Of a stretch of DNA of 64,000 nt, positions 1-64,000 are shown piece after piece. The notes beneath the pieces are model-generated. The model did not search any database. It was not told where the DNA came from and was given only the letters and a program-made list of their open reading frames with translations. Each line of letters opens with the position of its first letter. Positions within the stretch are counted from its first letter, which is position 1. A program made the position numbers and the translations under genes. Source of the stretch: a bacterium (GTDB taxonomy: Bacteria > SAR324 > NAC60-12); the NCBI GenBank assembly GCA_965205865.1, contig CBDBHR010000010.1, positions 48,710 through 112,709 of the forward strand, given 5' to 3'.

Positions 1-2
1 GT

Positions 3-971
3 TTGCTTATCAAAGGTTGGAATGACCAGTCTCTCGAAATCCATCTTGTCCTCCCCCAAAAGGACGTTGACAAGTCGAGTGAAGGGATTGATCAATATTA
101 CAAAAATAACACTCGTTGCAGCGTTGAATACGAAGTGAATATTTGCCAGCACAATTGCAGGTTTGCTATCGAATCCATTCAACCTGTCTCCAAACAACAA
201 GAGGACAGGCAGAGCAATCAGTACGCCACCGAAATTGAACATGAAGTGACTGAGCGCCGTCTTCTTGGCGGCGACGTCCATATTCAACATCGCGATCAAC
301 GCGGTTGCCGAAGTTCCGATATTTGCGCCTATGACGAGTGGAACGGCATTTTCGAGACTCAATAACCCTTGTTGCAAGAAGATGATCGCCAGCCCCGTCG
401 TCACTGAGCTCGATTGCACCGCGGCCGTAAATAGACATCCTACCAGAATAGCGATTAGCGGATTTTGAGGCTGAATGAGGTAATTGGTCAGCGCCGGTTC
501 ACGCTGCAAAGGTTCGAGCGCGGAAGAAATCAGATTGAGGCTGAAAAAAACGAAACCAAAATAAAATATGGACTTGCCGAATATAGCAATTCTGGAGCGT
601 ATGAATGAGAGCGCAAATCCCAGAATGATGAACACGGGTGCAATCGCTGTGAGCTCGAATGCGACCAATTGGGCAGTAATCGTGGTTCCAATATTCGCCC
701 CAAAGATGATACCTACGCTGTTTTTGAACGAAAGCACTCCCGCATTGACCAGGCTGACGGCAATCACTGAAGTGGCAGAACTAGACTGGATAACAGCGGT
801 TACCAAGGCGCCTATCAGCATGCCTATTACTGGAATTTTCGTCGCCCTGGCGAGAAATTTGCGGAATCTTTCACCAGAAATTTTTTCAATCTCTGAAGAA
901 AAATTTTCCAATCCAAAGATGAAGAGAATGATGGCGGTCAACCCAGCCATTATAATGTGGATATGTTCCAT
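3..971 (-). CDS. Na/Pi cotransporter family protein (3' end runs off the window)
   Basis: Manual translation MEHIHIIMAGLTAIILFIFGL..., two QSSS repeats (VIQSSSATS, VQSSSVTT) each followed by GANIGT; RBS AAGGA upstream; absent from the ORF track because there is no stop in the window. Confidence 0.9.
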   Translation of the reverse strand, partial: MEHIHIIMAGLTAIILFIFGLENFSSEIEKISGERFRKFLARATKIPVIGMLIGALVTAVIQSSSATSVIAVSLVNAGVLSFKNSVGIIFGANIGTTITAQLVAFELTAIAPVFIILGFALSFIRSRIAIFGKSIFYFGFVFFSLNLISSALEPLQREPALTNYLIQPQNPLIAILVGCLFTAAVQSSSVTTGLAIIFLQQGLLSLENAVPLVIGANIGTSATALIAMLNMDVAAKKTALSHFMFNFGGVLIALPVLLLFGDRLNGFDSKPAIVLANIHFVFNAATSVIFVILINPFTRLVNVLLGEDKMDFERLVIPTFDKQ

Positions 972-1289
972 TGTTTCCTTACATCCGAGAGTATTGAGGC
1001 CTTCTGTCGTGTTTTCCGACAACCACGATTATCCCCAGCTAATGTGGTTTGTAGCAAAGGGGCTCTGATGAAACTGATTCAGTGCAGGCTGTTCTTGACA
1101 TGTTCCGGACATCCATCGACTTCATCGTCAGTGAGTCCGTGGAGAGAGATTAGACTGCTGATACCAGCCTTTTCCAAGAGGCGCATGTAGAGTTAGTAGT
1201 CGAGTTTCCCCATCTCAACCGCAGGGAGAGCTTTAAGATTTCTCAATTTTTTTCGGAATGACAGTCTTTGAATGAGTAACACCTAAACC

Positions 1290-2210
1290 TGGAATTGAAT
1301 ATGATTGAGTTTCCCCCCACTCTTTGAAGGTTTTTTTAAAAAAGAATTTGAGAGTTGAATTGATCAGTCCTTGCTCATAAAGGTTTTTCCAAGTCCATGG
1401 AAGATAATCAATTTTGTGATGATCTGATACCCGCTTTCGCGGGCACAAGATTCAAGACGTACTTCTCCCTGGATTTGAAGGACTGATTTACATCTCAGCA
1501 AAATCTATCCACTGGAGTGAAACAAATCCAAACCTCCAACAGCGACCCATGTCATCCCATTGAGCATTGTAAAGTGTTCTTTCCGGAACTCCGGTTCAAT
1601 GTCAATCCACTCGTCCATTTTCCTGCCATTCGGACCGATAGGTGCGCATGGTGGCCGGTTCCCAACGGCGCGATGCGTTACCACTACAAAGGGCCATCCA
1701 GCGCAGCGTGTTGTAATGTATCCGCATTGGATCAAGGCACTTTTGGCCCAAAAATCGTCGGTTTTAATCTGAGCCAGCGCAGTTTGATTTTTTGCTTCCT
1801 CAATCCATGTCTCAAAACCGCCCTGGCCATACTCTTTGTGAGCCTGAATCCAGGGAGTGAGCGCATCAGTGAAAACATAACGAAAAATAACGTACTCTTC
1901 ATCTCAAAAGGGTGGCCATCCCTTTGAGTTCCTCCTCTTTCTCCCTGCGTACGGCCATGAATTTTCTTGACCTCCTATGTCACATTGGTGGGAAAACTCA
2001 CACCCTTCCCAAGCGGGCTGCCCCTTCAGCCATTTTTGGGTTTCCAACAACGAAGACAAGCCCCTTGAGTTTGACCTTGATCAGAAGCCATGGCGTTCTT
2101 GGTCCAGCAAATCCCCCACAAAAAAACTTCACTGTCTCCACGAAAGGAGTGCGGAGTCCGATTTGGAAGGGAGCGAGAAGTTGCGGCAGACGCTCATTGC
2201 TGATAGACAC
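1290..2210 (-). pseudogene. Heavily degraded NADH:flavin oxidoreductase (old yellow enzyme-like) N-terminal part
   Basis: Scattered motifs in different frames: LPQLLAPFQIG, MAEGAA, LPGFRL..MARAVLRHG; many indels. Confidence 0.35.
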
Positions 2211-2399
2211 TCCTTATCGCCAACCCTGAAGAATCTCCTTTGTCTCTCGCAAAATGCAGCAAGGAGATACGAAGCTGCACGCGTTTGTGGATTATATCCG
2301 ACAGACACTCCTTGCTGCTTGACGGATCGTAGGCCGTTTTCACAGTGGAGTCCACGTCAATCACAAGACAAACACCCCATTATTCTGCTTGTCCCACTT

Positions 2400-2883
2400 C
2401 GCAAGCGCCTTACGCCAGATACCACTCGAAACACGGTTCAAGCTCTCCATCTCATTGATGTTTTTCTGTGTGAAAGTACGCAGTATCCGGCCGAATGTGG
2501 TTTCATCCGGAATCCTCAGCCAACCGGCCACACGACTCAAAACATCGTTCCAAATGTCACAATCGAACGAATGAACGGGCGCCACCAACAATGCCGATAC
2601 CGACAAACTTTGACCTGTCCACCGGGTCATTGAGACCCGTGGCGACAACGCCGATAATCGCCTGCTCTGTCTTTGAAACAATCACCTTCTTTGTGAAAAA
2701 ATTTGACAGCGGAATTGCCTGCTTGCGCGGTCATATCTGCCTCCCTGGCTGATATGGAGTTTTTGGAAAGAGACTTGCGCTACCTTTGTTTTTCATGGTA
2801 ATCGGTGAGCTCTTAATGTCTGATTCACTATCCGAGTATTTACCATTTCCATGTTTGAATGACACGTCTTTGAATGAGTAACA
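2400..2883 (-). mobile_element. IS1380-like DDE transposase remnant with left end
   Basis: DVLSRVAGWLRIPDETTFGRILRTF fragment; end sequence GTCTTTGAATGAGTAACA (2866-2883) repeated at 1264-1281. Confidence 0.6.
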
Positions 2884-3097
2884 AGCTATCGAACCGCTTG
2901 TTCTCACAGGTCCACGCGCCTCAGCTCAACTAATTCATCCGGGCTTTGAAGACTATTGAACAATTCCTAAAATTCCGTTACTGTCAATTCAAATATCATG
3001 GGGCAGGTCTCCCGACAATGGGTTCATGTCAGGAAACATCAAACCTACCGGGAAAGTCCCATGGATTCATGCCCTTCTCAATTTCACGCAAATTAAT

Positions 3098-3319
3098 TTA
3101 ACCTGAGTTCGAGATAAGAATTTAATAAATTCAATATGTTATGGAATCTTCATATCTTAGAGAAACCTTGTCATTCCTGCGAAAGAAGGAATCCGGAGGT
3201 ATGCAGCCAGACTGAAATCCGGATCCCCGCTCCCCGCTTTTGCGGGGACAAGTTTCGCGAGGATGACATATGCACTAGGATATTCATATTATTGAAGATT
3301 TATGTCGAACTCAGGTTAA
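3098..3319. mobile_element. MITE-like element with 15-bp perfect terminal inverted repeats and an internal REP-like palindrome
   Basis: TTAACCTGAGTTCGA (3098-3112) / TCGAACTCAGGTTAA (3305-3319); core GTCATTCCTGCGAAAGAAGGAATCC...GGATGAC. Confidence 0.75.
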
Positions 3320-3702
3320 TTTATGCAATCGATGAGACGTCATTGACTGGTATTAAAACGCATGGAATGGATCTTTAGAATAAAAATAAAGGATGTCCAC
3401 TTGGGTCTCGACTTTGAACATTTTATCCAACTTTTGGGTTTAATAAAATCAATGTCTTACGAATCTGTATTGGAATTAATACAGGTCGTATCATCAAAAA
3501 CGGAAAACAGTAACCTGTATTAATTTTTTACAGAATTTCAACCAATTGATATTATTGAATAATGAAAATTAAAAGAATAAATCGAATGTCCAAAGTCCAG
3601 CTTGGGTGATAATTGCTATAAAAAAGTGAAAGAAGGAATGAAACATTTCGAGACAAAACATGAGATATTGACAACTGGGAATTCGCAAAGGAAGGTTGAG
3701 AA

Positions 3703-4728
3703 ATGAGTGCAATGAATAAACAAATCATCCTGCGTCGCACAGTGCAGGGTATGCCGGTTCCGGAAGATTACGAACTTGTGGAAAATCCCATACCGCAACC
3801 GGGGGAAGGGGAGGTCCTGGTTCGTACCATCTATCTGTCCCTGGATCCTTACATGAGGGGAAGGATGGGTAGGGCCGAGGCGGTGGGTCAGGTCTTGATT
3901 GGCGGTGTGGTTGGCCAAGTAGTTGCTTCACGCAATGCGCAATTCCAAGAGGGCCAATTCGTTTGCCAGTACGTGGGAGGTTATGGATGGCAAAGTCATG
4001 GTGTGGCTGCAGGCCCCGAGTTGCGCGTCTTGGACCCGGACCTGGTGCCATTATCCACGACCCTTGGTGTGGCCGGTATGCCGGGGGTGTCCGCTTATTT
4101 TGGCTTGTTTGCGGTAGGGAAACCGGTCTCCGGAGAGACAGTCGTGGTTTCGGCTGCAGCGGGCGCCGTCGGCGCCGTCGTGGGGCAGCTTGCCAAAATG
4201 AAGAACTGTCGGGCGGTTGGCATCGCGGGCAGCGACAAGAAATGCGCCTACATCGTCAATGAACTCGGTTTCGATGCCGCCATCAATTATCGTACCGGAG
4301 ACCTGGCTGCCGGGCTTGCCAAGAGCTGTCCTGGTGGCGTCGATGTTTACTTTGACAACGTCGGAGGACCCGTCTTGGATGCAGCGCTGGCGCAGATCAA
4401 CTCCCGGGCGCGCATCGTGCTCTGTGGTTCCATTTCCGAGTACAACGAGCCTCTTGGCGGGCGACAGGGACCAAGCCTCAACCGCCTCTTGCAGGGAAAC
4501 CTGGCCCGTATGGAGGGATTCAATCAGGGTCAATACCAGGACCGTCACGAAGAGGCCCTGGCTCTGCTCGCCTGGTGGGTGCGCAGCGGCCAACTCAAGT
4601 ACAAGGAAGACGTCATCGTTGGGCTGGAAAATACGCCCGACGCGTTCATAGGCATGATGCATGGCAAGAACTTCGGCAAACTGCTGATTCAGGTTAGCGA
4701 GGATCCTACTCGCTCCAGTGGCGCGTAG
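3703..4728 (+). CDS. NADP-dependent oxidoreductase (MDR, CurA/prostaglandin reductase-like)
   Basis: YLSLDPYMRGRM, SAAAGAVG, DVYFDNVGG, GKNFGKL motifs. Confidence 0.93.
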   Translation: MSAMNKQIILRRTVQGMPVPEDYELVENPIPQPGEGEVLVRTIYLSLDPYMRGRMGRAEAVGQVLIGGVVGQVVASRNAQFQEGQFVCQYVGGYGWQSHGVAAGPELRVLDPDLVPLSTTLGVAGMPGVSAYFGLFAVGKPVSGETVVVSAAAGAVGAVVGQLAKMKNCRAVGIAGSDKKCAYIVNELGFDAAINYRTGDLAAGLAKSCPGGVDVYFDNVGGPVLDAALAQINSRARIVLCGSISEYNEPLGGRQGPSLNRLLQGNLARMEGFNQGQYQDRHEEALALLAWWVRSGQLKYKEDVIVGLENTPDAFIGMMHGKNFGKLLIQVSEDPTRSSGA

Positions 4729-4735
4729 CGTTGGA

Positions 4736-4833
4736 GGAATGCATTCATTCCCGTCGTACCCCTGGTATGGCTGCAGATTCCTTTTCTATTAGGAAGTGCC
4801 GTCATCGTAGAGCAGGTTTTTTCCCTGCCAGGC
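4736..4833 (+). pseudogene. Fragment of peptide ABC permease (DppB/OppB-like)
   Basis: RNAFIPVVPLVWLQIPFLLGSAVIVEQVFSLPG. Confidence 0.7.
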
Positions 4834-4927
4834 AAGGGATGTTTGGTTCGATGCGTAAAAACAAAAAAGGATCAGGGTCAGCGCGATTTGAGAATTCGTG
4901 TTTAGAATTTTCTTATTTTGGCAACAC

Positions 4928-5458
4928 GCCGAAGGCATTCTGCGTAGGGTGAAGAAAGACGAATCCTGGCCGCGCCAAATCCCTTCGATCAGTACAGCCA
5001 ACGATGAACTCCGCGCTTTTTTCACAAAAAGTACGACTTCGATTTTGGGAGAAGATGAGGAACAGATAAAATTATGTATCCCACAGTATCCACCGGTGGG
5101 AAAGCGGATGTTGATCGAGAATGGCTCTTGGTCGCGAGCATTGAAGCGGGAAAAAGTCCATTTTTCCAAATGCGAAATGCGCTGCATCCTGGGGTGTCTC
5201 AAATTGCTGCTGGAAACCGGTCACGCCGCTCTCGACTGCAAACAATCCGTCCATGACATTTACAACCAATGGGTGGACGAAGGGAATCTGCAAAGACCCT
5301 GGGGAGCGCCCCACATGAAAAGCTGGTCCAAAAATAGTAAAGGTCGGATGACCCAAAACTGGCCGTATACCTTGCTTGAGTTCTGGAACCAAACCCAAGC
5401 GCCCAAGAGATCGGATAACAACTTATTCTTTCACGACTGCGAACAAACTTTGAAATGA
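4928..5458 (+). pseudogene. Baeyer-Villiger monooxygenase (4-hydroxyacetophenone monooxygenase-like) C-terminal remnant with internal deletion
   Basis: IPQYPPVGKRMLIENGSW..ALKREKVH joined directly to C-terminal KSWSKNSKGRMTQNWPYTLLEFWNQT. Confidence 0.7.
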
Positions 5459-5465
5459 TTCCAAC

Positions 5466-6350
5466 TCAGTTGACCAGTCCCAGCGTTTTCAGTTTTTGAA
5501 ACAGCTCGCTTCGTTCGGAAGGGGTCAAACTTTGATAGGGCGGACGGGGATCACCGCAATCGACACCAAGCCTTTCGCTGATCACCGCTTTGATGACGGC
5601 TGGAAATCGAGGTGTTTCGGCTAAAACTGCCACCTTAGCGCATTTTTCCTGCGCAGCAATGGCTTCTTTGAAGTTACCGGCCTGGAACGCATCCCAAACC
5701 GCCACCCACAATTCGGGTGCCATATTGGGAGGACCATCGATACACCCTTGCGCGCCCACAGTGAGGGCAGGCAGCATCAAGCGACAATTTCCAATCATGC
5801 AGTTCAGTCCCATGTTGCTGAAATGGCGAACGAATCCCATGTTAAGTGCGGAATGTTTCAGTCCCTCTAGTTGGGGTACCTTATCCTGGATCTTCTGTAA
5901 CAATGCCGGAGTGATTTCCACTTGGGTCGCTTGGGGAAGATTGTAAACAAAAAAAGGCAAATCGGCAGCCCCCGCTACAATGCGGTAATGTTCAACAATT
6001 GCCTCGTCCGACTGCGAGTAGAAAAAGGGCGGTACGCAACAGATTGCGTCAACCCCGCATTTGGCAGCATGTTCCGCCAGCTTGGCTGAGCGGACCGTGG
6101 TCGGGGCGCCCACATGCATGATGTTTTTAATTCTCCCTTGTGCCAGATCTACTGCAATTTCCGCAATGCGACGATTTTCTTCATCGTCCAACAAGATACT
6201 TTCCCCCGTGCCTCCGGCAACCCAGAACCCATGGACCCCGGCTTGGATGTTGAATTCCATCACTTGCCGAAAAATGGATTCGTTCAATTGCCCGTCTGCT
6301 GTCATAGGCGTGATCATGGCGGGATAAACCCCGCTGAATTTTGATTTCAT
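5466..6350 (-). CDS. Dihydrodipicolinate synthase / N-acetylneuraminate lyase family protein
   Basis: GGTGE, YNLP, Schiff-base GLKHS motifs; 294 aa. Confidence 0.92.
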   Translation of the reverse strand: MKSKFSGVYPAMITPMTADGQLNESIFRQVMEFNIQAGVHGFWVAGGTGESILLDDEENRRIAEIAVDLAQGRIKNIMHVGAPTTVRSAKLAEHAAKCGVDAICCVPPFFYSQSDEAIVEHYRIVAGAADLPFFVYNLPQATQVEITPALLQKIQDKVPQLEGLKHSALNMGFVRHFSNMGLNCMIGNCRLMLPALTVGAQGCIDGPPNMAPELWVAVWDAFQAGNFKEAIAAQEKCAKVAVLAETPRFPAVIKAVISERLGVDCGDPRPPYQSLTPSERSELFQKLKTLGLVN

Positions 6351-6564
6351 TTGATTCCTTTATAAGTAGGAGATTATGATCTCCCGAGTCAGAAAATCGC
6401 AAAATTTCAGGTAAATATTTACTACTAATTCAGGCAACTTCAGATGTCAAGTATATTTTTGCTCATTGCTTTCTCATGTAACTTCAACCTGTTATTTATT
6501 CGCCTTCCTGAAGGCATCACGTAGTTTGTTGCTCTGGAGGGATTTCTAAGGAAATTTGAGGAGA

Positions 6565-7338
6565 TCATTGCTCAAGACACAGGCGGAAACCAATGTTGCC
6601 GCTGCGAAATTCCGGTAAAAACTTATCACGATTCCCCGAGCGCAAGTAATTCGGGATGCTGTCCCAACTGCCACCACGAAAGACTCGGAAAAAGCCTGAC
6701 TCAGTCCCCAGGGATTGGCCGCAAAACTCTTCACCGGTGCTGCTCTCGCATGCGCATCCTCGCAGGATTGTTTCCATTGCAAATCTGAAGATTGGTCGGC
6801 CAAATTAGCCGATTGACAAATATCCGCTGTGCTATCGCCCCAATGGTAGATCGTCGTGCTACCTGCGCGTGCCGCATATTCCCATTCTGCTTCGCTGCAC
6901 AACCGGTATTGCTGTTCAGTGGTCTGATTTTTTCAGGCAATATATGCCTGCGTATCATGCCAACTGACACACACCACCGGATGATCGACCCCCTGTGAAA
7001 AACCAGGATCCAGCCAGGTTTTCGTGGGATCTTTCTTCCAATTCTCTCCCGTATGGAAATAACACCCCTCTCCTGGGTCGGATTCACTGGGGTACCCGGT
7101 GGCCTCCACAAACTCCTGAAATTCCCCACAGGGTCACTTCATGGTCCGAAATCAAAAAGTGTTGGCTGATGTGGACGTTGTGGACGGTTATTTCATCTTC
7201 ATCATGCTCCAGGCCGCCCCTCTGGAATTTTTCCGCTTCGATCCGCACAAACGCTAACGGGACCGTTTCCCGGGCAGAAAGCCCGCTCGTTGACAGTGGC
7301 AGCAAAGCGATTATAAAAAAGAGAAAAAATTTTCTCAT
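6565..7338 (-). pseudogene. Formylglycine-generating enzyme (SUMF1/FGE-sulfatase) domain protein, frameshifted
   Basis: Signal peptide, HEVT, HPVVCVSW, EAEWEYAARAG, NPWGL, RVFRGGSW...IGFRL spread over several frames. Confidence 0.85.
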
Positions 7339-7383
7339 AATTTACTACCTTCAGCCCGGGTGGAGTTCCCCTTCAGCCTAAAA

Positions 7384-7500
7384 TTAACCTTTGATTGCTC
7401 CGGCCGTCAATCCGGAAGCGAAATAGCGCTGCAGCCAGATGAAAACGGCCACGACTGGCAGAGAGACAAACAAAAGCCCGGCGGACATCGTCGAGTAATA
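7384..7500 (-). pseudogene. C-terminal fragment of a carbohydrate ABC permease
   Basis: YYSTMSAGLLFVSLPVVAVFIWLQRYFASGLTAGAIKG*; paralogous to 9910-10110. Confidence 0.75.
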
Positions 7501-7537
7501 AAGGTATAAGAAAAAACTTGCTTTGGCTCTCTTATTG

Positions 7538-7551
7538 AACTAAGGTTAGTT
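7538..7551. promoter_or_regulatory. Putative TA autoregulatory operator
   Basis: AACTAA-GG-TTAGTT palindrome 27 bp upstream of the antitoxin start. Confidence 0.55.
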
Positions 7552-7578
7552 TAGTTTAAATCAATGAGGAGAAAAAAC

Positions 7579-7821
7579 ATGAGGTCGATCAACATGCATG
7601 AAGCCAAAACGAATTTATCCCGCATTGCCGAGGAGGTGGCCGCGGGAGAAGAAATTATTGTAGCTAAAGCCGGGAAACCGAAAATGAAATTGGTCCCTTG
7701 GGATCATGGCAAAAAAAAGATAAAGCTCGGCGCTTTAAAAGGGAAGATCCGGATCAGTGAAGATTTTGATGAACCGTTGCCTCAAGAAATGTTGGAGGCG
7801 TTCTATGGATTCCGTCAATGA
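7579..7821 (+). CDS. Phd/YefM family antitoxin
   Basis: INMHEAKTNLSR...GEEIIVAKAGKP; GAGGAG RBS; ATGA overlap with toxin. Confidence 0.92.
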   Translation: MRSINMHEAKTNLSRIAEEVAAGEEIIVAKAGKPKMKLVPWDHGKKKIKLGALKGKIRISEDFDEPLPQEMLEAFYGFRQ

Positions 7822-8201
7822 GAGTGTTATTGGACACGCACATTTTTTTGTGGTGTTTGGCTGAAAGCAAGGATTTACCGAAAGAAGCCCATCAGTTGGT
7901 ATTATCTGCCGATGAAGTGTACGCCAGTACTGTCAATATTTGGGAAATCGTGATTAAGCGTTCGCTCGGAAAACTGGAGCTGACGTTTGACATTCAAGAA
8001 TTGATGAAAGTGACGGCAGAAAGTGGTTTTGAAATGCTGTACATCCAACCGGATCATGCCCTAAAGCTAATGGATCTGGAAAATCATCATAGCGATCCCT
8101 TTGATCGGATGTTGATTGCGCAAAGCCTGGTGGAACCCCTGCATTTAGTGACCCGCGATGCCATCGTGGCCAAATACAATGCTAATATTATTCAAGTGTA
8201 G
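7818..8201 (+). CDS. vapC: PIN-domain VapC toxin
   Basis: LLDTHIFLW, WEI, HSDPFDRMLIAQ, LVTRD. Confidence 0.93.
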   Translation: MRVLLDTHIFLWCLAESKDLPKEAHQLVLSADEVYASTVNIWEIVIKRSLGKLELTFDIQELMKVTAESGFEMLYIQPDHALKLMDLENHHSDPFDRMLIAQSLVEPLHLVTRDAIVAKYNANIIQV

Positions 8202-9876
8202 GTATGGGCCGTTGCACTTGGAGCAAGGTCCCGAGAGGAGGTTGATCGATGCGAGTAAGATGACCGTCCGGCCAAATCACTTCCAAATGCTGTATGTCGT
8301 TGGCTTTGGCGTTGCCCAAACCAAAATGGACGCGGGGCGGAAGGCTGGAGAGATAACCGCTGCTGAGGCGTACCTCACGATGCAGGATCCCCTGGGTGGT
8401 GCGCAAACGCAGCTTTGCGCCAATGGCACGACGATTGGGGGAGCCCTCCCAGTGCAAGGCGACTTCCAAGGCGCTGCCGCCACAAAGTCGATTCTCGAAC
8501 AGGACCGACGGCTTTGCGAGGTTGTTGACCACGATATCCAAATCCCCATCATTGTCCAAATCGGCAAAACTCATCCCCCGTCCGCTCTCGATAGCCCCCA
8601 GGCCCCATTCCGGAGCTGGGATGAAGTGCCCGGTGCCATCATTGCGCAAGGCCTGGTTTTCTTGAACCAATTCATTTCCTGGAAAAGTTGCAAAGATAAC
8701 CGGGTCGAACATGCCATTGACGACGTAGATGTCGACGGCGCCATCGTTGTCCAGGTCCCCGAATTGTAACGACCAGCTCCAGCCGGTGGCATCCACCCCT
8801 GCCTCCCTGCCACGTTCGGAAAAGGCTGAAACGTTGCTGCGGCGCGACTGTAGGGTATTGGCGAGGAACTGGACCCCATCTCCAGACTGCATCGAAACAG
8901 GGCCTTCCAATTCCGGCTGCCAAATGGGGTCTGCCAGGTAGGGCTTCATATCGGTCGCCATGATTTCAAATTTTCCGTCGTTGTCAATATCGCCTTCTGC
9001 GAAGCCCATGGTATTGGAGGTGGTGCGCTCGAAGGGAAAGGCATCCTCCCAGCCCTCCGGTTTGTTGAGGAAGGCCACGTCAGGCGGAGCGAAATCGTTG
9101 CCAACCAGAATATCCCGGCGTCCGTCGGCATCCAGATCAGTTAGCAAGATCGCCAGGGCTTCGGCGGAAGGGAAAAGGAGAAATGCCTTGAAGCTCCCCC
9201 TTTCATTGGTGTAGAGATAGATTCCTCCACCCACCGGAGTGCCAGCAAAAATAGAGCCTAGCCCGAGAGAGTTGAGTTCACGATCATAGGAGCCCCCAAC
9301 CATGTCGAGATCCCCATCATCGTCCAGGTCTCCCCAGGCCATCACAAAGGGAAATTGCCGGTTGATGAAATCTTGTTTGGCGACGCGGGTGAAGTCAGGC
9401 TGCCTGGGATTCCCTCCCGCACGCCAGAAAGAAGGGCGGTTACCGGAGTGGGTGAACACCAAGTCGAGCCGACCGTCGCCATCCACGTCCACCGCATTGA
9501 CGGCGCGTGAACCGTCGGCATCCAGGGATTCGCTCTGAAAACTCAAGCCCCCCTGGTTCCACAGAATGTTCGATGGCACATGTTGCCCGGCCAAGATGAT
9601 ATCGATCTGGCCATCCTCATTGAGGTCCGCCAAAGCCACTCCGGCCCCATGGCCTTGATACAAGCCGATGCGTTCTTTGTCACTGCGGGTCACATGAGGT
9701 AGGCGATGGGGCACGAAGGAACCGCTGCACTGACGTGAATCAATGGACAGGGGTTGAGATTCCTCCACGACGGAAGCTGACGGAGCGCCAGGCCGCATAG
9801 TGGTACACCCTGACAGTACGATTGCTAGACCGAAAAGCGCTATAATTCGACTTTCAATGAACGCGATTCCATCCAT
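8188..9876 (-). CDS. CRTAC1 family lipoprotein (FG-GAP/VCBS repeats + ASPIC/UnbV domain)
   Basis: Lipobox LSGC, multiple DxDxDGxxD repeats, C-terminal GYLS..VHFGLG..EVIWPDG. Confidence 0.88.
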   Translation of the reverse strand: MDGIAFIESRIIALFGLAIVLSGCTTMRPGAPSASVVEESQPLSIDSRQCSGSFVPHRLPHVTRSDKERIGLYQGHGAGVALADLNEDGQIDIILAGQHVPSNILWNQGGLSFQSESLDADGSRAVNAVDVDGDGRLDLVFTHSGNRPSFWRAGGNPRQPDFTRVAKQDFINRQFPFVMAWGDLDDDGDLDMVGGSYDRELNSLGLGSIFAGTPVGGGIYLYTNERGSFKAFLLFPSAEALAILLTDLDADGRRDILVGNDFAPPDVAFLNKPEGWEDAFPFERTTSNTMGFAEGDIDNDGKFEIMATDMKPYLADPIWQPELEGPVSMQSGDGVQFLANTLQSRRSNVSAFSERGREAGVDATGWSWSLQFGDLDNDGAVDIYVVNGMFDPVIFATFPGNELVQENQALRNDGTGHFIPAPEWGLGAIESGRGMSFADLDNDGDLDIVVNNLAKPSVLFENRLCGGSALEVALHWEGSPNRRAIGAKLRLRTTQGILHREVRLSSGYLSSLPPRVHFGLGNAKANDIQHLEVIWPDGHLTRIDQPPLGTLLQVQRPIPTLE

Positions 9877-10050
9877 GTTGCAGATAAACTTGTGGTCACG
9901 GCAACTATTTTAACCTTTTACCGCTCCAGATGTCAATCCGGAGGCATAGTATTTTTGGAATGGAATATAGATAATTGCGATAGGAATGATGATTAAAAGC
10001 AACCCTGCGGACATAGTAGCGTAAAATGTATAATAATTAATGCTATACTC

Positions 10051-10826
10051 TCTTAAGAGTCCCATTGGCACCGTCAACAATGTCTCACGGGTATTGAGGA
10101 TCATCACATATGTAGTGACCACGGGTTGTCAATGGAGAATGCTTCCCAAAGATTTTCCTCCTTGGCAAAGTGTTTATTACCACTACAATAAATGGTGCAA
10201 GAACGACACTTGGTTCCTGATTCACCAGTTTCTCCATCGGCAAACCCGAATAGAAACGGGCAGAGCTCCCGAACCCAGTGCTGCAATGATTGATAGTCAA
10301 TCCGTCAAAACCACGGAACTGGCTGATAGTCGAGGTTTTGATGGAAATAAACGAATCAAAGGGCATAAAAGGCATGTAGCTGTCGATATCTCGGGAATTC
10401 CTCTCATGGTTAAAGTCACTGATGCCAATGCCTCCGATTCCAAAAGTGCTTACGATCTTTTGGAATCGATGTTTAGCTGGTTCTTTTCGATTCAGATGAT
10501 TTGGGCCGACGGAGGTTATCGAGGGGAATTAGCCCAATGGTTATGGAATCGATTTCAATGTGAACTTGAGATCACTCTAAACCTCCAAGGAACGGGCTTT
10601 CAGGTCCTACCGAAAAGGTGGATCGTCGAAAGAACCTTTTCCTGGTTTGGATGGTATCGAAGACTCAACATCGATTATGAAAGAAAAACAAAAAACTCTG
10701 AAAACATGATCTATGTCGCTATGATTTGCTTGATGTTAAAGAGAATTAAATGACTTTCAAACAGGTTCTTAAGAGTCCCATTGGCACCGTCAACAATGTC
10801 TCACGGGTATTGAGGATCATCACATA
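10051..10826. repeat. 60-bp perfect direct repeat flanking the truncated IS5
   Basis: 10051-10110 identical to 10767-10826. Confidence 0.95.
10111..10768 (+). mobile_element. IS5 family element, 5'-truncated
   Basis: TGCQWRMLPKDFPPWQSVY, IDSQSVK, ADGGY, KRWIVERTFSW; right end GACTTTCAAACAGGTTCT. Confidence 0.9.
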
Positions 10827-11530
10827 GAGCAAATGATTCCAGGAAGCCAGGAAGGAGAACAAGGCGACCGATGCGATGCCCGGCGTAATTACTGGGACCA
10901 CAATATTCCATAAGATCCGGAATCTTGATGCGCCGTCAATGATGGTTGCATCTTCAAGGTCTTTATCAATCGTATCACAAAAACTTTTTATCATCCAAAT
11001 TGAGAAAGGAAGCACTATCCCCGTCATAGCAATGATCAGTCCTGTATAGGTATTGAGCATCTTCAGGTTTCTTTACATGACATAAAGTGGGACAACGATT
11101 GCGATGTAGGGGAACATCTGTGTATTGAGGGCAAGAACCATCAACGATATCCTGCCAAAAAACTGAAACCTTGAAAACCCATATCCTGTCATGATTGCTA
11201 AGACTATACTCAAATATGTCACTGAACCTGAGACAATCAACCCATTAATCACTAAACCAATAAAAGGGGAGAAACTGGGCCATGCTGGTGACTTGTTCAT
11301 GACTACCTCACCAGTTGTTTGATTTTCAAAGCGTCCTATTAAAGGGTGTAAATAATTATCCAGCGTGAAACTCCTCGGCAGCCAATAAATTGGACTGATG
11401 ATGGTTTCACGATTATCAATGAAAGAGGTTTTCAGAAGCCATAATACGGGAAACAGAACTGCAATCAGACCAGCCGTGAGCACAATTTTTCTGCTGGCTT
11501 CTGTTATTGATTTTTCAAGTTGTTGTGCCA

Positions 11531-12215
11531 TCAGAACACCTTCATTGTTTTAATTTAAATTACTGAAAAAACCATCAGTGTTAACAGCCACATTACCCCA
11601 AGGGCGCTTGTATATCCAAGATCCAGGTCCTTAAATGCCATTCTCTGAGCCAGGATGACCAGTGTTTCAGTTCGAGCATAAGGCCCTCCTGAAGTGGTAG
11701 CATAGATCAGGTCGAAAAATTAAATCCCCAAACGATGGAAAGTATGGTTGTGATAACAATAATATTTTTAAGAAAAGGAAGAGTAATGTACCTGAATTTT
11801 GAAATTCCCCCGGCTCCGTCAATCATGGCAGCCTCCTCAATTTCCTTGGGTATGGTTTTGAGACCGGCAAGAAACATCGTCATGAAAAATGGAAAAGCCA
11901 GCCACGAAGTGACATTGATGATAAACCATGGAGCCAGCGTTGGGTCGACAAAAACATTTACGCTTTTTTCAACAATGCCAAACATCACCATGAGTTCCAC
12001 CATGACCCCCATCCTCTCATCGAACAAGTAGACGCACATGTAAGCAACACATACCCCCGGCATGATCCATGGAAGCATAAGGACAGATCCTATCACTCTT
12101 GAACTTCTTTCCTCTCTGTTAAGGGCTAAAGCCATCATGAGGCCGAAAACAGCACCAAAAATTGTCCATAACCCCGTCATGAATATTGTATTTGAAACAG
12201 CCCCCCAAGAAATAA
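11531..12215 (-). pseudogene. Carbohydrate ABC transporter permease (MalF-like), 5'-truncated and frameshifted
   Basis: LAGLKTIPKEIEEAAMIDGAG; frameshift near 11715 before DLIYATTSGGP; further stop near the 3' end. Confidence 0.85.
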
Positions 12216-12339
12216 TCATCCGCAAACAGCTTCTCGTAGTTACCAAAGCCAATACAAATTGAAGATATGATAAAAAATGGTATCTCTTTAATTCCATTTT
12301 TAAGTGATAAAATTAAAGATTTTACTTTAAAGATATATT

Positions 12340-14091
12340 CCTAAGTTGAGCGATTCGTAATAAAAAAAGCTCCCAACCTTGGGAAAAATGTGTTATATTT
12401 CAGTGGTTAAAATAAAAAAATTCACAAAATCTAACACAACCCAACAGGTAGAGAGCTTTATGGGAAAAAATATAACAGTTCAGGATAAAAAGAAACAGAT
12501 AATTGATGCCATTCAGCCAACCGATGAACACTTGACAAGTCGTGCCGGATTGGCCTTGTTTGCCCAGTATCTGCAAAGCATTCGGCTGATGCCGATCATC
12601 GAAAGGTTGTTTGGTTCGATGCGTAAAAATAAAAAAGGAATTGCTGTCTCTGATTTTTTTGTGCAGATCCTCTGTTTTTTCATGGACGGCAGCAGCCGTC
12701 ATCTCAGTTGGTTCGATCACCTCAAAAGGGGCGAGGGTTATGCCGCCTTGCTGTCATGCAGTGAGCAAGACCTTGCCTCCTCGCATGCCGTGAAAAGATT
12801 TTTTGGAAAGTTCTCTTTTGTACGAGTCTACCTGTTTCGTCATCTGCTGCAGATACTGTTTATCTGGAGACTGAAGAAGACTTGTCCAACGGTGATTGTG
12901 TTGGGTCTGGATTCGATGGTACTTGATAATGATGATGCCCTGAAACGCCATGGTGTCCAGCCGACTTACAAGATGGTCAAAGGATTTCATCCCCTGCAGA
13001 TGAATTGGGGTCGTTATATGGTTGACGCAGTTTTTCGCGGAGGTAGCAAACATTCGAATCACGGGAAAACTGTTCAGAATATGCTGGTTCATATCGTGAA
13101 AAGGATTCGCCGCCAATACCGAGATGATGTACCAATCATGGTGCGCATGGACACCGGTTTTTTTGACGAAAAAATCTTTGAAACCTGTGAACGACTGAAC
13201 ATCGGTTAGCTGAAGCGGAGGAAAGTCCTATGCCAATGTGAGGAATGCTGCGGAAGAAGCCACTGACTGGCAGACCTTCACTTCATCGGGCAAGAAGGAG
13301 ATCTGGCAGTACACCGAGTTTAAGAGCCAGCAGGGGACATGGAAGAAGGCTCGTCGCACGATCTACAGCCGCTTGATTGAACACGATAGCCAACTCTCTT
13401 TGCCGGGTTTGGATCATGATGGCGTGATCATTACGAACCTTGGTATGGGAGAGGCCATTGATGGCCAACTCAGCCAAGCCGCTGAAGAAAAGCGCATCGA
13501 TGCTCATAGCATCCTTGGCTCGTACCACGGACGGGGAAAGGATGAACTGGCCAACCGGGCGCTGAAAAACTTTGGTCATCAACAACTTCCCTTCAAGGAC
13601 TTCATTTCCAATACCGCATGGTACTATCTGATGCTGCTTGGCAATAACCTCTTCGAATCCTTCAAAGAAGATGTCAGCAAGCCAGTGATTGCGGTAACGA
13701 TGTATGCTGATACCTTCCGGCGCCAGTTTCTTGATACGGCAGGCAAACTGCTTCGTCATGCCGGAAAACTGATCTTGAAAATACCAAAAAAGACCTTTGA
13801 GCGCTTGCAATTGGACCAACTATTTGCCACCTGCCAGCACGCATTGGCGCCAATCTGATCAACGGGTTTCGCTTCAATTAAAAAACAAAAACATTAAAGT
13901 TTAAGGGGATAAGTGCGTCCAAAACATGAGAAATGAAGACCTTCCACATCTGAAAACAGCATTTTGATGCTCATTCTCACTCAAACATCCATGGATTTGA
14001 TGATCAAAATCTGATTTCAGAATGATTGCCTTTCTCAGGCAAAAAAATCATCTTGAAAATCTGATCCTTTTTTAGAATCGCTCAATTTGGG
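12340..14091 (+). mobile_element. IS1380 family element with disrupted transposase (12460-13858)
   Basis: IRs CCTAAGTTGAGCGATTC / GAATCGCTCAATTTGGG (15/17); LTSRAGL, VRMDTGF, YHGRGKDE motifs; stop and frameshift at about 13207; no target duplication. Confidence 0.9.
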
Positions 14092-16492
14092 ACAGTACTT
14101 GGTTGACCGGGAAATAATAGGTGAACAGGAGTTTCAGGATCATTGTGATTCTTCTAATTTGCCAGATGTGCTGCGTGATCGTACAGCTACGGAGAAATTG
14201 TTTACATGGCTCAGCGAAACTTTTAATGGTGACATGTTCCTTCCGGCTGCTACGGTGACACCCGAGGCTAACCATCTCAGCAGAGTAGCAGATTTTCTGG
14301 AAGCGGTGGATCCGAAAACCGGACAAACCACGTTTTTCCCGTATCAGTTTGACGTAATTCCGGTCGAACTTCTCAGCGCCATTTACGAACAATTTGTGCA
14401 TACGGAAGAGAGACAGAAGGCAGACAACGCCAGCCATTCTAGTGCCAGACAGATGGGTGTCTATTACACCCGTTTGCCGGTCGTTTCCCTTGTGATTGAC
14501 GAAGTTATGAATGACCTGACAGGAAAAGAAACCGTACTCGATCTTACTTGTGGGTCGGGCGTTTTTCTTGTCGAAGCTTTACGAAAACTTGTTTCCCTCA
14601 AGTCGAGAGATTCGGTGCGGAGCAGTGAAATGATTAGAACAACGCTGTACGAACAAATCTATGGTGTGGATATCAGCGAGAACGCGGTGCGTATCGCAGC
14701 ATTCAGCCTTTATTTGGCAGCATTGGAACTTGACCCTGATCCGAAACAGCCGCAGGCCCTGAAATTCGAACCATTGCTTGGCAAAACTCTTTTTGTAGGT
14801 GATGCACATGATGTTGAAAACACGTCTGATGGAAAAAAGATTTTTGCCACAGGAACTGGTCTGAGAAAATTTGACATCATCGTCGGCAATCCGCCATGGA
14901 GTTTCAGAGGAAAAAAGGGCACAGATGTACGCCGAAACCGAAACTTTAATAACCCTCTGCAGCCTCGCGGTGAAAGTCTAGATTTTGTCATGAGAGCGAA
15001 GGAATTCTCTCATGACGATACGCGCTTTGGCCTCATACTTAGTGCAACTCCATTTTTTTCGCGTAGCAGGACAGGCTTGAATGCTTCACAACAAGTTGTC
15101 AAGAAGCTCTCACCCGTAACTTTGGTTAATTTATCTAAGCTTTCTTCCTGGCTGTTTCCAGAGGCCAATATGCCGGCAGTCGCATTCTTTGCGCGCCACC
15201 GTGCCCGGCAACCTGCAGATCAGATAACTCTTGTACATATTCCGTGGTCACCAACCGGAGACCAAAGTCATACTTTTAAGATTGCGCGTAGTGACATTAT
15301 GACACTCCCGTTAGCTGAATGGGAACGTCAGCCGGAACGATTAAAAGCATCGATTTGTGGGTGCCGTCGGGATATTTCCTTGTTGGAGAGACTGACAACC
15401 ACCCATAGAACACTCAGCCACCGGCTTAAGGCGCTGGAGACAAAACTCAACGCCGGACTGAAGTTTGGAAACAGGAGTCGCGACGCAACATTCCTTATGG
15501 GCATACCGTTGCTTCGCAAGCAAGATCACCAACGGTTTTTCGTATCTACTGATAATCTGTCGTCTTTCAGCGAAGATGCAGCAGAATGGTCGCGCACACG
15601 CGAGACCTATCGGGCTCCTCTGGTAGTTGTGAGGGAGTTTCTGAAGGAAGAACCTCGTCCGGTCGCTGCCGTAGCGGATCATGATCTTGTGTTCACTGAC
15701 GCGTATTTTGGTGCCGTGTTGTCTCCTGATAGAATTGAAATTGCCCACCTGTTGGCGGCCATCCTGAGTTCATCGCTAGCTTCGTGGTATTTTATAATGA
15801 CGGCTTCCACTTTTGGATTATGGATGCGACGTTTGCTAATCAAGGATGTAGCCAAGTTGCCAACAACCGACCTCGAAAAAGCTGTACAGTCCGAAGCTGG
15901 CCAGCACATTCTGCGACTGGTGAAAACATTTCAACGGGATCACTTGAGTGACGGTGATTGGAAAAGGCTTGATGAAGCCGTTCTCGATTTATACGGGCTG
16001 GATGAACAAGAGCGTATTGTCGTTCATGACGGCTTCTTTCGCGCAAGCTGGGAATGGAAACAGGGCCGACTTGAATCGGTTAAACCGGCTGACATTCAAG
16101 ATCACATGCCAGACTATGCTCGCGCGTTCCTTTCGACAATCGACGTTTGGTTGTCCGCACGTAACCGGAAACGGATGTGTGCTGAGATATTCAATCTTTC
16201 TCAGCACGACCCACTCAGGGTTGTTCGATTCGTCCTTGAGGAAAAACCCGGCAACTCCGAAGTGAAAATAATTCAACCTGAAGGCCCACTAAAGGAGCTT
16301 CTGTTACAAATCGGTAACCGCCTTAATTTTCCGCTGACAAACTCGCTGGTTGGTGAGCGAGAACTACGCGTGTATGGCCCTGATGAAGTTGTGATCATAA
16401 AACCTGCGGCACGCCGGTACTGGCTGGGTGTTTCAGGGTTGGAAGATGCTGATACTGTTATCGCCGAAAGCTTTTCCGGAATGAACGCGTGA
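14092..16492 (+). CDS. N6-adenine DNA methyltransferase (Type IIG/Eco57I-like), N-terminus removed by IS1380
   Basis: ELLSAIYEQF, GVYYT, LDLTCGSGVFL (motif I), VGNPPW (motif IV); frame begins at the IS boundary. Confidence 0.85.
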
Positions 16493-17172
16493 CGATACCA
16501 CACGAAGACAATATCGCATCTGGTCAAGTATTCATTAATCTTGCGAATGAGATCACTGCCGCAATTCTCCTGACACTCGAAGCTGGCTGGGCGATTGCGT
16601 CAACTTATCCCGATGTAAATGCTGCTACAGGAGAGGTTGAGATTACTGAACGTCTCCGAGATGGTATGCGACAAGCGTTGAACAATAATAAATTTCGCTG
16701 GAACTTGGAATTAAATATGGTCGTTCTTCCTGGCACTGAGTCCCGTTCGCAACTGGAAATTCTACACCCTGATGGCAGGACGGACATACCAATATTTATG
16801 ATCAAAATATTTCTGCAATACCAAGCGCACGACCCCCACGCGATTATCGAATGTAAACGTGTAGCAGGAAGCGACACCAATCTCTGTCGTCTATATGTTG
16901 TTGAAGGCATTGATCGTTTTCAAGCCGGTAAATATGCAGGAAACTACAGGGTCGGTTTCATGGTCGGATATCTTTTATCGGGCGATGCGGCCGCTGCTGT
17001 CTCAGGCATAAACCGGTATCTGACCAGCAAGGGGCGACAAGCACAACACCTTAAACTATCCAATATAATCAAGAAATCCTGGGTATGGGGCAGCAGCCAT
17101 TCGCGAACAAATTCATCATCACCCATCGAGTTGAATCACGCTTTTTTAAGGCTCAATGCAGCGCCGTCTTGA
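16489..17172 (+). CDS. Hypothetical protein with PD-(D/E)XK nuclease-like motif
   Basis: E..ITE, GRTDI, IIECKR; GTGA overlap with the MTase stop. Confidence 0.65.
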   Translation: MTIPHEDNIASGQVFINLANEITAAILLTLEAGWAIASTYPDVNAATGEVEITERLRDGMRQALNNNKFRWNLELNMVVLPGTESRSQLEILHPDGRTDIPIFMIKIFLQYQAHDPHAIIECKRVAGSDTNLCRLYVVEGIDRFQAGKYAGNYRVGFMVGYLLSGDAAAAVSGINRYLTSKGRQAQHLKLSNIIKKSWVWGSSHSRTNSSSPIELNHAFLRLNAAPS

Positions 17173-17202
17173 GCTTAGCTGTTCTGACCATCGCAGAATT
17201 TA

Positions 17203-17305
17203 TAACTCGCCTTTGAAGGCTTTGTCGAGTATGGCGGGAAGTATTGCGTCGAGTTCTTTCTGATTATCTGATTGGGCGTTTATTATGTCGGATACTTTAG
17301 TCTAT
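17203..17305 (-). pseudogene. hsdS: C-terminal fragment of type I restriction specificity subunit
   Basis: QKELDAILPAILDKAFKGEL*. Confidence 0.7.
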
Positions 17306-17311
17306 TAGAAG

Positions 17312-17669
17312 GGGGTCAGGCTTGCAAGTTTGCAAATTTAAGAAAACATTTTTAGGTTGAGTTCTTTTAACCGCTCTTGGAGATTTGTGGATTCCTTCAA
17401 TCTTTCTCTCAACTTATGTGCGCCACGACTGACAGTAGAATCATCTCGATTGAGAGCATTTGCCACTTCTCGGATTGTTGCAGATTTCCAATCGAAGACT
17501 GATAAAAGCGTCGAGAGTCGCAGTCATCGAAAAAAAAACGTTGGCCCCCATCGCCTCAACGTATCACATGATAAAGCGTACCAGAGTCGTACAAACGCGT
17601 TTTCCGAGACATCTTAGCAAATTGAAAAAGGTTAAAATTTAAAGAATACCCATTTCGTGCATGACCACC
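17312..17669 (-). mobile_element. Non-autonomous miniature element derived from a RAYT-like (Y1 HUH) transposase, copy 1
   Basis: Terminus GGGGTCAGGCTTGCAAGTTTGCAAA; MSRKTRLYDSGTLYHVIR*GDGGQRFFFDD fused to C-terminal HTH EVANALNRDDSTVSRG; other end degenerate. Confidence 0.8.
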
Positions 17670-17687
17670 TTATACCTACCCACCGAA

Positions 17688-18599
17688 CTATAGGCCATAT
17701 GATGCTTGTTTTTCGAATAACATCAATTGCTTATACCTTATCGGCTCTTGGTATTCATAATCTGATGTATCGTAGTTAGTGACAATTGCTTCTATCATTG
17801 GATTGCGATTCTTTTCGCTACCACCAACATGATAGAAATGCTTTCGAGTTAAAACGTGAAAATTACCCCATAGAGTATTTATATAATCGTTTTTTCTAAA
17901 ATCATTGTGATGCCATGTGGACAATATAAATTTACTTTCTGCATTTGATAAGGCCTGACACAGATTTTCTTCATGCTTTCCATTCCATCCATTGTAATAA
18001 TCAACATGTCTATCAATGTAGGGTGGATCGCAGTATATAATATCGTTACTCCCACTTTGAGAAATGGTTATATCAAAAGGCTGACACTTAAATGAAAAAT
18101 CCCTAGTTCTTAGTAACTTAGCTACATGAGCAACTTGATTTACTATTTTCGTTACATACGCCTGTGCAAATCTTTGAGGTTTTCGGCAAAATGGGATATT
18201 GAATTGCCCTTTTCGATTGAAACGAATCATCCCATTAAAACCAGCCCTATTGAGAAACAAAAAATCCAATGGTTGATGTTCTTTGTTAAATCGTTCTCTT
18301 ATTTCGTAATAATGAGATTCGCCTACCTCTAAAAGCTTTGCGCCTTCCCGGTTTAAAAAATCTCTAACTATTTCATGTGTGATATTTCCATTAGATATAG
18401 ATTTATAAAAATTAATTAAATGCGGATTTGTATCACAAAGTAGCACGTGACTTGGCGCAAGATTGAAGGCAACAACGCCAGTGCCCATAAATGGTTCTAT
18501 CCATAAGCCATTAAAATCATGCGGAATTATACTTTTTATCCAAGGAACAAGCTTTGTCTTTATTCCTTGTGATTTTATTGGTGGTACGTTGACTTTCAT
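17688..18599 (-). CDS. Dam/D12-class DNA adenine methyltransferase (M.EcoRV-like)
   Basis: [39 protein letters not shown]. Confidence 0.93.
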
Positions 18600-19441
18600 C
18601 TCTCGGCCTTTCCGCGTATTCGGTTGTGTTTTGGGACAATTTTCGATATATCGCCCTTGCGGTATTCGACAAAATCCCTTAGCGAAGTGATCTTTTTCGT
18701 ACCGCCTTGCTCTTCTGTAATGGTGATTTTATTATAGTTCATCCAATAATCATCAAACCATGATTCGCCTAGCTTTGAAAACATGCCATTTTCATTGAAA
18801 ATATCATCTATGTTGTTGATACTGCCTATATTTGCTGTATTCCCACTGCCACTCTTATCACTTGCAATTTTCCATTTTTCCACATTAAAAAATTGAAAAT
18901 CCTTCACCACTGAAGAGATTGAATGCATCTCACTTATTTTGTAGATTTTTGTTTCGTCAACACTAGAGTCATCCAAACGATTATAGATAATCCCCAAACA
19001 GAAATGTCCTGAATATGTATTATATGGGAATTGAATGTTCTTTTTGCTTGTTCGGTCTTCAAAATATTTACCATGAGAACCAAGCGTAAAACCGTTGCAT
19101 AGATATGGCTTATCGGGATTTCGATAAGTAGTCTTGAAGTCTACTGCAAACTTTATCTTTTCATTATCGGCTTTTACGAAAGAAATGTCAGGATAATAGT
19201 TCTGATGTTCAGCAAGAACAATTTTGTATCCGTGCTCCTTCGCAAACTCCACGATTTTCGGAAACATATGAATTTCGAGTATTTTTGACACAATTTTTGT
19301 ATCGGTGGAAATTGTATAAACGTTTTGAAACACATCAACAAAGCCTTTGATAGTCCATTGTCCATCTTTTGTGCTGATATATTCTTGCAGCCCAACAACA
19401 AATTCATTAAGATGAGCCCCAAATTTTTCTTTCGTTAACAT
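18596..19441 (-). CDS. EcoRV family type II restriction endonuclease
   Basis: [30 protein letters not shown] correspond to EcoRV catalytic and recognition loops; ATGA overlap with MTase. Confidence 0.88.
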
Positions 19442-19641
19442 GTGTTTCCGATACTTCTTTTTTTGCAACATATAGCATTTAATCAATAATGGTCTGATTG
19501 CACATTCATTTATCCTAGCACAAATTTCTGCAACCATTTCGGTTAAAATGCGTTTTCACGGAACTGTTTTTAGGGAGCTTACCGTGTATTTTGCTATTTT
19601 TATTGTATAAGGGAGGAAGAGCGAGAAAGCGAGTAAAAGGA

Positions 19642-21024
19642 GAGCTATAATCGAATCTGGTGTTTGAGGAATTGAAAAAAGGCGGCATATCTGGTTGACT
19701 AGAATTTTCGAATATCAATCAACCAAATAAAAAGGATATGCCACTATGGGAAAGAACAGCATTTTAGAGTTCGATAATAAAGAAAGTGTTTCAGATGTTC
19801 TGAACGAGTTGTTACGAGACGGGGCACAGCAATTAATACGTCAGGCTGTAGAAACAGAATTGAGCGAGTATTTGTCTCAGCATCAACGCATAGCCGATGA
19901 TGGAAGGCTTGCGTTGGTACGCAACGGCTACCTGCCAAAACGAGAAATCCTGACAGGTATAGGCCCAGTCAGTGTCCGCATCCCCAAGGTACGTTCAAAA
20001 GATGGGAAGGCACTGACTTTCCGTTCTGCCTTGGTTCCGCCCTATGTCAGAAAAACCAGATCCCTGGAAGCAGCATTACCATGGCTGTACCTGAAAGGTG
20101 TTTCTACCGGAGAGATGGAGGAAGCATTAAAAGTCCTGGTCGGTCATGATGCACTGGGCCTCTCAGCCAGCACTGTCTCACGCCTCAAGAGTGAATGGGC
20201 AAATGAATATCATCATTGGCGGGAGGCACCACTGGATGAAGACCGCTGGGCCTATGTCTGGGTAGATGGCATCTATTCAGGTCTTCGATCCGAGAAAGAT
20301 AAACTTTGCGCATTGGTTATCATTGGAGTCAACGAAAGAGGTCAGAAACGTTTTTTAGCCATCGAAGATGGTGTACGAGAGTCCACTCAGAGTTGGAGAG
20401 AAGTTCTGCTGAAACTCAAAAGCCGTGGCATGAATGTTCCTCAGTTAGCTATTGGTGATGGAGCCATGGGGTTTTGGGCTGCCATGGATGAAGTATATCC
20501 TCAGACACGTCATCAGCGCTGCTGGGTACACAAAACAGCTAATATCCTTAACTCTCTGCCCAAAAGCTCACAGCCTAAAGCTAAAGAGGCGATACATGAA
20601 ATCTGGCAGGCAGAGACTAAAATCAATGCGGAGAAAGCCTTTGAACTCTTCATTGAAACCTATCAGGATAAATATCCAAAGGCCACCCTTTCTCTACAGC
20701 AAGATCGTGAAGAGTTACTGGCCTTTTATGATTTCCCTGCTAAACATTGGCAGAGTATACGAACCAGCAACCCGATTGAATCCACCTTTGGTACCATAAG
20801 GCACAGAACTAAAAGATCAAAGGGCTGTCTCAATCGTGAAGGAATGCTGCACATGATGTTTAAGCTGGGACAATGCGCAGAAAAGAATTGGAGAAAGTTA
20901 CGTGGCTTTGATTACCTGGCAAAGGTGATTGAAGGTGTACAATTCTCTGATGGAATCGAGGTGATTCCTGAAATCCGGATTGCCGCTTGATTTTTAACTC
21001 AAACACCACTTTTGACAATAACTC
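19642..21024 (+). mobile_element. Complete IS256 family element (transposase 19746-20990)
   Basis: Imperfect IRs sharing TGGTGTTTGAG; 9-bp target duplication GTAAAAGGA (19633-19641, 21025-21033); WVDG, GDGAMGFW, QRCWVHK, SNPIES. Confidence 0.96.
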
Positions 21025-21154
21025 GTAAAAGGAAGAGCCGTTGGCGTAAAATCTGATGGTATAGAAGACATACTGATATTGATTTTTATGACATTCAACT
21101 ACAAAACGAAATAATTAGTGTCTGGCAGAAAAATACAATTTTACTAATAGTGAG

Positions 21155-22030
21155 GTGTGGAATTCGCGAGAACATCTGTTTTTGAACAAGCCATATTTTA
21201 GAGAATTGAAGCTATTTTTCTTTGGGATCCCTAATTTTTTGTTCCCCCCCCCCTCCCGGCCTCCCCTCTTGTTTCAGAATGGGGAGTCGTCCTTTGGTTC
21301 AGGCCGCTTTTTTGTAGGGTCCTCGTTTACGACGCTGCCGTTCTTTTTGCTGTTCACGCAGGACGGTGCCGAGACGGTGGATATTTTTTGCAAGCACAGC
21401 CAGAGCGACATAGCGTTCGAACCCCTTGATTCCATGATCCGGATATCGGTCGAGTCCTTGCGCTGCCAGAGCGTTGATGGCGGATTCGACCGCAGAGTGT
21501 TGGCGGCGCAGGAGTTTGAATTCCCGGGAATCTTCTCTTTGCCGGTCTGCTTGGCTCAGCCTGCCTTTTTTGGGAAGTACGACAAGATCCGGCAGTGCTT
21601 TGAGTTCACGCTGATTCTGTGGGCTGTGGGCGCCCTTGTCCCAACTCACGACCGCAAGCTCGGGGAAGCGTTTTTTGGTTTCTTCGACGATTTCCACGGC
21701 CACCTTCTCATCGCTCTGCCTGCGCATCACCTGATGGTTAAGGATGAATTGATGCTGCTCCTCGATGAGGTTGACCCTGAGTCCGAGTTCCACCGGCACT
21801 CCCCCCTTGCCCTTGCTGATCCACTCGGTGTGGGGCTCGAAGATGGAGAAGATTTTTTCATGATGAGGGATGGTTTCGTTGAGGCGCACCCTGCGGATGA
21901 TTTGGCTCATGATTTTTTTTTGCAGAGCCCATGTACTCCCGCAAGCGCAGCAGTTTCAAGGGGGAGCGCACCCGTTTTTCCAAAAGTTCCAGGCTCGTCT
22001 GGGCCCGCAGGTGATACGCTTGGGCCATAA
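21155..22030 (-). mobile_element. ISNCY/IS5-like transposase, 5'-truncated remnant
   Basis: EKIFSIFEPHTEWISKGK...VELG, WDKG, RQHSAVESAINAL; frameshift in an A-run at about 21915. Confidence 0.8.
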
Positions 22031-22201
22031 GGACGAATTTGAGATATTCCTTGCGCCTCTCTTCTTCAAGGTGAAAATGGATTAAAATTTAGTGTCACTA
22101 GACTTTGCGTATGTGATCTTGTATGCTTGTATCATAAGCTTCGCAACGTGATATATCCGATCTATACATCGTTTATTCAAATTCTTTCAAACAGGAAAAT
22201 T

Positions 22202-22429
22202 ATGCTAGTAACAGTCAATGTCCCTGACAATATTCCTAGAAAAGAACTCGAAATCAGAATCAAAGAATTTGAAGAAAGTTTGGCAAATGAAGTAAAGAAA
22301 GAAGAGAAAAAGGGAGTATTAATTGAAACACTAGATAAATTACGATCTAAAGGAACTTTCAAGGGGATTAAAGACCCCATTGCATGGCAAAAAGAAATAA
22401 GGAGAGATCGTGTCTTATCTGATCGATAG
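22202..22429 (+). CDS. Putative antitoxin
   Basis: Small protein ending DPIAWQKEIRRDR, overlapping the PIN gene. Confidence 0.7.
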   Translation: MLVTVNVPDNIPRKELEIRIKEFEESLANEVKKEEKKGVLIETLDKLRSKGTFKGIKDPIAWQKEIRRDRVLSDR

Positions 22430-22796
22430 TAATATTTTCATTTATGCAGGTAATGCCACTTCAGATGAAGAAAAAGCCTACCAGTTCTTAACGGATTTAG
22501 CTTCATTTTACTTTGCGTCTGTAACAAAGATTGAGGTATTAGGATATCATGAGCTTGACGCGGAAGATAAGAAAATTCTTGAGTCAATGTTCATTAAAGG
22601 GAGAGAAATTCCGCTTTCTTAAAAAGTAAAGGATAAAGCTATTGAACTGAAGCAAGAAAGGAAAATGTCTTTAGGAGATTCGATTATTGCAGCTTCCGCT
22701 CTTATACATAACGCAATACTTGTTACACGTAATGTCGATGATTTTACTCATATCGATGATTTGCAACATTTGAATCCGTATAAACCAACGGAATAA
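22410..22796 (+). pseudogene. vapC: PIN-domain VapC toxin with internal nonsense codon
   Basis: YLIDSNIFIY...TKIEVLG; TAA at 22620-22622, then frame continues LGDSIIAASAL...LVTRNVDDF. Confidence 0.85.
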
Positions 22797-22826
22797 CACC
22801 GTTAAAAAAAACAAAATACCAAAACA

Positions 22827-23612
22827 CGCTCGAATCGGGATAGGAAGGGGTTTTTCTCCCCTCCCTCCCACACCACCCCGCATACGGGTCCGTACGGGGC
22901 GATTCCCAAAGAGTGTCGGGCCGTAGCCGGACCAGATTTGCAGCCACAAACCTGTACGTTTATTCGTCCCACAACGCACCTATTTTAATCATCTCCACCG
23001 GTCGGCTTCATCAATGTACAGAGCATATGGGATAGAGCGTTCTCTTGGGTTCGGGCCTTCACTCTCCAGGAGCTACTATGCCCTCGGCTGACTTCTGACC
23101 GCCTTCGTTGCCGATTACTCGACACCGCGCTACCTGAGACAAACGAGAAGAAGGAGAGTGATGCGCAAGAGAGGAATTAACCGCTCCTGGCTCTTCTAGT
23201 CTTCATCTCACTATCTCCGACCGCATCACGATCAGATCTCCCCGGGTAAGAGCATGAACTTTCCCTACACAATCGCAGCATTTACCATCCTCCTTAATCC
23301 GAGTGGACATCGCAATGTCGTGCTTGCTCGCCCCGAAGTTCAGCCTTATATGCTGTTTCTGTCCGTCGACTCGTAGGTTTGCGCTCAGGCTTCCTCCGCA
23401 CGGCTCGTCACCTCCCCGCACTTGCCCTCGGCTAGTACTTTTTAAAGTTGTAATCACAAGCTGACTAGTATACTTTTCGGATAATGTACAGGGGACTCAC
23501 ACCCCATAAGTTCATGCCCATGCCGGGCACACACAAGCTGCTTGAGGTCGAAATTTGGGGCGGCGTTTGTACCTCACTCTGCCCCAAAGTCGCCTCAGCT
23601 GTTCGATTAGAC
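22827..23612 (+). other. Integron attC-like site split by the intron
   Basis: After removing the intron: CTCGAAC-AAGCT-GCTTGAGG...TTTGGGGC/GCCCCAAA...CCTCAGC-TGTTC-GATTAGAC hairpin with an extrahelical base. Confidence 0.75.
22834..23532 (-). ncRNA. ORF-less class C (IIC-attC type) group II intron, 699 nt
   Basis: 5' GTGTGCCCGGCATGG; short DV with CGC triad (ATCGCCCCGTACGGACCCGTATGCGGGGTGGT); 3' end CTATCCCGAT; exons TTGT|T. Confidence 0.9.
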
Positions 23613-23897
23613 CCTTCGTGTCCCAGTCCAGCTCTCCATCGGGGCACGATGGGGATGTCCCTCAAAATTCATTTCGGGACCGCCGGCAGAGGCGGTCCAG
23701 CGCACGCCATTGGCGAACACCTGACGAATCTCGGGCTAGTGATACTTGTTCTGCATTGTGATTCAATTTCCTGATGGGAGAGGATATTCGGTCACTGCTC
23801 GAGCAATGACCGAGAAGGAGAAACGACGTTTTATACAACGGAAGAAACAATGAAAAAGCTAAAAATTGCCGGGTTAATTTGTCTTGGAAAGTATCTT

Positions 23898-24671
23898 TCA
23901 GACGAGTTCCAAGGCAATCTGCCGCATTCCCCATGTGATATCGGATTCTTCCCTTGATTGTCGTCTCAAATCGTCAAGATCAGACTGGAGTTGTTGAATA
24001 GAGGCAGGGGAATAGTTCGCCTCAATGAAAGGGCTGGCTTTCCAAGTCTGGATATTCAAATAAAACATGGCAGCAGCACGAGCCGTGGAGACCTTTAATT
24101 GACGGACTACATTGCTGCGTTTCTTCAGGCTCTCAGTATCTTCAAGGCTATTCAATAGGGGGCCGATATAAAGTCGGTTGGCTTGCTGATCCAGAATCGT
24201 CTCCAGAATGCGGAGATAAGTCGCCAAAGTAGTATGTTTTGTCTGAATCCACTCCACTTCCTCCATCAGCAACTGCCTTCCCGGACTAAGCTGGCTTGCC
24301 CATTTGGCAATCAACTTTCGAGGATCTTTTATGTGCGAGAGCAGAAATCGGCAATAAAGTAAGTCGCAGGGTCCCACTGGGAAAGGGAGGGAGGTGATGT
24401 CGTGGTGATAAAATAAAACGCTGCTGGATGCAGTTTGTCGAGCAAGCGCAATGAAGCGTGCCGAATTATCGATCCCCGCGACATGTTGGCATTGGAGGAC
24501 TTCAGCTAAGTGATGGGTGGAAAATCCTGGTCCACATCCCAGGTCTACAGCCAATTGCGTAGGGCCGACTGTGACCTCCTGAAGAAAGAGTTTACTGGAC
24601 TCGTCAAATACGTTGGCGAGCAATTCAAGCCTGTGAGCGGCCAGGTCTGTATCACCAAAGAGATAAGGCAT
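23898..24671 (-). CDS. Class I SAM-dependent methyltransferase
   Basis: VDLGCGPG, GIDNS, YCRFLLSH. Confidence 0.88.
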   Translation of the reverse strand: MPYLFGDTDLAAHRLELLANVFDESSKLFLQEVTVGPTQLAVDLGCGPGFSTHHLAEVLQCQHVAGIDNSARFIALARQTASSSVLFYHHDITSLPFPVGPCDLLYCRFLLSHIKDPRKLIAKWASQLSPGRQLLMEEVEWIQTKHTTLATYLRILETILDQQANRLYIGPLLNSLEDTESLKKRSNVVRQLKVSTARAAAMFYLNIQTWKASPFIEANYSPASIQQLQSDLDDLRRQSREESDITWGMRQIALELV

Positions 24672-24769
24672 GAAAATTTTATGATGAAACTCAACAGTAC
24701 AAAAAATGATTGCAAATCATTTTAGAATTGTAGCATAATCTGATTTTGTTCCAATCGCTTCTAATTCTT

Positions 24770-25993
24770 ATGCCCAAAGAGCCTCTCACTCACCCCCCGA
24801 ACGAAGTTGATGGTAGTCTTTTACAAATCCTTCCTTTGTTCCTGATTTTCTTTCTGATGGTGATGGACTACCTGGTGATGATTCCCTTGGGTCCGGACAT
24901 CTCAAAGAGCATTGGTCTCGCCCCTGAATATAGTGGTTATTTGATTGCAGTCTACCCCTTGTCTTCTGCCATTTCCGCACTCATCTTGGCTCCTTTTTCA
25001 GATCGCTGGGGTCGCAAAAAAATGTTGGTAATGCTTTCTGCAGGATTCTGCCTGGCGACCTTTGGATGCGCTTTTTCCTTCAATGTCGTATCCATGTTGA
25101 CATTCCGCATTCTCTCCGGCATTTTTGGTGGACCCATCATGCCCAACCTGATGGCATATTCTGGGGATTTGTTTCATGGAGAAAAGCGCACCAAGGCGAT
25201 CACCACAGTGATGCTGGCCTTTGCGACTTCGAGTATCTTAGGTGTGCCTTTCGGCGCATGGATTGGCGAAAGGTTTTCCTGGGAAACTGCGTTTTTCATA
25301 ATTGGAACCGCCGCCTTTTTTTCGATTCTGGGATTGATGAAAATCCGCTCGGTTGGCACCGGGATCAAGCAGGGAAAAATCATTTCCCAGTATGTCGAGT
25401 TGTTCCAATTGTGGACCATCAAAGAAGTGCGAAAATTGTTTTATATACGTATTTTCATGACGGTTGGCATGTTTGGTTTGATGCCCAATATCGGTATCTG
25501 GCTGACTTTGAATATGGGGATGAACGCCACAGAGATCGGGTTGTGCTATATGCAGGGTGGAATTGGCGCAGTGCTGGGAATCCAGTTATCCGGTTGGCTC
25601 TCGCGGGTGATTTCCAGACCGGCAGTGATCAGTCTGGGTTGCATATTCATGGGGGTCGTGATGTTGCTTTTCACCAATCTCACTTTTCCCGGAAAACTGG
25701 CAGGAATATTTCTGGCAGGTCTCATGTTTGGAGGCTCGATGAGAATGCCGGCGTTCCAACTGATCATGACAGAAGCGGCTCCTATCTATTTACGGGGACG
25801 TCTGATGTCGATGATCATGATTGTCGGCAGCCTTTCCATGGGATTGGGCGGCCTCTGGGCCACACCACTCCTCACTATCGAAAATGGTAAGCTCCAGGGG
25901 GTGCCTCTTATTGGCGGCATCACCTTCCTCACTCTCTTGGCTGTCATACCATTGGTGTATTCTCTGCGAAAACATCCAGTGTCCAATCTTTAA
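24770..25993 (+). CDS. MFS transporter
   Basis: About 12 hydrophobic segments, motif A SDRWGRKK. Confidence 0.92.
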   Translation: MPKEPLTHPPNEVDGSLLQILPLFLIFFLMVMDYLVMIPLGPDISKSIGLAPEYSGYLIAVYPLSSAISALILAPFSDRWGRKKMLVMLSAGFCLATFGCAFSFNVVSMLTFRILSGIFGGPIMPNLMAYSGDLFHGEKRTKAITTVMLAFATSSILGVPFGAWIGERFSWETAFFIIGTAAFFSILGLMKIRSVGTGIKQGKIISQYVELFQLWTIKEVRKLFYIRIFMTVGMFGLMPNIGIWLTLNMGMNATEIGLCYMQGGIGAVLGIQLSGWLSRVISRPAVISLGCIFMGVVMLLFTNLTFPGKLAGIFLAGLMFGGSMRMPAFQLIMTEAAPIYLRGRLMSMIMIVGSLSMGLGGLWATPLLTIENGKLQGVPLIGGITFLTLLAVIPLVYSLRKHPVSNL

Positions 25994-26091
25994 ATAAAAT
26001 GAGTTTCCAAAAAAATATTTGTTGTTTAAAATACTCTTGACACGTCTGCAAGAGATTATAATTTGAGTTTTTTTACGCAAAGGAGTTTGAA

Positions 26092-26874
26092 ATGAATGAA
26101 AATCGAATCAAAGCAATGTGGAAAGAAGGCAAGTCGGCGGTTCAAGTATGGAGTTGGACAGGCCATCCGGAAATTTGCAAGATATTGGCAAAGGCGGGTT
26201 TCGACGCGGTCTGTCTGGACTGGCAACATGGTCTTGGCGTAACCGAACAGTCGTTGGTGAACTGCATCCAGGCCATCAATACAGTACCCGGAGTAGCGGC
26301 GCTCGTCAGACTGCCCAAGGGGGATGCCTACTACATTTCTCATGTTCTGGATGCAGGAGCGGCCGGGGTAATCGTACCAATGGTGAACACGCCGGAAGAG
26401 GCCAAATCCGCGGGACTTGCCTGTCGCTTTTCTCCTACGGGAATTCGCAGTTTAGCCCATACGCCATTCATCAAACCTGGTGAGACGGTTGAAGAATATA
26501 CGACCCGCGCCAATGAGGAGATTATTTGTTTGGTCATGATTGAAACCCGACAAGCCATTGAAAACATTGAAAGTATTTGCAATGCGCCCGGCATTGATGG
26601 AGTATACATTGGACCCTATGACTTATCCCTGGACATGGAGGTACCGACTTCCGCTTGGTATAATGATGAGCGGCATCTGGCCGTTGTAAAACGTATCATT
26701 CAGGTTGCCGAGAATGCCTGTATCATTGCCGGACATCATGGATCCGGGCCTGCAATATCAGCAAAATTTGTCAAAATGGGTGCTAAGACGTGCCAAATTG
26801 GGACTGATTCCCTTATCTTGTCGGGAGCATTACGCGCATCCTTGAAGGCATTTCAAGAGGCACTTGAAGAATAA
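26092..26874 (+). CDS. HpcH/HpaI aldolase family protein
   Basis: LDWQHG, LDAGAAGVIVPMV, MIET, IGPYDLS. Confidence 0.92.
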   Translation: MNENRIKAMWKEGKSAVQVWSWTGHPEICKILAKAGFDAVCLDWQHGLGVTEQSLVNCIQAINTVPGVAALVRLPKGDAYYISHVLDAGAAGVIVPMVNTPEEAKSAGLACRFSPTGIRSLAHTPFIKPGETVEEYTTRANEEIICLVMIETRQAIENIESICNAPGIDGVYIGPYDLSLDMEVPTSAWYNDERHLAVVKRIIQVAENACIIAGHHGSGPAISAKFVKMGAKTCQIGTDSLILSGALRASLKAFQEALEE

Positions 26875-26957
26875 TGAATCCTCCTTTGGCCAAGTGCGAA
26901 GGTGGCAGAACTCGACAAGCATTCCCTGCTTGGCCAATCTTTGATTTCTCCCAGGAT

Positions 26958-27338
26958 TCAGTCTTCAATGTAACGTATGGGGCTTTCTCCATCGTCTTTG
27001 ACATCAAATTCCTTCATTCGCTCTTCTTCTTGTTGACAATTGATGCAAAGCCTGGCGAATGGGACAATCATCAACCGTTTTTTGGAGATCGGTTCACTAC
27101 ATTCTTCACAGTTCCCATAATTGTTTTCTTCAATGCGTCTAATCGCTTCCTCGATTTTTTCTAATTTTTCTTGTTCGCGGTCATGCAAAAGCATGGTCAA
27201 TTTCCGTTCCTGCTCTTCCACGGAACTGTCAATTTCGTCTCCAATTTCATGTTCTGTGACAACCTGTTCCTTATTTTTAAGAATTTCCTCGATCAGGTTT
27301 TCTTTTTCTTTCTGCAACATTGCTTTGATGTCCTGCAT
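26958..27338 (-). CDS. DksA/TraR C4 zinc-finger protein
   Basis: DEID coiled-coil tip, YGNCEEC...RL...CINC. Confidence 0.9.
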   Translation of the reverse strand: MQDIKAMLQKEKENLIEEILKNKEQVVTEHEIGDEIDSSVEEQERKLTMLLHDREQEKLEKIEEAIRRIEENNYGNCEECSEPISKKRLMIVPFARLCINCQQEEERMKEFDVKDDGESPIRYIED

Positions 27339-27508
27339 CTTCCCGTCCTTCTGCTCTCAAACAATCCTTTTATGAAACGAATAAGAACCCGCGATTTTGA
27401 CAGTCGGAACAATTTCTGACAGTGAAACATGCAAAATGCCCCTGCTTTTAGTACTTAGCGAAACTGCTCTTTGAAATCGTGAATTTTTAGAGGATTTTTA
27501 TCTGCAAG

Positions 27509-28858
27509 TCAAGAGAAATTATTCGATCGTCTCTCAGCGCGGCGTGATAAAACTGCTGCGAATAACCCCATCAAATCAGGAGAAGGCAGTGTTTTGTAAT
27601 AGCCTTCTTCTGTCAAAAAAGGCATGCCGGGTTTGCAATGAGATAAAAATTGTCGAAACGGGAGAATAGCATAATCCGGATGGTTTATCAAAAACTGTTC
27701 AATTTGAAGTTCGTTTTCTTCCAACTCCAAGGAGCAAGTCGCGTATACCAGCATGCCCTCCGCCTTTAATAGATACGATGCTTGGTCTAACAGCTGCTGT
27801 TGTATGTGAGTTTTGCTCAACAAGGCTTCCTTGGAGGCAATCCACTTTATATCCGGATTTTTGCGAATCGTACCTGTTGCAGAACAAGGAACATCCAGGA
27901 GAATCACATCAAATGGCTCTTTGAATGGAAGTTTCAGACCATCTGAGACGAGCAACCCCGATGTCGGAAGTCGCAAACGTTGCATATTTTGACGAAGCTT
28001 TCTCATCCGTTTTGGAGAATTATCATTGAAAAAGAGTCGTTGCGGATGAGGCGCTTGTAGAATCCCGATGGATTTCCCCCCAGGTGCTGCGCAGACGTCC
28101 AGAATTTTTCCCTTCCAGAGAGGTGCCGTGCAATCCAGAAAAATTTGAGAGGAGCTGTCCTGCGCATAACACGCTCCCTGCTGAAAAGCAGTCGTATGGA
28201 ACAAATCGGCCGCGTTTTCAACTACCAGAGCCTGAGCGGCGATTGGATGCAAGCGTACCGAGAGACCTTCTTTTTCAAGGCATTCTAAGAGATTTTCCCG
28301 TTTCCAGGGAGGCATGCTGCGAACCGTGACTCCTTCAAAAGTATTATTGGCCGTGCAAATGGATTCTACTTGCGCCGGTGTGTAAAATTTTTGCCAGCGG
28401 GCCACCATCCAATCCTGGTGGGATGTTCGAATTGCCAAAGGTTGACGGTGATAGGAATAATTTTTTTCCATATCACGCGCGAAATTCCTCAGTACGGCAT
28501 TGATGAGAGCCTTTTGCGCGATGATACGGAAAGGATGGGCCAAAGCAACACTCTCATAGATGCTGGCGCGAATGGGAATGCGGTCCATGAAAAGAAGTTG
28601 ATAAATCCCCAATACCAAAATTCCCACCACACTTTTTTGCAATTTGTGGAATGGTTTGTCCACCCGATTTTGGATTTCCGCATGCAACAAGCGTCGATGG
28701 CGGATCATGCCCTGCAAGAGATGGAAATAAAAACGACGATCTTTACGGGTCTTCAATTGCTCCGGAAGCTGATCCTGCCAGTGGGAGGAGTGGGGGAATT
28801 TTAGAAAATCTCTCACTACCAGAAAACGAACTCGATCATAAACCATCATTCTTTCCAC
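27509..28858 (-). CDS. rsmB: 16S rRNA m5C967 methyltransferase RsmB (NusB-like + MTase domains)
   Basis: INAVLR, DVCAAPGGKS, DVPCSATG, YATCS. Confidence 0.88.
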   Translation of the reverse strand: MERMMVYDRVRFLVVRDFLKFPHSSHWQDQLPEQLKTRKDRRFYFHLLQGMIRHRRLLHAEIQNRVDKPFHKLQKSVVGILVLGIYQLLFMDRIPIRASIYESVALAHPFRIIAQKALINAVLRNFARDMEKNYSYHRQPLAIRTSHQDWMVARWQKFYTPAQVESICTANNTFEGVTVRSMPPWKRENLLECLEKEGLSVRLHPIAAQALVVENAADLFHTTAFQQGACYAQDSSSQIFLDCTAPLWKGKILDVCAAPGGKSIGILQAPHPQRLFFNDNSPKRMRKLRQNMQRLRLPTSGLLVSDGLKLPFKEPFDVILLDVPCSATGTIRKNPDIKWIASKEALLSKTHIQQQLLDQASYLLKAEGMLVYATCSLELEENELQIEQFLINHPDYAILPFRQFLSHCKPGMPFLTEEGYYKTLPSPDLMGLFAAVLSRRAERRSNNFS

Positions 28859-28936
28859 AAATGAGTTCTTCTACAAGAATCCTTCAATTGCCAAAAAAAC
28901 GCGAAGGGATTCCCGAAAAATTGATTTGAACTTCCC

Positions 28937-30319
28937 GTGGGTTATCGATATGCTTGGCGTTCATACCTTACGTCCCACTCATGCCTTGAGGGTGTTGTGC
29001 AGACTTTAGTTCGTTTTAACTCAAAACGTGTCCTGCCTTTGGGAGGTTGTCTTCTTCTTGGATTTTTGTTTTTCCTGCATTTCCACAATTCAGAGGCGGT
29101 TTCCGATTCCCCCTTTTGGCTTACGGTTGCTGGTGATTTGAGGGGTGAGATCAAACCCTGTGGCTGCAGTTCCGAAGGAGATATGGGGGGGTTGCTGCGT
29201 CGCGCCAGCTATCTGGAACAACTGCGTACATCCCGGAGTCCGGTCTACTATCTCGATTTAGGAAACAATTTTCCTCCCCCTTCCGAGCAAGGTCGTTTGA
29301 AGGTGGAATTGATTCAAAATACCCTGAAACGTCTTAAGCCTCTGGTTATTTTATTGGGCCCGAATGAATTGCTCTATGAGCAATCGCTTTTGGACCTGCA
29401 GCTTCCTTATATACTCACCAATGTTCGTGCAGACTGGTTTGTTAAAAAATCGCACTTTGAAATGCAGGCAGAGCAACGAATCGGCATATGGGGTTATCTC
29501 TCTCCCACGCAAATCTATCAAAACAAGAACGAGGAACAAGCTGTTTTTCCCGTTGACTCCACACTACTCGAGGAATGGCGTCAGGAGTTGCAAAAAAGCC
29601 GGGTCGACTATACCATTTTGTTGTTCCGGGGCAATGAAGAGGAATTAACCCAGTTCGAACAAAGTCATTTATTCGATCTCATCATCACTGGCAGCAACAA
29701 CGATGATGAATTGAATCAGATTCTAAGCATGCAAACCGCAACAGGGACTTTTCCCGCAGTGCCCACTAAAGGGCAAGGCGCCCTCCAGGCACACATTGAT
29801 TTGAGCAACAAGTCACCTCAATTCGAGGTGATTTGGCTCTATGATGATTTTGCTGATCATCCTGAAATTTTGCCTTTTTTTGACGATTATAATGAATACG
29901 TCAAAGAACTGTTTTTTACCAATCTTGATCGTATGGAAAAACACGAACGCGAAACCCCCTATGGGGGAGATATCATTTGTAAAGCATGTCATATTGCCCA
30001 GCATGCAATATGGAGCAGTAGCGGACACAGTCATGCCTACGCGACCCTGCAAAATGTGAACAAGCATTTTGACTTGGAATGCTTGCAATGCCATGTGGTG
30101 GGTCTGAACCAAGATGGCTTCCTCAGTGCGGAACTGACCCCCACCCTGCTCAACGTGCAATGCGAGAATTGCCACGGGCCTGCCATGGCTCACATCCGCA
30201 ATCCAACTCAGGTGCATCCCCCAACCAAACCTGCCGGAAAAGCCTGTATTTCCTGCCATCGAGGCAGTCATTCTCCGACTTTTGAATTCTCAACGTACTG
30301 GGCTAAAATTGCGCATTAA
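28937..30319 (+). CDS. Metallophosphoesterase-like N-terminal domain fused to a tetraheme cytochrome c (c554-like)
   Basis: GEIKPCGC...GGLLRRA, DLGN; four CxxCH (CKACH, CLQCH, CENCH, CISCH); start uncertain. Confidence 0.8.
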   Translation: MGYRYAWRSYLTSHSCLEGVVQTLVRFNSKRVLPLGGCLLLGFLFFLHFHNSEAVSDSPFWLTVAGDLRGEIKPCGCSSEGDMGGLLRRASYLEQLRTSRSPVYYLDLGNNFPPPSEQGRLKVELIQNTLKRLKPLVILLGPNELLYEQSLLDLQLPYILTNVRADWFVKKSHFEMQAEQRIGIWGYLSPTQIYQNKNEEQAVFPVDSTLLEEWRQELQKSRVDYTILLFRGNEEELTQFEQSHLFDLIITGSNNDDELNQILSMQTATGTFPAVPTKGQGALQAHIDLSNKSPQFEVIWLYDDFADHPEILPFFDDYNEYVKELFFTNLDRMEKHERETPYGGDIICKACHIAQHAIWSSSGHSHAYATLQNVNKHFDLECLQCHVVGLNQDGFLSAELTPTLLNVQCENCHGPAMAHIRNPTQVHPPTKPAGKACISCHRGSHSPTFEFSTYWAKIAH

Positions 30320-30364
30320 AGAGATGCGTCACCTTTTTCAATCCTATCCGATTTCCCCTTTTCT

Positions 30365-30505
30365 CCTTTGGGAACCCCTCCCTTTGGGAACCCCTCCCCG
30401 CGACACCTCACCCCCGACCCCTCCCTCAAGGGGTCGGGGGTTCCTCGGCGCGGGATTCTTTGATCCCTTGCGCAGGGGTTGGGGGTTCCTCGGCGCGGGA
30501 TTTTT
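30365..30505. repeat. GC-rich palindromic/tandem repeat cluster between convergent genes
   Basis: 13-bp stem ACCCCCGACCCCT/AGGGGTCGGGGGT (30410-30441); 45-bp-period duplicate at 30429 and 30474. Confidence 0.8.
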
Positions 30506-32072
30506 CTTCCCGATTTTCCAACCAATTTAAGATAGCGGCCGGGTCCACAAAGCAATTGGGATAGGTCATTGTGGGGCGCTTTATCACAATCAAGGGAATA
30601 TCCAACGTCAGGGCTGCTGCGGCTTTTGCTTGATAACCACCGGCTTCTCCGGAATCTTTGGTGACGATACAATCGACTTGCCAGCTCTGCCAAAGCGCTT
30701 CATTGAATGCCTGCGTGAAGGGCCCTTGCACGGCACAGATATGATTGGCCGGGACCCCGCAATCAATAGCGCGTTGCACGATGGAAGGGTCAGGAGTAGT
30801 GCGGATGAACCATTCACGTCGGGCAGAGCCTGAAGTGTCGAGAAAAATACCGAGATCTTTAGAACCGGTCGCCAAAAAGATGCGTTTCCCTTTGGCGATG
30901 GCGACTTTTGCCGCCTCTTCCATGGTTTGACATACCGTGATGGAGGGAGACTCGGGTGTCCCTGAGGGTTGGCTTCCCGGACGTTCCAAGCGTAAATATG
31001 GAATCTTCAGTTCAGCGGATAGCCGCATCAGTTGTGAGGAAATTTCAGTTGCAAAAGGATGGGTTGCGTCAATAAGGGCACAAGCAGAGCTTTCCTGTAG
31101 TTCTTGACGACGTATTGCGATGCCTTTTCTTCCTCCTGTTACCGGCAATTGAGGATATTTTTTTTTTACAAACGCCTTTCCATATTCAGTTGCCGTGGAA
31201 ACTATGACGGAATAACCCCGCGTTCTCATCTCCGCAGCCAGGCGGTTGCCATCGCTGGTTCCGGAAAATACCCAATAAGCATGGTGAGGAATTGCGCTAT
31301 TCCTTTGAGTCGATTCAGCGACGTCTTGGTCGGACGCCTGCCATCCGAGATAACCCCGTGGGGTGACCAGAAAATTGCCTTTGCGACGCGTGAAACGATT
31401 GCCGACGATAATAGTGGTGAGCATATCGAATTGCTGATCGAGCAGATCTTCCAAGGCTACGATGGCAATTTTTTGCTCTTCACGATAAGCATTACGCACC
31501 ACCCCGCACCAGGTCGTTGACGGTTTATATTCTAACATGATACGCAAAATCCGATAAATCCCTTGCTGCCGCGCTTGGCTTTGGATGTTATATAAAACGG
31601 CTGCCAGATCGGCCTGCGCGATGGACGTCGCCCGTTTCTCAATCCAATCCCAAGGGCATAAAAGGTCTGAAAGCGAAAGGGCGGCAAAATCATGGGACAA
31701 GGGCGCCCCTAAAAGTGAAGCACAGGCGTTGGCTGCCGTGATACCGGGAATGACTTCCACTTGAAAAGGTTCCTGCTCTTCCATCAACTCAAAGGCAAGG
31801 CCAGCCATGGCAAAGATGCCGATATCGCCACTGGATATCAAACTCACCTGCTTGCCGGCACGTGCCAACTCGATTGCTTTAAATGCCCGTTCTCGTTCTT
31901 GGGTGAGAGGGAAGGTATGGATTGCTTTACCTGCCAATTCCTCCTTGATCCATCGCAGGAAGCGATCATAACTGACAATCTCCTCACTCCTCTCAATGGC
32001 CTTCGTAGCCAAGGGTGGAATGAGCTCTTTGCTGCCAGGTCCAACGGAGACAAGATAGAGTTTACCCTGCAT
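30426..32072 (-). CDS. cbiH: Fused precorrin-3B C17-methyltransferase / precorrin-6A reductase (CbiH-CbiJ)
   Basis: SSGDIGIFAMAG, PGITA, SLSDLL; second domain FSGTSDG, IDATHPFA, VTKDSG. Confidence 0.9.
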   Translation of the reverse strand: MQGKLYLVSVGPGSKELIPPLATKAIERSEEIVSYDRFLRWIKEELAGKAIHTFPLTQERERAFKAIELARAGKQVSLISSGDIGIFAMAGLAFELMEEQEPFQVEVIPGITAANACASLLGAPLSHDFAALSLSDLLCPWDWIEKRATSIAQADLAAVLYNIQSQARQQGIYRILRIMLEYKPSTTWCGVVRNAYREEQKIAIVALEDLLDQQFDMLTTIIVGNRFTRRKGNFLVTPRGYLGWQASDQDVAESTQRNSAIPHHAYWVFSGTSDGNRLAAEMRTRGYSVIVSTATEYGKAFVKKKYPQLPVTGGRKGIAIRRQELQESSACALIDATHPFATEISSQLMRLSAELKIPYLRLERPGSQPSGTPESPSITVCQTMEEAAKVAIAKGKRIFLATGSKDLGIFLDTSGSARREWFIRTTPDPSIVQRAIDCGVPANHICAVQGPFTQAFNEALWQSWQVDCIVTKDSGEAGGYQAKAAAALTLDIPLIVIKRPTMTYPNCFVDPAAILNWLENREEKSRAEEPPTPAQGIKESRAEEPPTP

Positions 32073-32081
32073 ATTGTTTCC

Positions 32082-32840
32082 TTATCTTGGTAAAAACACA
32101 GGATCTTCGACAATGGCGATCGCGATGCCGTTCCAGACCGTTTTCTCCAAAATTAACTCCCCACGTACACTGGCCAGCAAGGCGCAAGGCTCACATACGC
32201 CTGCCACTCCCACGTTCTGCCGCACCCATTGGGAAGACCGGGTGACCCAAGGACGTTTTGCCAGCAGTTCACCTTTGATTCCATGTAAAAGAAAACCACG
32301 ACTCGCACACCACTGGCGCAGTCCTGGCTCTTTTTCCTTCAAATCAATCGTTGCGATTTCACGAACTTCCTGGAAGCTGCGCCCGATCTGTCGCAATGCT
32401 TGGCATACCGCATCTTCGATTTGATCAGATGCCACTCCCTTGCGGCAGCCAATGCCAATCACAAGCGGTTTGAGGGTTTCAGTAGCGGTGGTGACTACCG
32501 GAACTGCGCCTGTCAGTGTGGCGATGCGGTGGGCCAGTAAATTGGCTTTCCCTTCGTGACCTCCGAGCAGAGAAACCGCGTAACGTGACCCTTCGTCCAG
32601 CACGACTACTCCCGGATCTGAGTGTTTGTCCTGAGGCAATCCGTGTAAATAGCGCACTGCAATCCCTGTCGTCATCACCAACACCCACGGCGCGTATTCA
32701 AAAAACAACTCCGCAAACAGGGACCTCCCGGATTTTCCCGGATGCTTCCATGGATGCAACAACTCTCCGGAGAGTTTTTGTTGCAAAAAAATACCCAAAG
32801 GTTCGGCTTCCTGGCGAACCAGCCAAATGCCTGGTTTCAT
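32082..32840 (-). CDS. cbiG: Cobalt-precorrin-5A hydrolase CbiG
   Basis: DKHSDPGVVV, LLGGHEG, VTTAT, GIGCRKG, GVCEPCAL. Confidence 0.92.
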   Translation of the reverse strand: MKPGIWLVRQEAEPLGIFLQQKLSGELLHPWKHPGKSGRSLFAELFFEYAPWVLVMTTGIAVRYLHGLPQDKHSDPGVVVLDEGSRYAVSLLGGHEGKANLLAHRIATLTGAVPVVTTATETLKPLVIGIGCRKGVASDQIEDAVCQALRQIGRSFQEVREIATIDLKEKEPGLRQWCASRGFLLHGIKGELLAKRPWVTRSSQWVRQNVGVAGVCEPCALLASVRGELILEKTVWNGIAIAIVEDPVFLPR

Positions 32841-33601
32841 ATCTTTTTTGCTCTGCGAAAACGGTGGGTGTATCGGTGAGAGTACAATTGAGATTCCTCC
32901 CGCAGTTCCTCTCCCAAAACGGATCCCACAAGAATCATGGTACACAAGGCCCATTCCTGGACTTTGATTTCATTGAGAATGTTACCCAGAGTGCCACGAT
33001 GGACACGCTCTTCAGGCCATGTGGCTTTTTGAACCAGGGCAATAGGCGTGTTGCTGGCATAATGTTGACCGAGTTCTTTGACGATTTCCGGCAAACGGGG
33101 ACCAGAGAGAAAAATACACAAGGTGGCCTGGTGCGCAGCAAGCTTTGACAAACATTCCTCTTCAGGCACCGGGGAAGCTCTTCCTGAAATTCGTGTCAAG
33201 ATGACAGTCTGCGACATATACGGTTTGGTCAATTCCGTCTGTAAACAGGCTGCCGAAGCGGAAAAAGAAGAGACGCCCGGCACGATTTCAAAGGGGATCC
33301 GCAATTGACGCAATCGCTGAATTTGCTCAGCAATCGTTCCGTAGATTGTCGGATCTCCGGAATGCACACGGGCTACCTCCCAATCGTTTTGGCGGGCTTG
33401 TCGATAGTAAGCTTCCTGTTCTTCGAGGTTCAATAAAGCCGTATCGATCACTTTTGCAGCTTCTTGGCAATGCATGAGAATTTCCCGACTGACCAGAGAT
33501 CCCGCATACATCACCATTGGCGCTCTTTTGAGGATTTGGATGCCCCGCCAAGTAATCAGATCCGGAGCCCCGGGTCCTGCTCCTATAAAATAGACTTTCA
33601 T
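32837..33601 (-). CDS. cbiF: Precorrin-4 C11-methyltransferase CbiF/CobM
   Basis: FIGAGPGAPDLIT, YAGSLV, RVHSGDP, SQTVILTR. Confidence 0.93.
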   Translation of the reverse strand: MKVYFIGAGPGAPDLITWRGIQILKRAPMVMYAGSLVSREILMHCQEAAKVIDTALLNLEEQEAYYRQARQNDWEVARVHSGDPTIYGTIAEQIQRLRQLRIPFEIVPGVSSFSASAACLQTELTKPYMSQTVILTRISGRASPVPEEECLSKLAAHQATLCIFLSGPRLPEIVKELGQHYASNTPIALVQKATWPEERVHRGTLGNILNEIKVQEWALCTMILVGSVLGEELREESQLYSHRYTHRFRRAKKI

Positions 33602-34353
33602 AAATGCCGTTTTTCTCGTGGACGCTTGCGTATCAACATGGTGGATAAATAACCTGTTGCCTCTTCGGCATGTAATTGTGTCAGATCGTCACATAAAATC
33701 TCTTTTTCGAACCCCAAATGTCCGGCAAAGGCACAAAACAGTTCGATCTTCATGGATTGCAGGAGTTGCAATACCCGGGGAAGCCGTTTGCCGATTTTCA
33801 TGAGTACCACCACGTCATGGCTTTCAATGTCTTCCTGCAGACTTTCCATCGTTTCCGGGCAGGGTAGAATCAACAACCGTTCTTTTCCCTCACCCAAGGG
33901 CCAGTTCAGGGAAGCGGCAATGGCAGCAAAACTGGTAATTCCAGGGAAAGTATGGTGAGGAACGTCGGGAAGCGCATCCAGTAACGCTGAAATCGTATAA
34001 CCATAGGTGGAATAGGTCAGGGGATCCCCCAGGGTGAGATAGCCTACATTTTTTCCCTGCTTCAACTCCTTGGCGATCAGATTCGAGACTTGAAGGTAAT
34101 GCTCTCTAAGCACATCACGATTCGGGTCCATCTTGAAGGGAACTTCACGGAATTTTGCTTGGGGAATCTCGAGTCCTCTCAAACACCACCATGCTTTGGA
34201 AACCTCTTTGGAGTCGGCTCTTGGACAGAAAATAACATCACAATCATCTAGTGCTTGCAGAGCACGGACAGGCACAAGCCCCGCAGGTCCCGGTCCTACC
34301 CCAACCCCATAAAAGGTGCCCAGATGATTTTTAGTGTCGGAATAGTGCGTCAT
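33598..34353 (-). CDS. cbiL: Precorrin-2 C20-methyltransferase CbiL/CobI
   Basis: YGVGVGPG, LTLGDPLTYST, VLMK, YLST. Confidence 0.92.
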   Translation of the reverse strand: MTHYSDTKNHLGTFYGVGVGPGPAGLVPVRALQALDDCDVIFCPRADSKEVSKAWWCLRGLEIPQAKFREVPFKMDPNRDVLREHYLQVSNLIAKELKQGKNVGYLTLGDPLTYSTYGYTISALLDALPDVPHHTFPGITSFAAIAASLNWPLGEGKERLLILPCPETMESLQEDIESHDVVVLMKIGKRLPRVLQLLQSMKIELFCAFAGHLGFEKEILCDDLTQLHAEEATGYLSTMLIRKRPREKRHL

Positions 34354-34377
34354 GATTCGTAACAATTCAAGCAAGCA

Positions 34378-35523
34378 TTAAAGTGTTCCACGCAGTAGGG
34401 TTCGCTGCATGGCAATCAATCGCACTTGCACCTCTTGCGCGCGTTTTGTTTTTTTTTGAACAATCTCTGCGATTTGATTTTCCACCTCCTGCCAAAAAAG
34501 CATGGGGGACGTTTCTTTTTCCAGCAACCGGATGACCTGTTCCATGGAGGTCGATTGCCGGCATTTGTCAATCAGTAATGGTGCCATTCCGAAGTGTTTT
34601 GCTGCCCGGCATATCGCATACACGGCAGTCCTACTGGTTTTGGAATGAGTGTCCCATACCCGATCCAGCAATTTTGCCAATTTTCCGGGATGTCCAACCA
34701 GCCAGAGCCGGGGAAGCACGAAATCATATTCCACCAGGGTTTGGTTCAACGAATCAATGGAAAATCCGACAAAATTGGACATCTGTACGATGCGCTTAAG
34801 GGGGAATCCCAAATTCCGAGAAGCGAAACGCTGGCCAATATTTCCGGGAGTGAAGACAATCTCCCGGGGACGGTCGGCCATGGCAATCCGGATGTACAAT
34901 TCAATCGATGCCAGATAAGACGAGAGTGATTTGGGTTCGACAATGCCGGTAGTGCCGAGAATGGAAATTCCATCGACAATCCCCAAGCGAGCATTGTAAG
35001 TTTTTTTGGAAATTTCCGCTCCATTTTCACAGCCAATCTCGAGATCAAAGCCAACATCTCCCGAATACTCGACCTCATTCAGAATCTCATGGACGGCTGC
35101 AATCATCATTTGACGAGGGACGGGGTTGATCGCAGGTTCTCCGGGGGGGAAGGCAAATCCGGGTTCAGTGATCGTCCCTACTCCCATTCCTGCAATAAAC
35201 CGAATTTTTGCTTGATTATTGGCTCGAGCAATCGCAAAAATCTTTGCTCGATGCGTCACGTCGGGATCGTCTCCCGCGTCTTTCTCCACAGTGGCCCGCA
35301 CCCGACCCGGGTATTCCTCCAGGATGCTCAAAATGGGAATTATGATAAAATGAACACCGTCCACTAAATTGACCACGACCTCACAGCATTCCCTGCCTCC
35401 TACCAACTTGAGCAAAGCCGCTTTTACAGCAGCTGTCGCACAAGATCCGGTTGTCATTCCACGACGCAATCCGTTGGCTGCCGGTTCTTCAAAATCGAAA
35501 GGTTGTCGTGGCGGGAAGGTCAT
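34378..35523 (-). CDS. cbiD: Cobalt-precorrin-5B C1-methyltransferase CbiD
   Basis: LRRGMTTGSCATAA, KDAGDDPDVTH, GISILGTTGIV, GHPGKLAK. Confidence 0.95.
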   Translation of the reverse strand: MTFPPRQPFDFEEPAANGLRRGMTTGSCATAAVKAALLKLVGGRECCEVVVNLVDGVHFIIIPILSILEEYPGRVRATVEKDAGDDPDVTHRAKIFAIARANNQAKIRFIAGMGVGTITEPGFAFPPGEPAINPVPRQMMIAAVHEILNEVEYSGDVGFDLEIGCENGAEISKKTYNARLGIVDGISILGTTGIVEPKSLSSYLASIELYIRIAMADRPREIVFTPGNIGQRFASRNLGFPLKRIVQMSNFVGFSIDSLNQTLVEYDFVLPRLWLVGHPGKLAKLLDRVWDTHSKTSRTAVYAICRAAKHFGMAPLLIDKCRQSTSMEQVIRLLEKETSPMLFWQEVENQIAEIVQKKTKRAQEVQVRLIAMQRTLLRGTL

Positions 35524-37118
35524 GCCGATGCCAGACGATTGACAGCTCGAATCATGAGGGCATTCATCACAGATGCTGCCCAAGGGGAACCCCCACGGTT
35601 ACTGGTGTTGGTGATGTGAGGGACCATTTGGCATTGATTCAGTACTGCCTTGCATTCCCGGGTTCCGACAAACCCAACTGGCAAGCCAATGATCAAGTGG
35701 GGACGCCAGTTTTGCTCATTGACAAGTCGCACTGCTTCCTTAACAGCAGTCGGCGCATCGCCAATAGCAAGCAACACATTGTCTCCCCATCGCTCCCAGG
35801 CACGTCGGATCCCTGCCGCAGACCGTGTGATCCCTCTTGCTTCTGAAAGCAATCGTGTATCTTCTTCATGCACTCCACAGAACGCCTCAATTGCCAACTG
35901 GGAGATTAAATTCCTTTTCAATCCGCTCTGCACCATGGTCACGTCAGTAATGACATTGCTGCCGGAAATCAATGCTTGCACCGCCACTTCGACGGCATTT
36001 GCAGAAATCCTCACGTCGTCCACGATTGAAAAATCACCACTGGCGTAAACCAGTCTCTGCAAGATTGGGATATGCGATTGCGAGAACCGGGACCAATCCA
36101 ATCCCTGTTCAATGATTCTGAAACTTTCAGCCTCTAATGGATGTTGTTGATACATTTCTGGTTTTTGTCCTGTCTTCCTTGCTTGCCCGCGTAAGGGAGG
36201 ATGGGGGTCCTGGTGAGAGTGAGGGTGGTGATGAGCCTCTTGCATTCCCCGCACATGGAAATGATGGGCTCGCTGCTCGGTCCCTACTTCGTCTTCAAAA
36301 CCGACAATTTGCGCACGGTATTTGCACAGACTACAATTCATTACTGCCCGTCCTTCGATTCCTTCCTGCGCTTTTTCCATCCAGACATCTGCCACATGTG
36401 GGTGCGCCCCAAGATAGTGCGCTTTCAGAATTTCAACTTCCGGATGACGCTCACTGACAGCATCCGCTACCTGATAAATCCGTTTGACCAGGATCCCTGT
36501 GAATAAAAAATATGGAATGACGATCAATCGTTTGAATCCCATACAGGCAGCAAATTCAATCCCTTCGGCGACGAGAGGTTTTGCCGTTCCTGAATAACAG
36601 ACATAGGATCCTCCAAATCCCATCCCCTCCTCCATCATCCGTGCCAATTTGCTTACATTTGAATTGATATCCGGATCCGTCGTCCCTCGCCCGACCACTA
36701 CCAGCAAAGTTTCAGAGCGTTTTGAGAGCAGGGAGGAATTTTCCTCTGCCCGAACAATCCTTTCCCGGAAAAGTTTCAGTAGCAAGGGATGGAGTTCCAT
36801 AGCTCCCCCATACTGGAATTCGATTTGCGGAAATTCTTGCTTCATGGCCAGTAATTCGATGGGCATATCATTTTTGCCATGACTGGCGGCAAATAAGATG
36901 GCCGGGATCATTACGATACGCGTCGAGCCTTGCTGGATATTTTGCCGAATGGCGGTATTGATGGTGGGTGTCGCAAATTCTAAAAAACCATGGGTGATGA
37001 TTTGCTGGGGGTGAGTCTTTTTCAGCAATGAGATGGCTGTTTCAAATTCTTGCGTACCAGCAGCGTCCCGACTGCCATGACCGGCGACAACGATGCCATA
37101 ACTGGTTGTTTTTGACAT
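35520..37118 (-). CDS. cbiX: Fused sirohydrochlorin cobaltochelatase CbiX / precorrin-8X methylmutase CbiC
   Basis: GHGSRD, HGKNDMP, MNCSLCKYR, His-rich linker, then ESFRII, IGDAPTA, GLPVGFV, RGGS. Confidence 0.9.
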   Translation of the reverse strand: MSKTTSYGIVVAGHGSRDAAGTQEFETAISLLKKTHPQQIITHGFLEFATPTINTAIRQNIQQGSTRIVMIPAILFAASHGKNDMPIELLAMKQEFPQIEFQYGGAMELHPLLLKLFRERIVRAEENSSLLSKRSETLLVVVGRGTTDPDINSNVSKLARMMEEGMGFGGSYVCYSGTAKPLVAEGIEFAACMGFKRLIVIPYFLFTGILVKRIYQVADAVSERHPEVEILKAHYLGAHPHVADVWMEKAQEGIEGRAVMNCSLCKYRAQIVGFEDEVGTEQRAHHFHVRGMQEAHHHPHSHQDPHPPLRGQARKTGQKPEMYQQHPLEAESFRIIEQGLDWSRFSQSHIPILQRLVYASGDFSIVDDVRISANAVEVAVQALISGSNVITDVTMVQSGLKRNLISQLAIEAFCGVHEEDTRLLSEARGITRSAAGIRRAWERWGDNVLLAIGDAPTAVKEAVRLVNEQNWRPHLIIGLPVGFVGTRECKAVLNQCQMVPHITNTSNRGGSPWAASVMNALMIRAVNRLASA

Positions 37119-37379
37119 GAGAACGTCCGTTGCTGATATTTACAGGGAAGATTTATAGGAGTAGTATGGAAGTATGAGCTACACTGGTGGTTTGATTCGT
37201 TAATCTCTTTCTAACTAAGAATAATTGGAGAACAAACCCTTTTCAAGGTAAAAAGCAAAGGGCTTGGTTTACAAATAAATTGTCTCTTGATCATCGATAT
37301 GGTAAATTTGACGAAATGAATGGACTCCGAGTCGAGAACAATGGATCCGAAATCACCTGTGGAGTAGGAGTGAAGTCTT

Positions 37380-38477
37380 ATGGAAAAAAAAAACAAGGAA
37401 ACTAAAAACGGTCTCGCGCATCGCATATTTTCCACCAACTGGATCCTGATCGCCCTCTTAGTCCTGATGGGGTATTGGATTTTCTTTGGAGGGAATAAAA
37501 GGTTTGACCAATCCTTTTCTTTCCAGCCTCGCAGATCGATTGTGGGAATGAGTGATTCCCTCAATGCAGATGCAATTGCAAAATTAGGGGTGGATTTGAC
37601 AGAAAATCTGGATCCCAAATTGATCCCCTCCCTTGTCGAGCAGGCGATGAAAGAAACGGTGGAGTCCGGAGTCAGAGAACAAGAATTTGTCCGGACGCTG
37701 GTCACTCGAGTTTCCAATAAAATTCGAGATATCAGCACCATTGATTTGAACAACGATAGCATTGCGGACCCGATTCTGGTGGTGCCTCAAAACATTGCGG
37801 AAGGCGGGGAAAATCTTCAACTTTCCATTCGGGTACCGGATCCTGCTGAAGTGGGCGCTTTTCCTCGAGGCAGTGATCAGAAAGCCTGGCTGGATATCGC
37901 AGAAAACAAGTCGATCGAAGTAATGACGGCAACTGCTATCAAAGAAAATGACCAGAATATGGTCATTCAATCCGCCCCCAATCCCCAAGTTTATAGCACC
38001 CATCCTCCCTATTATCACCATAGCGCCAGTCTTAGCAATGTGTTATTGACTTCCATGATGCTCAGTTGGATGTTCTCTCCGGCATATTATGGCCCGGGTT
38101 TTGGATCTGGTTATTACGGGGGATCTCCCCGGACAACGACCGTCATCCGGCAAAACCGGGCGGGCAACATCAGCAATTTGCGAACGGCGAGAGGTTCTTC
38201 TGCTGCAGCAGTCAATTCCAAAGGACAATCGATTGCCTCCAATAAATTCAAGAACGTCCCCCCCAAATCGCTCAATCAAATCAAGACCACCCAATTCCGG
38301 TCCGGAAGTGGTCAACGCGTTTCCCGTGCTGGCGGGTTTGGTAGATCTTCTGCCGTTCGCGGCGCTCCTTCTTCCAGAAGCACCTTCCGTTCCAGTTTGT
38401 CACAGCGCCGCAGTTCTAGCAGTTTTGGACGCAGAGGATTCCGCCGCAGTTTTGGTGGATTCGGTCGCAGACGCTGA
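37380..38477 (+). CDS. Membrane-anchored hypothetical protein with Arg/Ser/Gly-rich C-terminal tail
   Basis: N-terminal TM helix, DLNNDSIAD loop, RGFRRSFGGFGRRR end; GGAG RBS. Confidence 0.8.
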   Translation: MEKKNKETKNGLAHRIFSTNWILIALLVLMGYWIFFGGNKRFDQSFSFQPRRSIVGMSDSLNADAIAKLGVDLTENLDPKLIPSLVEQAMKETVESGVREQEFVRTLVTRVSNKIRDISTIDLNNDSIADPILVVPQNIAEGGENLQLSIRVPDPAEVGAFPRGSDQKAWLDIAENKSIEVMTATAIKENDQNMVIQSAPNPQVYSTHPPYYHHSASLSNVLLTSMMLSWMFSPAYYGPGFGSGYYGGSPRTTTVIRQNRAGNISNLRTARGSSAAAVNSKGQSIASNKFKNVPPKSLNQIKTTQFRSGSGQRVSRAGGFGRSSAVRGAPSSRSTFRSSLSQRRSSSSFGRRGFRRSFGGFGRRR

Positions 38478-38547
38478 CAAATTTTCACTGAAGAATGGGA
38501 TTCATAGCAAATTTCCCCAAATGTTTTTGGGGAAACCCCTGCCTTGT

Positions 38548-41500
38548 TTATAATGTTTTCGAAACCTCTTTTATCTCCACGGGAGCAGGTTCTGATTTTG
38601 GGAACAGTTTTCGGAAAGGAACCAGGATGTCTTCCAGAATGAAATAGAGAGAGGGAATGAGTAGCAGGGTGACGAAGGTGGCCATCATCACGCCAAATCC
38701 CAGGCTGATCGCCATCGGGATGAGAAAACGGGCTTGCAGTGAAGTCTCGGTGATCATAGGCAGGAGGCCAAAGAAAGTGGTGAGGGAGGTGAGAATGATC
38801 GGACGGAAGCGTCGTGCGCCCCCTTGCAAAATAGCGTCTTTCAAAGTTGCTCCCCGCCGACGGGCATTGTTGATGAAGTCCACCAAAATCAGCGAATCAT
38901 TGACCACAATTCCCGACAAAGCGACAATCCCGAGCAGACTGACCAAGCTCAATTGATATCCCATAATCCAATGCCCGACAAAAGCGCCAATGACGCCAAA
39001 AGGAATTGCCGACATCACTACCAAAGGCTGAAAATAACTACGGAATTGCAATGCCAATAAGCAGAAAATTCCAAACAAAGCAAATATGGCGCCTTGGCTC
39101 AAGCTGTTCATAGAATATGCGCGGCTGCGATTTCGTCCGGCAAAAGAATACTCCAGTGCCGGATAGTCATTTGCCAATTCCGGTAACACTTCGTTGTCGA
39201 GATTGGCTTCGATTTGACGGGTATTGGCAATTGTATGGTCGACTTTCGCCGTGATATCCACAATCCGTTTACTATCCTCTCGATTGATTTGGCTGTAGGA
39301 GTATCCATATTCGATATAGGCCACTTCGGAAAGAAGAATCTCTCCACCTGATGGGGTTTTGACCACCATTTCATCCAAATTTTGGCGATATTGTCGTTCT
39401 TCCCGCGGGAAACGCAGCATCACCTTCACTTCATCACTACCCCGTTGCAAACTCAACACTTCGGTTCCCTGAAATGCGGCACGGACTTGTTGGGTCAATC
39501 CCAGAGTGGTCATGCCCATCGCATTGCCTTCCGGTCGAAGCCGGAGTTGGATTTCCGGTTTACCTTCGGCGTCACTGTCCTCGATATCGCTGACACCAGG
39601 GTATAGTGCCAAAGTGTTTTTCAATCGCTCTAGGGCCTGGGTCAAGGTATTATAGTCGGGATGGACCAAACGAACATTCAAATCCGAACCGGCGCCCGGA
39701 CCAATGCTGAAACGCACTGTTACGGCTTCAGCACCCGGAATGCCTCCCACTCGACTTCTCCATTTCATGGCAAATTCCCCGGCAGAAAACCCACGCGCGT
39801 CCAAAGGCTGGAGAAAAACTCTGGCGTTGGTAAGGTGAGTGCCCCGATTGCCGCGTCCACCATGACCACCAAGCGTGCTAAAAATACCTCGCGATGTGGG
39901 ATGGCCCTGCTGCCGGTCATATTCAGCAATGAGGCTCTGTGCTTCTTTGACCAGTTTTTCCTGCGCTTGTCGGGTGATGTGAAGTGGTGTACCAAAGGGC
40001 ATGGTGACGGAAGCAATCACCCGATCTCCTTCGATCCTGGGCATAAATGTGTATTTCAGATGTCCCGCCGCTACCGCTCCGCCTCCCACAACGAGCATGA
40101 AAACTCCAATGGCCAGAGTTGTGTAACGATATTCGATGGCCAGGTTGAGCAATTTGCGATAAGGTCCATGGATGGCTTTCTCCATTCCCAGGCTGGGATA
40201 GGCTTTGATCTTTTCCAGTTTGCCCAACAATCCTTTATGCTTCCTGAATTTATTGGAATGGGCCAAGTGAGCAGGCAGGATATAAAGGCACTCCAGCAAA
40301 GAGACCACGAGAACTATGACTACGATGATCGGAATCGCTTTCATGAATTTTCCCATTGTCCCTGCAATGAAAAAGAAAGGCATAAAAGCAACAATCGAAG
40401 TCAAGATTGCAAACAAGACCGGCCCACCTATCTCTAGTGTCCCTTCCACGGAGGCCCTTAATTTGGATTTCCCCATTTCTTGGTGGGCATAAATATTTTC
40501 TCCCACCACAATGGCATCATCCACCACGATCCCCAGCACCAGGATAAAGGCAAATAGTGACATCATGTTGATACTCGTATCGGCAGCTGGCATGAGAAGG
40601 AACGCCCCCATGAAGGAAATGGGAATTCCCATACTGATCCAAAAGGCCAATTTTGATTCCAGAAACAATGCCAGAAGCAACAACACCAGCCCCAGCCCCA
40701 GTGCCGCGTTTTTCACCAGCAGGTTGATCCGGTCTTCCAATGCCAGGGAACTGTCATCCATGATTTCTATTTCAACACCAGGAGGGAAGCGGTCCTTGAT
40801 ATCAGCCAGACTGATGCGCGCCGTTTCTGAGATTTCAGTGGGCGTCTGATTTCCCACCCGATAGATTTCTATGAGGATAGAAGGCATCCCATTGTACGTA
40901 GAAACGGTGTCGACTTCTTCAAAACTATCTTTGACGGTGCCAATATCTTCCAGCAGAACTTCGCCGTCTTCTGTGGAAAGGATTGGAATCCTGGCATACT
41001 CTGCTGCCGTGTAACGCCGCTCCTTGGTGCGAATCAAGACATCCCCACCCGAAGTTTTCAGCGTTCCACCCGGCAAATCCAGAGTCGAGACCCGAATCGT
41101 ATTGGCCACTTGCTGCATGGTCAGTCCATAACGCCGCAACTGTGTTTGTGGGATCTCGATGGAGATTTCGTGATCCCGTATACCGATAACATCCACCTGG
41201 GTGATTTTTTCTTTGCTCAACAGATCGTTTTTGACGCTTTCTGCCAGATCAATCAAGGCTAGTTCGCTAATATTTCCAAACAATACGAGTTGCATCACTT
41301 CTCGTCGACGTCGAATCATGTTGACGAGCGGGGTTTCCGAATCTTCGGGGAAAGAAGATATATTGGAAACAGCTGTTTTAACCTCCTCCAAAACACGTGG
41401 ATTGTCGCTTCCTTCCTCCAGTTCTATTCTGAAACGCCCCGACCCTTCATTTGCATATGCCCTCACGTTTTTGATATCAACAATGCCTTTCAATGCTTCT

Positions 41501-41703
41501 TCAACTGGAATCAGGATGCTTTCTTCAATATCTGCAGGAGTGGCTCCGCCATAGGGAATTGCGATGTTGATGATATCCAGTTCAAACTCGGGGAATACTT
41601 CCTGTTTGATCGAATTCAAATTGATAAATCCGCCAATCAGGCAAACAAACATCAACAAATTGGCCGCCACCGGATTTTTGGCCATCCATTCAACTAATTT
41701 CAT
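38548..41703 (-). CDS. RND efflux transporter permease (AcrB/CzcA family)
   Basis: 1051 aa; GIVVDDAIVVGENI, RFRPIILTSLTT. Confidence 0.95.
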   Translation of the reverse strand: MKLVEWMAKNPVAANLLMFVCLIGGFINLNSIKQEVFPEFELDIINIAIPYGGATPADIEESILIPVEEALKGIVDIKNVRAYANEGSGRFRIELEEGSDNPRVLEEVKTAVSNISSFPEDSETPLVNMIRRRREVMQLVLFGNISELALIDLAESVKNDLLSKEKITQVDVIGIRDHEISIEIPQTQLRRYGLTMQQVANTIRVSTLDLPGGTLKTSGGDVLIRTKERRYTAAEYARIPILSTEDGEVLLEDIGTVKDSFEEVDTVSTYNGMPSILIEIYRVGNQTPTEISETARISLADIKDRFPPGVEIEIMDDSSLALEDRINLLVKNAALGLGLVLLLLALFLESKLAFWISMGIPISFMGAFLLMPAADTSINMMSLFAFILVLGIVVDDAIVVGENIYAHQEMGKSKLRASVEGTLEIGGPVLFAILTSIVAFMPFFFIAGTMGKFMKAIPIIVVIVLVVSLLECLYILPAHLAHSNKFRKHKGLLGKLEKIKAYPSLGMEKAIHGPYRKLLNLAIEYRYTTLAIGVFMLVVGGGAVAAGHLKYTFMPRIEGDRVIASVTMPFGTPLHITRQAQEKLVKEAQSLIAEYDRQQGHPTSRGIFSTLGGHGGRGNRGTHLTNARVFLQPLDARGFSAGEFAMKWRSRVGGIPGAEAVTVRFSIGPGAGSDLNVRLVHPDYNTLTQALERLKNTLALYPGVSDIEDSDAEGKPEIQLRLRPEGNAMGMTTLGLTQQVRAAFQGTEVLSLQRGSDEVKVMLRFPREERQYRQNLDEMVVKTPSGGEILLSEVAYIEYGYSYSQINREDSKRIVDITAKVDHTIANTRQIEANLDNEVLPELANDYPALEYSFAGRNRSRAYSMNSLSQGAIFALFGIFCLLALQFRSYFQPLVVMSAIPFGVIGAFVGHWIMGYQLSLVSLLGIVALSGIVVNDSLILVDFINNARRRGATLKDAILQGGARRFRPIILTSLTTFFGLLPMITETSLQARFLIPMAISLGFGVMMATFVTLLLIPSLYFILEDILVPFRKLFPKSEPAPVEIKEVSKTL

Positions 41704-41730
41704 AAATCCTCCGGGAAAACGAGTGAATCA

Positions 41731-42906
41731 TTATTTTGATTTTGTTTGATCATCTGTTGTCGACGTTTTTTGTAATGAGCCTCTACCCTCCTCAGCGTCT
41801 TTTCTAAAAGGTTTTTTGCCTTGTAACCGTTTTTTTCCGTCAACCTCTGACGGATTCCTTTGTCTGCCAAGCCCTTGATTTTCAAGAGGTTGTCCTTTTT
41901 TTCCAGCCACTCTCAATTTCAAACCCGGGACAGCGCCTTTCAAAGGAGAAATAATCAGTTTTTCACCTGCTCGTATTCCATTGGAAATAAAAACCTCATC
42001 TTTCTGAATGTATGCTATCGCCACAGGCCTAATCTCCAACAAACCTTCTTTTTCCAGAAAAACGGTGTTTTGATCCCGCAGAGCATGGGCTGGAATGATG
42101 AAAACATTTCGCAAGGTTTGTGCTGGAATAGCAACCTCCACAAATGCGCCAATGAACAGAGAAATTGGAGGATTATCATGCTGGTAAGGGGCTTTTAACT
42201 GAAATGGATCCTGAATTTCAATCAAGAGTTGGGCCATGCCGCCTTTTGACGTCAGTTCCGGTAAGTTATGTTGCACGATCCCATTCCAGACTTGATTGCG
42301 ATTCCCATAGCTAAACAGGACTTCTGCCGGAATGTTGAATTGATTGGAAATTCCTTGCAAGGGAAGCCGTGCCATTTCACGCAAGGGAAGATCGACTTTC
42401 ACTTGTGCCGTATCACTACCAATCAAGGTAGCAATGGCAAATCCAGGGGAGACATATTGATCGCCGGAAACATCCAATGCCTGCACTATCCCATTGAATG
42501 GCGCTTCCACTTCCGTGTAAGTCGTATTCACTCCTGCTGCCGGTTTGATGCCGAGGAGGACCTCTTCTGCGCGTATGTATCCTCCTTCGACCAGCGAAGG
42601 GCTGATGTAATCGACAATCCCTGCAATGGGTGGGGTAAGAACAACCCGTTCTTTCGCGCGAACAATGCCATGAGTTTGGATTTGGATTTTTCGGGTTTCT
42701 TGCTCAAGAGTGCTGACTTCGACTAAAATTCCTGAAAAAGAGCTTCTTCGAGGAGTGATTTGGGGTTTGGTTGCATCAAAATATTTCCAGACTGCCCCTC
42801 CTAGTACAAGAATGACTACAGGGAGAACGATCTTGAGCAGGATTCCTACTGATTTCGACATGGACCTCTTTGATGTGATTTCCTCGTTTACAAAGATCTC
42901 AGGCAA
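41731..42906 (-). CDS. RND periplasmic adaptor (membrane fusion protein)
   Basis: N-terminal TM, APFNG lipoyl motif, directly upstream of the permease; alpha-hairpin nearly absent. Confidence 0.88.
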   Translation of the reverse strand: MPEIFVNEEITSKRSMSKSVGILLKIVLPVVILVLGGAVWKYFDATKPQITPRRSSFSGILVEVSTLEQETRKIQIQTHGIVRAKERVVLTPPIAGIVDYISPSLVEGGYIRAEEVLLGIKPAAGVNTTYTEVEAPFNGIVQALDVSGDQYVSPGFAIATLIGSDTAQVKVDLPLREMARLPLQGISNQFNIPAEVLFSYGNRNQVWNGIVQHNLPELTSKGGMAQLLIEIQDPFQLKAPYQHDNPPISLFIGAFVEVAIPAQTLRNVFIIPAHALRDQNTVFLEKEGLLEIRPVAIAYIQKDEVFISNGIRAGEKLIISPLKGAVPGLKLRVAGKKGQPLENQGLGRQRNPSEVDGKKRLQGKKPFRKDAEEGRGSLQKTSTTDDQTKSK

Positions 42907-44002
42907 GGGTTAGCGCATAGAGGACAATGCCCACGTATAAAATGAGCATCAACGCTGATTTGAATTGGTTGAGTGTGTAATTATTGGAATAAAAAAAGAC
43001 TATTGTTATTATTGTAGCTCCTATCAGAGTCCATAACAATTCTTTTTGAGGCAGTTCGATAAGGGTATATGCCGAACCGCCAAAAAACATCATTGCCACG
43101 GGAACACTCAAACAAACGCAGATGTCAAAGATATTGCTGCCAAAAACATTGGAAACCGCGGCATCATAGTTGCCTCGTTTTGCGCTGAGCACGGAAAGAA
43201 CGGTGTCCGGTACCGATGTTCCCGCGGCAATCACCACAAATGACATAATCACCGCATCAAATCCCAATAAGTTTCCCATACCAATCGAAGCCTCCACCAA
43301 CACGTAAGAAGTTCCTCCCATGACCAGCATCATGCCAATAATCCAAGCCCAGGCTTCTTTTTCACTGGCGATGCGCAATTCTTTCTTTTTCTTTTCAGGA
43401 GTTTCCGGGTGCGCTGTTTGTTCCTGATGATTCTTGTAGTGTTGGTGCAGTAAAAAGATATAGGCGACATAGAGGAAAAAGAAAACGGAAGCAATACCAA
43501 TACTCCATTCTGTCGTTTGGTATAAAAAAAACACCAGAACTGTTACCACAACGAGGTAAAAAAGACTGTCTCGCCAGATCACTTCGCGGCTGAGAACGAG
43601 TGGAGTGGCAGCGACCAGTCCGGATGCGGCAGGAATCACCAGCACATTGTACAAAGCCGAACCGGCTACGGTAGCCACACCAACTTCAAATCTTCCAATA
43701 ACGATTACTGCAATCACCACTACCGCAAATTCAGGAAACGAACTGGCAATGGCATCGATCACTGCGGCTTTAACGGATTGAGGAACATTATAATGCGCTT
43801 CAATAAATTCCGCAGCGGGAGAAAAATGGTCCGCCGCCCGCCAGATCACCAGAGAAGAGAGGGCAATCAATGAGAGATAATAGAAGAACTGCATCATACC
43901 AACCGGGAAGGGCCAGGTAATGATGGCAATTCCTCCTAAAATCAAACAAGGTTTATAAACGTTACGGCCTAAAAAACGTTCTAATTGGGTCAAGGGAAAC
44001 AT
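42899..44002 (-). CDS. Sodium:calcium antiporter family protein
   Basis: Alpha repeats ASSFPE..GSALYN and GTSVPD..GSNIFD. Confidence 0.92.
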   Translation of the reverse strand: MFPLTQLERFLGRNVYKPCLILGGIAIITWPFPVGMMQFFYYLSLIALSSLVIWRAADHFSPAAEFIEAHYNVPQSVKAAVIDAIASSFPEFAVVVIAVIVIGRFEVGVATVAGSALYNVLVIPAASGLVAATPLVLSREVIWRDSLFYLVVVTVLVFFLYQTTEWSIGIASVFFFLYVAYIFLLHQHYKNHQEQTAHPETPEKKKKELRIASEKEAWAWIIGMMLVMGGTSYVLVEASIGMGNLLGFDAVIMSFVVIAAGTSVPDTVLSVLSAKRGNYDAAVSNVFGSNIFDICVCLSVPVAMMFFGGSAYTLIELPQKELLWTLIGATIITIVFFYSNNYTLNQFKSALMLILYVGIVLYALTLA

Positions 44003-44043
44003 CTGGTTTCTAATTCGGAAGAAGTTGCAAGAGTAATAATCGG

Positions 44044-44676
44044 TTAATTGGATTTTTGAAAAATGTTGAGTTGTTTTTCTTCTCCTTTCAACAAGCGGGC
44101 AATATTCTCACGATGCCGGTATATCAGTAAGGCTGATAATCCGCAGAATAGCAAAAATTGCGGAAAGGATATCGTCTTTTCCATTCCCCACGGAATGATC
44201 AGAAATAAGAAAGGTAATAGTGTTAACGTCACGAGAGCCGCCAAACTGGAAATGCGTTTCACCAGAAACACGCCAACCCATACAAGCGCGGAGACCAGAC
44301 CAACGGGTAAGTGGAGCACGGCCAGCACGCCGAACAAAGTGGAAATTCCCTTGCCCCCCTTCAATTTCAGGAAAATGGAATAAATATGACCACAAACCAA
44401 GGCAATCCCCAAACAACTCCACTGGAACACAAGGACACTTCCGCTCTCATCCAGCAGCCATGGTCGAGCAATCGCCATCATTACCCCCCCTTTTGCGAAG
44501 TCCATTAAAAAGGTAAGAATGCCTGGCAGTTTCCCCCCCACTCGCATCACGTTCGTCATGCCAATATTTCCACTGCCTTTGGTGCGGATATCCACCCCAA
44601 GTATTCCTTTTCCAATTAAAAATCCGAAAGGAATGCTGCCAACACAATAGCCAATCAAGAGAAGAAGGTAAAACAT
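44044..44676 (-). CDS. plsY: Glycerol-3-phosphate acyltransferase PlsY
   Basis: GSIPFG, GSGNIGMTN, GGKG, HRENI. Confidence 0.95.
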   Translation of the reverse strand: MFYLLLLIGYCVGSIPFGFLIGKGILGVDIRTKGSGNIGMTNVMRVGGKLPGILTFLMDFAKGGVMMAIARPWLLDESGSVLVFQWSCLGIALVCGHIYSIFLKLKGGKGISTLFGVLAVLHLPVGLVSALVWVGVFLVKRISSLAALVTLTLLPFLFLIIPWGMEKTISFPQFLLFCGLSALLIYRHRENIARLLKGEEKQLNIFQKSN

Positions 44677-44939
44677 ACCAGGGTTACTTTTGCATGAGAA
44701 TCAAGAATTTGAGAAGAAACTATATCCAAAATTCCGGAATAAACCAATTGCTTTTCCAGGGACGCCGGATTAGAGGCGCCGTGGTCTGTCGATTTATAGG
44801 AAGGACGTTGGTAATATTCCATTGGCGTTCTATTACGCCCGTGATAAAAGAAAGTGAAGGTGACTCGAGGCTTTGTTGCGTAATTAAGCGAGATCACTCG
44901 TCTTGGCGGATGGACGGAAGGATTCATTGAAAACCGGCT

Positions 44940-45779
44940 ATGCCTGAAAAATGGGGACAGCATTTCTTGATCCGGCAATCTTTTGTCGACCAGATGCTGG
45001 AAACAGCACAAATCTCGACCGATGATCGCGTCCTGGAAATCGGTCCTGGCAAAGGGATGCTGACCCGCGCGTTGCTTGCGCGACAAGCGAGAGTCACGGC
45101 AATAGAGGTGGATCCGGTTTTGTATGGCTTCTTGAAAAAACATTTTGCCAGAGACGTGTCTCTGTTACTCCTCCATCGCGATGTCTTAGAGTGCGACAGG
45201 GAATTTTTAGCAAACCTGTATCCCAATCCCTACAAAGTGGTGGCAAACCTTCCTTACAGTATTGCCACTCCCATCTTTTTCAAACTCTTGGAACTACGTC
45301 CTTGGTTGCAAACAATCACGGTGATGATTCAAAAAGAAGTCGCCCAACGGATCTGTGCCACCATCAAAAAACGCTCTTTCTATGGAGTGCTCTCACTCGT
45401 GGCGGAATTGGGATTTGAACGCAGACTGGCATTTTCGATTCCTCCCACGGCCTTCTCTCCTATTCCCAAGGTGGAATCTGCGGTGGTACACTTGGTTCCG
45501 AAACCCAGGCTGTTTTCTGCCAAAGAGGAGCAGATTTTTCTCAAGTGGATACAGCGTGTTTTCAATCAACGCCGCAAGACATTGTTGAACAATCTCCAGC
45601 GCTGCTGTCCTACTGAATTCAAACGTCATGAAATATATCTAAAAGAAAAGTATGCGCAAAAACGAGCCGAAACCCTCACCTTGCAAGAGTTAATCGATCT
45701 GTTCCAACTGCTTTTTCAAGCAGAGGGACAACTGCCTCTAACAGGTACCTCAAACCATAAGAAAGCAATTTCGCAATAA
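44940..45779 (+). CDS. rsmA: 16S rRNA dimethyladenosine transferase RsmA/KsgA
   Basis: GQHFL, EIGPGKG, ANLPY, QKEVA, RRKTL. Confidence 0.95.
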   Translation: MPEKWGQHFLIRQSFVDQMLETAQISTDDRVLEIGPGKGMLTRALLARQARVTAIEVDPVLYGFLKKHFARDVSLLLLHRDVLECDREFLANLYPNPYKVVANLPYSIATPIFFKLLELRPWLQTITVMIQKEVAQRICATIKKRSFYGVLSLVAELGFERRLAFSIPPTAFSPIPKVESAVVHLVPKPRLFSAKEEQIFLKWIQRVFNQRRKTLLNNLQRCCPTEFKRHEIYLKEKYAQKRAETLTLQELIDLFQLLFQAEGQLPLTGTSNHKKAISQ

Positions 45780-45848
45780 CCGCTTTTTCAAGGAAAGCTT
45801 CTTCACCTTCTATTCCGTTTTGGAAATTTTTTGATTTTCCCCGAGACC

Positions 45849-46655
45849 ATGTTGGAACTGAGAAAAGAGCACAATCGCAATTTGGCTGGTCGACTGTTGG
45901 ACGGGATTCGATGGTTCATTCCTCCGAAATGCTGGGATTGCCAGCAATGGCTGGTCCGGGAAAAGATCACCCTGCAACAACCCCCGCAAAATGCATATCC
46001 CTTTCTCTGCAAGCATTGTCTGAAAAATCTACCGTGGACGATACCGGAGTTCTGCTGTACCCATTGTGGTCAGCAAACTGGCGAACCCAACCGGAAATAT
46101 TGTGCGGAATGCCTGGAGCGTCCTTTCTATTTTGATCAACTTTGGGGTGGTTTTCACTATGATGGGCGGATTCAACAGTGGATTACACAATACAAATATG
46201 GGAAAAAAATGCACATGGCCCCCTTGCTGGGGCGCTTGCTTTCCTTGAGTCTGGATCGCTATGCTTTGCCTGCTGAGGTGGATGGCGTCGTTCCCATTCC
46301 CTTGCACCGGAAACGATTGTGGGAAAGAGGATTCAATCAAGCATTGCTGCTGGGTCATCATACTTTTACGAAATCATCCCTCCTGCAACCTTATTGGCTG
46401 CAGCGGGTCCGGCTTACCGTTCCACAAACCAGACTTTCCTTCAAAATGCGGCTCCAGAATATGGAAAATGCCTTTCAAGCCGATCCCCAGGTTGAAGGGA
46501 AACACCTACTGCTCCTCGATGATGTAATGACCACAGGTGCCACTCTCAATGCAGCAACTCGAGCACTGAAAGAAAGGGGAGCCCTCTTTGTCGGAGTGGT
46601 AGTACTGGCGCGTAGAATGCGATCCGCATCCCTTATTACGGAATATCAGCTTTAG
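45849..46655 (+). CDS. comF: ComF family protein (zinc finger + phosphoribosyltransferase)
   Basis: CxxC pairs, ERGFNQA, LLDDVMTTGAT. Confidence 0.92.
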   Translation: MLELRKEHNRNLAGRLLDGIRWFIPPKCWDCQQWLVREKITLQQPPQNAYPFLCKHCLKNLPWTIPEFCCTHCGQQTGEPNRKYCAECLERPFYFDQLWGGFHYDGRIQQWITQYKYGKKMHMAPLLGRLLSLSLDRYALPAEVDGVVPIPLHRKRLWERGFNQALLLGHHTFTKSSLLQPYWLQRVRLTVPQTRLSFKMRLQNMENAFQADPQVEGKHLLLLDDVMTTGATLNAATRALKERGALFVGVVVLARRMRSASLITEYQL

Positions 46656-46834
46656 TCTCTTCGTGTCTGATTCTTAAAAATTTGCTGCATGACTATTCGT
46701 TCCCTCGCTACGCGTCCCCCGAGACCGAGAAGCAATCGATTCGACATTCCCACGCAAAAGGTGAGATCAATTCTAATAACTCGATCTTGCCGCAGGAGTG
46801 TATTTTCTTAAGAATATTTCATGATATGCTTACA

Positions 46835-46883
46835 AAATAGATATATTTAATTTTTAATATAAAAAAAGTTGATATATCTATTT
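46835..46883. promoter_or_regulatory. Inverted-repeat operator candidate upstream of the WYL regulator
   Basis: AAATAGATATAT-N25-ATATATCTATTT. Confidence 0.65.
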
Positions 46884-46907
46884 AAAGTGTATATTTTGGA
46901 ACCCATT

Positions 46908-47750
46908 ATGAAATGGGAACAACAACAACGTCTGACAATCTTGGAATTGACTGTGCTTTTCAGAGGACAGTTGACAACCAAAGCATTGACAAAAACTTTT
47001 GGAGTGGGACGAGTGCAGGCTTCCAAAGATTTCACTTTCTATCAGCTACGATTTCCTGAGAATTTGGAATATAACCGCAAAAAGAAATGCTACCTGCCTA
47101 CCGGGCAATTCGAGCCCGGCTTTCTACCTAAAAATGGGGATGAAATGCTGAAGATGTTCTGCCAGTATATCCAACCGGAAGCGTTTCTTTTTTTTGGAGA
47201 AAACCAATTCAATGCTGCTCTGGAAGTCATCACTCCCATTAACCGAGTGATGGATTGGCAAGTGGTTTCCCGACTCAGTCAGGCCATCCATCAAGAGAAA
47301 ATTATACGAATTGAATACCAAGCGATGAGCCGGGAAGATCCCAATCAGCGTGAGATTGCCCCCCATTCCTTCGTATTCAATGGCTATCGCTGGCATGTGA
47401 GAGCCTATTGTATGACCAAGAAAAAATACCAGGATTTTTTACCGACCCGCATCTTGGGGGTGCCTCAATTGGGAGACGAAGCTCCGTTTGGAGTTTCAGA
47501 GGACAGGGATTGGAACGAAACAGTCGAAGTAGTGCTCGTTCCCAATCCTCAATATGCGGTGAATCGTAAACAAGTCATTGCTCATGAATATGGTATGAAA
47601 GATGAGCAATTGAAGATTGTTTTGAAAAAAGCGCTCGTCGGCTACTACTTGCAGTATCTCAGGTTGGATCGGCAAGATGCTGAAAAAGACCCACATCAGC
47701 AAATCTTTGTTTTGAACCGTGAAGCCTTGAGGCCCTACATTTGGTTTTGA
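46908..47750 (+). CDS. wHTH-WYL-WCX transcriptional regulator (CapW/BrxR-like)
   Basis: QRL..LE...FG....QASKD HTH; YQAMS, REIAPH, RWHVRAYC, DF..TRI, DRDW. Confidence 0.88.
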   Translation: MKWEQQQRLTILELTVLFRGQLTTKALTKTFGVGRVQASKDFTFYQLRFPENLEYNRKKKCYLPTGQFEPGFLPKNGDEMLKMFCQYIQPEAFLFFGENQFNAALEVITPINRVMDWQVVSRLSQAIHQEKIIRIEYQAMSREDPNQREIAPHSFVFNGYRWHVRAYCMTKKKYQDFLPTRILGVPQLGDEAPFGVSEDRDWNETVEVVLVPNPQYAVNRKQVIAHEYGMKDEQLKIVLKKALVGYYLQYLRLDRQDAEKDPHQQIFVLNREALRPYIWF

Positions 47751-47863
47751 CAGTTATTTCCCGCTCTACCTCCCCAAAGATGCTTCTGTTATCAGCTGAA
47801 GCAAGGGAGGTTGAGCAGTAGTTGGAGAGGAAGACAGGAAAAACAGTCCAAAGGAGGATTCAC

Positions 47864-48172
47864 ATGACACGACAATTAAGCGTCCCCTCTTGGGAATACC
47901 CACAAACTGTTGGCACGGCGGTTCAAAAACTGATAGCGCATCTTTCCCCTCTGGAAATTGAAGAAATCCGCAATGCATCCCGTGATGACTTGGAAAGCTT
48001 TCAGTTGTCGCTGGGTTCCTGGATTAGCCACAATTTCGGCCTTTGGTACCAGAATCAACAATTGCTCAATTCCTGCAAAACTACCATCGGCATCCATCAA
48101 GCCCTGAACCTGAATCCGGACCATGCTTCCGAAGTGATCATAGAATCACTCTGGGAATGCCTGCAAAAATAA
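47864..48172 (+). CDS. DUF6794-like small protein
   Basis: PQTV..AV, LGSWISHNFGLW, PDHASEVIIESLW; AGGAGG RBS. Confidence 0.65.
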   Translation: MTRQLSVPSWEYPQTVGTAVQKLIAHLSPLEIEEIRNASRDDLESFQLSLGSWISHNFGLWYQNQQLLNSCKTTIGIHQALNLNPDHASEVIIESLWECLQK

Positions 48173-48189
48173 TGGATTCCAAGCACCTC

Positions 48190-48891
48190 TCAGTTTAAGA
48201 CGATGGTACTGACCAAGCCGATTGCAGCGCCAAAAACACCACCCCAGACCACCAACCATCCCAAGTGTTCACGGATCATTTGATCAATGATTTGCCTTAC
48301 TTGCTCAGGGCTGAGTTCGGCAAGACGATCGTCGACCATCCATTCTACTTTGGGTCTGAATTCCTCGAAACCTATTTCTTTGCGCAAAAAAGCCGTCACG
48401 TCGATTTTTGATAGCAATTCCTGCAATTGTTTGTGAAATTCTTTTTGGAATGGCGCTTTCAAGGGTTGCAAGGCCTGTTCGCCTCCGAGCAGCCCAAGCA
48501 TGCCGCCGAAGGGAGATTCTTTGATCACCAGGACAAATCCGTCAAACACTCTTTCGAAGTCCACCTGCCCCGCAATCCAATCCGTGGGAATTTCAGTCGG
48601 CAGAGTCTTTTCAGTCATTTGGACAAAATTTGTTTCCGTAAAAAAATTGTCCATGATCAACGAACGGATACCCGACTTGAATTCTTCGAAATGGAGTGGA
48701 ATGATTCCGGATCCGTAGAAGCCGGGCACTTTTTCAAAAAGCATATGAATTGCCAACCAATTGGTCAATGCTCCGGAAAGAGCAAACAGGGCGGCTTGGG
48801 TGAGGTAGACTTGTCCGGTAAAGGAAGGGCTCCAATAAGCGACGAGAAAGACAATGGCGGCGATGAGATTTGTGAGAAAGCTCTTGCTCAT
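48190..48891 (-). CDS. DUF445 family membrane protein
   Basis: GALTNWLAIHMLFEKVP, HLGWLVVWGGVFG. Confidence 0.88.
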   Translation of the reverse strand: MSKSFLTNLIAAIVFLVAYWSPSFTGQVYLTQAALFALSGALTNWLAIHMLFEKVPGFYGSGIIPLHFEEFKSGIRSLIMDNFFTETNFVQMTEKTLPTEIPTDWIAGQVDFERVFDGFVLVIKESPFGGMLGLLGGEQALQPLKAPFQKEFHKQLQELLSKIDVTAFLRKEIGFEEFRPKVEWMVDDRLAELSPEQVRQIIDQMIREHLGWLVVWGGVFGAAIGLVSTIVLN

Positions 48892-48894
48892 AAT

Positions 48895-49968
48895 TCAAAG
48901 GATCGGTTCCAACCACTGAAACATGTCTTGTGCCTTGCCGTATTGGATTCTCATAATTTCATCAAAAAATCGACGAGCAATGGGACCGGTGGCGCCATTA
49001 CCAATAGGGTGTTCTTTCCCCTGGTAATGCAGAGCGCTCACGGGAGAGATGACCGCGGCTGTGCCGGAGCCGAAAATTTCTGTCAAACTTCCGTCTTCAA
49101 TGGCTTGCACTGCCTCGTCGATTGTAATCCGACGCTCTGAAGTTTTCAAATCCCAGCTGCGACTGAGCTGCAGCACGGAATCGCGGGTAATTCCGGGGAG
49201 TATGGTGCCTGTCAACTGTGGAGTGACGATTTCGTCATTGATCACAAAAAAGATATTCATGGACCCCACTTCTTCCACATAGCGCCGCTCCACTGCGTCC
49301 AGCCAGAGGACTTGGGTGTAACCTTTTTCTTTGGATTTCTTTTCGGCCAGAGTGCTGGCAGCATAATTGCCGGCGGTTTTGGCTTCTCCCACACCGCCGG
49401 GAGCAGCCCTTGTGTATTCTTCGGACACAATGATTTTTACCGGATTGAAGCCTTCCGGATAATAGGGTCCCACCGGGCAAAGGATTATGAAAAACAAGAA
49501 ACTGGCGGATTCTTTGAGCCCCAAGGCCGGTTCTGTTGCAATGACAGTGGGTCGGATATACAAAGAAGTGCCTTCTTCTTTGGGAATCCAGTCGATCTCG
49601 AGCCGCAGTAGTTTCTTGAGCGCATTCAGGACAAATTGCTCATCGAATTCGGGCAAACACATCCTGCGGGCTGTACGGTTCATGCGGGCAAAGTTTTGAT
49701 CAGGGCGAAAGAGGACATAGCTGCCACTTGAAGTGTGATAGGCTTTTAAACCTTCGAAGGATTCCTGACCGTAATGGAAAATGATGGCGGATGGCTCCAG
49801 CGTCAAATGATGATACGGTTCGATGCGCGCGTCATGCCAACCTGTACCTCGATCCCATTCCATGAGGAACATGTGATTGGTGAATTGCGTGCCGAATATC
49901 AGATTGGAAACATCCTGAGGCGGTGTTTTCTTATCCTCTCGCAAAACGGTTGTGATTTTGATTTCCAT
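48895..49968 (-). CDS. ilvE: Branched-chain amino acid aminotransferase
   Basis: HYGQESFEGLKAY, LYIRP, AKTAGNYA, EEVGSMN, ILPGITR, GSGTAA. Confidence 0.96.
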   Translation of the reverse strand: MEIKITTVLREDKKTPPQDVSNLIFGTQFTNHMFLMEWDRGTGWHDARIEPYHHLTLEPSAIIFHYGQESFEGLKAYHTSSGSYVLFRPDQNFARMNRTARRMCLPEFDEQFVLNALKKLLRLEIDWIPKEEGTSLYIRPTVIATEPALGLKESASFLFFIILCPVGPYYPEGFNPVKIIVSEEYTRAAPGGVGEAKTAGNYAASTLAEKKSKEKGYTQVLWLDAVERRYVEEVGSMNIFFVINDEIVTPQLTGTILPGITRDSVLQLSRSWDLKTSERRITIDEAVQAIEDGSLTEIFGSGTAAVISPVSALHYQGKEHPIGNGATGPIARRFFDEIMRIQYGKAQDMFQWLEPIL

Positions 49969-50010
49969 AAGGCTCCCTGAAAAAATACAAGACCCTTGAC
50001 TTTAGTTCGA

Positions 50011-50157
50011 TCAGCGGGCGTTGAGTTGTTGAATAGTCTGATAGAGTTGTTCTTGACGGATTTCATCGTAATTGACGAGAAAATAAACGATCAAACTTCC
50101 CATTACCAGGATCAATGTGATTCCAATACTTGCTGCAACTTTTTCACTTCGGCGCAT
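50011..50157 (-). CDS. Small single-pass membrane protein
   Basis: MRRSEK followed by one hydrophobic helix; co-oriented upstream of ilvE. Confidence 0.5.
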   Translation of the reverse strand: MRRSEKVAASIGITLILVMGSLIVYFLVNYDEIRQEQLYQTIQQLNAR

Positions 50158-50324
50158 ACCTCGACTTCGCAATGATTCGTTCTCAACTTCCAAGCATCGG
50201 ACGGCTTATGCCAGTTAAACGTGTCATGATACGAAAAACCTCCGGCGCAAGTCAAGATGTTGTCGAGTTTTGTAATTTGAGGTATTCAATCCTCTTTCAG
50301 AAAATTCCATGGAAATGACCCCTC

Positions 50325-50440
50325 ATCGGGATTCATTCCTCCTGTGACCCTTTGGACGAAGAAGGCTACGTCCATCTGCCCCGGGAACCGGGGTTGGGAT
50401 ATCGAATCGAGTGGGATTATATCATGGAAAATCAGGTCTC
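50325..50440 (+). pseudogene. C-terminal fragment of mandelate racemase/enolase superfamily protein
   Basis: LDEEGYVHLPREPGLGYRIEWDYI. Confidence 0.6.
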
Positions 50441-50502
50441 GGACGTGGAACGCGCGCTCGGTACCTCCGAGGATTTCACCCTTGAACAAGCCATTCAAAA
50501 AA

Positions 50503-50880
50503 AGGTAGTACTCTTTCATGAGGTGATAGAGAGATTGTACTCGATGATGAACCAATGGGTCACCCTTTCATGCCACCAGTCGCTCCGCTTCGTCGGCCTC
50601 CGGCATGTCTGACTCGCAGGCAGGGAGCAGGGTCTCCCTGACCTCCGGGAGGGTGTCGAGTTTTTTTCAGCCAACTCTCCACCGTGTCGCGGGAAAGCTT
50701 GAAGGCCCGGGCAATGCCACGGATGTTCATGCGTTCGCGGTAGACCCGCAAAACCCGCTTCTTCATCTCCTGCGAGTATCCCTTGGGTTTGGGATTGAGA
50801 ACCCGTCGTCCTTGCGTGCTCTGGCACGACAAGGCACTGGTGAACGGGTGCGCGTTAACTGCTCGGGACGTCGTATTTAT
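50503..50880 (-). mobile_element. IS1 family remnant (InsA part plus the extreme InsB end)
   Basis: GYSQEMKKRVLRVYRERMNIRGIARAF..TVESWLKK, A7C frameshift motif, KRSDWWH...WFIIEYN; GGTAGT end. Confidence 0.7.
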
Positions 50881-51102
50881 CTTCCACCGGGCATACGGTA
50901 TGGGCAACGGTTTCACAGAGCCTATTCCCAATTTTTTGGCTCATGCCGAAGATGGAGCGCTAAAGATTTTTTATTGCGGACCTCCATTGTTGCGCAATCC
51001 TCCTGATCCTGACTTGCTAAAGGAAATTTTTTAATCTTCCGTATTTGTTCCCCACGAAGCTTGTCCCTGCGAAAGCAGGGAGCAGGAATCCGGAGATATG
51101 CA

Positions 51103-51593
51103 GCCTGGTCTTGGGGATTGCCGGAGGCATCGGTGGCTCCAGAGTCGTCCGAAGCGCCGTGGTGGGCATTAAAGAGAATGACTATTTTCTGGCAGCCCGG
51201 GCCGTGGGCACCCCCACGACCCAAATCCTGATCCGCCATGTCCTGCCCAATATCATGGCGCCCCTCCTCATCATCTTCTCGATCAACATCGGAGGCGTCA
51301 TCATTGCCGAGGCGTCGCTGAGTTTCCTCGGATTCGGACTGCCCATCAAGGTTTCCAGCTGGGGAGGGATGCTCAGCCGGGAAGGGCTTCAGTACATGGA
51401 GATGGCCCCCCGGCTGGCGCTCTGGCCTGGTTTTGCCCTGACGATTACCGTCTACTCCCTCAACATGTTCGGCGACGCGGTGAGAGACCTGCCGGTTCCC
51501 CGGCTGAAGGGCGGTCAGGGAAGTTACGGCGCCGCGACGGGGAAACGTAAAAGAGGCTTCCTGGCCCGGCTGCTCAACCCTTTCAAATGGTGA
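51103..51593 (+). pseudogene. Peptide ABC permease (DppC-like) C-terminal half
   Basis: AARAVG, RHVLPN, AEASLSFLGFG, SWGGML, NMFGDAVRD; 5' end replaced by REP-like sequence 51047-51106. Confidence 0.8.
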
Positions 51594-51616
51594 GCGGGTA
51601 AAAATTATGGAAATAT

Positions 51617-51940
51617 TTGCTTGCTGATGGGAAGTCATGGCAAACACTCCATCTTCACGATTTTGATCCTGTAAACTTCGATCGTGAATTTCTTGGGACC
51701 TATTGCCGAGAAAACAAGCAACAACCCGGCAGACCCGAAGTCCTTTTCCTGGGAAACGGCTTCGAATCCAATGATGCTTTCGGAAAATCCGGAGCTGCAT
51801 GGCGTTCTCAGGATGCTGGAAAAACCTGGCAGCGGATGCCGCTACCCGTCGAACCATTTTCAACAGTCTGGGATTTCGCAGTCCACCCTGCTGATCCGAA
51901 TCGGGTTTATGCCTGCACGATCTTTGGGGAAATCTTCCTT
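51617..51940 (+). pseudogene. BNR/Asp-box beta-propeller protein fragment
   Basis: ADGKSW, RSQDAGKTW, AVHPADPNRVY. Confidence 0.6.
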
Positions 51941-51943
51941 TAT

Positions 51944-52123
51944 TTAATCTGCGTTAAGATTCTTTAAAATATTTTTTGCTAATGGCTCTTTAATTTCGGT
52001 TTGTCGAGGGACAGCTTCCATCGCCCCGTCTTTTGGATTAATCCAAAGGGAGTGAGAACCTCCTTCCCGTTTAAGGTAGCAGCCTGCAATTCTCAGCCCT
52101 CGTTCCAGGTCTCTTCTTTTCAT
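51944..52123 (-). CDS. hicA: HicA family toxin, 59 aa (not in the ORF track)
   Basis: MKRRDLERGLRIAGCYLKREGGSHSLWINPKDGAMEAVPRQTEIKEPLAKNILKNLNAD; ATGA overlap with hicB. Confidence 0.85.
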   Translation of the reverse strand: MKRRDLERGLRIAGCYLKREGGSHSLWINPKDGAMEAVPRQTEIKEPLAKNILKNLNAD

Positions 52124-52338
52124 CCAATCAACACCTTGTCTTGGATAGCATCCTCTGGCAGCCCTCGGAGAATATCGGCTTTGCGGTCCTCAAAGATCAA
52201 TTCAATTGCCAGTCGTAGATTATTCTTGGTTTCTTCTATAGTTTCACCTTGTCCATTGGCTCCTGGCACTTCAAGACAGATAGCCCAGAATCCGCCTTTG
52301 GGTGCAGCTTCTATAATTGCTGTAAATTCTGCTTTCAT
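52120..52338 (-). CDS. hicB: HicB family antitoxin
   Basis: EVPGANGQGETIEE..NLRLAIEL; AGGAG RBS. Confidence 0.88.
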   Translation of the reverse strand: MKAEFTAIIEAAPKGGFWAICLEVPGANGQGETIEETKNNLRLAIELIFEDRKADILRGLPEDAIQDKVLIG

Positions 52339-52458
52339 TATAATCTCCTATTGTTTGTTTATGATCAAACGTTGTGTTCAATAGTAGCGGAAGCATGCCA
52401 CTAAAACCGAAAAAGGCCATGAGTTGCGCCTGATAGCAACCCTTTTGAAGGTCGGAAT

Positions 52459-52825
52459 GGGGTCAGGCTTGCAAGTTTGCAAATTTAAGAAAACATTTTT
52501 AGGTGGAGTTCTTTTAACCGTTCTTGGAGATTTGTGGATTCCTTCAATCTTTCTCTCAACTTATACACTCCACGACTGAAAGTTGCATCATCTCGCTTGA
52601 GAGCATTTGCCACTTCCCGGATTGTTGCAGATTTCCAATCGAAGACTGATAAAAGCGAAGAGAGTCGCTGTCATCGAAAAAATACGTTGCCCCCATTGCC
52701 TCGAAGTATCACATAATAAAGCGCACCAGGATACTACAAACGCAGTTTCAGAGACATCTTGGCAAATTGAAACGGTTAAAATTTAAAAAAATACCCCATT
52801 TTTGCAAACTTGCAAGCCTGACCCC
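52459..52825 (-). mobile_element. RAYT-derived miniature element, copy 2, with perfect 25-bp terminal inverted repeats
   Basis: GGGGTCAGGCTTGCAAGTTTGCAAA at 52459-52483 and its reverse complement at 52801-52825; YPGALYYVILRGNG remnant; same internal deletion as copy 1. Confidence 0.88.
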
Positions 52826-52839
52826 GATACTGACCCCGA

Positions 52840-53120
52840 TAAGATGCTGACTATCGGCCGAGCCTTGCTGAGACAACCGCGCTTGCTGTTGCCGGATGAA
52901 CCCCTCGGAAGGCGTGTGGGTCGGTGTGGTTTCCGAGATTGGAGACCGCTTATGCGATTTGGCCCGGTAGATGACAATCGTGATTGTTGAACAAAACATC
53001 GATCTGGGATTGCGTGTGGCTGATTTGGCCTATATAATACTCCGCGGGGAAATTGTTTTAAGTGGTTCAGCCGAGGAAATTCAAAAAGAAAATCGACTGA
53101 AGCAGTATCTGGCACCCTGA
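52840..53120 (+). pseudogene. LivF-like ABC ATPase C-terminal fragment
   Basis: MLTIGRALLRQPRLLLPDEP, IVIVEQN...GEIVLSGSAEEI. Confidence 0.75.
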
Positions 53121-53229
53121 CAACGAGGAGAAGCCGGCGATTATCTCTGGCCACGGATAGCAAATCCTTCGAATACGCGGCTTGGTGATTTCATCAGCCG
53201 TCCTTACACCATAGACCGGGGTTCATTGC

Positions 53230-54129
53230 ATGGTGAATGATAAGCAACAGTTAAGAGCAAATCATGAGCGAGAGGACATCCTCACGAAATACGCCCGTGA
53301 TGGGTACTACTTCCCCATCAAAGTACTGTCGCCTGCTGAGGCATTCGGTTATCGTAAGATGCTGGAAGCGGAAGAAAACAATGGCAAGTACGATGATCAA
53401 GAAAAAAAGTTATTGTACAAATCTCCCAATTTCGTATTACCTTTCGTTGACGAAATCACCCGACTGCCAGCGATCCTGGAACCGGTGCAAGCGATTCTTG
53501 GGCCCAACCTCCTGGTTTTTGAAACGGTCTTTTTTATCAAGGAGGCCCACACCCCCCACTTTGTGAGCTGGCATCAGGATCTCACCTACTGGGGGTTGGA
53601 TGAGCTATCAGAAGTCACTGCTTGGGTGGCGTTAACCCCTGCGACTGCGCAAAGCGGGTGCATGCAATTCGTTCCCGGCAGTCACCATAACCCGATTGGC
53701 GAACACCACGATACCTTCGAGGAAATCAATATGCTTTCGCGGGGTCAGGTACTCAGCAAAGAGGTCCGGGAGGAGGAGACCATCGATATTGTTTTGCAGC
53801 CGGGAGAACTGTCCCTGCACCATGGCAGAATGTTCCACGCCTCCCCGGCAAACCGCTCTGCAGACCGGCGTATTGGTTTGGCGATTCGCTACATTTCCCC
53901 TGAGATGAAATTGGTTTCAGGCGAAAAGCGGGTGGTGCGCTTGGTGGCCGGTGAAGACACTTTTGATCATTTTGAGAGGGCGGCTCCTCCCTCGGGAGTC
54001 ATGAGGGAAGCGGATAAAGCTGTTGCCGCCCGGAACAATCAGGTTCGCAATCGTATTAACTTTAAAGGAGCGGCGCGTCGTATCCCGGGTGCAGGGAGCC
54101 CCCTTCGCTCAACTCGAGCACGCTTTTGA
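53230..54129 (+). CDS. Phytanoyl-CoA dioxygenase (PhyH) family protein
   Basis: WHQD, PGSH, FHAS, RRIGLAIRY; last residues read into an IS630 remnant. Confidence 0.9.
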   Translation: MVNDKQQLRANHEREDILTKYARDGYYFPIKVLSPAEAFGYRKMLEAEENNGKYDDQEKKLLYKSPNFVLPFVDEITRLPAILEPVQAILGPNLLVFETVFFIKEAHTPHFVSWHQDLTYWGLDELSEVTAWVALTPATAQSGCMQFVPGSHHNPIGEHHDTFEEINMLSRGQVLSKEVREEETIDIVLQPGELSLHHGRMFHASPANRSADRRIGLAIRYISPEMKLVSGEKRVVRLVAGEDTFDHFERAAPPSGVMREADKAVAARNNQVRNRINFKGAARRIPGAGSPLRSTRARF

Positions 54130-54587
54130 AGGCGCTTCTTCGAATGCGATCTTCGCTGATCTTTGCAATAAAGCGTTTCATTTTGTTCAGCCACGAGGAG
54201 GAAGTTGGAATGAAATGCAGATGAAATCGAGGGTCTATTTTAAGCCATGCTTTCACTACGACCTGAGCGCTTTTTCCAATTTATAACATGTGACTATCAC
54301 ACCTACACTCGACTGCTGGGACCTGCCTTCATAATACCAATACTCTTCTTTTAGACCTCGCAGGCTGAGTGAGAACCACTGTTCCAGCGACGTCAAGATG
54401 ATGATTTATGAAATGTTAAAGGATTACTCGGCAATCATGAAAATTCCAGGATTGCTTGATCCGTCGCCCCAATCGATGAACCCTGTCATTCTGGGATGAA
54501 AGGCAAAATCAGAATCCCACCTGAAAAGCATTTTTCCAAACTTGCAAGCTTGACCCCCGAACAAACTTGCAAGCTTGACCCCCGAAC
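54118..54587 (-). mobile_element. Degraded IS630 fragment ending in a doubled GGGGTCA terminus (duplicate of 59958-60427)
   Basis: RFHLHFIPTSSSWLN; constant 5840-bp offset to the second copy; tandem CAAACTTGCAAGCTTGACCCC. Confidence 0.8.
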
Positions 54588-54694
54588 TAGTAGTGTATTG
54601 ACCGGTTAAAAAATTTCGAGATGATATATTTATGGGCTTGATATTTTGATTTTCCCTGCTATAATAGAGGCAACTTAACAATAAGGGAGTCAAA

Positions 54695-55159
54695 ATGAAA
54701 GCAATAAGTATCATAGAAATATACGAACGTTTCCCGAACGAGGAATCTGCACAAGATTTTTTAACAACCCTTCGCTGGGGCAACAAACCTGAATGCCCCT
54801 ACTGCCATTCCCACAAGATAGCCAGGCATCAAGAAAAGAAAAGGCGCAACAGGCTGCAATGCTGGGGTTGCAATAAGTCTTTCTCTCCTATGGTAGGCAG
54901 CATCTTCCATAAAAGCCATTTACCATTGAGAAAATGGTTTCTGGCTATTTGCCTAGTTGTCAATGCCAGGAATTCACTCTCGAATCGTCAACTTGGCCGT
55001 GATTTGGGTGTTGCTGTTCCTACTGCCTGGAGGATCGGAACAAAAATAAGGCAAGCTATGTTGAATGACCCGGCACAAAAAATGCTCTTTAAGGGTATCG
55101 TAGAAATGGATGAGACCTATATCGGGGGGATCTCCCAGAAGAGAGAACAAGAAAGATGA
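54695..55159 (+). mobile_element. IS1595 family transposase, 3'-truncated
   Basis: RW...CPYC..C..C zinc ribbon, GSIFHKSHLPLRKWF, GIVEMDETYIGG. Confidence 0.85.
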
Positions 55160-55232
55160 TGATGAGGGTTCAACCAGGGAACGTGAAACGAAAAAGCTCC
55201 TGTCCCGAAGGTGGGAACGAAGGTTCGATTCC

Positions 55233-55648
55233 TTGTTCGCCGCTTCATCGCTACTACGAACTTGTCCGACTTCCTGAAGACGTAGATATCGGGGTTATTT
55301 ATTAATTTTCCCGATCCGACTACCAATGGAATGTTGACAGTCGTCTTCAGGATCTCCCAGGTTCCGGTCAAGAAACTTCCACACATGCACCGGGTCTTTG
55401 ACTCCGCCAGGCTCAGCCGAGACTCACGCTAAGGCCTTCGGTTGATATTGCCTTCCCCACCAGACCACAAGGTCAGCGCCTGAAACTATGATTTCGGAGC
55501 TCAATACCGAGCCTATGTTCTCCCCTGTCAACGCTTAGCGCCTATCCTTGCGAATAACCACTCATGACTCGGGGACTCTGCGGGTCGTTACTGCCTTACC
55601 GAGTAAGAGACTTTCACTCTCTATTTCTTGCCAGCTTTCCTGGCGCAC
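55233..55648 (-). ncRNA. Group II intron 5' fragment (class E-like)
   Basis: Begins GTGCGCCAGG; near-identical to 62950-63465; no DV/DVI. Confidence 0.85.
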
Positions 55649-55662
55649 AGCCTGACCCCGAT

Positions 55663-56283
55663 TTAGGCTTTCGTCGCGCAGAAGTAACCTTTGGTACCGG
55701 ATTTGAAGGTGGCGCTTCGCCAACTTCCGGCAAATCCTTCTGCGGAGATTTCATGTACTTCCAACACTGTGTAGGCGCCATCGTAACGGATCAGGTCACG
55801 CTGGTTCGCGGTCGAGCCAAGCCGTAAAAGGATGCTACGCTCGCCGGTGTAGTTCCCCTCTAGTACGAGTACGCCGGGAGCCTGCGGGTCTTCACTGAGC
55901 AGACTGCCTACGCGATGTGCTCCAACCGCTTTGATATCGACGTCCGTGAATCCGTACAAAGGCGTTGATGCGCTGCCCAACGAGTCGAGTCCTTCCGGAG
56001 CATCGAGCAACGTGAGCGTGCCTTGCGCAGACCGGCCATCTGCGCCAAATGAAGGTTTTACGAGCGTCAACCGGTAACTACCGCTTCTGTCCGCCAAAGT
56101 CGCGTCCATGCTGAGGCTCCCGGAAACAGGCATACAAGCGTCTTGCTGTGAATTTCCAGTCTTGGATTCGCCTCCAACGATGGGTTTCACGAACGTCCCG
56201 CAACCCACCAGCACGGTGAGGGCAATCATGGTCAGAAATGCGCTCTTGTACCTACCCACGAGTCTCATTTTGCTACCCTTCAC
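55663..56283 (-). CDS. Hypothetical lipoprotein
   Basis: Lipobox LVGC; overlaps the upstream peptidase stop. Confidence 0.7.
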   Translation of the reverse strand: MKGSKMRLVGRYKSAFLTMIALTVLVGCGTFVKPIVGGESKTGNSQQDACMPVSGSLSMDATLADRSGSYRLTLVKPSFGADGRSAQGTLTLLDAPEGLDSLGSASTPLYGFTDVDIKAVGAHRVGSLLSEDPQAPGVLVLEGNYTGERSILLRLGSTANQRDLIRYDGAYTVLEVHEISAEGFAGSWRSATFKSGTKGYFCATKA

Positions 56284-58259
56284 TCGATTATGTCGACAAC
56301 GTTACCATCCGTATCGATCACCTGGATGGGACCTCTTATGACATCGTCGTAGTGATGAATTTGGTCTTCAGGGGCCCTTCTCGACGCAGTACCCGGGGAA
56401 GGCAGACGATACGGGTCGGCCTGAGAGACATCAACGGTATAGCCGAGATCGGCCAGAGACTGGATTGTGATCGCGCTCACCGGTTCCTCAGAACCACCTC
56501 CGCCGATTGTACTCATGATCTCGTTGCCGAAGACGGACTCCCGCCAGTGAGAGTCCCGGGAGCCGGCACCCCATTCTTCACCGTTTTCCACCGGCACCTT
56601 TTTTCCCCGGTAGTTTGCGCCGCCCGCATTGTTGAAAGCTGCAATGGCCAGTGGGCCCGAAAAATATGTGTCAGGCGCAGGATCAATCGGTTCGTAATTC
56701 TCATCGAGGGATGGATTTTGTAGAAAGCCGAATTTGTCCCAGGGAATACTACCAATCCCCAGAGCGTGTCCCATCTCATGCACGGCCGTGTCGAGAAAAT
56801 CAATCCTTGACATATCATTTATATCAGCAATGTCGAAGTGCACTATTCCCGTAACCGGCAGAAACGACTGCATCCTTACGACTCTCGTACCAGCATTTGC
56901 CCATGCGCCAGCGGGACCATCGATTTCTTCTAATTTCACCTCTATCAGCAAGTCATCGACAACGCCCAAGAAGACATAGTCACGAGTTTCATAAAACTTC
57001 GGGCTTTGCATGTCCAGCAGATCGCCTGTGATGATGGATTCCCATCTGTCAGCGGCTTGCTTGAACATCGCTCTCTGATCTGTTGTGAAAGCGCCGGTGA
57101 AAAGTAGATCGATATTGAAGTTACCCGGGTCCGATGCGCTTACCGACACTGAGATATCCTGGGATTTGTCATTCGAAGCGTTGGGATCGGTCGCTGTCAC
57201 CCTGACCGTGGCTGTTCCCTGCGAGCGCGGAATGAGTATCACCATACCGTCCGAAATCCGGGTACTTACATATCTACCATTGCTCGAAAGCGCCGTATAA
57301 TTCAGCTCTTCGGCCGGGTCGTCGAAGTAAAGCGACAAACAGGAATGCTTACTGCCCACAGTCGTCTTGAATACCGCAATTGCATCCACTTGCAGGAACA
57401 AACAATCAGGAAAGACTTCCCCCGCCATTTTTTCTACCAACACCGTGTGCCAATTCAATCCAATGTTGGAAAATCCATCGCTGCTTACGAGATCATAGGA
57501 ACCTGCGGTAGGTGAATCAAAGGTAAGATGGAAATTATAATGGAAGGGAAAATAATCAAAATTCAATTTAAGCAAACCTTCATTTTGGCCTTTTTTCGAG
57601 TAGGTATAACTCCCAGAAGACCCGCCGTCTAAGTTTGCATAAGTTATACGGAAACGGCCTTGAGGCATAATTTCAATAAGGTCCAAGTATGTTATCAAAC
57701 GTCTTCCTTCGAAAAGACGGCTGAACGCCTGCGGATCTGCCGGAGCGTGAGTGGCAGGAATATCGGTTAGCTGCCATATGCTTGAATCGCTTTCTCCTTC
57801 ATTGCAACCAAAGGTCGTGATCTTATCGGTATCCGAGGTGAAAGTGAGTTGGATTGTACAAGGGGAAGGATTGCCATTATAGAAATTCATCGTCAGTTCT
57901 CCCGTGTGCAGAACTGTTTTGGAATAGGTGTAGCTCCCTCTGTATTTTTGGCTGTCCCTGGCGTAAATGAATCGATTCTGAGACAGAAAATCGATATAAT
58001 GTTGGGCTGATGCTTGTAAACGTATGCCGGTTACGAGATTATTGAATGCATGCTGGTCTGCCGGAGCAAATGATATAGGTTCCTCATCATTGTCGCCATC
58101 ATCTGTTGGTCCAGAAGTGGTTTCCTCACCTTCGTCACCATCACCACTACCTCCGCCTCCACACCCGCCGAGCGAGACAACGATGACAAGCAGTGCGATT
58201 ACCAGAAGCTGAATTACAATTCTTACAGGTTGATCGATCGTAGTGAGTGATTTTGACAT
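56280..58259 (-). CDS. Leishmanolysin-like (M8) zinc metallopeptidase lipoprotein with Ig-like domain
   Basis: LGGC lipobox, VTATDP, HEMGHALG, SHWRESVFGNEIM, SLADLGY. Confidence 0.85.
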   Translation of the reverse strand: MSKSLTTIDQPVRIVIQLLVIALLVIVVSLGGCGGGGSGDGDEGEETTSGPTDDGDNDEEPISFAPADQHAFNNLVTGIRLQASAQHYIDFLSQNRFIYARDSQKYRGSYTYSKTVLHTGELTMNFYNGNPSPCTIQLTFTSDTDKITTFGCNEGESDSSIWQLTDIPATHAPADPQAFSRLFEGRRLITYLDLIEIMPQGRFRITYANLDGGSSGSYTYSKKGQNEGLLKLNFDYFPFHYNFHLTFDSPTAGSYDLVSSDGFSNIGLNWHTVLVEKMAGEVFPDCLFLQVDAIAVFKTTVGSKHSCLSLYFDDPAEELNYTALSSNGRYVSTRISDGMVILIPRSQGTATVRVTATDPNASNDKSQDISVSVSASDPGNFNIDLLFTGAFTTDQRAMFKQAADRWESIITGDLLDMQSPKFYETRDYVFLGVVDDLLIEVKLEEIDGPAGAWANAGTRVVRMQSFLPVTGIVHFDIADINDMSRIDFLDTAVHEMGHALGIGSIPWDKFGFLQNPSLDENYEPIDPAPDTYFSGPLAIAAFNNAGGANYRGKKVPVENGEEWGAGSRDSHWRESVFGNEIMSTIGGGGSEEPVSAITIQSLADLGYTVDVSQADPYRLPSPGTASRRAPEDQIHHYDDVIRGPIQVIDTDGNVVDIIE

Positions 58260-58516
58260 ATTTCCTCTTTTTTCCGGAGTTGCAACAGGAGGCGCTTGTA
58301 ACGGCGCCGGGTTATTGCCGACAAGACCAGGACTGAGGACACGTCCCGATTATTTATCCACTTGAAGGGAGTTACTCTGCAAGTTGGGATTAGGGATTCT
58401 TTTATTCACCGGGTGACCCGACAAATATCCAAGTCCAGTTCACTAAGAATATTCAGAAGCCGTTTGTCAAAAAAATACATGTCTACCAGATTTCCACTTT
58501 TTTGAATAGCAGATTG

Positions 58517-58660
58517 ATGTATCCAAGCGATTTAAGCGATCAGGAACGGTCTCAGTTTGAACATTTTTTTAAACGTTCCGACTCCCGGCGGGGCAAAAAT
58601 ATTCTTAGCAAACATACAATCGTCAATGCGATTTAATATGTGGTGAAAACAGGTTGTTAA
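58517..58660 (+). mobile_element. IS5 transposase N-terminal remnant
   Basis: MYPSDLSDQE...IVNAI*YVVKTGC. Confidence 0.7.
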
Positions 58661-58778
58661 GTGTGAAAACTGAAAACGATTCTAAAGATAAGGGGCATTA
58701 ATTGGGAAAAATAAAAGCGTATTAACGCCATACCAGTGTCGACATTTCAGGTAACCAATATCCTACACCATCATCCGT

Positions 58779-59786
58779 TCAACGATTCATGACGGTGATT
58801 TCATGATCTGCAACAGACTCGCCGTTTACATGCACCTCCATACGCCAAATTCCAGGAGGAACAGACACAATTATATTCCAGTACCAGTATGAATGGCGAT
58901 GCTCTTTTTGAAAGGTCACCCGTCTATCATATTCTTGTCCATTATTTCCACTACGTAAAACGACACGTAGCTCGTCACCTCTATCGCCTCCTGCTGCCGA
59001 AAGCCCTACACCCAGTGTCGAGCCCACAAAGATCGAGTCGATATTGGGTGGAGGATCCTTCACATCGTCAACTCCCGTTATCATTCCATCTTGCACGTTG
59101 TAGTCCATGAGCGTTAGCGGCCTGTCGTAGTGCGGTGGATCTCGCCACAGCTTTTCGAGAAAAGGGTCGATAACTTCTCCGCTTTTGCTTCGTAACTCGA
59201 AATGAAGATGAGGTGCTGTCGAACACCCGGAGCTACCGATGACGCCGAGTTCCTGTCCGGCTTTCACCTCTTGCCCTATCGAAATCTCGACGGAGCCTTT
59301 CTTGAGGTGGCCATAAATGGAACGCAACTCGTTCAAATGGGTTATCTCCACAAAGTTCCAGTCCCCGACACAAGATACGTTTCGATCGTATTCACCATCG
59401 TGAAGCGCAGTGATACGGCCCGCTGCTGCGGCAAGTATCGGGAAGTCGTTGTCCATCCAACGAAAGTTGGGAACATCGATGTCGACGCCATTGTGCCCAT
59501 CATATACCTTTGTACCTTCGCGGTAGTCACGAAGTCCCGGCCCGGGATCAAGATCCACATAATTGTTGATGACCCAGTCAACCCCGTCTACGCCAGGCAC
59601 GGGCCAATGAAGACGGAACGATTCAGGTTGCTGCTCTGTACCATTGTCATCACTTGTCGTCTTCTCACCATTGCCACCACTTGTCGTCTTCTCACCGTTG
59701 CCACCACCACCACACCCGGTGAGCATAGTCGAAACAAAAAAAGCGAATATCAGCAACCAAAGCGCATTATGTAAATTGTTTTTCAT
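58779..59786 (-). CDS. M23 family metallopeptidase lipoprotein
   Basis: LTGC lipobox, HNGVD, YGHL, GSSG.STAPHLHFE; duplicated GGNGEKTTS linker. Confidence 0.9.
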   Translation of the reverse strand: MKNNLHNALWLLIFAFFVSTMLTGCGGGGNGEKTTSGGNGEKTTSDDNGTEQQPESFRLHWPVPGVDGVDWVINNYVDLDPGPGLRDYREGTKVYDGHNGVDIDVPNFRWMDNDFPILAAAAGRITALHDGEYDRNVSCVGDWNFVEITHLNELRSIYGHLKKGSVEISIGQEVKAGQELGVIGSSGCSTAPHLHFELRSKSGEVIDPFLEKLWRDPPHYDRPLTLMDYNVQDGMITGVDDVKDPPPNIDSIFVGSTLGVGLSAAGGDRGDELRVVLRSGNNGQEYDRRVTFQKEHRHSYWYWNIIVSVPPGIWRMEVHVNGESVADHEITVMNR

Positions 59787-59809
59787 AAATTCCTCTTTGA
59801 TTTAGTCTA

Positions 59810-60427
59810 TTGACTTGTCAATACGTTTTAAAATTAGTCATTTGATAGACGGGTTTGAGTTTTTCAATTTTTTCTATGGCAATTTTAGTCCAGATAAAGG
59901 GTTTTGGATTACGATTGTGTGTTTCGAGAAAACTATGGAAAGCCTCGGTCGACTAAAGAACGCATTTGAAGACTCCTCTTCGAATGCGTTCTTCGCTGAT
60001 CTTTGCAATAAAGCGATTCACTTTGTTCAGCCACGAGGAGGAAGTTGGAATGAAATACAGATGAAATCGACGGTCTATTTTAAGCCATGCTTTCACTACG
60101 ACCTGCGCGCTTATTCCAATTTATAACATGTGACTGTCGCACCTACACTCGATTGGTGAGACCTACCTTCAAAATACCAATGCTCTTCTTTAAGACATCG
60201 CAGGCTGAGTGAAAACCACTGCTCCAGCGACGTCGAGTTGATAATTTATGAAATGTTAAAGGATTACTCGGCAATCTAAAAAATTCCGGGATTGCTTGAT
60301 CCGTTGCCTCAATTGATGAACCCTGTCACTCAAGGACAAAAAGCAAAATCAGAAACACACTTGAAATGCATTTTTCCAAACTTGCAAGCTTGACCCCGAA
60401 ACAAACTTGCAAGCTTGACCCCGAAAC
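59810..60427 (-). mobile_element. Degraded IS630 fragment, second copy, with doubled GGGGTCA terminus
   Basis: HNRNPKPFIWTK C-terminus; FIPTSSSWLN. Confidence 0.8.
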
Positions 60428-60484
60428 TGCCTTACCGAGTAAGAGACTTTCACTCTCTATTTCTTGCCAGCTTTCCTGGCGCAC
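60426..60484 (-). ncRNA. 59-nt 5' stub of the same group II intron
   Basis: Identical to 55590-55648. Confidence 0.8.
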
Positions 60485-60496
60485 GGCCTGACCCCA

Positions 60497-60600
60497 TTTA
60501 AGGCCGCCGTCGCTCGTGGTCTGGCCGGAGGTCTCGGTGTCCCAGTTACTGGCGGTGACGGCGCCATCGAAGTGGGTTGCCCCAACCAGGCCGCCGCTCC
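60497..60600 (-). pseudogene. GLUG-motif surface protein fragment
   Basis: GGLVG...VTASNWDTETSGQTTSDGG. Confidence 0.55.
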
Positions 60601-60694
60601 AAATGGATTTAGCCCGGCTCGTCCTTCCCAAAAGCTATGATGGATAGCCCCAAACATCTTGCGGCCTTCCTTGGAATCCTTTCTCTCTGAAGCT

Positions 60695-62344
60695 CTACGG
60701 ACGAAGGGCTGCAACTGCCTCTTCCAGCAGTATCTGATGGTACTCCAGGAAATTCTGACGCGTAACCGGGATGTAGGTATCGGGTTGTGCTGGGTTACCC
60801 TCCAGGACTTCGCCGTTTGGTCGAATTGTGTGACCAATACTCCACTGGAACTTCACCACAGGCCTTGTCGTACCTGGAAAGTAGAGTACTTCATCCTCCT
60901 CCCAAGTGTTGCTGTATCCTCCTGTGGGCACCCCCACGAAGACCCCGAGATCGTTATCGACAAGCATGGCAACGAACTGGTCCAGGTGTGAACCACCCCA
61001 GGTTCTGGCATTCATTATGGCCACCTTCCCACTGAAGTGTACAGGGGCAGGCTGGAGAATGCCGTCGGAATCCTTGGGCAGGTGGGCAAGTTTGAAGGGC
61101 ACCGGAGGGGTATATTCATCGCCGCGGCGGATCGCTTCGGTTGCATCGGTGTGCGCCCAATCGACCAACCACCTATGGCTTAGATTGAGACCGAATATGT
61201 CCGGCTCATCTGTCCTTACACTTATACGCATAAGTTCTCCAATCTTTTCCCTTCCAAGGTCGCTTAGACGGACATTACCGAATGTCGTGCGGAAAGGACG
61301 GTCAACCAACCGTTGTATCGCGTAGGCGCCGCGCGAACCGCCACTACTGTAAGTAACGTCTATGATCATGTCGTAGTCGAGTATCTGCTCCTGCTCCGCA
61401 TACTCCATCAGGTCAACGATGTCCTGGATCAGCGAGTACTCAAAGTCCAGCCATTCAAGCAAGATTATTCGCCGACTCCGGTCAAGCAGGATATTGAAAT
61501 TTTCCCTCTCCATGACCTCGACGAACCCAGGGTAGGTGTCAATTAAAGGCCAATAATAGCAGCCATTGCTATAAGGCAGCGAAACGTCGTATTGCTGACC
61601 CGACGGGCGCTCAAGGGTGAGGTTCAAGCGTTTTGAATATGAACTCAGCGGGACGCTGGCAACCTGTTTAGGCAACTCGTATGCCATTTGCCAATATAGC
61701 CCGTGAAGAGTGGAATGGTGAATCCAGGGAGCGAATTCGTCTATGTACGCCGACATTGACTGACGGTTGACGCCTACGATAATGTCACCGGGTTCCGGTG
61801 AGGACAACCCGTCACGAACTGCGGCGACAAAGAACATTGGATTCTTAATGTCCGAGTAGTCAGGAAGTACATGAATCGGTGCAGAGACGCATGGCATCCT
61901 TTCTGGGGGTTGCAAGCCGCCCTCAACCGGGCGCACCCGGAGATGTCTGTCACGCCGTGCGTTGCTGAGCTTCACTAGCGCGAAATACAGGTCCGCTTCG
62001 GTTTCGGAGGCGATGAACTCGGCACGGAGTTTCTTCATATCCTCCAGAGCGGAAAACCCTATGTTTCTTTCTTTGATCACTGAAAAGGCTTCCCGTTGTT
62101 CAGTCTTGCTAATGATCTCATCAAACAGCGGCTCCAGATATTCATCCCAATCCTTTGATGGACTATCATCTGGTGGACTATCATCACCAGCTGGTGGACT
62201 ATCATCTTGTGGACTATCATCACCAGCATTAGAACATCCATTCAAGACGCTTGCTCCCATGATGAGAGCCAGCATGAACACCATCATCAGCAAATTAATT
62301 TTCATAAACGATCCAAAAAGGATTCCCTTTTTCTTAATAGACAT
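60695..62344 (-). CDS. S41 peptidase-like lipoprotein with PDZ-like segment
   Basis: LNGC lipobox, DDSP repeats, PGDIIVGVN, IIDVTYSSGG, GVPTGG, EGNPAQPD. Confidence 0.7.
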   Translation of the reverse strand: MSIKKKGILFGSFMKINLLMMVFMLALIMGASVLNGCSNAGDDSPQDDSPPAGDDSPPDDSPSKDWDEYLEPLFDEIISKTEQREAFSVIKERNIGFSALEDMKKLRAEFIASETEADLYFALVKLSNARRDRHLRVRPVEGGLQPPERMPCVSAPIHVLPDYSDIKNPMFFVAAVRDGLSSPEPGDIIVGVNRQSMSAYIDEFAPWIHHSTLHGLYWQMAYELPKQVASVPLSSYSKRLNLTLERPSGQQYDVSLPYSNGCYYWPLIDTYPGFVEVMERENFNILLDRSRRIILLEWLDFEYSLIQDIVDLMEYAEQEQILDYDMIIDVTYSSGGSRGAYAIQRLVDRPFRTTFGNVRLSDLGREKIGELMRISVRTDEPDIFGLNLSHRWLVDWAHTDATEAIRRGDEYTPPVPFKLAHLPKDSDGILQPAPVHFSGKVAIMNARTWGGSHLDQFVAMLVDNDLGVFVGVPTGGYSNTWEEDEVLYFPGTTRPVVKFQWSIGHTIRPNGEVLEGNPAQPDTYIPVTRQNFLEYHQILLEEAVAALRP

Positions 62345-62718
62345 AACTTCTCCTTATCTTATTCAGGTTGAAGGAATTAATTAGAAAGGGGTCAGGCCTT
62401 GATTAAATGAAAAAGGGGCAAAAAAACTGGACTCGTTCCTAATCAAATAATCAAAGTCACCGTAAAGAACTGACTTATAGTGGTTTCCAGCCACCTTTCG
62501 TCATTCCTCCGGTACAGATCCGGACGTGCGCTGCTAACGCATCCGGCTCCTGCTTCGAGTCAGACGCTCAAACGTTGCCGTTTGGCGCACCCTGCTTAAA
62601 CCGCTCTCTGATTTTACCGGCCTCTGAGTTCCGAACACAGGAGGGCAAGCAGAATTCCTCTCAGCCAAGTCCCTTTGCTCCACAGGCTCCGTTGATTTCC
62701 TTTGCATTGTTACTTTTA

Positions 62719-62925
62719 CCTAAATTGAGCGATTCTATAAAAGAATCAGATTATTATGACGCTATATTCCCCGTCAGACCGGTCAAACTCTTGTATATTT
62801 CCCATAAAGCTCTCTACCCGTTGGGTTGTGCTCGATTCTATCGAAACAACAGTATTACTCACTGATATAAAATACTTTTTCTCCACGAGTAATAGATTTT
62901 TTTGTCATGAATCGCTCAATTTAGG
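62719..62925 (-). mobile_element. 207-bp IS1380-derived MITE
   Basis: Perfect 17-bp IR CCTAAATTGAGCGATTC; TTTTA target duplication; retains the transposase start region CACAACCCAAC.GGTAGAGAGCTTTATGGGAAA. Confidence 0.92.
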
Positions 62926-62981
62926 TTTTACTCTCTACAAATAATCTCATTGTTCGCCGCTTCATCGCTACTACGAACTTG

Positions 62982-63138
62982 TCCGACTTCCTGAAGAAGT
63001 AGATATCGGGGTTATTTATTAATTTTCCCGATCCGACTTCCTGAAGAAGTAGATATCGGGGTTATTTATTAATTTTCCCGATCCGACTTCCTGAAGAAGT
63101 AGATATCGGGGTTATTTATTAATTTTCCCGATCCGACT
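62982..63138. repeat. 3x 50-bp tandem repeat inside the intron
   Basis: Units start at 62982, 63032, 63082; single unit in the 55.2-kb copy. Confidence 0.95.
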
Positions 63139-63481
63139 ACCAATAGAATGTTGACAGTCGTCTTCAGGATCTCCCAGGTTCCGATCAAGAAACTTCCACA
63201 CATGCGCCGGGTCTTTGACTCCGCCAGGCTCAGCCGAGACTCACGCTAAGGCCTTCGGTTGATATTGCCTTCCCCACCAGACCACAAGGTCAGCGCCTGA
63301 AACTATGATTTCGGAGCTCAATACCGAGCCTATGTTCTCCCCTGTCAACGCTTAGCGCCTATCCTTGCGAATAACCACTCATGACTCGGGGACTCGGCGG
63401 GTCGTTACTGCCTTACCGAGTAAGAGACTTTCACTCTCTATTTCTTGCCAGCTTGCCTGGCGCACGGCCTGACCCCTTTTT

Positions 63482-63676
63482 TGGCAGAATAGTAAACAAC
63501 GGCAACGCTGGGTGGCCACTGCTTTATTGGAGATTGAAGGCAATCTCAGAAGAGTGAAGGGCTATAAACATCTCGCTCAGCTCAGAGAGGCTATGGCATA
63601 TTTGTCTCTAATGAAGAAAAAGAAAAAAGTAGCTTGAGTGTCATCAAAAAATTTCAACTAGAATTGGGATTGACCC
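63482..63676 (+). mobile_element. IS256 family 3' remnant with right IR
   Basis: WQNSKQRQRWVATALLEIEGNLRRVKGYKHL; AATTTCAACTAGAATTGGGATTGACCC. Confidence 0.75.
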
Positions 63677-63749
63677 CATTTTACATCAATTCGGAAATAT
63701 TTGAGTCTCTTTTTTGTTTATCTCTGCTTTTTCATAATTATTTATCCAT

Positions 63750-64000
63750 CTATAATCCGGCATATGATGCTCCGATACTAAAACGAGTCTGATTTTTATT
63801 ATATCGTTCTAAACTTTCTCCATATCCATTCCAATATTGAATATAAATATTAAAAAGATCAGCTAAAGAATAATCAGTTCCATATGGGAAATTCTCAAAT
63901 ATCAAATTAACTTCAGTACCACCTATTTTTTTTAAGAAATCATATCGTCCCATTATTTCAAAACGAATTTCGTCATATCCGGAAATACATCCTTTGCATT
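63750..64000 (-). CDS. Outer membrane phospholipase A family protein, C-terminal part
   Basis: YIQYWNGYGESLERYN...RFSIG resembles the OMPLA C-terminus; AT-rich; 5' end outside the window. Confidence 0.6.
   Translation of the reverse strand, partial: CKGCISGYDEIRFEIMGRYDFLKKIGGTEVNLIFENFPYGTDYSLADLFNIYIQYWNGYGESLERYNKNQTRFSIGASYAGL

Follow-up and report, generated by a model that had tools for sequence, protein, structure and literature searches.

TIRYT elements, or TIRtrons, which were described by Di Nocera, De Gregorio and Rocco in 2013 (PMC3733652) and treated as subclass 2.1 by Quentin et al. in 2018 (PMC6006769), form a family of tyrosine-transposase elements that has received little study. 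They combine a RAYT-like Y1 HUH transposase carrying a C-terminal helix-turn-helix (HTH) domain of the Bac_DnaA_C type with long flanking TIRs. In the sections of the two papers used here, the TIRs share the sequence GGGGWSAS, i.e., GGGG[AT][CG]A[CG], and TIR copies occur singly, in pairs, or in groups. The same sections describe TIRYTs as possibly "less productive players than RAYTs" and their TIR families as only moderately abundant.

Other described systems share some of these traits. REP/REPIN-RAYT systems have a related Y1 enzyme and short, nonautonomous, high-copy repeats that form inverted pairs and are often intergenic. IS200/IS605 elements have a Y1 HUH core, no TIRs, a different subterminal hairpin at each end, and no HTH domain; in IS608, the cleavage and target sites are tetranucleotides. 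IS91 and ISCR elements rely on the HUH chemistry of Y2 enzymes; their ori and ter ends differ from each other, insertion occurs next to a fixed tetranucleotide, and solo ends adjoining foreign DNA can be left. Among group II introns, RmInt1 homes into ISRm2011-2. The F4 introns of T. elongatus occupy a conserved site in the IS200-family element ISEL1 (PMC2882425). As far as the cited account goes, such introns multiply by targeting a mobile element that is present in many copies and can be hit without harm, and their ORF-less copies outnumber the ORF-bearing ones.

Here, we analyze a window of 64,000 nucleotides from a SAR324 bacterium (contig CBDBHR010000010.1), within which an original prediction had interpreted positions 52459 to 63476 as a stacked array of co-oriented RAYT-type termini that collects passenger genes.

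Distribution of the motif

A motif search of the window recovered all 11 TGACCCC positions listed in the original prediction (Table 1), as well as two 7-mers absent from that list, at 53741(-), within the PhyH ORF, and at 63671(+), both without the extended motif. Over the whole window, the bare 7-mer is weakly enriched (18 sites versus 9.0 ± 3.4 expected; 18 or more in 2 of 100 shuffles) and the 11-mer GGGGTCARGCY strongly so (11 sites versus 0.13 ± 0.37 expected; 11 or more in 0 of 100 shuffles), with 10 of the 11 extended sites inside 52459 to 63476. At 52831, no more than an 8-nucleotide (nt) partial copy is present. The tandem doubling of some sites was also verified, with one 12-nt unit and two 25-nt units each present twice (Table 1).

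The window sites are of three kinds: true TIRYT/TIRtron ends, tandem partial duplications of ends, and 11-nt stubs fused to an intron. Among the 11 listed sites, the pairs 52459/52825 and 62388/63476 each bound an ordinary small element, tandem duplication accounts for three sites, and three are 11-nt end stubs on the 5' end of a minus-strand group II intron; two doubled ends derive from two copies (90% identical) of one fragment.

In the whole genome (G000), GGGGTCA[AG]GC[CT] occurs at 164 sites, of which 124 are TIR-like, 24 directly precede the intron, and 16 are unrelated. Terminal tandem duplications number 20, including the unit at 52814 to 52837. Half of the ends are solo (74 of 148), several of them beside truncated genes, a pattern that simple insertion and random decay would not predict.

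Table 1. Coordinates of motif sites and features in the region and of intact elements elsewhere in the genome
Feature	Coordinates	Strand	Remarks
TGACCCC	52819, 52831, 54551, 54576, 55653, 60391, 60416, 60489, 63470	+	
TGACCCC	52459, 62388	inverted	
TIR-bounded nonautonomous element, 367 bp	52459..52825	.	internal-deletion derivative of TIRYT; short ORF fragments only
Tandem duplication, 12 nt, CTGACCCCGATA x2	52814..52837	-	initial 8 nt of the end and 4 outside nt
livF-type ABC ATPase gene, 3' fragment (pseudogene)	52840..53128	+	in-frame stops
Intact ORF, phytanoyl-CoA dioxygenase family	53230..54129	+	Pfam PhyH, E = 1.2e-28
IS630-family transposase pseudogene fragment (54103-54256), unique sequence, inner part of solo-TIR element	54103..54536	-	
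Solo TIRYT-type end, 25-nt unit x2	54537..54586	-	unit is terminus plus 4 outside nt
IS1595-family element, 5' part, truncated	54587..55226	+	
Group II intron copy without 3' part	55230..55648	-	EBS1 loop 55460-55468
TIR tip, 11 nt, GGGGTCAGGCT	55649..55659	-	5' exon of intron; 3 nt from stop codon of ORF 55663-56283
Two passenger ORFs	55663..58259	-	206 aa, no family; 659 aa, leishmanolysin/M8-like (Peptidase_M8, E = 1.6e-7)
M23 peptidase ORF	58779..59786	-	Pfam Peptidase_M23, E = 2.6e-19
Second copy (90%) of IS630 fragment and inner TIR-element part	59803..60376	-	longer IS630 piece than first copy
Second solo end, 25-nt unit x2	60377..60426	-	
Intron 5'-end stub, ~58 nt	60427..60484	-	BLAST 97% to intron nt 1-59
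TIR tip, 11 nt, GGGGTCAGGCC	60485..60495	-	5' exon of stub
Passenger ORF, 549 aa, no family	60695..62344	-	
MITE, ~80 bp, larger part	62388..62455	.	other tip at 63466-63476
ORF-less group II intron	62456..63465	-	in the MITE's TIR, between nt 11 and 12; EBS1 loop 63277-63285
TIR tip, 11 nt, GGGGTCAGGCC	63466..63476	-	5' exon and other MITE end
Intact elements	C29:722036-723083; C4:25432-26464; C26:138254-139459		bounded by GGGGTCAGGC... in inverted orientation

TIRYT elements as the source of the motif

The motif GGGGTCAGGCY is the conserved outer TIR tip of TIRYT/TIRtron transposons and their miniature derivatives. The original prediction was thus right to place it at the end of a RAYT-related Y1 (HUH) family, which is more precisely TIRYT/TIRtron. 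Intact TIR-bounded elements of 1033 to 1206 bp are found elsewhere in the genome, with TIRs that begin GGGGTCAGGCY and proteins of ~310 to 330 amino acids (aa). The proteins match Y1_Tnp (Pfam; E values of 3e-14 to 4e-12 for three genomic copies) and have a C-terminal HTH of the type expected for subclass 2.1 (Bac_DnaA_C, HTH_23, or HTH_28), here Bac_DnaA_C (E = 8.5e-8 and 1.5e-8), and the transposase C terminus gave a profile match to DnaA domain IV structures (E = 3e-9). The residues H60-x-H62 and Y102, the tyrosine of GHLFQGRY, are invariant in 14 of 14 homologues. GGGGTCAG agrees with the published TIRYT consensus, and several diverged TIRYT lineages in the genome keep an identical tip.

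The elements resemble IS200/IS605 in the Y1 HUH core, in a short conserved R-A-A-A-N located directly outside the GGGG of the ends, and in that no target duplication has been seen so far, but they have TIRs and the HTH domain. Searches for an empty site of a TIRYT element recovered none. Compared with TIRYTs as presented in the published sections cited above, those of this genome include 15 Y1_Tnp matches over the cutoff, several lineages, ~124 free ends, and amplified deletion derivatives of 52 to 462 bp, such as the 367-bp element, together with the terminal tandem duplications and an intron that resides in the ends.

The ends could also be domesticated REP-like intergenic elements that act as terminators or mRNA stabilizers behind genes, so that their position after stop codons would reflect function and not mobility. 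Several ends do lie just downstream of same-strand ORFs: one is 3 nt past the stop at 55660 to 55662, the spacing to a lipoprotein stop codon noted in the original prediction, and one follows the upstream region of the 549-aa ORF. REPs are reported mainly downstream of coding regions in the consulted part of the literature (PMC3733652). However, the units are TIR-bounded and fall into many lineages with multiple intact transposases, including five open 335-aa frames inside ~25 kb on contig C29. In addition, a single tip is not palindromic, many copies of the ends sit inside other mobile elements, and NCBIfam REP_Tyr_transpos scores 70.8 bits, under its cutoff of 80. We consider the REP-like reading very improbable. 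Membership in the REP/RAYT (REPtron) group was likewise rejected, as, in addition to this score, the ends are TIRs and not self-complementary REPs with a GTAG tag, and the transposase is multicopy (15 Y1_Tnp matches) and not single.

The window contains no intact transposase, as had been predicted, and its contig has no Y1_Tnp match. Its TIRYT content consists only of the 367-bp derivative, the ~80-bp MITE, and a solo end that is present twice. The 367-bp element is bounded by the perfect 25-nt inverted repeat GGGGTCAGGCTTGCAAGTTTGCAAA and is represented by ~20 copies or parts across the genome. Its nt 1 to 186 and 187 to 367 match, at 93%, nt 1033 to 848 and 183 to 1, respectively, of the 1033-bp element C4:25432-26464, so that ~664 bp is missing. 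In the first solo-end fragment, positions 54103 to 54256 show 84% identity to ~20 loci, one of which is within a 376-aa DDE_3 ORF, and positions 54445 to 54561 show 76% identity to a 187-bp MITE at C30:1323488-1323674. The ~80-bp MITE is found uninterrupted at C27:50737-50816 and at other sites, and its larger part in the window continues the 3' exon of an intron, TTTGATTATTTGATTAGG.

A group II intron in the TIR tips

Two truncated copies of a group II intron were identified in the region, where the original prediction had noted an intron stub, in addition to the ORF-less copy at 62456 to 63465. RF02005 (gathering score, 49) matched the first truncated copy at 55392 to 55614(-) with 157.6 bits, in agreement with a BLAST match to the full copy, and the copy at 62456 to 63465 with 163.7 bits; the RF00029 score of the latter (31 bits) is under the gathering score of 40. 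The intron 5' end reads GUGCG, in line with the ribozyme hallmark GUGYG. The copy at 62456 to 63465 contains a foreign 218-nt insert (~62710 to 62927) and three 50-nt tandem repeats; contigs from four runs skip the insert, and these contigs may represent other intron copies.

Genome-wide, 40 junctions were found at the 5' side of the intron and 36 at the 3' side, and the intron lies between nt 11 and 12 of TIRs across several TIR families. Among the 31 copies having both junctions, 28 have a T as nucleotide +1. For 22 of them (one being a tandem intron), an uninterrupted tip elsewhere is immediately followed by the 9 nt with which the 3' exon begins, and for 10 the exact rebuilt 22-mer is found uninterrupted elsewhere. 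Most copies are ORF-less, and the intron-encoded protein is absent from the three window copies. It is encoded at L005:1635-3047(-) and comprises 470 aa, matching group_II_RT_mat (TIGR04416, 342.7 bits; cutoff, 300) and RVT_1 (E = 7.9e-37), with no nuclease or endonuclease domain among its family matches.

With EBS1 taken as the terminal loop of the Rfam consensus structure, the EBS1/target pairs are RGUCUG/CAGGCY in this genome, AGCCUG/CAGGCU in the sister genome G001, and UGGCUG/CAGCCA in a third genome, G008. The changes at positions -1 and -3 are compensatory between EBS1 and the target across these three genomes. In three G001 intron copies, all located in one repeat, the target sequence is CUGGCU and leaves a single U-U mismatch in the pairing with EBS1. 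A search for EBS2 in the intron did not locate it. In contrast to the F4 and RmInt1 introns as described in the part of the literature cited, the target is not an internal IS site but an 11- to 12-nt tip common to many otherwise unrelated TIR families and MITEs, and the intron interrupts the predicted recognition end of the transposon itself.

Passenger genes and mosaic structure

The livF fragment that had been predicted as a boundary stub was corroborated, since 52840 to 53128 is 92% identical to the 3' portion of a 241-aa livF ORF that is intact in G001 (L015 2834-3556); no further copy of the fragment was found in G000. The PhyH ORF is 88% identical to a G001 gene lying 3.1 Mb from livF. 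The predicted IS1595 fragment also proved correct, since the ORF at 54695 to 55159 matches Zn_ribbon_IS1595 (E = 1.6e-9), and it has no other copy in G000. Short stubs labeled IS256 and GLUG in the original prediction gave no Pfam match. The 659-aa and 549-aa proteins each have no match in 20 relatives (0 of 20). Synteny with G001 stops near 50.2 kb, and the segment from 52.4 to 63.5 kb is a species-specific accessory segment that is dense in mobile elements.

The assembly is a draft of 30 contigs (91.9% complete, 3.7% contamination) in which only part of the junctions are bridged by independent contigs. All module borders are located at or near a repeat, and contigs from public runs break at repeats, as would be expected if the array were an artefact that joins unrelated pieces through repeats that occur in ~40 copies of the intron and in over 100 ends. 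However, contigs from run X2 span 54182 to 54959, thereby crossing the doubled end at 54537 to 54586, and 58138 to 60051 with zero differences, although X2 may be the source sample and would then not be independent. Adjoining junctions are covered by contigs from other studies (runs X4 and X6), and similar junctions recur in the closed, single-contig genome G001. We consider an artefact very improbable. At 60377 to 60426, the X4 contig has a 25-nt gap and thus contains a single 25-nt unit.

The proposal that the co-oriented ends are active sites of one-ended transposition or recombination of an HUH enzyme, at which the livF, PhyH, peptidase, and other modules were captured successively in the manner of IS91/ISCR or attC, would account for several observations. 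In addition to the proportion of solo ends, genes and introns that are truncated lie directly against ends in the window and likewise at C29:695495. Moreover, the two fragment copies share the same precise doubled end and differ in their inward reach (154 versus 294 nt of IS630), which is the expected one-ended signature, and passenger genes have no match in the 20 relatives. One element-like unit in the genome has a DUF6602 ORF between TIRs, but this may be no more than a gene that has a solo end on one side and a 52-bp MITE on the other. The motif is missing from at least six module borders (53128/53129, 54102/54103, ~55226/55227, 58303/58304, 58657/58658, and 59802/59803), and, in the one genome searched, outward flanks recurred with an end only as part of larger duplications. 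Furthermore, three of the "ends" are 5' exon stubs of the intron and five sites are duplicates of others, which leaves four independent solo ends whose common orientation has a chance probability of about 1 in 8 and is not significant. The associated enzyme is of the Y1 and not the Y2 rolling-circle type; the genome has 10 Y2_Tnp matches, none on the contig of the window or beside TIR-like motif sites.

With heterogeneous sites, motif-free borders, and no traveling flank in the one genome searched, the stacked platform is not supported, and we regard it as improbable. A weaker version, in which the ends are prone to rearrangement, stays alive because half of the ends are solo, several adjoin truncated genes, and the passengers lack matches in the 20 relatives. 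Assignment to IS91/ISCR was rejected, as the ORFs inside the TIRs match Y1_Tnp and not Y2_Tnp, the inverted repeats at the two ends are symmetrical, and a search of this one genome recovered no flank transduced with an end.

Discussion

Rather than a gene-collecting machine, the region resembles an accumulation of decayed mobile DNA. It is most probably explained by TIRYT and MITE ends, a group II intron that homes to their tip, and a mosaic of inserted and truncated mobile elements. According to this explanation, numerous TIRYT elements of several diverged lineages code for a tyrosine transposase of the Y1 HUH type that has a DnaA domain IV-like helix-turn-helix and presumably cuts the ends. 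The TIR tip would serve as the homing site of the intron, with insertion guided by pairing of the EBS1 loop with CAGGCY. As insertion takes place between nt 11 and 12, each event leaves an 11-nt tip fused to the intron 5' end. ORF-less copies are probably mobilized in trans. The intron, the TIRYT elements, the MITEs, and fragments that include IS630 and IS1595 have inserted into and beside one another in this segment and were, presumably later, truncated by what were probably deletions or recombinations.

A rather unlikely joint reading would extend this explanation. The TIRYT ends would be hot, one-sided sites nicked repeatedly at R-A-A-A-N|GGGG, giving rise to terminal duplications of 11 to 25 nt, solo ends, nearby truncations, and occasional movement of neighboring DNA. 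The group II intron would be a transposon parasite that has coevolved with the 11-nt tip, splitting and possibly disabling the end that the transposase recognizes, and both elements would drive turnover in accessory gene islands like the present one.

TIRYT elements themselves have been described before, whereas the specialization of an intron on TIRYT tips and the terminal duplications appear to be undescribed. The preferred explanation, with TIRYT ends, a homing intron, and a mosaic, also offers a lesson for annotation, in that element ends together with intron junctions can account for motif "arrays" without a new gene capture system. The genome and its sister genome provide bench material for the TIRYT mechanism, including many intact transposases, a family tree of ends with one 11-nt tip, amplified miniatures, the conserved R-A-A-A-N outside the tip, and duplications that resemble reaction footprints. 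The intron represents a clear natural example in which base pairing has tuned a retroelement to the conserved end of a DNA transposon, and the intron/transposon pair could serve in tests of competition or cooperation between mobile elements.

Terminus motif and the elements that it bounds

The 7-mer TGACCCC was located at 11 of the 11 coordinates listed in the original prediction. On its own it is in mild excess in the 64-kb window (18 copies versus 9.0 ± 3.4, with 18 reached in 2 of 100 shuffles). For the longer form GGGGTCARGCY, 0.13 copies are expected and 11 are present, a count reached in 0 of 100 shuffles, and 10 of the 11 copies fall within positions 52459 to 63476; position 52831 has just a partial copy of 8 nt. 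Across the source genome (4.74 Mb), GGGGTCA[AG]GC is present in 176 copies versus ~15 estimated from base composition. When all occurrences in this genome were sorted by the sequence behind the motif, the 11-mer was found to head many different repeat families and to lie in inverted orientation at both ends of short elements.

Longer motif-bounded elements of the source genome (1,033 to 1,206 bp) contain one ORF each (~310 to 330 amino acids [aa]), matching Pfam Y1_Tnp and Bac_DnaA_C. The NCBIfam model REP_Tyr_transpos scored 70.8 bits against this ORF, below its cut-off of 80. Alignment with 11 database homologues showed no variation in the H-x-H motif or in the Tyr of GHLFQGRY. A profile made from the alignment retrieved DnaA domain IV structures (E = 3e-9) and TnpAREP 4er8 at only E = 0.022, and a phmmer search with a single protein gave no matches in the PDB. 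This domain architecture is very common (4,234 of 5,833 candidate proteins at E ≤ 0.001), and many such proteins sit on contigs of ~1 to 1.3 kb. TIRYT/TIRtron elements, in which a Y1 HUH transposase is flanked by terminal inverted repeats (TIRs), were named by Di Nocera et al. in 2013 and described as sharing GGGGWSAS in their TIRs (PMC3733652); they form subclass 2.1 of Quentin et al. (2018), with the TIR consensus GGGG[AT][CG]A[CG] (PMC6006769). GGGGTCAG is compatible with both forms. The motif-bearing elements are members of this family, and the predicted RAYT-type nature of the termini was essentially right, because TIR tips (the outer 11 nt) and enzyme both match it. The absence of such a transposase from the window was also borne out, as none of the 15 Y1_Tnp matches in the source genome is on the contig of the window. 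Since TIRYT elements have been described, the motif and its enzyme are already known.

Contig C29 of the source genome holds a second dense cluster (717000 to 747000), where ~30 kb contain four copies of the intron and five TIRYT frames that are open over 335 aa. On contig C30, an 8-kb stretch (60000 to 68000) contains ten ends that belong to one family, among them a 52-bp TIR pair arranged back to back. A 343-aa DUF6602 ORF on the same contig (locus L004; 62597 to 64089) is flanked by two inverted TIRYT-type ends and is possibly part of a cargo-carrying element, or merely a gene between miniature derivatives (MITEs).

Features of the window that carry motif ends or intron sequence
Feature	Position	Strand	Description
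Two-ended element	52459-52825		Perfect 25-nt TIRs
Doubled end	52814-52837		12-nt doubling
Solo end, doubled	54537-54586		25-nt unit, twice
group-II-D1D4-6	55392-55614	-	Rfam, 157.6 bits
Solo end, doubled	60377-60426		25-nt unit, twice
MITE tips	62388 and 63476		~80-bp MITE; found uninterrupted elsewhere
Domain V/VI	62456-62551	-	Rfam, 31 bits, under gathering score
group-II-D1D4-6	63209-63431	-	Rfam, 163.7 bits
Intron junction tips	55653, 60489, 63470		11-nt tip joined to intron 5' end

The two-ended 367-bp element is an internal-deletion derivative of a C4-type TIRtron and has itself multiplied to ~20 copies or parts in the source genome. A second window copy (17312 to 17655), 90% identical over nt 1 to 343, is another solo end, because its far end is missing. 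The two doubled solo ends each terminate a copy of one fragment; these copies are 90% identical, and the fragment includes a piece of an IS630-family pseudogene. Pfam searches with the window stubs called "IS256," "IS5," and "GLUG" gave no match or a chance match under the cut-off, and none of the 10 Transposase_mut loci of the source genome adjoins the three loci resembling 63499 to 63676. At 19785 to 20894, the window has an intact transposase of the IS256 family, with an open frame of 419 aa that scores 238.8 bits on Transposase_mut.

The minus strand at 51944 to 52338, just upstream of the 367-bp element, carries two ORFs: a 59-aa HicA toxin (Pfam E = 2.5e-7) and a 72-aa ORF that has a weak UPF0150-like match below the Pfam cut-off (E = 0.011) and is possibly of the HicB type. 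The region 51975 to 52389 is 92% identical to a non-syntenic place in the closed sister genome, G001, versus ~80% for syntenic genes. An ABC transporter permease fragment at 50933 to 51603 (BPD_transp_1; ORF 51045 to 51593) belongs to a DNA-level repeat family with up to 112 overlapping matches in the source genome and at least 40 loci at 80 to 90% identity in G001; near-identical permease genes are thus unusually numerous.

A group II intron inserted at a fixed position of the TIR

The intron start GUGCG is found directly behind GGGGTCAGGC(C/U) at 63465, 55648, and 60484, and the motif sites at 55653, 60489, and 63470 are thus 11-nt tips attached to the intron 5' end. A BLAST search of the source genome with the window copy gave 40 5' and 36 3' junctions. 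CAGGCU terminates the 5' exon of 15 copies and CAGGCC that of 10, and 8 further 5' exons also read CAGGCY with a one-position shift in extraction. Both junctions are present in 31 copies, 28 of which have T at position +1. In 22 of these 31 (one of the 22 being a tandem intron), the 3' exon opens with 9 nt that recur directly behind an uninterrupted tip elsewhere, and the exact rebuilt 22-mer exists uninterrupted elsewhere for 10 of the 31. The 3' exons derive from at least six TIR families (TTTGATTA..., TGCAAGTTTG..., TGAAAGTTTG..., TGCATA..., TGTGACTTTG..., and TGCGAGTTTG...). Together, the junctions and rebuilt exons place the intron between TIR nt 11 and 12 in every family.

Most copies are ORF-less and ~690 nt long. 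About five copies identified by BLAST in the source genome carry an insert of ~1,265 bp, and the one examined, at locus L005, encodes a 470-aa group II reverse transcriptase/maturase with no nuclease family listed. The ORF-less copies would presumably move in trans. Introns without an endonuclease use replication forks, and the present intron may do the same. Of 64 genomes from the order, 3 were found to contain this lineage, and a search of genome contigs with the exact 28-nt intron pattern matched G001 as the sole genome, at four loci.

One ORF-less window intron contains a foreign insert of 218 nt (62710 to 62927), which has perfect 18-nt inverted repeats at its ends and is another MITE type. 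In the same copy, a 50-nt segment of the intron is present three times in tandem (62947 to 63141); both features are absent from other intron copies. A further insert of roughly 835 to 910 bp occupies the same domain I place in six copies of the source genome, including C28:263299-264205, and its ORFs revealed no obvious protein.

Target recognition by the intron

The Rfam consensus structure places a 9-nt terminal loop on a domain I hairpin. In the source genome this loop reads GU-GGUCUG-G in 20 copies and AGUCUG in 10, and the resulting RGUCUG pairs with CAGGCY as EBS1, one of the loops through which the intron pairs with its target. The loop G opposite position -1 accepts both C and U, which explains the Y at TIR position 11. 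The loop of G001 is AGCCUG; one copy there has CAGGCU and pairs perfectly, and three copies within one repeat have CUGGCU, leaving one mismatch. In G008, from a different genus, the loop is UGGCUG; two copies have a 5' exon ending in CAGCCA, and one has CAACCA there. Between G001 and G008 both sides change at -1 (U:A to A:U) and -3 (G:C to C:G), a covariation drawn from only three genomes.

GGAGCCUGUGG, the first EBS1 candidate, ~520 nt into the intron, seemed compensatory between the source genome and G001 but was abandoned, as it does not hold for G008 and falls within the first codons of the ORF for the intron-encoded protein. None of the EBS2 candidates compared was acceptable: ACCCC in AAUAACCCCGAU is invariant despite the differing G008 target, and GACCC/GUCCC near nt 78 covaries at -7, yet lies partly in a stem.

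Outside bases, terminal duplications, and empty sites

The five positions outside GGGG are non-random, with the same pattern at both ends in inverted orientation: G or A at -5 (0.82), A at -4, -3, and -2 (0.62 to 0.74), no C (0.00) at -4 and -3, and any base at -1. R-A-A-A-N may be the real start of the element; alternatively, the element would insert into a target that is symmetrical. Direct-repeat target duplications were not seen. A tandem duplication of 11 to 25 nt is present at twenty ends in this genome, each starting with the four outside bases and stopping 7 to 21 nt into the tip, and one doubled end is single in contigs from another study. Nested insertion was rejected as the cause, because the remainder of the "resident" end is missing beyond the element. 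These duplications may be footprints of a strand-transfer reaction.

Empty sites were sought in the source genome by joining 70-nt flanks (70 + 70 nt) for all plus/minus end pairs ≤4 kb apart, and no match spanned the junction. For four MITEs, G001 offered no clean orthologous site, because one flank of each is a multicopy repeat starting beside the MITE. Paralogues of a 206-aa ORF, also considered as an empty site, diverge at their 3' ends.

Origin of the region from 52459 to 63476

Contigs of public sequencing run X2, possibly the source sample, match the window with no differences across 54586/54587 and across the borders that lie from 58138 to 60051; neighboring parts are covered by contigs from other studies, and G001 has the same kinds of junction. 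An assembly artefact is unlikely, although individual junctions may be affected. Joints in run X4 (52825 to 58780, 4 letters between, depth 2) and run X6 (51511 to 52459 and 52733 to 62455) cannot be assigned to this locus: each runs through repeats and has either shallow depth or a short side. Some stretches of the span lack contig cover in X1, X4, or X6.

The original prediction took the region for a platform whose co-oriented ends accrete passenger genes. Its RAYT-type family assignment largely holds, but the accretion part is unsupported, and we consider a true platform improbable. Once tandem duplicates and two paired elements are removed, only four solo ends are left, two belonging to copies of one fragment and two being intron stubs; the probability that all four share a strand by chance is about 1 in 8. 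Motif-free borders, placed by comparison with G001 and the repeat map, occur at 53128 (after livF), 54102 to 54104 (end of PhyH homology), ~55226, 58303/58304, 58657/58658, and 59802/59803. No outward flank was found to be repeated together with an end in the source genome. Furthermore, the enzyme is of the Y1 type, whereas that of IS91/ISCR is Y2, and none of the 10 Y2_Tnp matches in the source genome is at this region. Those IS91-family matches, all over the cut-off (e.g., C28:374165, C1:774, and C8:5964), are unlinked to the motif, and 14 control genomes gave none.

A weaker version of the platform model is favored by several observations: 74 of the 148 ends in the genome are solo, ends adjoin truncated genes as well as introns truncated at the 3' side, and the two fragment copies share a precise end and differ in inner extent. 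In addition, ORFs of 659 and 549 aa have no match in 20 relatives, and G001 synteny ends near 50.2 kb. In our reading, the region is an accessory segment, dense in mobile elements, that many events have built up and eroded.

Relation to known systems

The literature library searched contained no paper joining a group II intron with a REP-associated tyrosine transposase or with miniature inverted repeats and retrohoming. An intron specialized on the tip common to many TIRYT families, as well as the TIRYT terminal duplications, therefore appears undescribed within that library. In Pseudomonas putida, only 2 of 9 intron copies are reported as REP associated (PMC1525189). In Thermosynechococcus elongatus, an intron family is described as multiplying at a conserved site in an IS200-family insertion sequence (PMC2882425); like those introns, the intron found here multiplies by homing into another mobile element.

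Follow-up and report, generated by a model that had tools for sequence, protein, structure and literature searches.

A IIB-like group II intron that probably homes into the terminal repeats of TIRYT/TIRtron-type elements

The window, which is the whole 64,000-nt stretch of DNA analysed, carries three copies of a group II intron, and 41 intron 5′ junctions (about 40 copies) were found genome-wide. Comparison of the insertion sites suggests, with good probability, that the natural homing site of this intron is the conserved outer TIR end (GGGGTCAGGCY) of TIRYT/TIRtron elements and their miniature derivatives. The initial annotation had proposed a lineage specialised on this multicopy terminus. 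The proposal was supported by insertion at the same point in diverged element subfamilies, by occupation of the mini element in both orientations, by EBS1 pairing and by the repeats in which relatives reside.

The three minus-strand 5′ junctions were found as claimed, each directly before GTGCG. The exon reads GGGGTCAGGCT at 55648 and GGGGTCAGGCC at both 60484 and 63465. The Rfam model RF02005 (group II intron D1-D4-6; gathering score 49) gave 163.7 bits at 63209-63431(-) and 157.6 bits at 55392-55614(-). The D5/D6 model RF00029 gave 31 bits, under its gathering score of 40 (E=6e-4 on a 1.1-kb stretch), and ended exactly at 62456; the full copy was therefore delimited as 62456-63465. Nucleotides 1-5 (GTGCG) fit GUGYG, and the 3′ end reads ...UUUACGGUGAC. 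The following features were annotated:

62456-63465, minus strand: full ORF-less group II intron copy, 1010 nt, with 5′ GTGCG at 63465 and 3′ GGTGAC at 62456 (RF02005 and RF00029)
63466-63476, minus strand: 5′ exon of the full copy, GGGGTCAGGCC, the outer 11 nt of the TIR, carrying IBS1 (CAGGCC)
62388-62455, unstranded: 3′ exon of the full copy, the other 68 bp of the 80-bp TIR-bounded mini element, ending in inverted GGGGTCAGGCC
62516-62549, minus strand: domain V, with a UAGCA loop region in place of a GNRA tetraloop
62456-62514, minus strand: domain VI, ending in ...GAC, with the A at 62463 as the likely branch point
62576-62707, minus strand: IEP frame remnant covering residues 1-44, 97.7% identical in a 44-aa tblastn match
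62710-62927, unstranded: foreign insert in domain IV, 218 bp, similar to IS ends (DDE_Tnp_1_4)
62982-63081, minus strand: two extra copies of a 50-nt domain II unit, of which canonical intron copies have one
55230-55648, minus strand: 5′ intron fragment, domains I-III, about 419 nt (RF02005, 157.6 bits; blast), cut off at its 3′ side
55649-55659, minus strand: 5′ exon of this fragment, GGGGTCAGGCT, 3 nt past the stop of the co-oriented ORF 55663-56283
60426-60484, minus strand: 59-nt 5′ stump of a third intron copy (copy C), matching the query to position 59
60485-60495, minus strand: 5′ exon of the stump, GGGGTCAGGCC, from the junction sequence

The 1010-nt copy consists of the canonical 692-nt ORF-less form, defined from genome copies, plus the two extra 50-nt units and the 218-bp insert. 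A DDE-transposase IS, present in full at about 12340-14091, gave rise to this insert as a miniature derivative. When contigs of four public runs were compared, the joint 62709->62928, lacking the insert, was present in all four, and the joint 62981->63082, lacking the extra units, in two; a joint spanning the whole intron was absent from these contigs, the only material compared. The ORF is missing from all three window copies, and the IEP remnant is apparently the leftover of the deletion that created the ORF-less form. The assignment of the branch A is a likely one, made from its position.

As had been predicted for excision of the full copy, 63476-63466 and 62455-62388 rejoin as a 79-bp TIR-bounded unit, and 12 uninterrupted mini units of this kind (80-91 bp) are present in the genome. 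The motif, with at most one mismatch, occurs 12 times in the window versus 3.2 ± 1.8 in shuffles, 0 of 100 of which reach 12. Exact copies in the genome number 145, versus about 7 expected from composition. The insertion always lies between base 11 of the terminal repeat and the following T, and 25 of 30 complete copies have T at +1. TIR pairs are spaced 1048, 1206, 1033 and 815 bp around a transposase gene, and 80 and 367 bp without a gene. One target without an intron lies in the window:

52459-52825, unstranded: unoccupied TIR-bounded element, 367 bp, with N- and C-terminal scraps of a Y1 transposase gene

The transposase combines Y1_Tnp (HUH; PF01797, 53.6 and 46.8 bits, cut-off 23) with Bac_DnaA_C (PF08299), and five near-identical genes of one subtype are present in the genome. 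TIRtrons, or TIRYT, are described as Y1/HUH transposase genes between TIRs, with the TIRs occurring as dispersed dimers too (Di Nocera et al. 2013, PMC3733652), and GGGGWSAS is given there as a motif shared by some of their TIRs. GGGGTCAG fits this consensus; with the Y1/HUH gene, flanking TIRs and dispersed repeats, alone or dimeric, the elements fit the TIRYT/TIRtron type. They differ from that description in being multicopy, with near-identical genes of one subtype, and in the DnaA_C-like domain of the protein; in PMC3733652 the terms 'group II intron' and 'DnaA' have 0 occurrences. The label 'RAYT-type' given in the initial annotation was loose, because scores of 70.8 and 65.6 bits fell below the cut-off of 80 for the RAYT equivalog (NCBIfam NF047646), which was rejected; what stands of it is a Y1 transposase element of the published TIRYT/TIRtron type.

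The same junctions would also arise if the transposon family inserted beside pre-existing intron 5′ exons, with intron and exon as the target. This order of events would suit an extra partial GGGGTCAG found a few bases outside the repeat at some ends, and the TIR-ended segment that cuts copy C at nt 59, where the stump is interrupted by other repeat DNA whose end is GGGGTCAAGC. It is highly improbable, since it is contradicted by the exact 79-80-bp element restored upon intron removal; moreover, the upstream 11 nt and the downstream sequence rejoin as intact TIRs that are present uninterrupted many times, and 165 of the 193 sites with the 9-mer carry no intron. Invasion of the TIR by the intron is the reading followed below.

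Across the 41 junctions, the 5′ exon matched the 10-mer GGGGTCAGGC exactly at 23, with one mismatch at 8, with two at 6 and with three or four at 3; the remaining junction is an intron-intron tandem. A weak common A-rich consensus was seen at -16 to -12, where occupied sites have A at 3.2 and empty sites at 2.3 of the 5 positions (Mann-Whitney p=4e-4). The 3′ exons are interiors of differing TIR-bounded elements, namely the 80-bp mini element, the 367-bp MITE and transposase elements of about 1 kb. When those of the 30 complete copies were classified (two rows reassigned by eye), the 80-bp unit accounted for 11 (5 and 6 in its two orientations), the 1206-type for 2, the TGCAAG/TGAAAG/TGCGAG/TGTGAC types for 5, the TGCATA type for 4 and TCGTTA for 1, while 7, including the tandem, could be assigned to no TIR family.

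The DNA past the motif had been described as different at each junction; indeed, a single pair among the 41 is similar over -120 to -17. In five cases the intron directly precedes a full-length transposase gene, and these genes are 43-99% identical to the two query proteins. Because these five adjoin diverged genes, the insertions were taken as independent rather than as one copied junction. In a tree of 28 intron copies the target types were interspersed. Unique flanks, the interspersed tree and the diverged downstream genes together argue against the earlier concern that one insertion had been copied with the terminus. A broader version of this concern is that the intron entered once or a few times, and that the junctions were multiplied by the Y1 transposase or by recombination copying intron-bearing elements. 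Copies do cluster in islands rich in the same elements (for example, five in 40 kb of contig 28), so local duplication, or transposition of elements carrying the intron, may account for part of the spread. Flanks are also shared, with C28:358767 and C29:409363, and C29:726248 and C29:734414, as clear duplicates, and three same-genus copies have one flank in common. As an account of the whole pattern such copying is unlikely: the identical position recurs in at least seven downstream contexts, including both 80-bp orientations and transposase genes only 43-78% identical, the intron lineages do not group by target type, several degenerate-motif sites have no recognisable element, and EBS1 is complementary to the site.

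An RT-encoding parent was sought, as the initial annotation had suggested, and four intact 1957-nt copies with open 470-aa frames in domain IV were found, together with one ORF-bearing copy whose frame is broken. An ORF-bearing copy scored 168 bits on RF02005. The 470-aa IEP scored 342.7 bits on TIGR04416 (cut-off 300), and its Pfam search returned RVT_1 only and no nuclease (D/En) domain. In D5, the upper helix GCGU/GCGC encloses UAGCA, a 5-nt loop that is not GNRA, which is a class E/F feature named in PMC3753933; the MFE fold adds a U-A pair and leaves a 3-nt loop, and the 13-nt layout is the same in relatives. Group IIE/IIF introns are described as having a small IIB-like ribozyme, an odd-sized D5 loop, an endonuclease-free IEP and EBS1-IBS1 pairing (Nagy et al. 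2013, PMC3753933), and the present intron has all four in common with them. It is probably a IIB-like intron of the E/F type without an endonuclease domain. The original term 'class E-like' is compatible with the D5 loop and the nuclease-free IEP, but these features fit class F too. Class C (IIC) membership was rejected on the best Rfam match (RF02005), the insertion 11 nt inside the repeat and the unrelated upstream flanks. From the sequence we infer that the intron splices and is mobile.

The pairing with the 5′ exon was located in domain I:

63278-63283, minus strand: EBS1 (GGUCUG), corresponding to intron nt 183-188 and placed by the Rfam model alignment in the 9-nt loop that tops a domain I hairpin

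Using G-U wobbles, GGUCUG can pair with CAGGCC or CAGGCU (CAGGCY), the last six exon bases. Among 20 relatives, the hexamer at nt 183-188 formed 6/6 pairs with the last six exon bases in 16, with 14 distinct hexamers, whereas mismatched partners paired at a mean of 3.0/6 and reached 6/6 in 5%; in this test the boundary was placed by alignment in seven relatives with atypical 5′ ends (GAAAGCG or GAUAGCG) and moved one base in L020 after the pairing was seen, and the atypical rows were not blind. EBS1 follows the local repeat: AGCCUG pairs with CAGGCU in a same-genus genome, Psychrobium combines UGUCUG with CAGGCA, and a planctomycete CGCCUG with CAGGCG. In a same-family genome, UGGCUG likewise pairs with CAGCCA. 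The GGCCT (GGCCU in the RNA) at 63249-63253 on the minus strand, put forward earlier as EBS1, was abandoned: it belongs to a separate hairpin of domain I, and most copies, including all four ORF-bearing ones, have GGCGU there, GGCCU being the minority form. Contigs covering position 63250 in the four public runs read C, where the window reads G. EBS2 was not found by covariation, the best candidate column matching 3 of 16 sequences, and 5-6 bp to the internal loop were seen in single relatives only (L025, L022/L027). The published IIE/IIF examples, on the other hand, show an apparent EBS2 duplex (PMC3753933). The G-run may be conserved simply because the TIR that serves as target is itself conserved.

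Repeats ending in GGGRWCAGGC also house the relatives from the same genus, from a Psychrobium genome and from a planctomycete MAG. In a same-genus genome (L032) the intron lies in a TIR mini element ending in GGGGTCAGGC. In Psychrobium, AAGGGACAGGCA (14 occurrences versus 0 for the control) serves as the intron 5′ exon and also begins an element that carries a Y1-like ORF (weak Pfam support, E=1e-3). In the planctomycete MAG, GGGGWCAGGC occurs 149 times versus 22 for the control, and the introns are located in TIR-bounded units. The exon 8-mer was not enriched over controls in Endozoicomonas (78 versus 125) or Thiodiazotropha (102 versus 96), and the motif did not flank the Psychrobium and Endozoicomonas Y1 loci found with the transposase of this genome as query. 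Relatives with IEPs about 47-55% identical have unrelated exons. The expectation that homologous introns share a target therefore held for the closest relatives, which occupy the same kind of repeat, and failed for the distant ones.

These data also bear on whether the intron merely needs an 11-nt IBS that is frequent in the genome, the link to the transposon being without evolutionary meaning. Base pairing alone could explain the site choice, and the unrelated exons of distant relatives and the absence of enrichment in two other host genomes agree with this. However, the intron-TIR link recurs in genomes assigned to different phyla, EBS1 changes track the local repeat (Psychrobium, planctomycete and the sister genome with AGCCUG), and the motif matches the published cross-species TIRtron consensus (PMC3733652), so that a coincidence of motifs seems distinctly unlikely. 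Specialisation on the TIR remains the preferred explanation.

By analogy, the closest known system is RmInt1 in ISRm2011-2. RmInt1 of Sinorhizobium meliloti is an endonuclease-free intron homing into this multicopy IS; it finds its site chiefly through EBS/IBS pairing, its ectopic sites are similar to the IBS, and its insertion is reported to block IS spread (PMC5894124). Both introns lack an endonuclease domain, target a multicopy mobile element and use EBS/IBS recognition. RmInt1, however, belongs to class D and interrupts the transposase gene of a single IS630-family element (PMC5894124), whereas the present intron occupies the outermost repeat of many diverged Y1-transposase elements and miniatures, and recurs in unrelated bacteria. 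Class C introns at terminators or attC are likewise specialised on a multicopy structured DNA motif rather than a gene, but are described as inserting after a stem-loop without EBS2 (PMC4424553); the present intron scores as RF02005, has a full 6-bp EBS1 and inserts inside the repeat at a sequence-defined point. Extragenic repeats also serve as landing sites for REP-targeting IS elements (PMC1525189). In that work, 2 of 9 copies of a P. putida group II intron were REP-associated (Tobes and Pareja 2006); this association is weak, was not analysed in the available part of PMC1525189 and concerns GTAG-type REPs rather than TIRYT repeats.

In the mechanism we propose, the four intact ORF-bearing copies would still supply the reverse transcriptase/maturase. 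A single internal deletion would have produced the 692-nt ORF-less form, which would then have multiplied with the parent protein in trans. To make a new copy, the intron RNA would reverse-splice into the DNA target and then be reverse-transcribed. Because the IEP has no endonuclease, single-stranded DNA at replication forks is the probable state of the target. Besides the IBS, the G-run (-8 to -11) and an A-run (-13 to -16) would be recognised by some part of the RNP. Mohr et al. in 2010 reportedly described in Thermosynechococcus elongatus many near-identical ORF-less copies mobilised in trans by a few ORF-bearing ones, with nested introns. Those introns are said to reach varied sites via EBS changes, not one transposon end. 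The present intron would thus resemble the T. elongatus families in its many ORF-less and few ORF-bearing copies, and differ in its attachment to one transposon end.

With each insertion, the 11 bp at the very tip of the transposon would be parted from the remainder of the repeat, which probably disables that end for the transposase. The intron would be one genetic parasite specialised on another, the small tyrosine-transposase elements.

Three copies of one intron lie in the window:

62456-63465, minus strand: full intron copy, 1010 nt, running from GTGCG at 63465 to GGTGAC at 62456
55230-55648, minus strand: second intron copy, a 5′ fragment
60426-60484, minus strand: third intron copy, a 59-nt stump cut by other repeat DNA

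Domains I-IV of the full copy matched Rfam family RF02005 with 163.7 bits (gathering score 49), and 55392-55614 in the second copy matched with 157.6 bits, identifying the element as a group II intron of this family. The domain V/VI model ended exactly at 62456, with a score of 31 bits that is below the gathering score of 40 (E=6e-4 in a search of a 1.1-kb stretch). As the initial annotation had reported, GGGGTCAGGC followed by C or T stands ahead of all three junctions, and taking out the full copy restores a 79-bp unit with inverted ends from the 11 nt at 63476-63466 and the 68 nt at 62455-62388. Twelve uninterrupted units of 80-91 bp were found in the genome.

The full window copy differs from the canonical form of the intron in that its domain IV holds a miniature IS of 218 bp (62710-62927) and that two additional 50-nt repeat units are present (62982-63081). 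In contigs of four public sequencing runs, the form without the 218-bp insert was present in 4/4 and the form without the 100 nt in 2/4. The insert, with about five bases ambiguous at its boundaries, is a miniature derivative of a DDE-transposase IS (DDE_Tnp_1_4); its parent lies at ~12340-14091, with the transposase split into two ORFs (12379-13209 and 13238-13858). A co-oriented ORF stops 3 nt before the fragment at 55648 and another about 200 nt before the stump at 60484, and read-through transcription into the window copies is therefore plausible from this layout. The genes bracketed by the three copies (55663-62344, minus strand) are all on the same strand as the introns and encode an M8-like peptidase (56280-58259), an M23 peptidase (58779-59786) and two proteins without a Pfam match. 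The 3′ break of the fragment is abutted by a truncated IS1595-type transposase gene retaining only the zinc-ribbon PF12760 (54695-55159, plus strand). An unrelated second group II intron of a different family is located at 23054-23417 on the minus strand (RF02001, 110 bits; RF01998, 54 bits).

Genome-wide, 41 5′ junctions and 38 3′ ends of the intron were counted, and 30 copies have both ends.

Complete intron copies in the genome, by form
689-703 nt (canonical ORF-less form, 692 nt): 16 copies
length variants, the window copy among them: 6 copies
about 1600 nt, with a second, nested intron: 3 copies
1957 nt, with an open 470-aa frame: 4 copies
2039 nt, with a broken frame: 1 copy

The RT-encoding parent was sought and proved to be present in the same genome, as the four 1957-nt copies. 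Their 470-aa intron-encoded protein (IEP), at 342.7 bits, exceeds the cut-off of 300 set for the NCBIfam group II RT/maturase model; its Pfam content is RVT_1, with no nuclease domain. The first 44 IEP codons are retained in the ORF-less copies, and the median pairwise identity of intron copies is 97%. The ORF-less copies form one group on a tree built from 395 nt at the start and 230 nt at the end of each copy, a split that is exaggerated because these 230 end nucleotides include coding sequence in ORF-bearing copies. In its domain V loop and in having an IEP free of endonuclease, the intron matches what PMC3753933 gives for classes E and F, and it may belong to E, F or another variety. The nested introns, in locus L002 (G000:C30:1205800-1207600; G000 denotes this genome and C its contigs), at C28:326218 and at C29:628615, are inserts of ~900 bp in domain IV with a weak match to RF02003 (33 bits, under the gathering score of 49).

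The insertion point is fixed relative to the repeat. Positions -11 to -2 read exactly GGGGTCAGGC in 23/41 junctions, with one mismatch in eight, two in six, and three or four in three; at the remaining one the intron stands directly behind another intron. Such a head-to-tail pair occurs at G000:C26:239009-239712, where GGTGAC of one copy directly abuts GTGCG of the next. The base at -1 is T (25 junctions) or C (16), and 25/30 complete copies have T at +1. Beyond the motif the DNA differs, as had been noted for the window, positions -120 to -17 being alike in one pair of copies only. The exact 10-mer has 145 genome copies versus about 7 expected, and among 193 sites with the 9-mer GGGTCAGGC the intron follows in 28 and is absent from 165.

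This motif is the outer end of the terminal inverted repeats (TIRs) bounding units of 80, 367, 815, 1033, 1048 and 1206 bp. The long units carry a gene for a ~330-aa protein, whose domains are an IS200-like Y1 (PF01797) and the DnaA C-terminal helix-turn-helix (PF08299). Such genes have been described as TIRYTs and their elements as TIRtrons, some of whose TIRs share GGGGWSAS (Di Nocera et al., 2013; PMC3733652, in the part bearing on these repeats). The transposase scored 70.8 bits on the NCBIfam RAYT model, below its cut-off of 80, and GGGGTCAG conforms to the GGGGWSAS consensus; the target is therefore classed here as a TIRtron family and not as a RAYT/REP system, the initial annotation having spoken of a RAYT-type element. 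Outside many element ends (e.g., 52826-52840, and genome-wide) there is a weak consensus G-A-A-A-N, and some ends have an extra partial GGGGTCAG a few bases farther out; thus the 10-mer may be only part of the true repeat or of the transposon's insertion target. Tandem pairs of a variant end, GGGGTCAAGC then TTGCAAGTTTG, occur at 54548-54582 and 60388-60422. They bound a ~480-bp segment with two window copies of 90% identity, one of which cuts the intron stump at nt 59; no transposase homology was found in this segment. A further decayed element of this Y1-transposase family at 17312-17621 has the exact motif at 17312 and gene scraps on the minus strand.

A single insertion that was later copied together with the terminus could also place many introns behind one motif, and the 3′ exons of the 30 complete copies bear on this. 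Automatic labels lumped some types, and C25:21471 was moved from the 80-bp to the 1206 class by eye.

3′ exon types of the 30 complete intron copies
80-bp unit, one orientation: 5 copies
80-bp unit, other orientation: 6 copies
1206-type end: 2 copies
TGCAAG, TGAAAG, TGCGAG or TGTGAC ends: 5 copies
TGCATA ends: 4 copies
TCGTTA end: 1 copy
not placed, the tandem intron among them: 7 copies

Full-length transposase genes lie directly downstream of five copies, with the introns reading toward the genes; two of these genes are near-identical duplicates, and the other three are 64%, 43% and 39-78% identical to two query proteins. Moreover, target types are mixed on the intron tree, even inside a tight subgroup with A at intron nt 183 (A183). 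Taken together, the variety of 3′ exons, the diverged transposase genes and the mixed tree require that the intron entered diverged ends more than once, each time at one and the same point. Some copies may also have moved or been duplicated together with their element, as flank comparison clearly indicates for two copy pairs.

How the site is read was examined by pairing between the intron loop (EBS1) and the 5′ exon (IBS1) in a domain I alignment of 20 relatives found through the IEP. The intron boundary of seven relatives with unusual 5′ ends was set from the alignment, one being moved by a base once the pairing was known. The hexamer at intron nt 183-188, which the Rfam model alignment places in a 9-nt terminal hairpin loop, pairs 6/6 with the last six exon bases in 16/20 relatives, with 14 different hexamers, versus an average of 3.0/6 for deliberately mismatched partners. 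This identifies the pairing loop. Here it is GGUCUG (window 63283-63278), which pairs with CAGGCC or CAGGCU via G-U wobbles, in agreement with -1 being either C or T. In the same-genus genome the loop is AGCCUG, complementary to CAGGCU, and the same-family genome has UGGCUG with the exon CAGCCA. The EBS1 first put forward, GGCCU (63253-63249), lies in another hairpin and was discarded: most copies read GGCGU there, including all four ORF-bearing ones, as do the contigs covering the site in 4/4 public runs, and relatives keep GCG at that position. The -1 base showed no clear compensation for the variant at nt 183, the first base of EBS1 (T/C 7/4 for A183 and 10/9 for G183; Fisher p=0.71).

Degenerate target sites retain the G-rich -8 to -11, and A at -16 to -12 is commoner in occupied than in empty sites (p=4e-4); more than six bases therefore seem to be read at the target. 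Covariation over the domain I alignment gave no EBS2 column above 3/16, and EBS2 candidates picked by hand in the Id internal loop were not strong enough to be claimed. MFE folding of domain I from single sequences failed to recover the comparative structure, and these folds were left unused.

Among 60 relatives, many of them incomplete, intron domain I was found in one same-genus and one same-family genome only. In the same-genus genome, which has 84 matches to the transposase, the intron lies within a TIR mini element ending in GGGGTCAGGC and also precedes a homologous transposase leader. A Psychrobium chromosome has 14 occurrences of AAGGGACAGGCA and none of the reversed control. This sequence forms the 5′ exon of the local intron copies, stands in inverted pairs around truncated copies, and starts an unoccupied element with a Y1-like ORF 90 nt inside (weak Pfam support, E=1e-3). 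A planctomycete MAG has 149 GGGGWCAGGC sites versus 22 for the control; they form 50-70-bp inverted pairs, and introns lie in units with an inverted repeat at the far end. No exon 8-mer enrichment was seen in Endozoicomonas or Thiodiazotropha, and the motif was absent from Y1 loci found with the transposase query in Psychrobium and Endozoicomonas. The proposed specialization of the lineage on this terminus is supported by close relatives, which occupy the same kind of repeat, whereas introns with IEPs near 50% identity have unrelated exons. The specialization is therefore a property of a sub-clade, not of the whole RF02005 family.

As to mechanism, the intron RNA would reverse-splice into the repeat and then be reverse transcribed, with the 692-nt ORF-less form presumably mobilized in trans. 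Since the IEP has no endonuclease, single-stranded DNA would probably serve as target, a route described for endonuclease-less introns in the pertinent section of PMC4424553. With its outer 11 bp displaced by 0.7-2 kb, a transposon end would no longer function. Contigs of the public runs showed no joint spanning the complete intron. Among known systems RmInt1 comes closest: it has its natural site in ISRm2011-2, and its insertion reportedly blocks this IS (PMC5894124). IIC introns give a precedent for specializing on multicopy motifs (PMC4424553, same section), and a P. putida intron had 2/9 copies at REPs in the 2006 table of PMC1525189. Our literature search found no paper linking group II introns to TIRYT/TIRtron ends.

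The boldest reading, which we hold tentatively and consider rather doubtful, is that an intron clade co-evolved with TIRYT/TIRtron transposons across bacterial phyla, homes to their conserved GGGGWSAS-type end as to a site both portable and multicopy, and retunes EBS1 to the local repeat variant. The intron may then brake the transposons by splitting the cleavage end from the repeat and, bolder still, may reverse-splice into single-stranded DNA exposed by HUH transposition, riding transposon intermediates.

A 2015 review names three target specificities of bacterial group II introns, namely ordinary homing sites, terminators and attC sites (PMC4424553, in its treatment of targets). If true, association with the end-repeat of a transposon superfamily would give an intron clade a fourth recognizable target habit; the repeat here is conserved enough for the link between intron and repeat to recur in unrelated bacteria. 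It would also clearly exemplify a selfish element that lives on another selfish element. For annotation, the intron accounts for dozens of repeat junctions in this genome. To our knowledge, TIRtrons have barely been studied; the intron would give a handle on them by marking the bases of their ends that stay constant, and testable predictions follow on whether it silences them.
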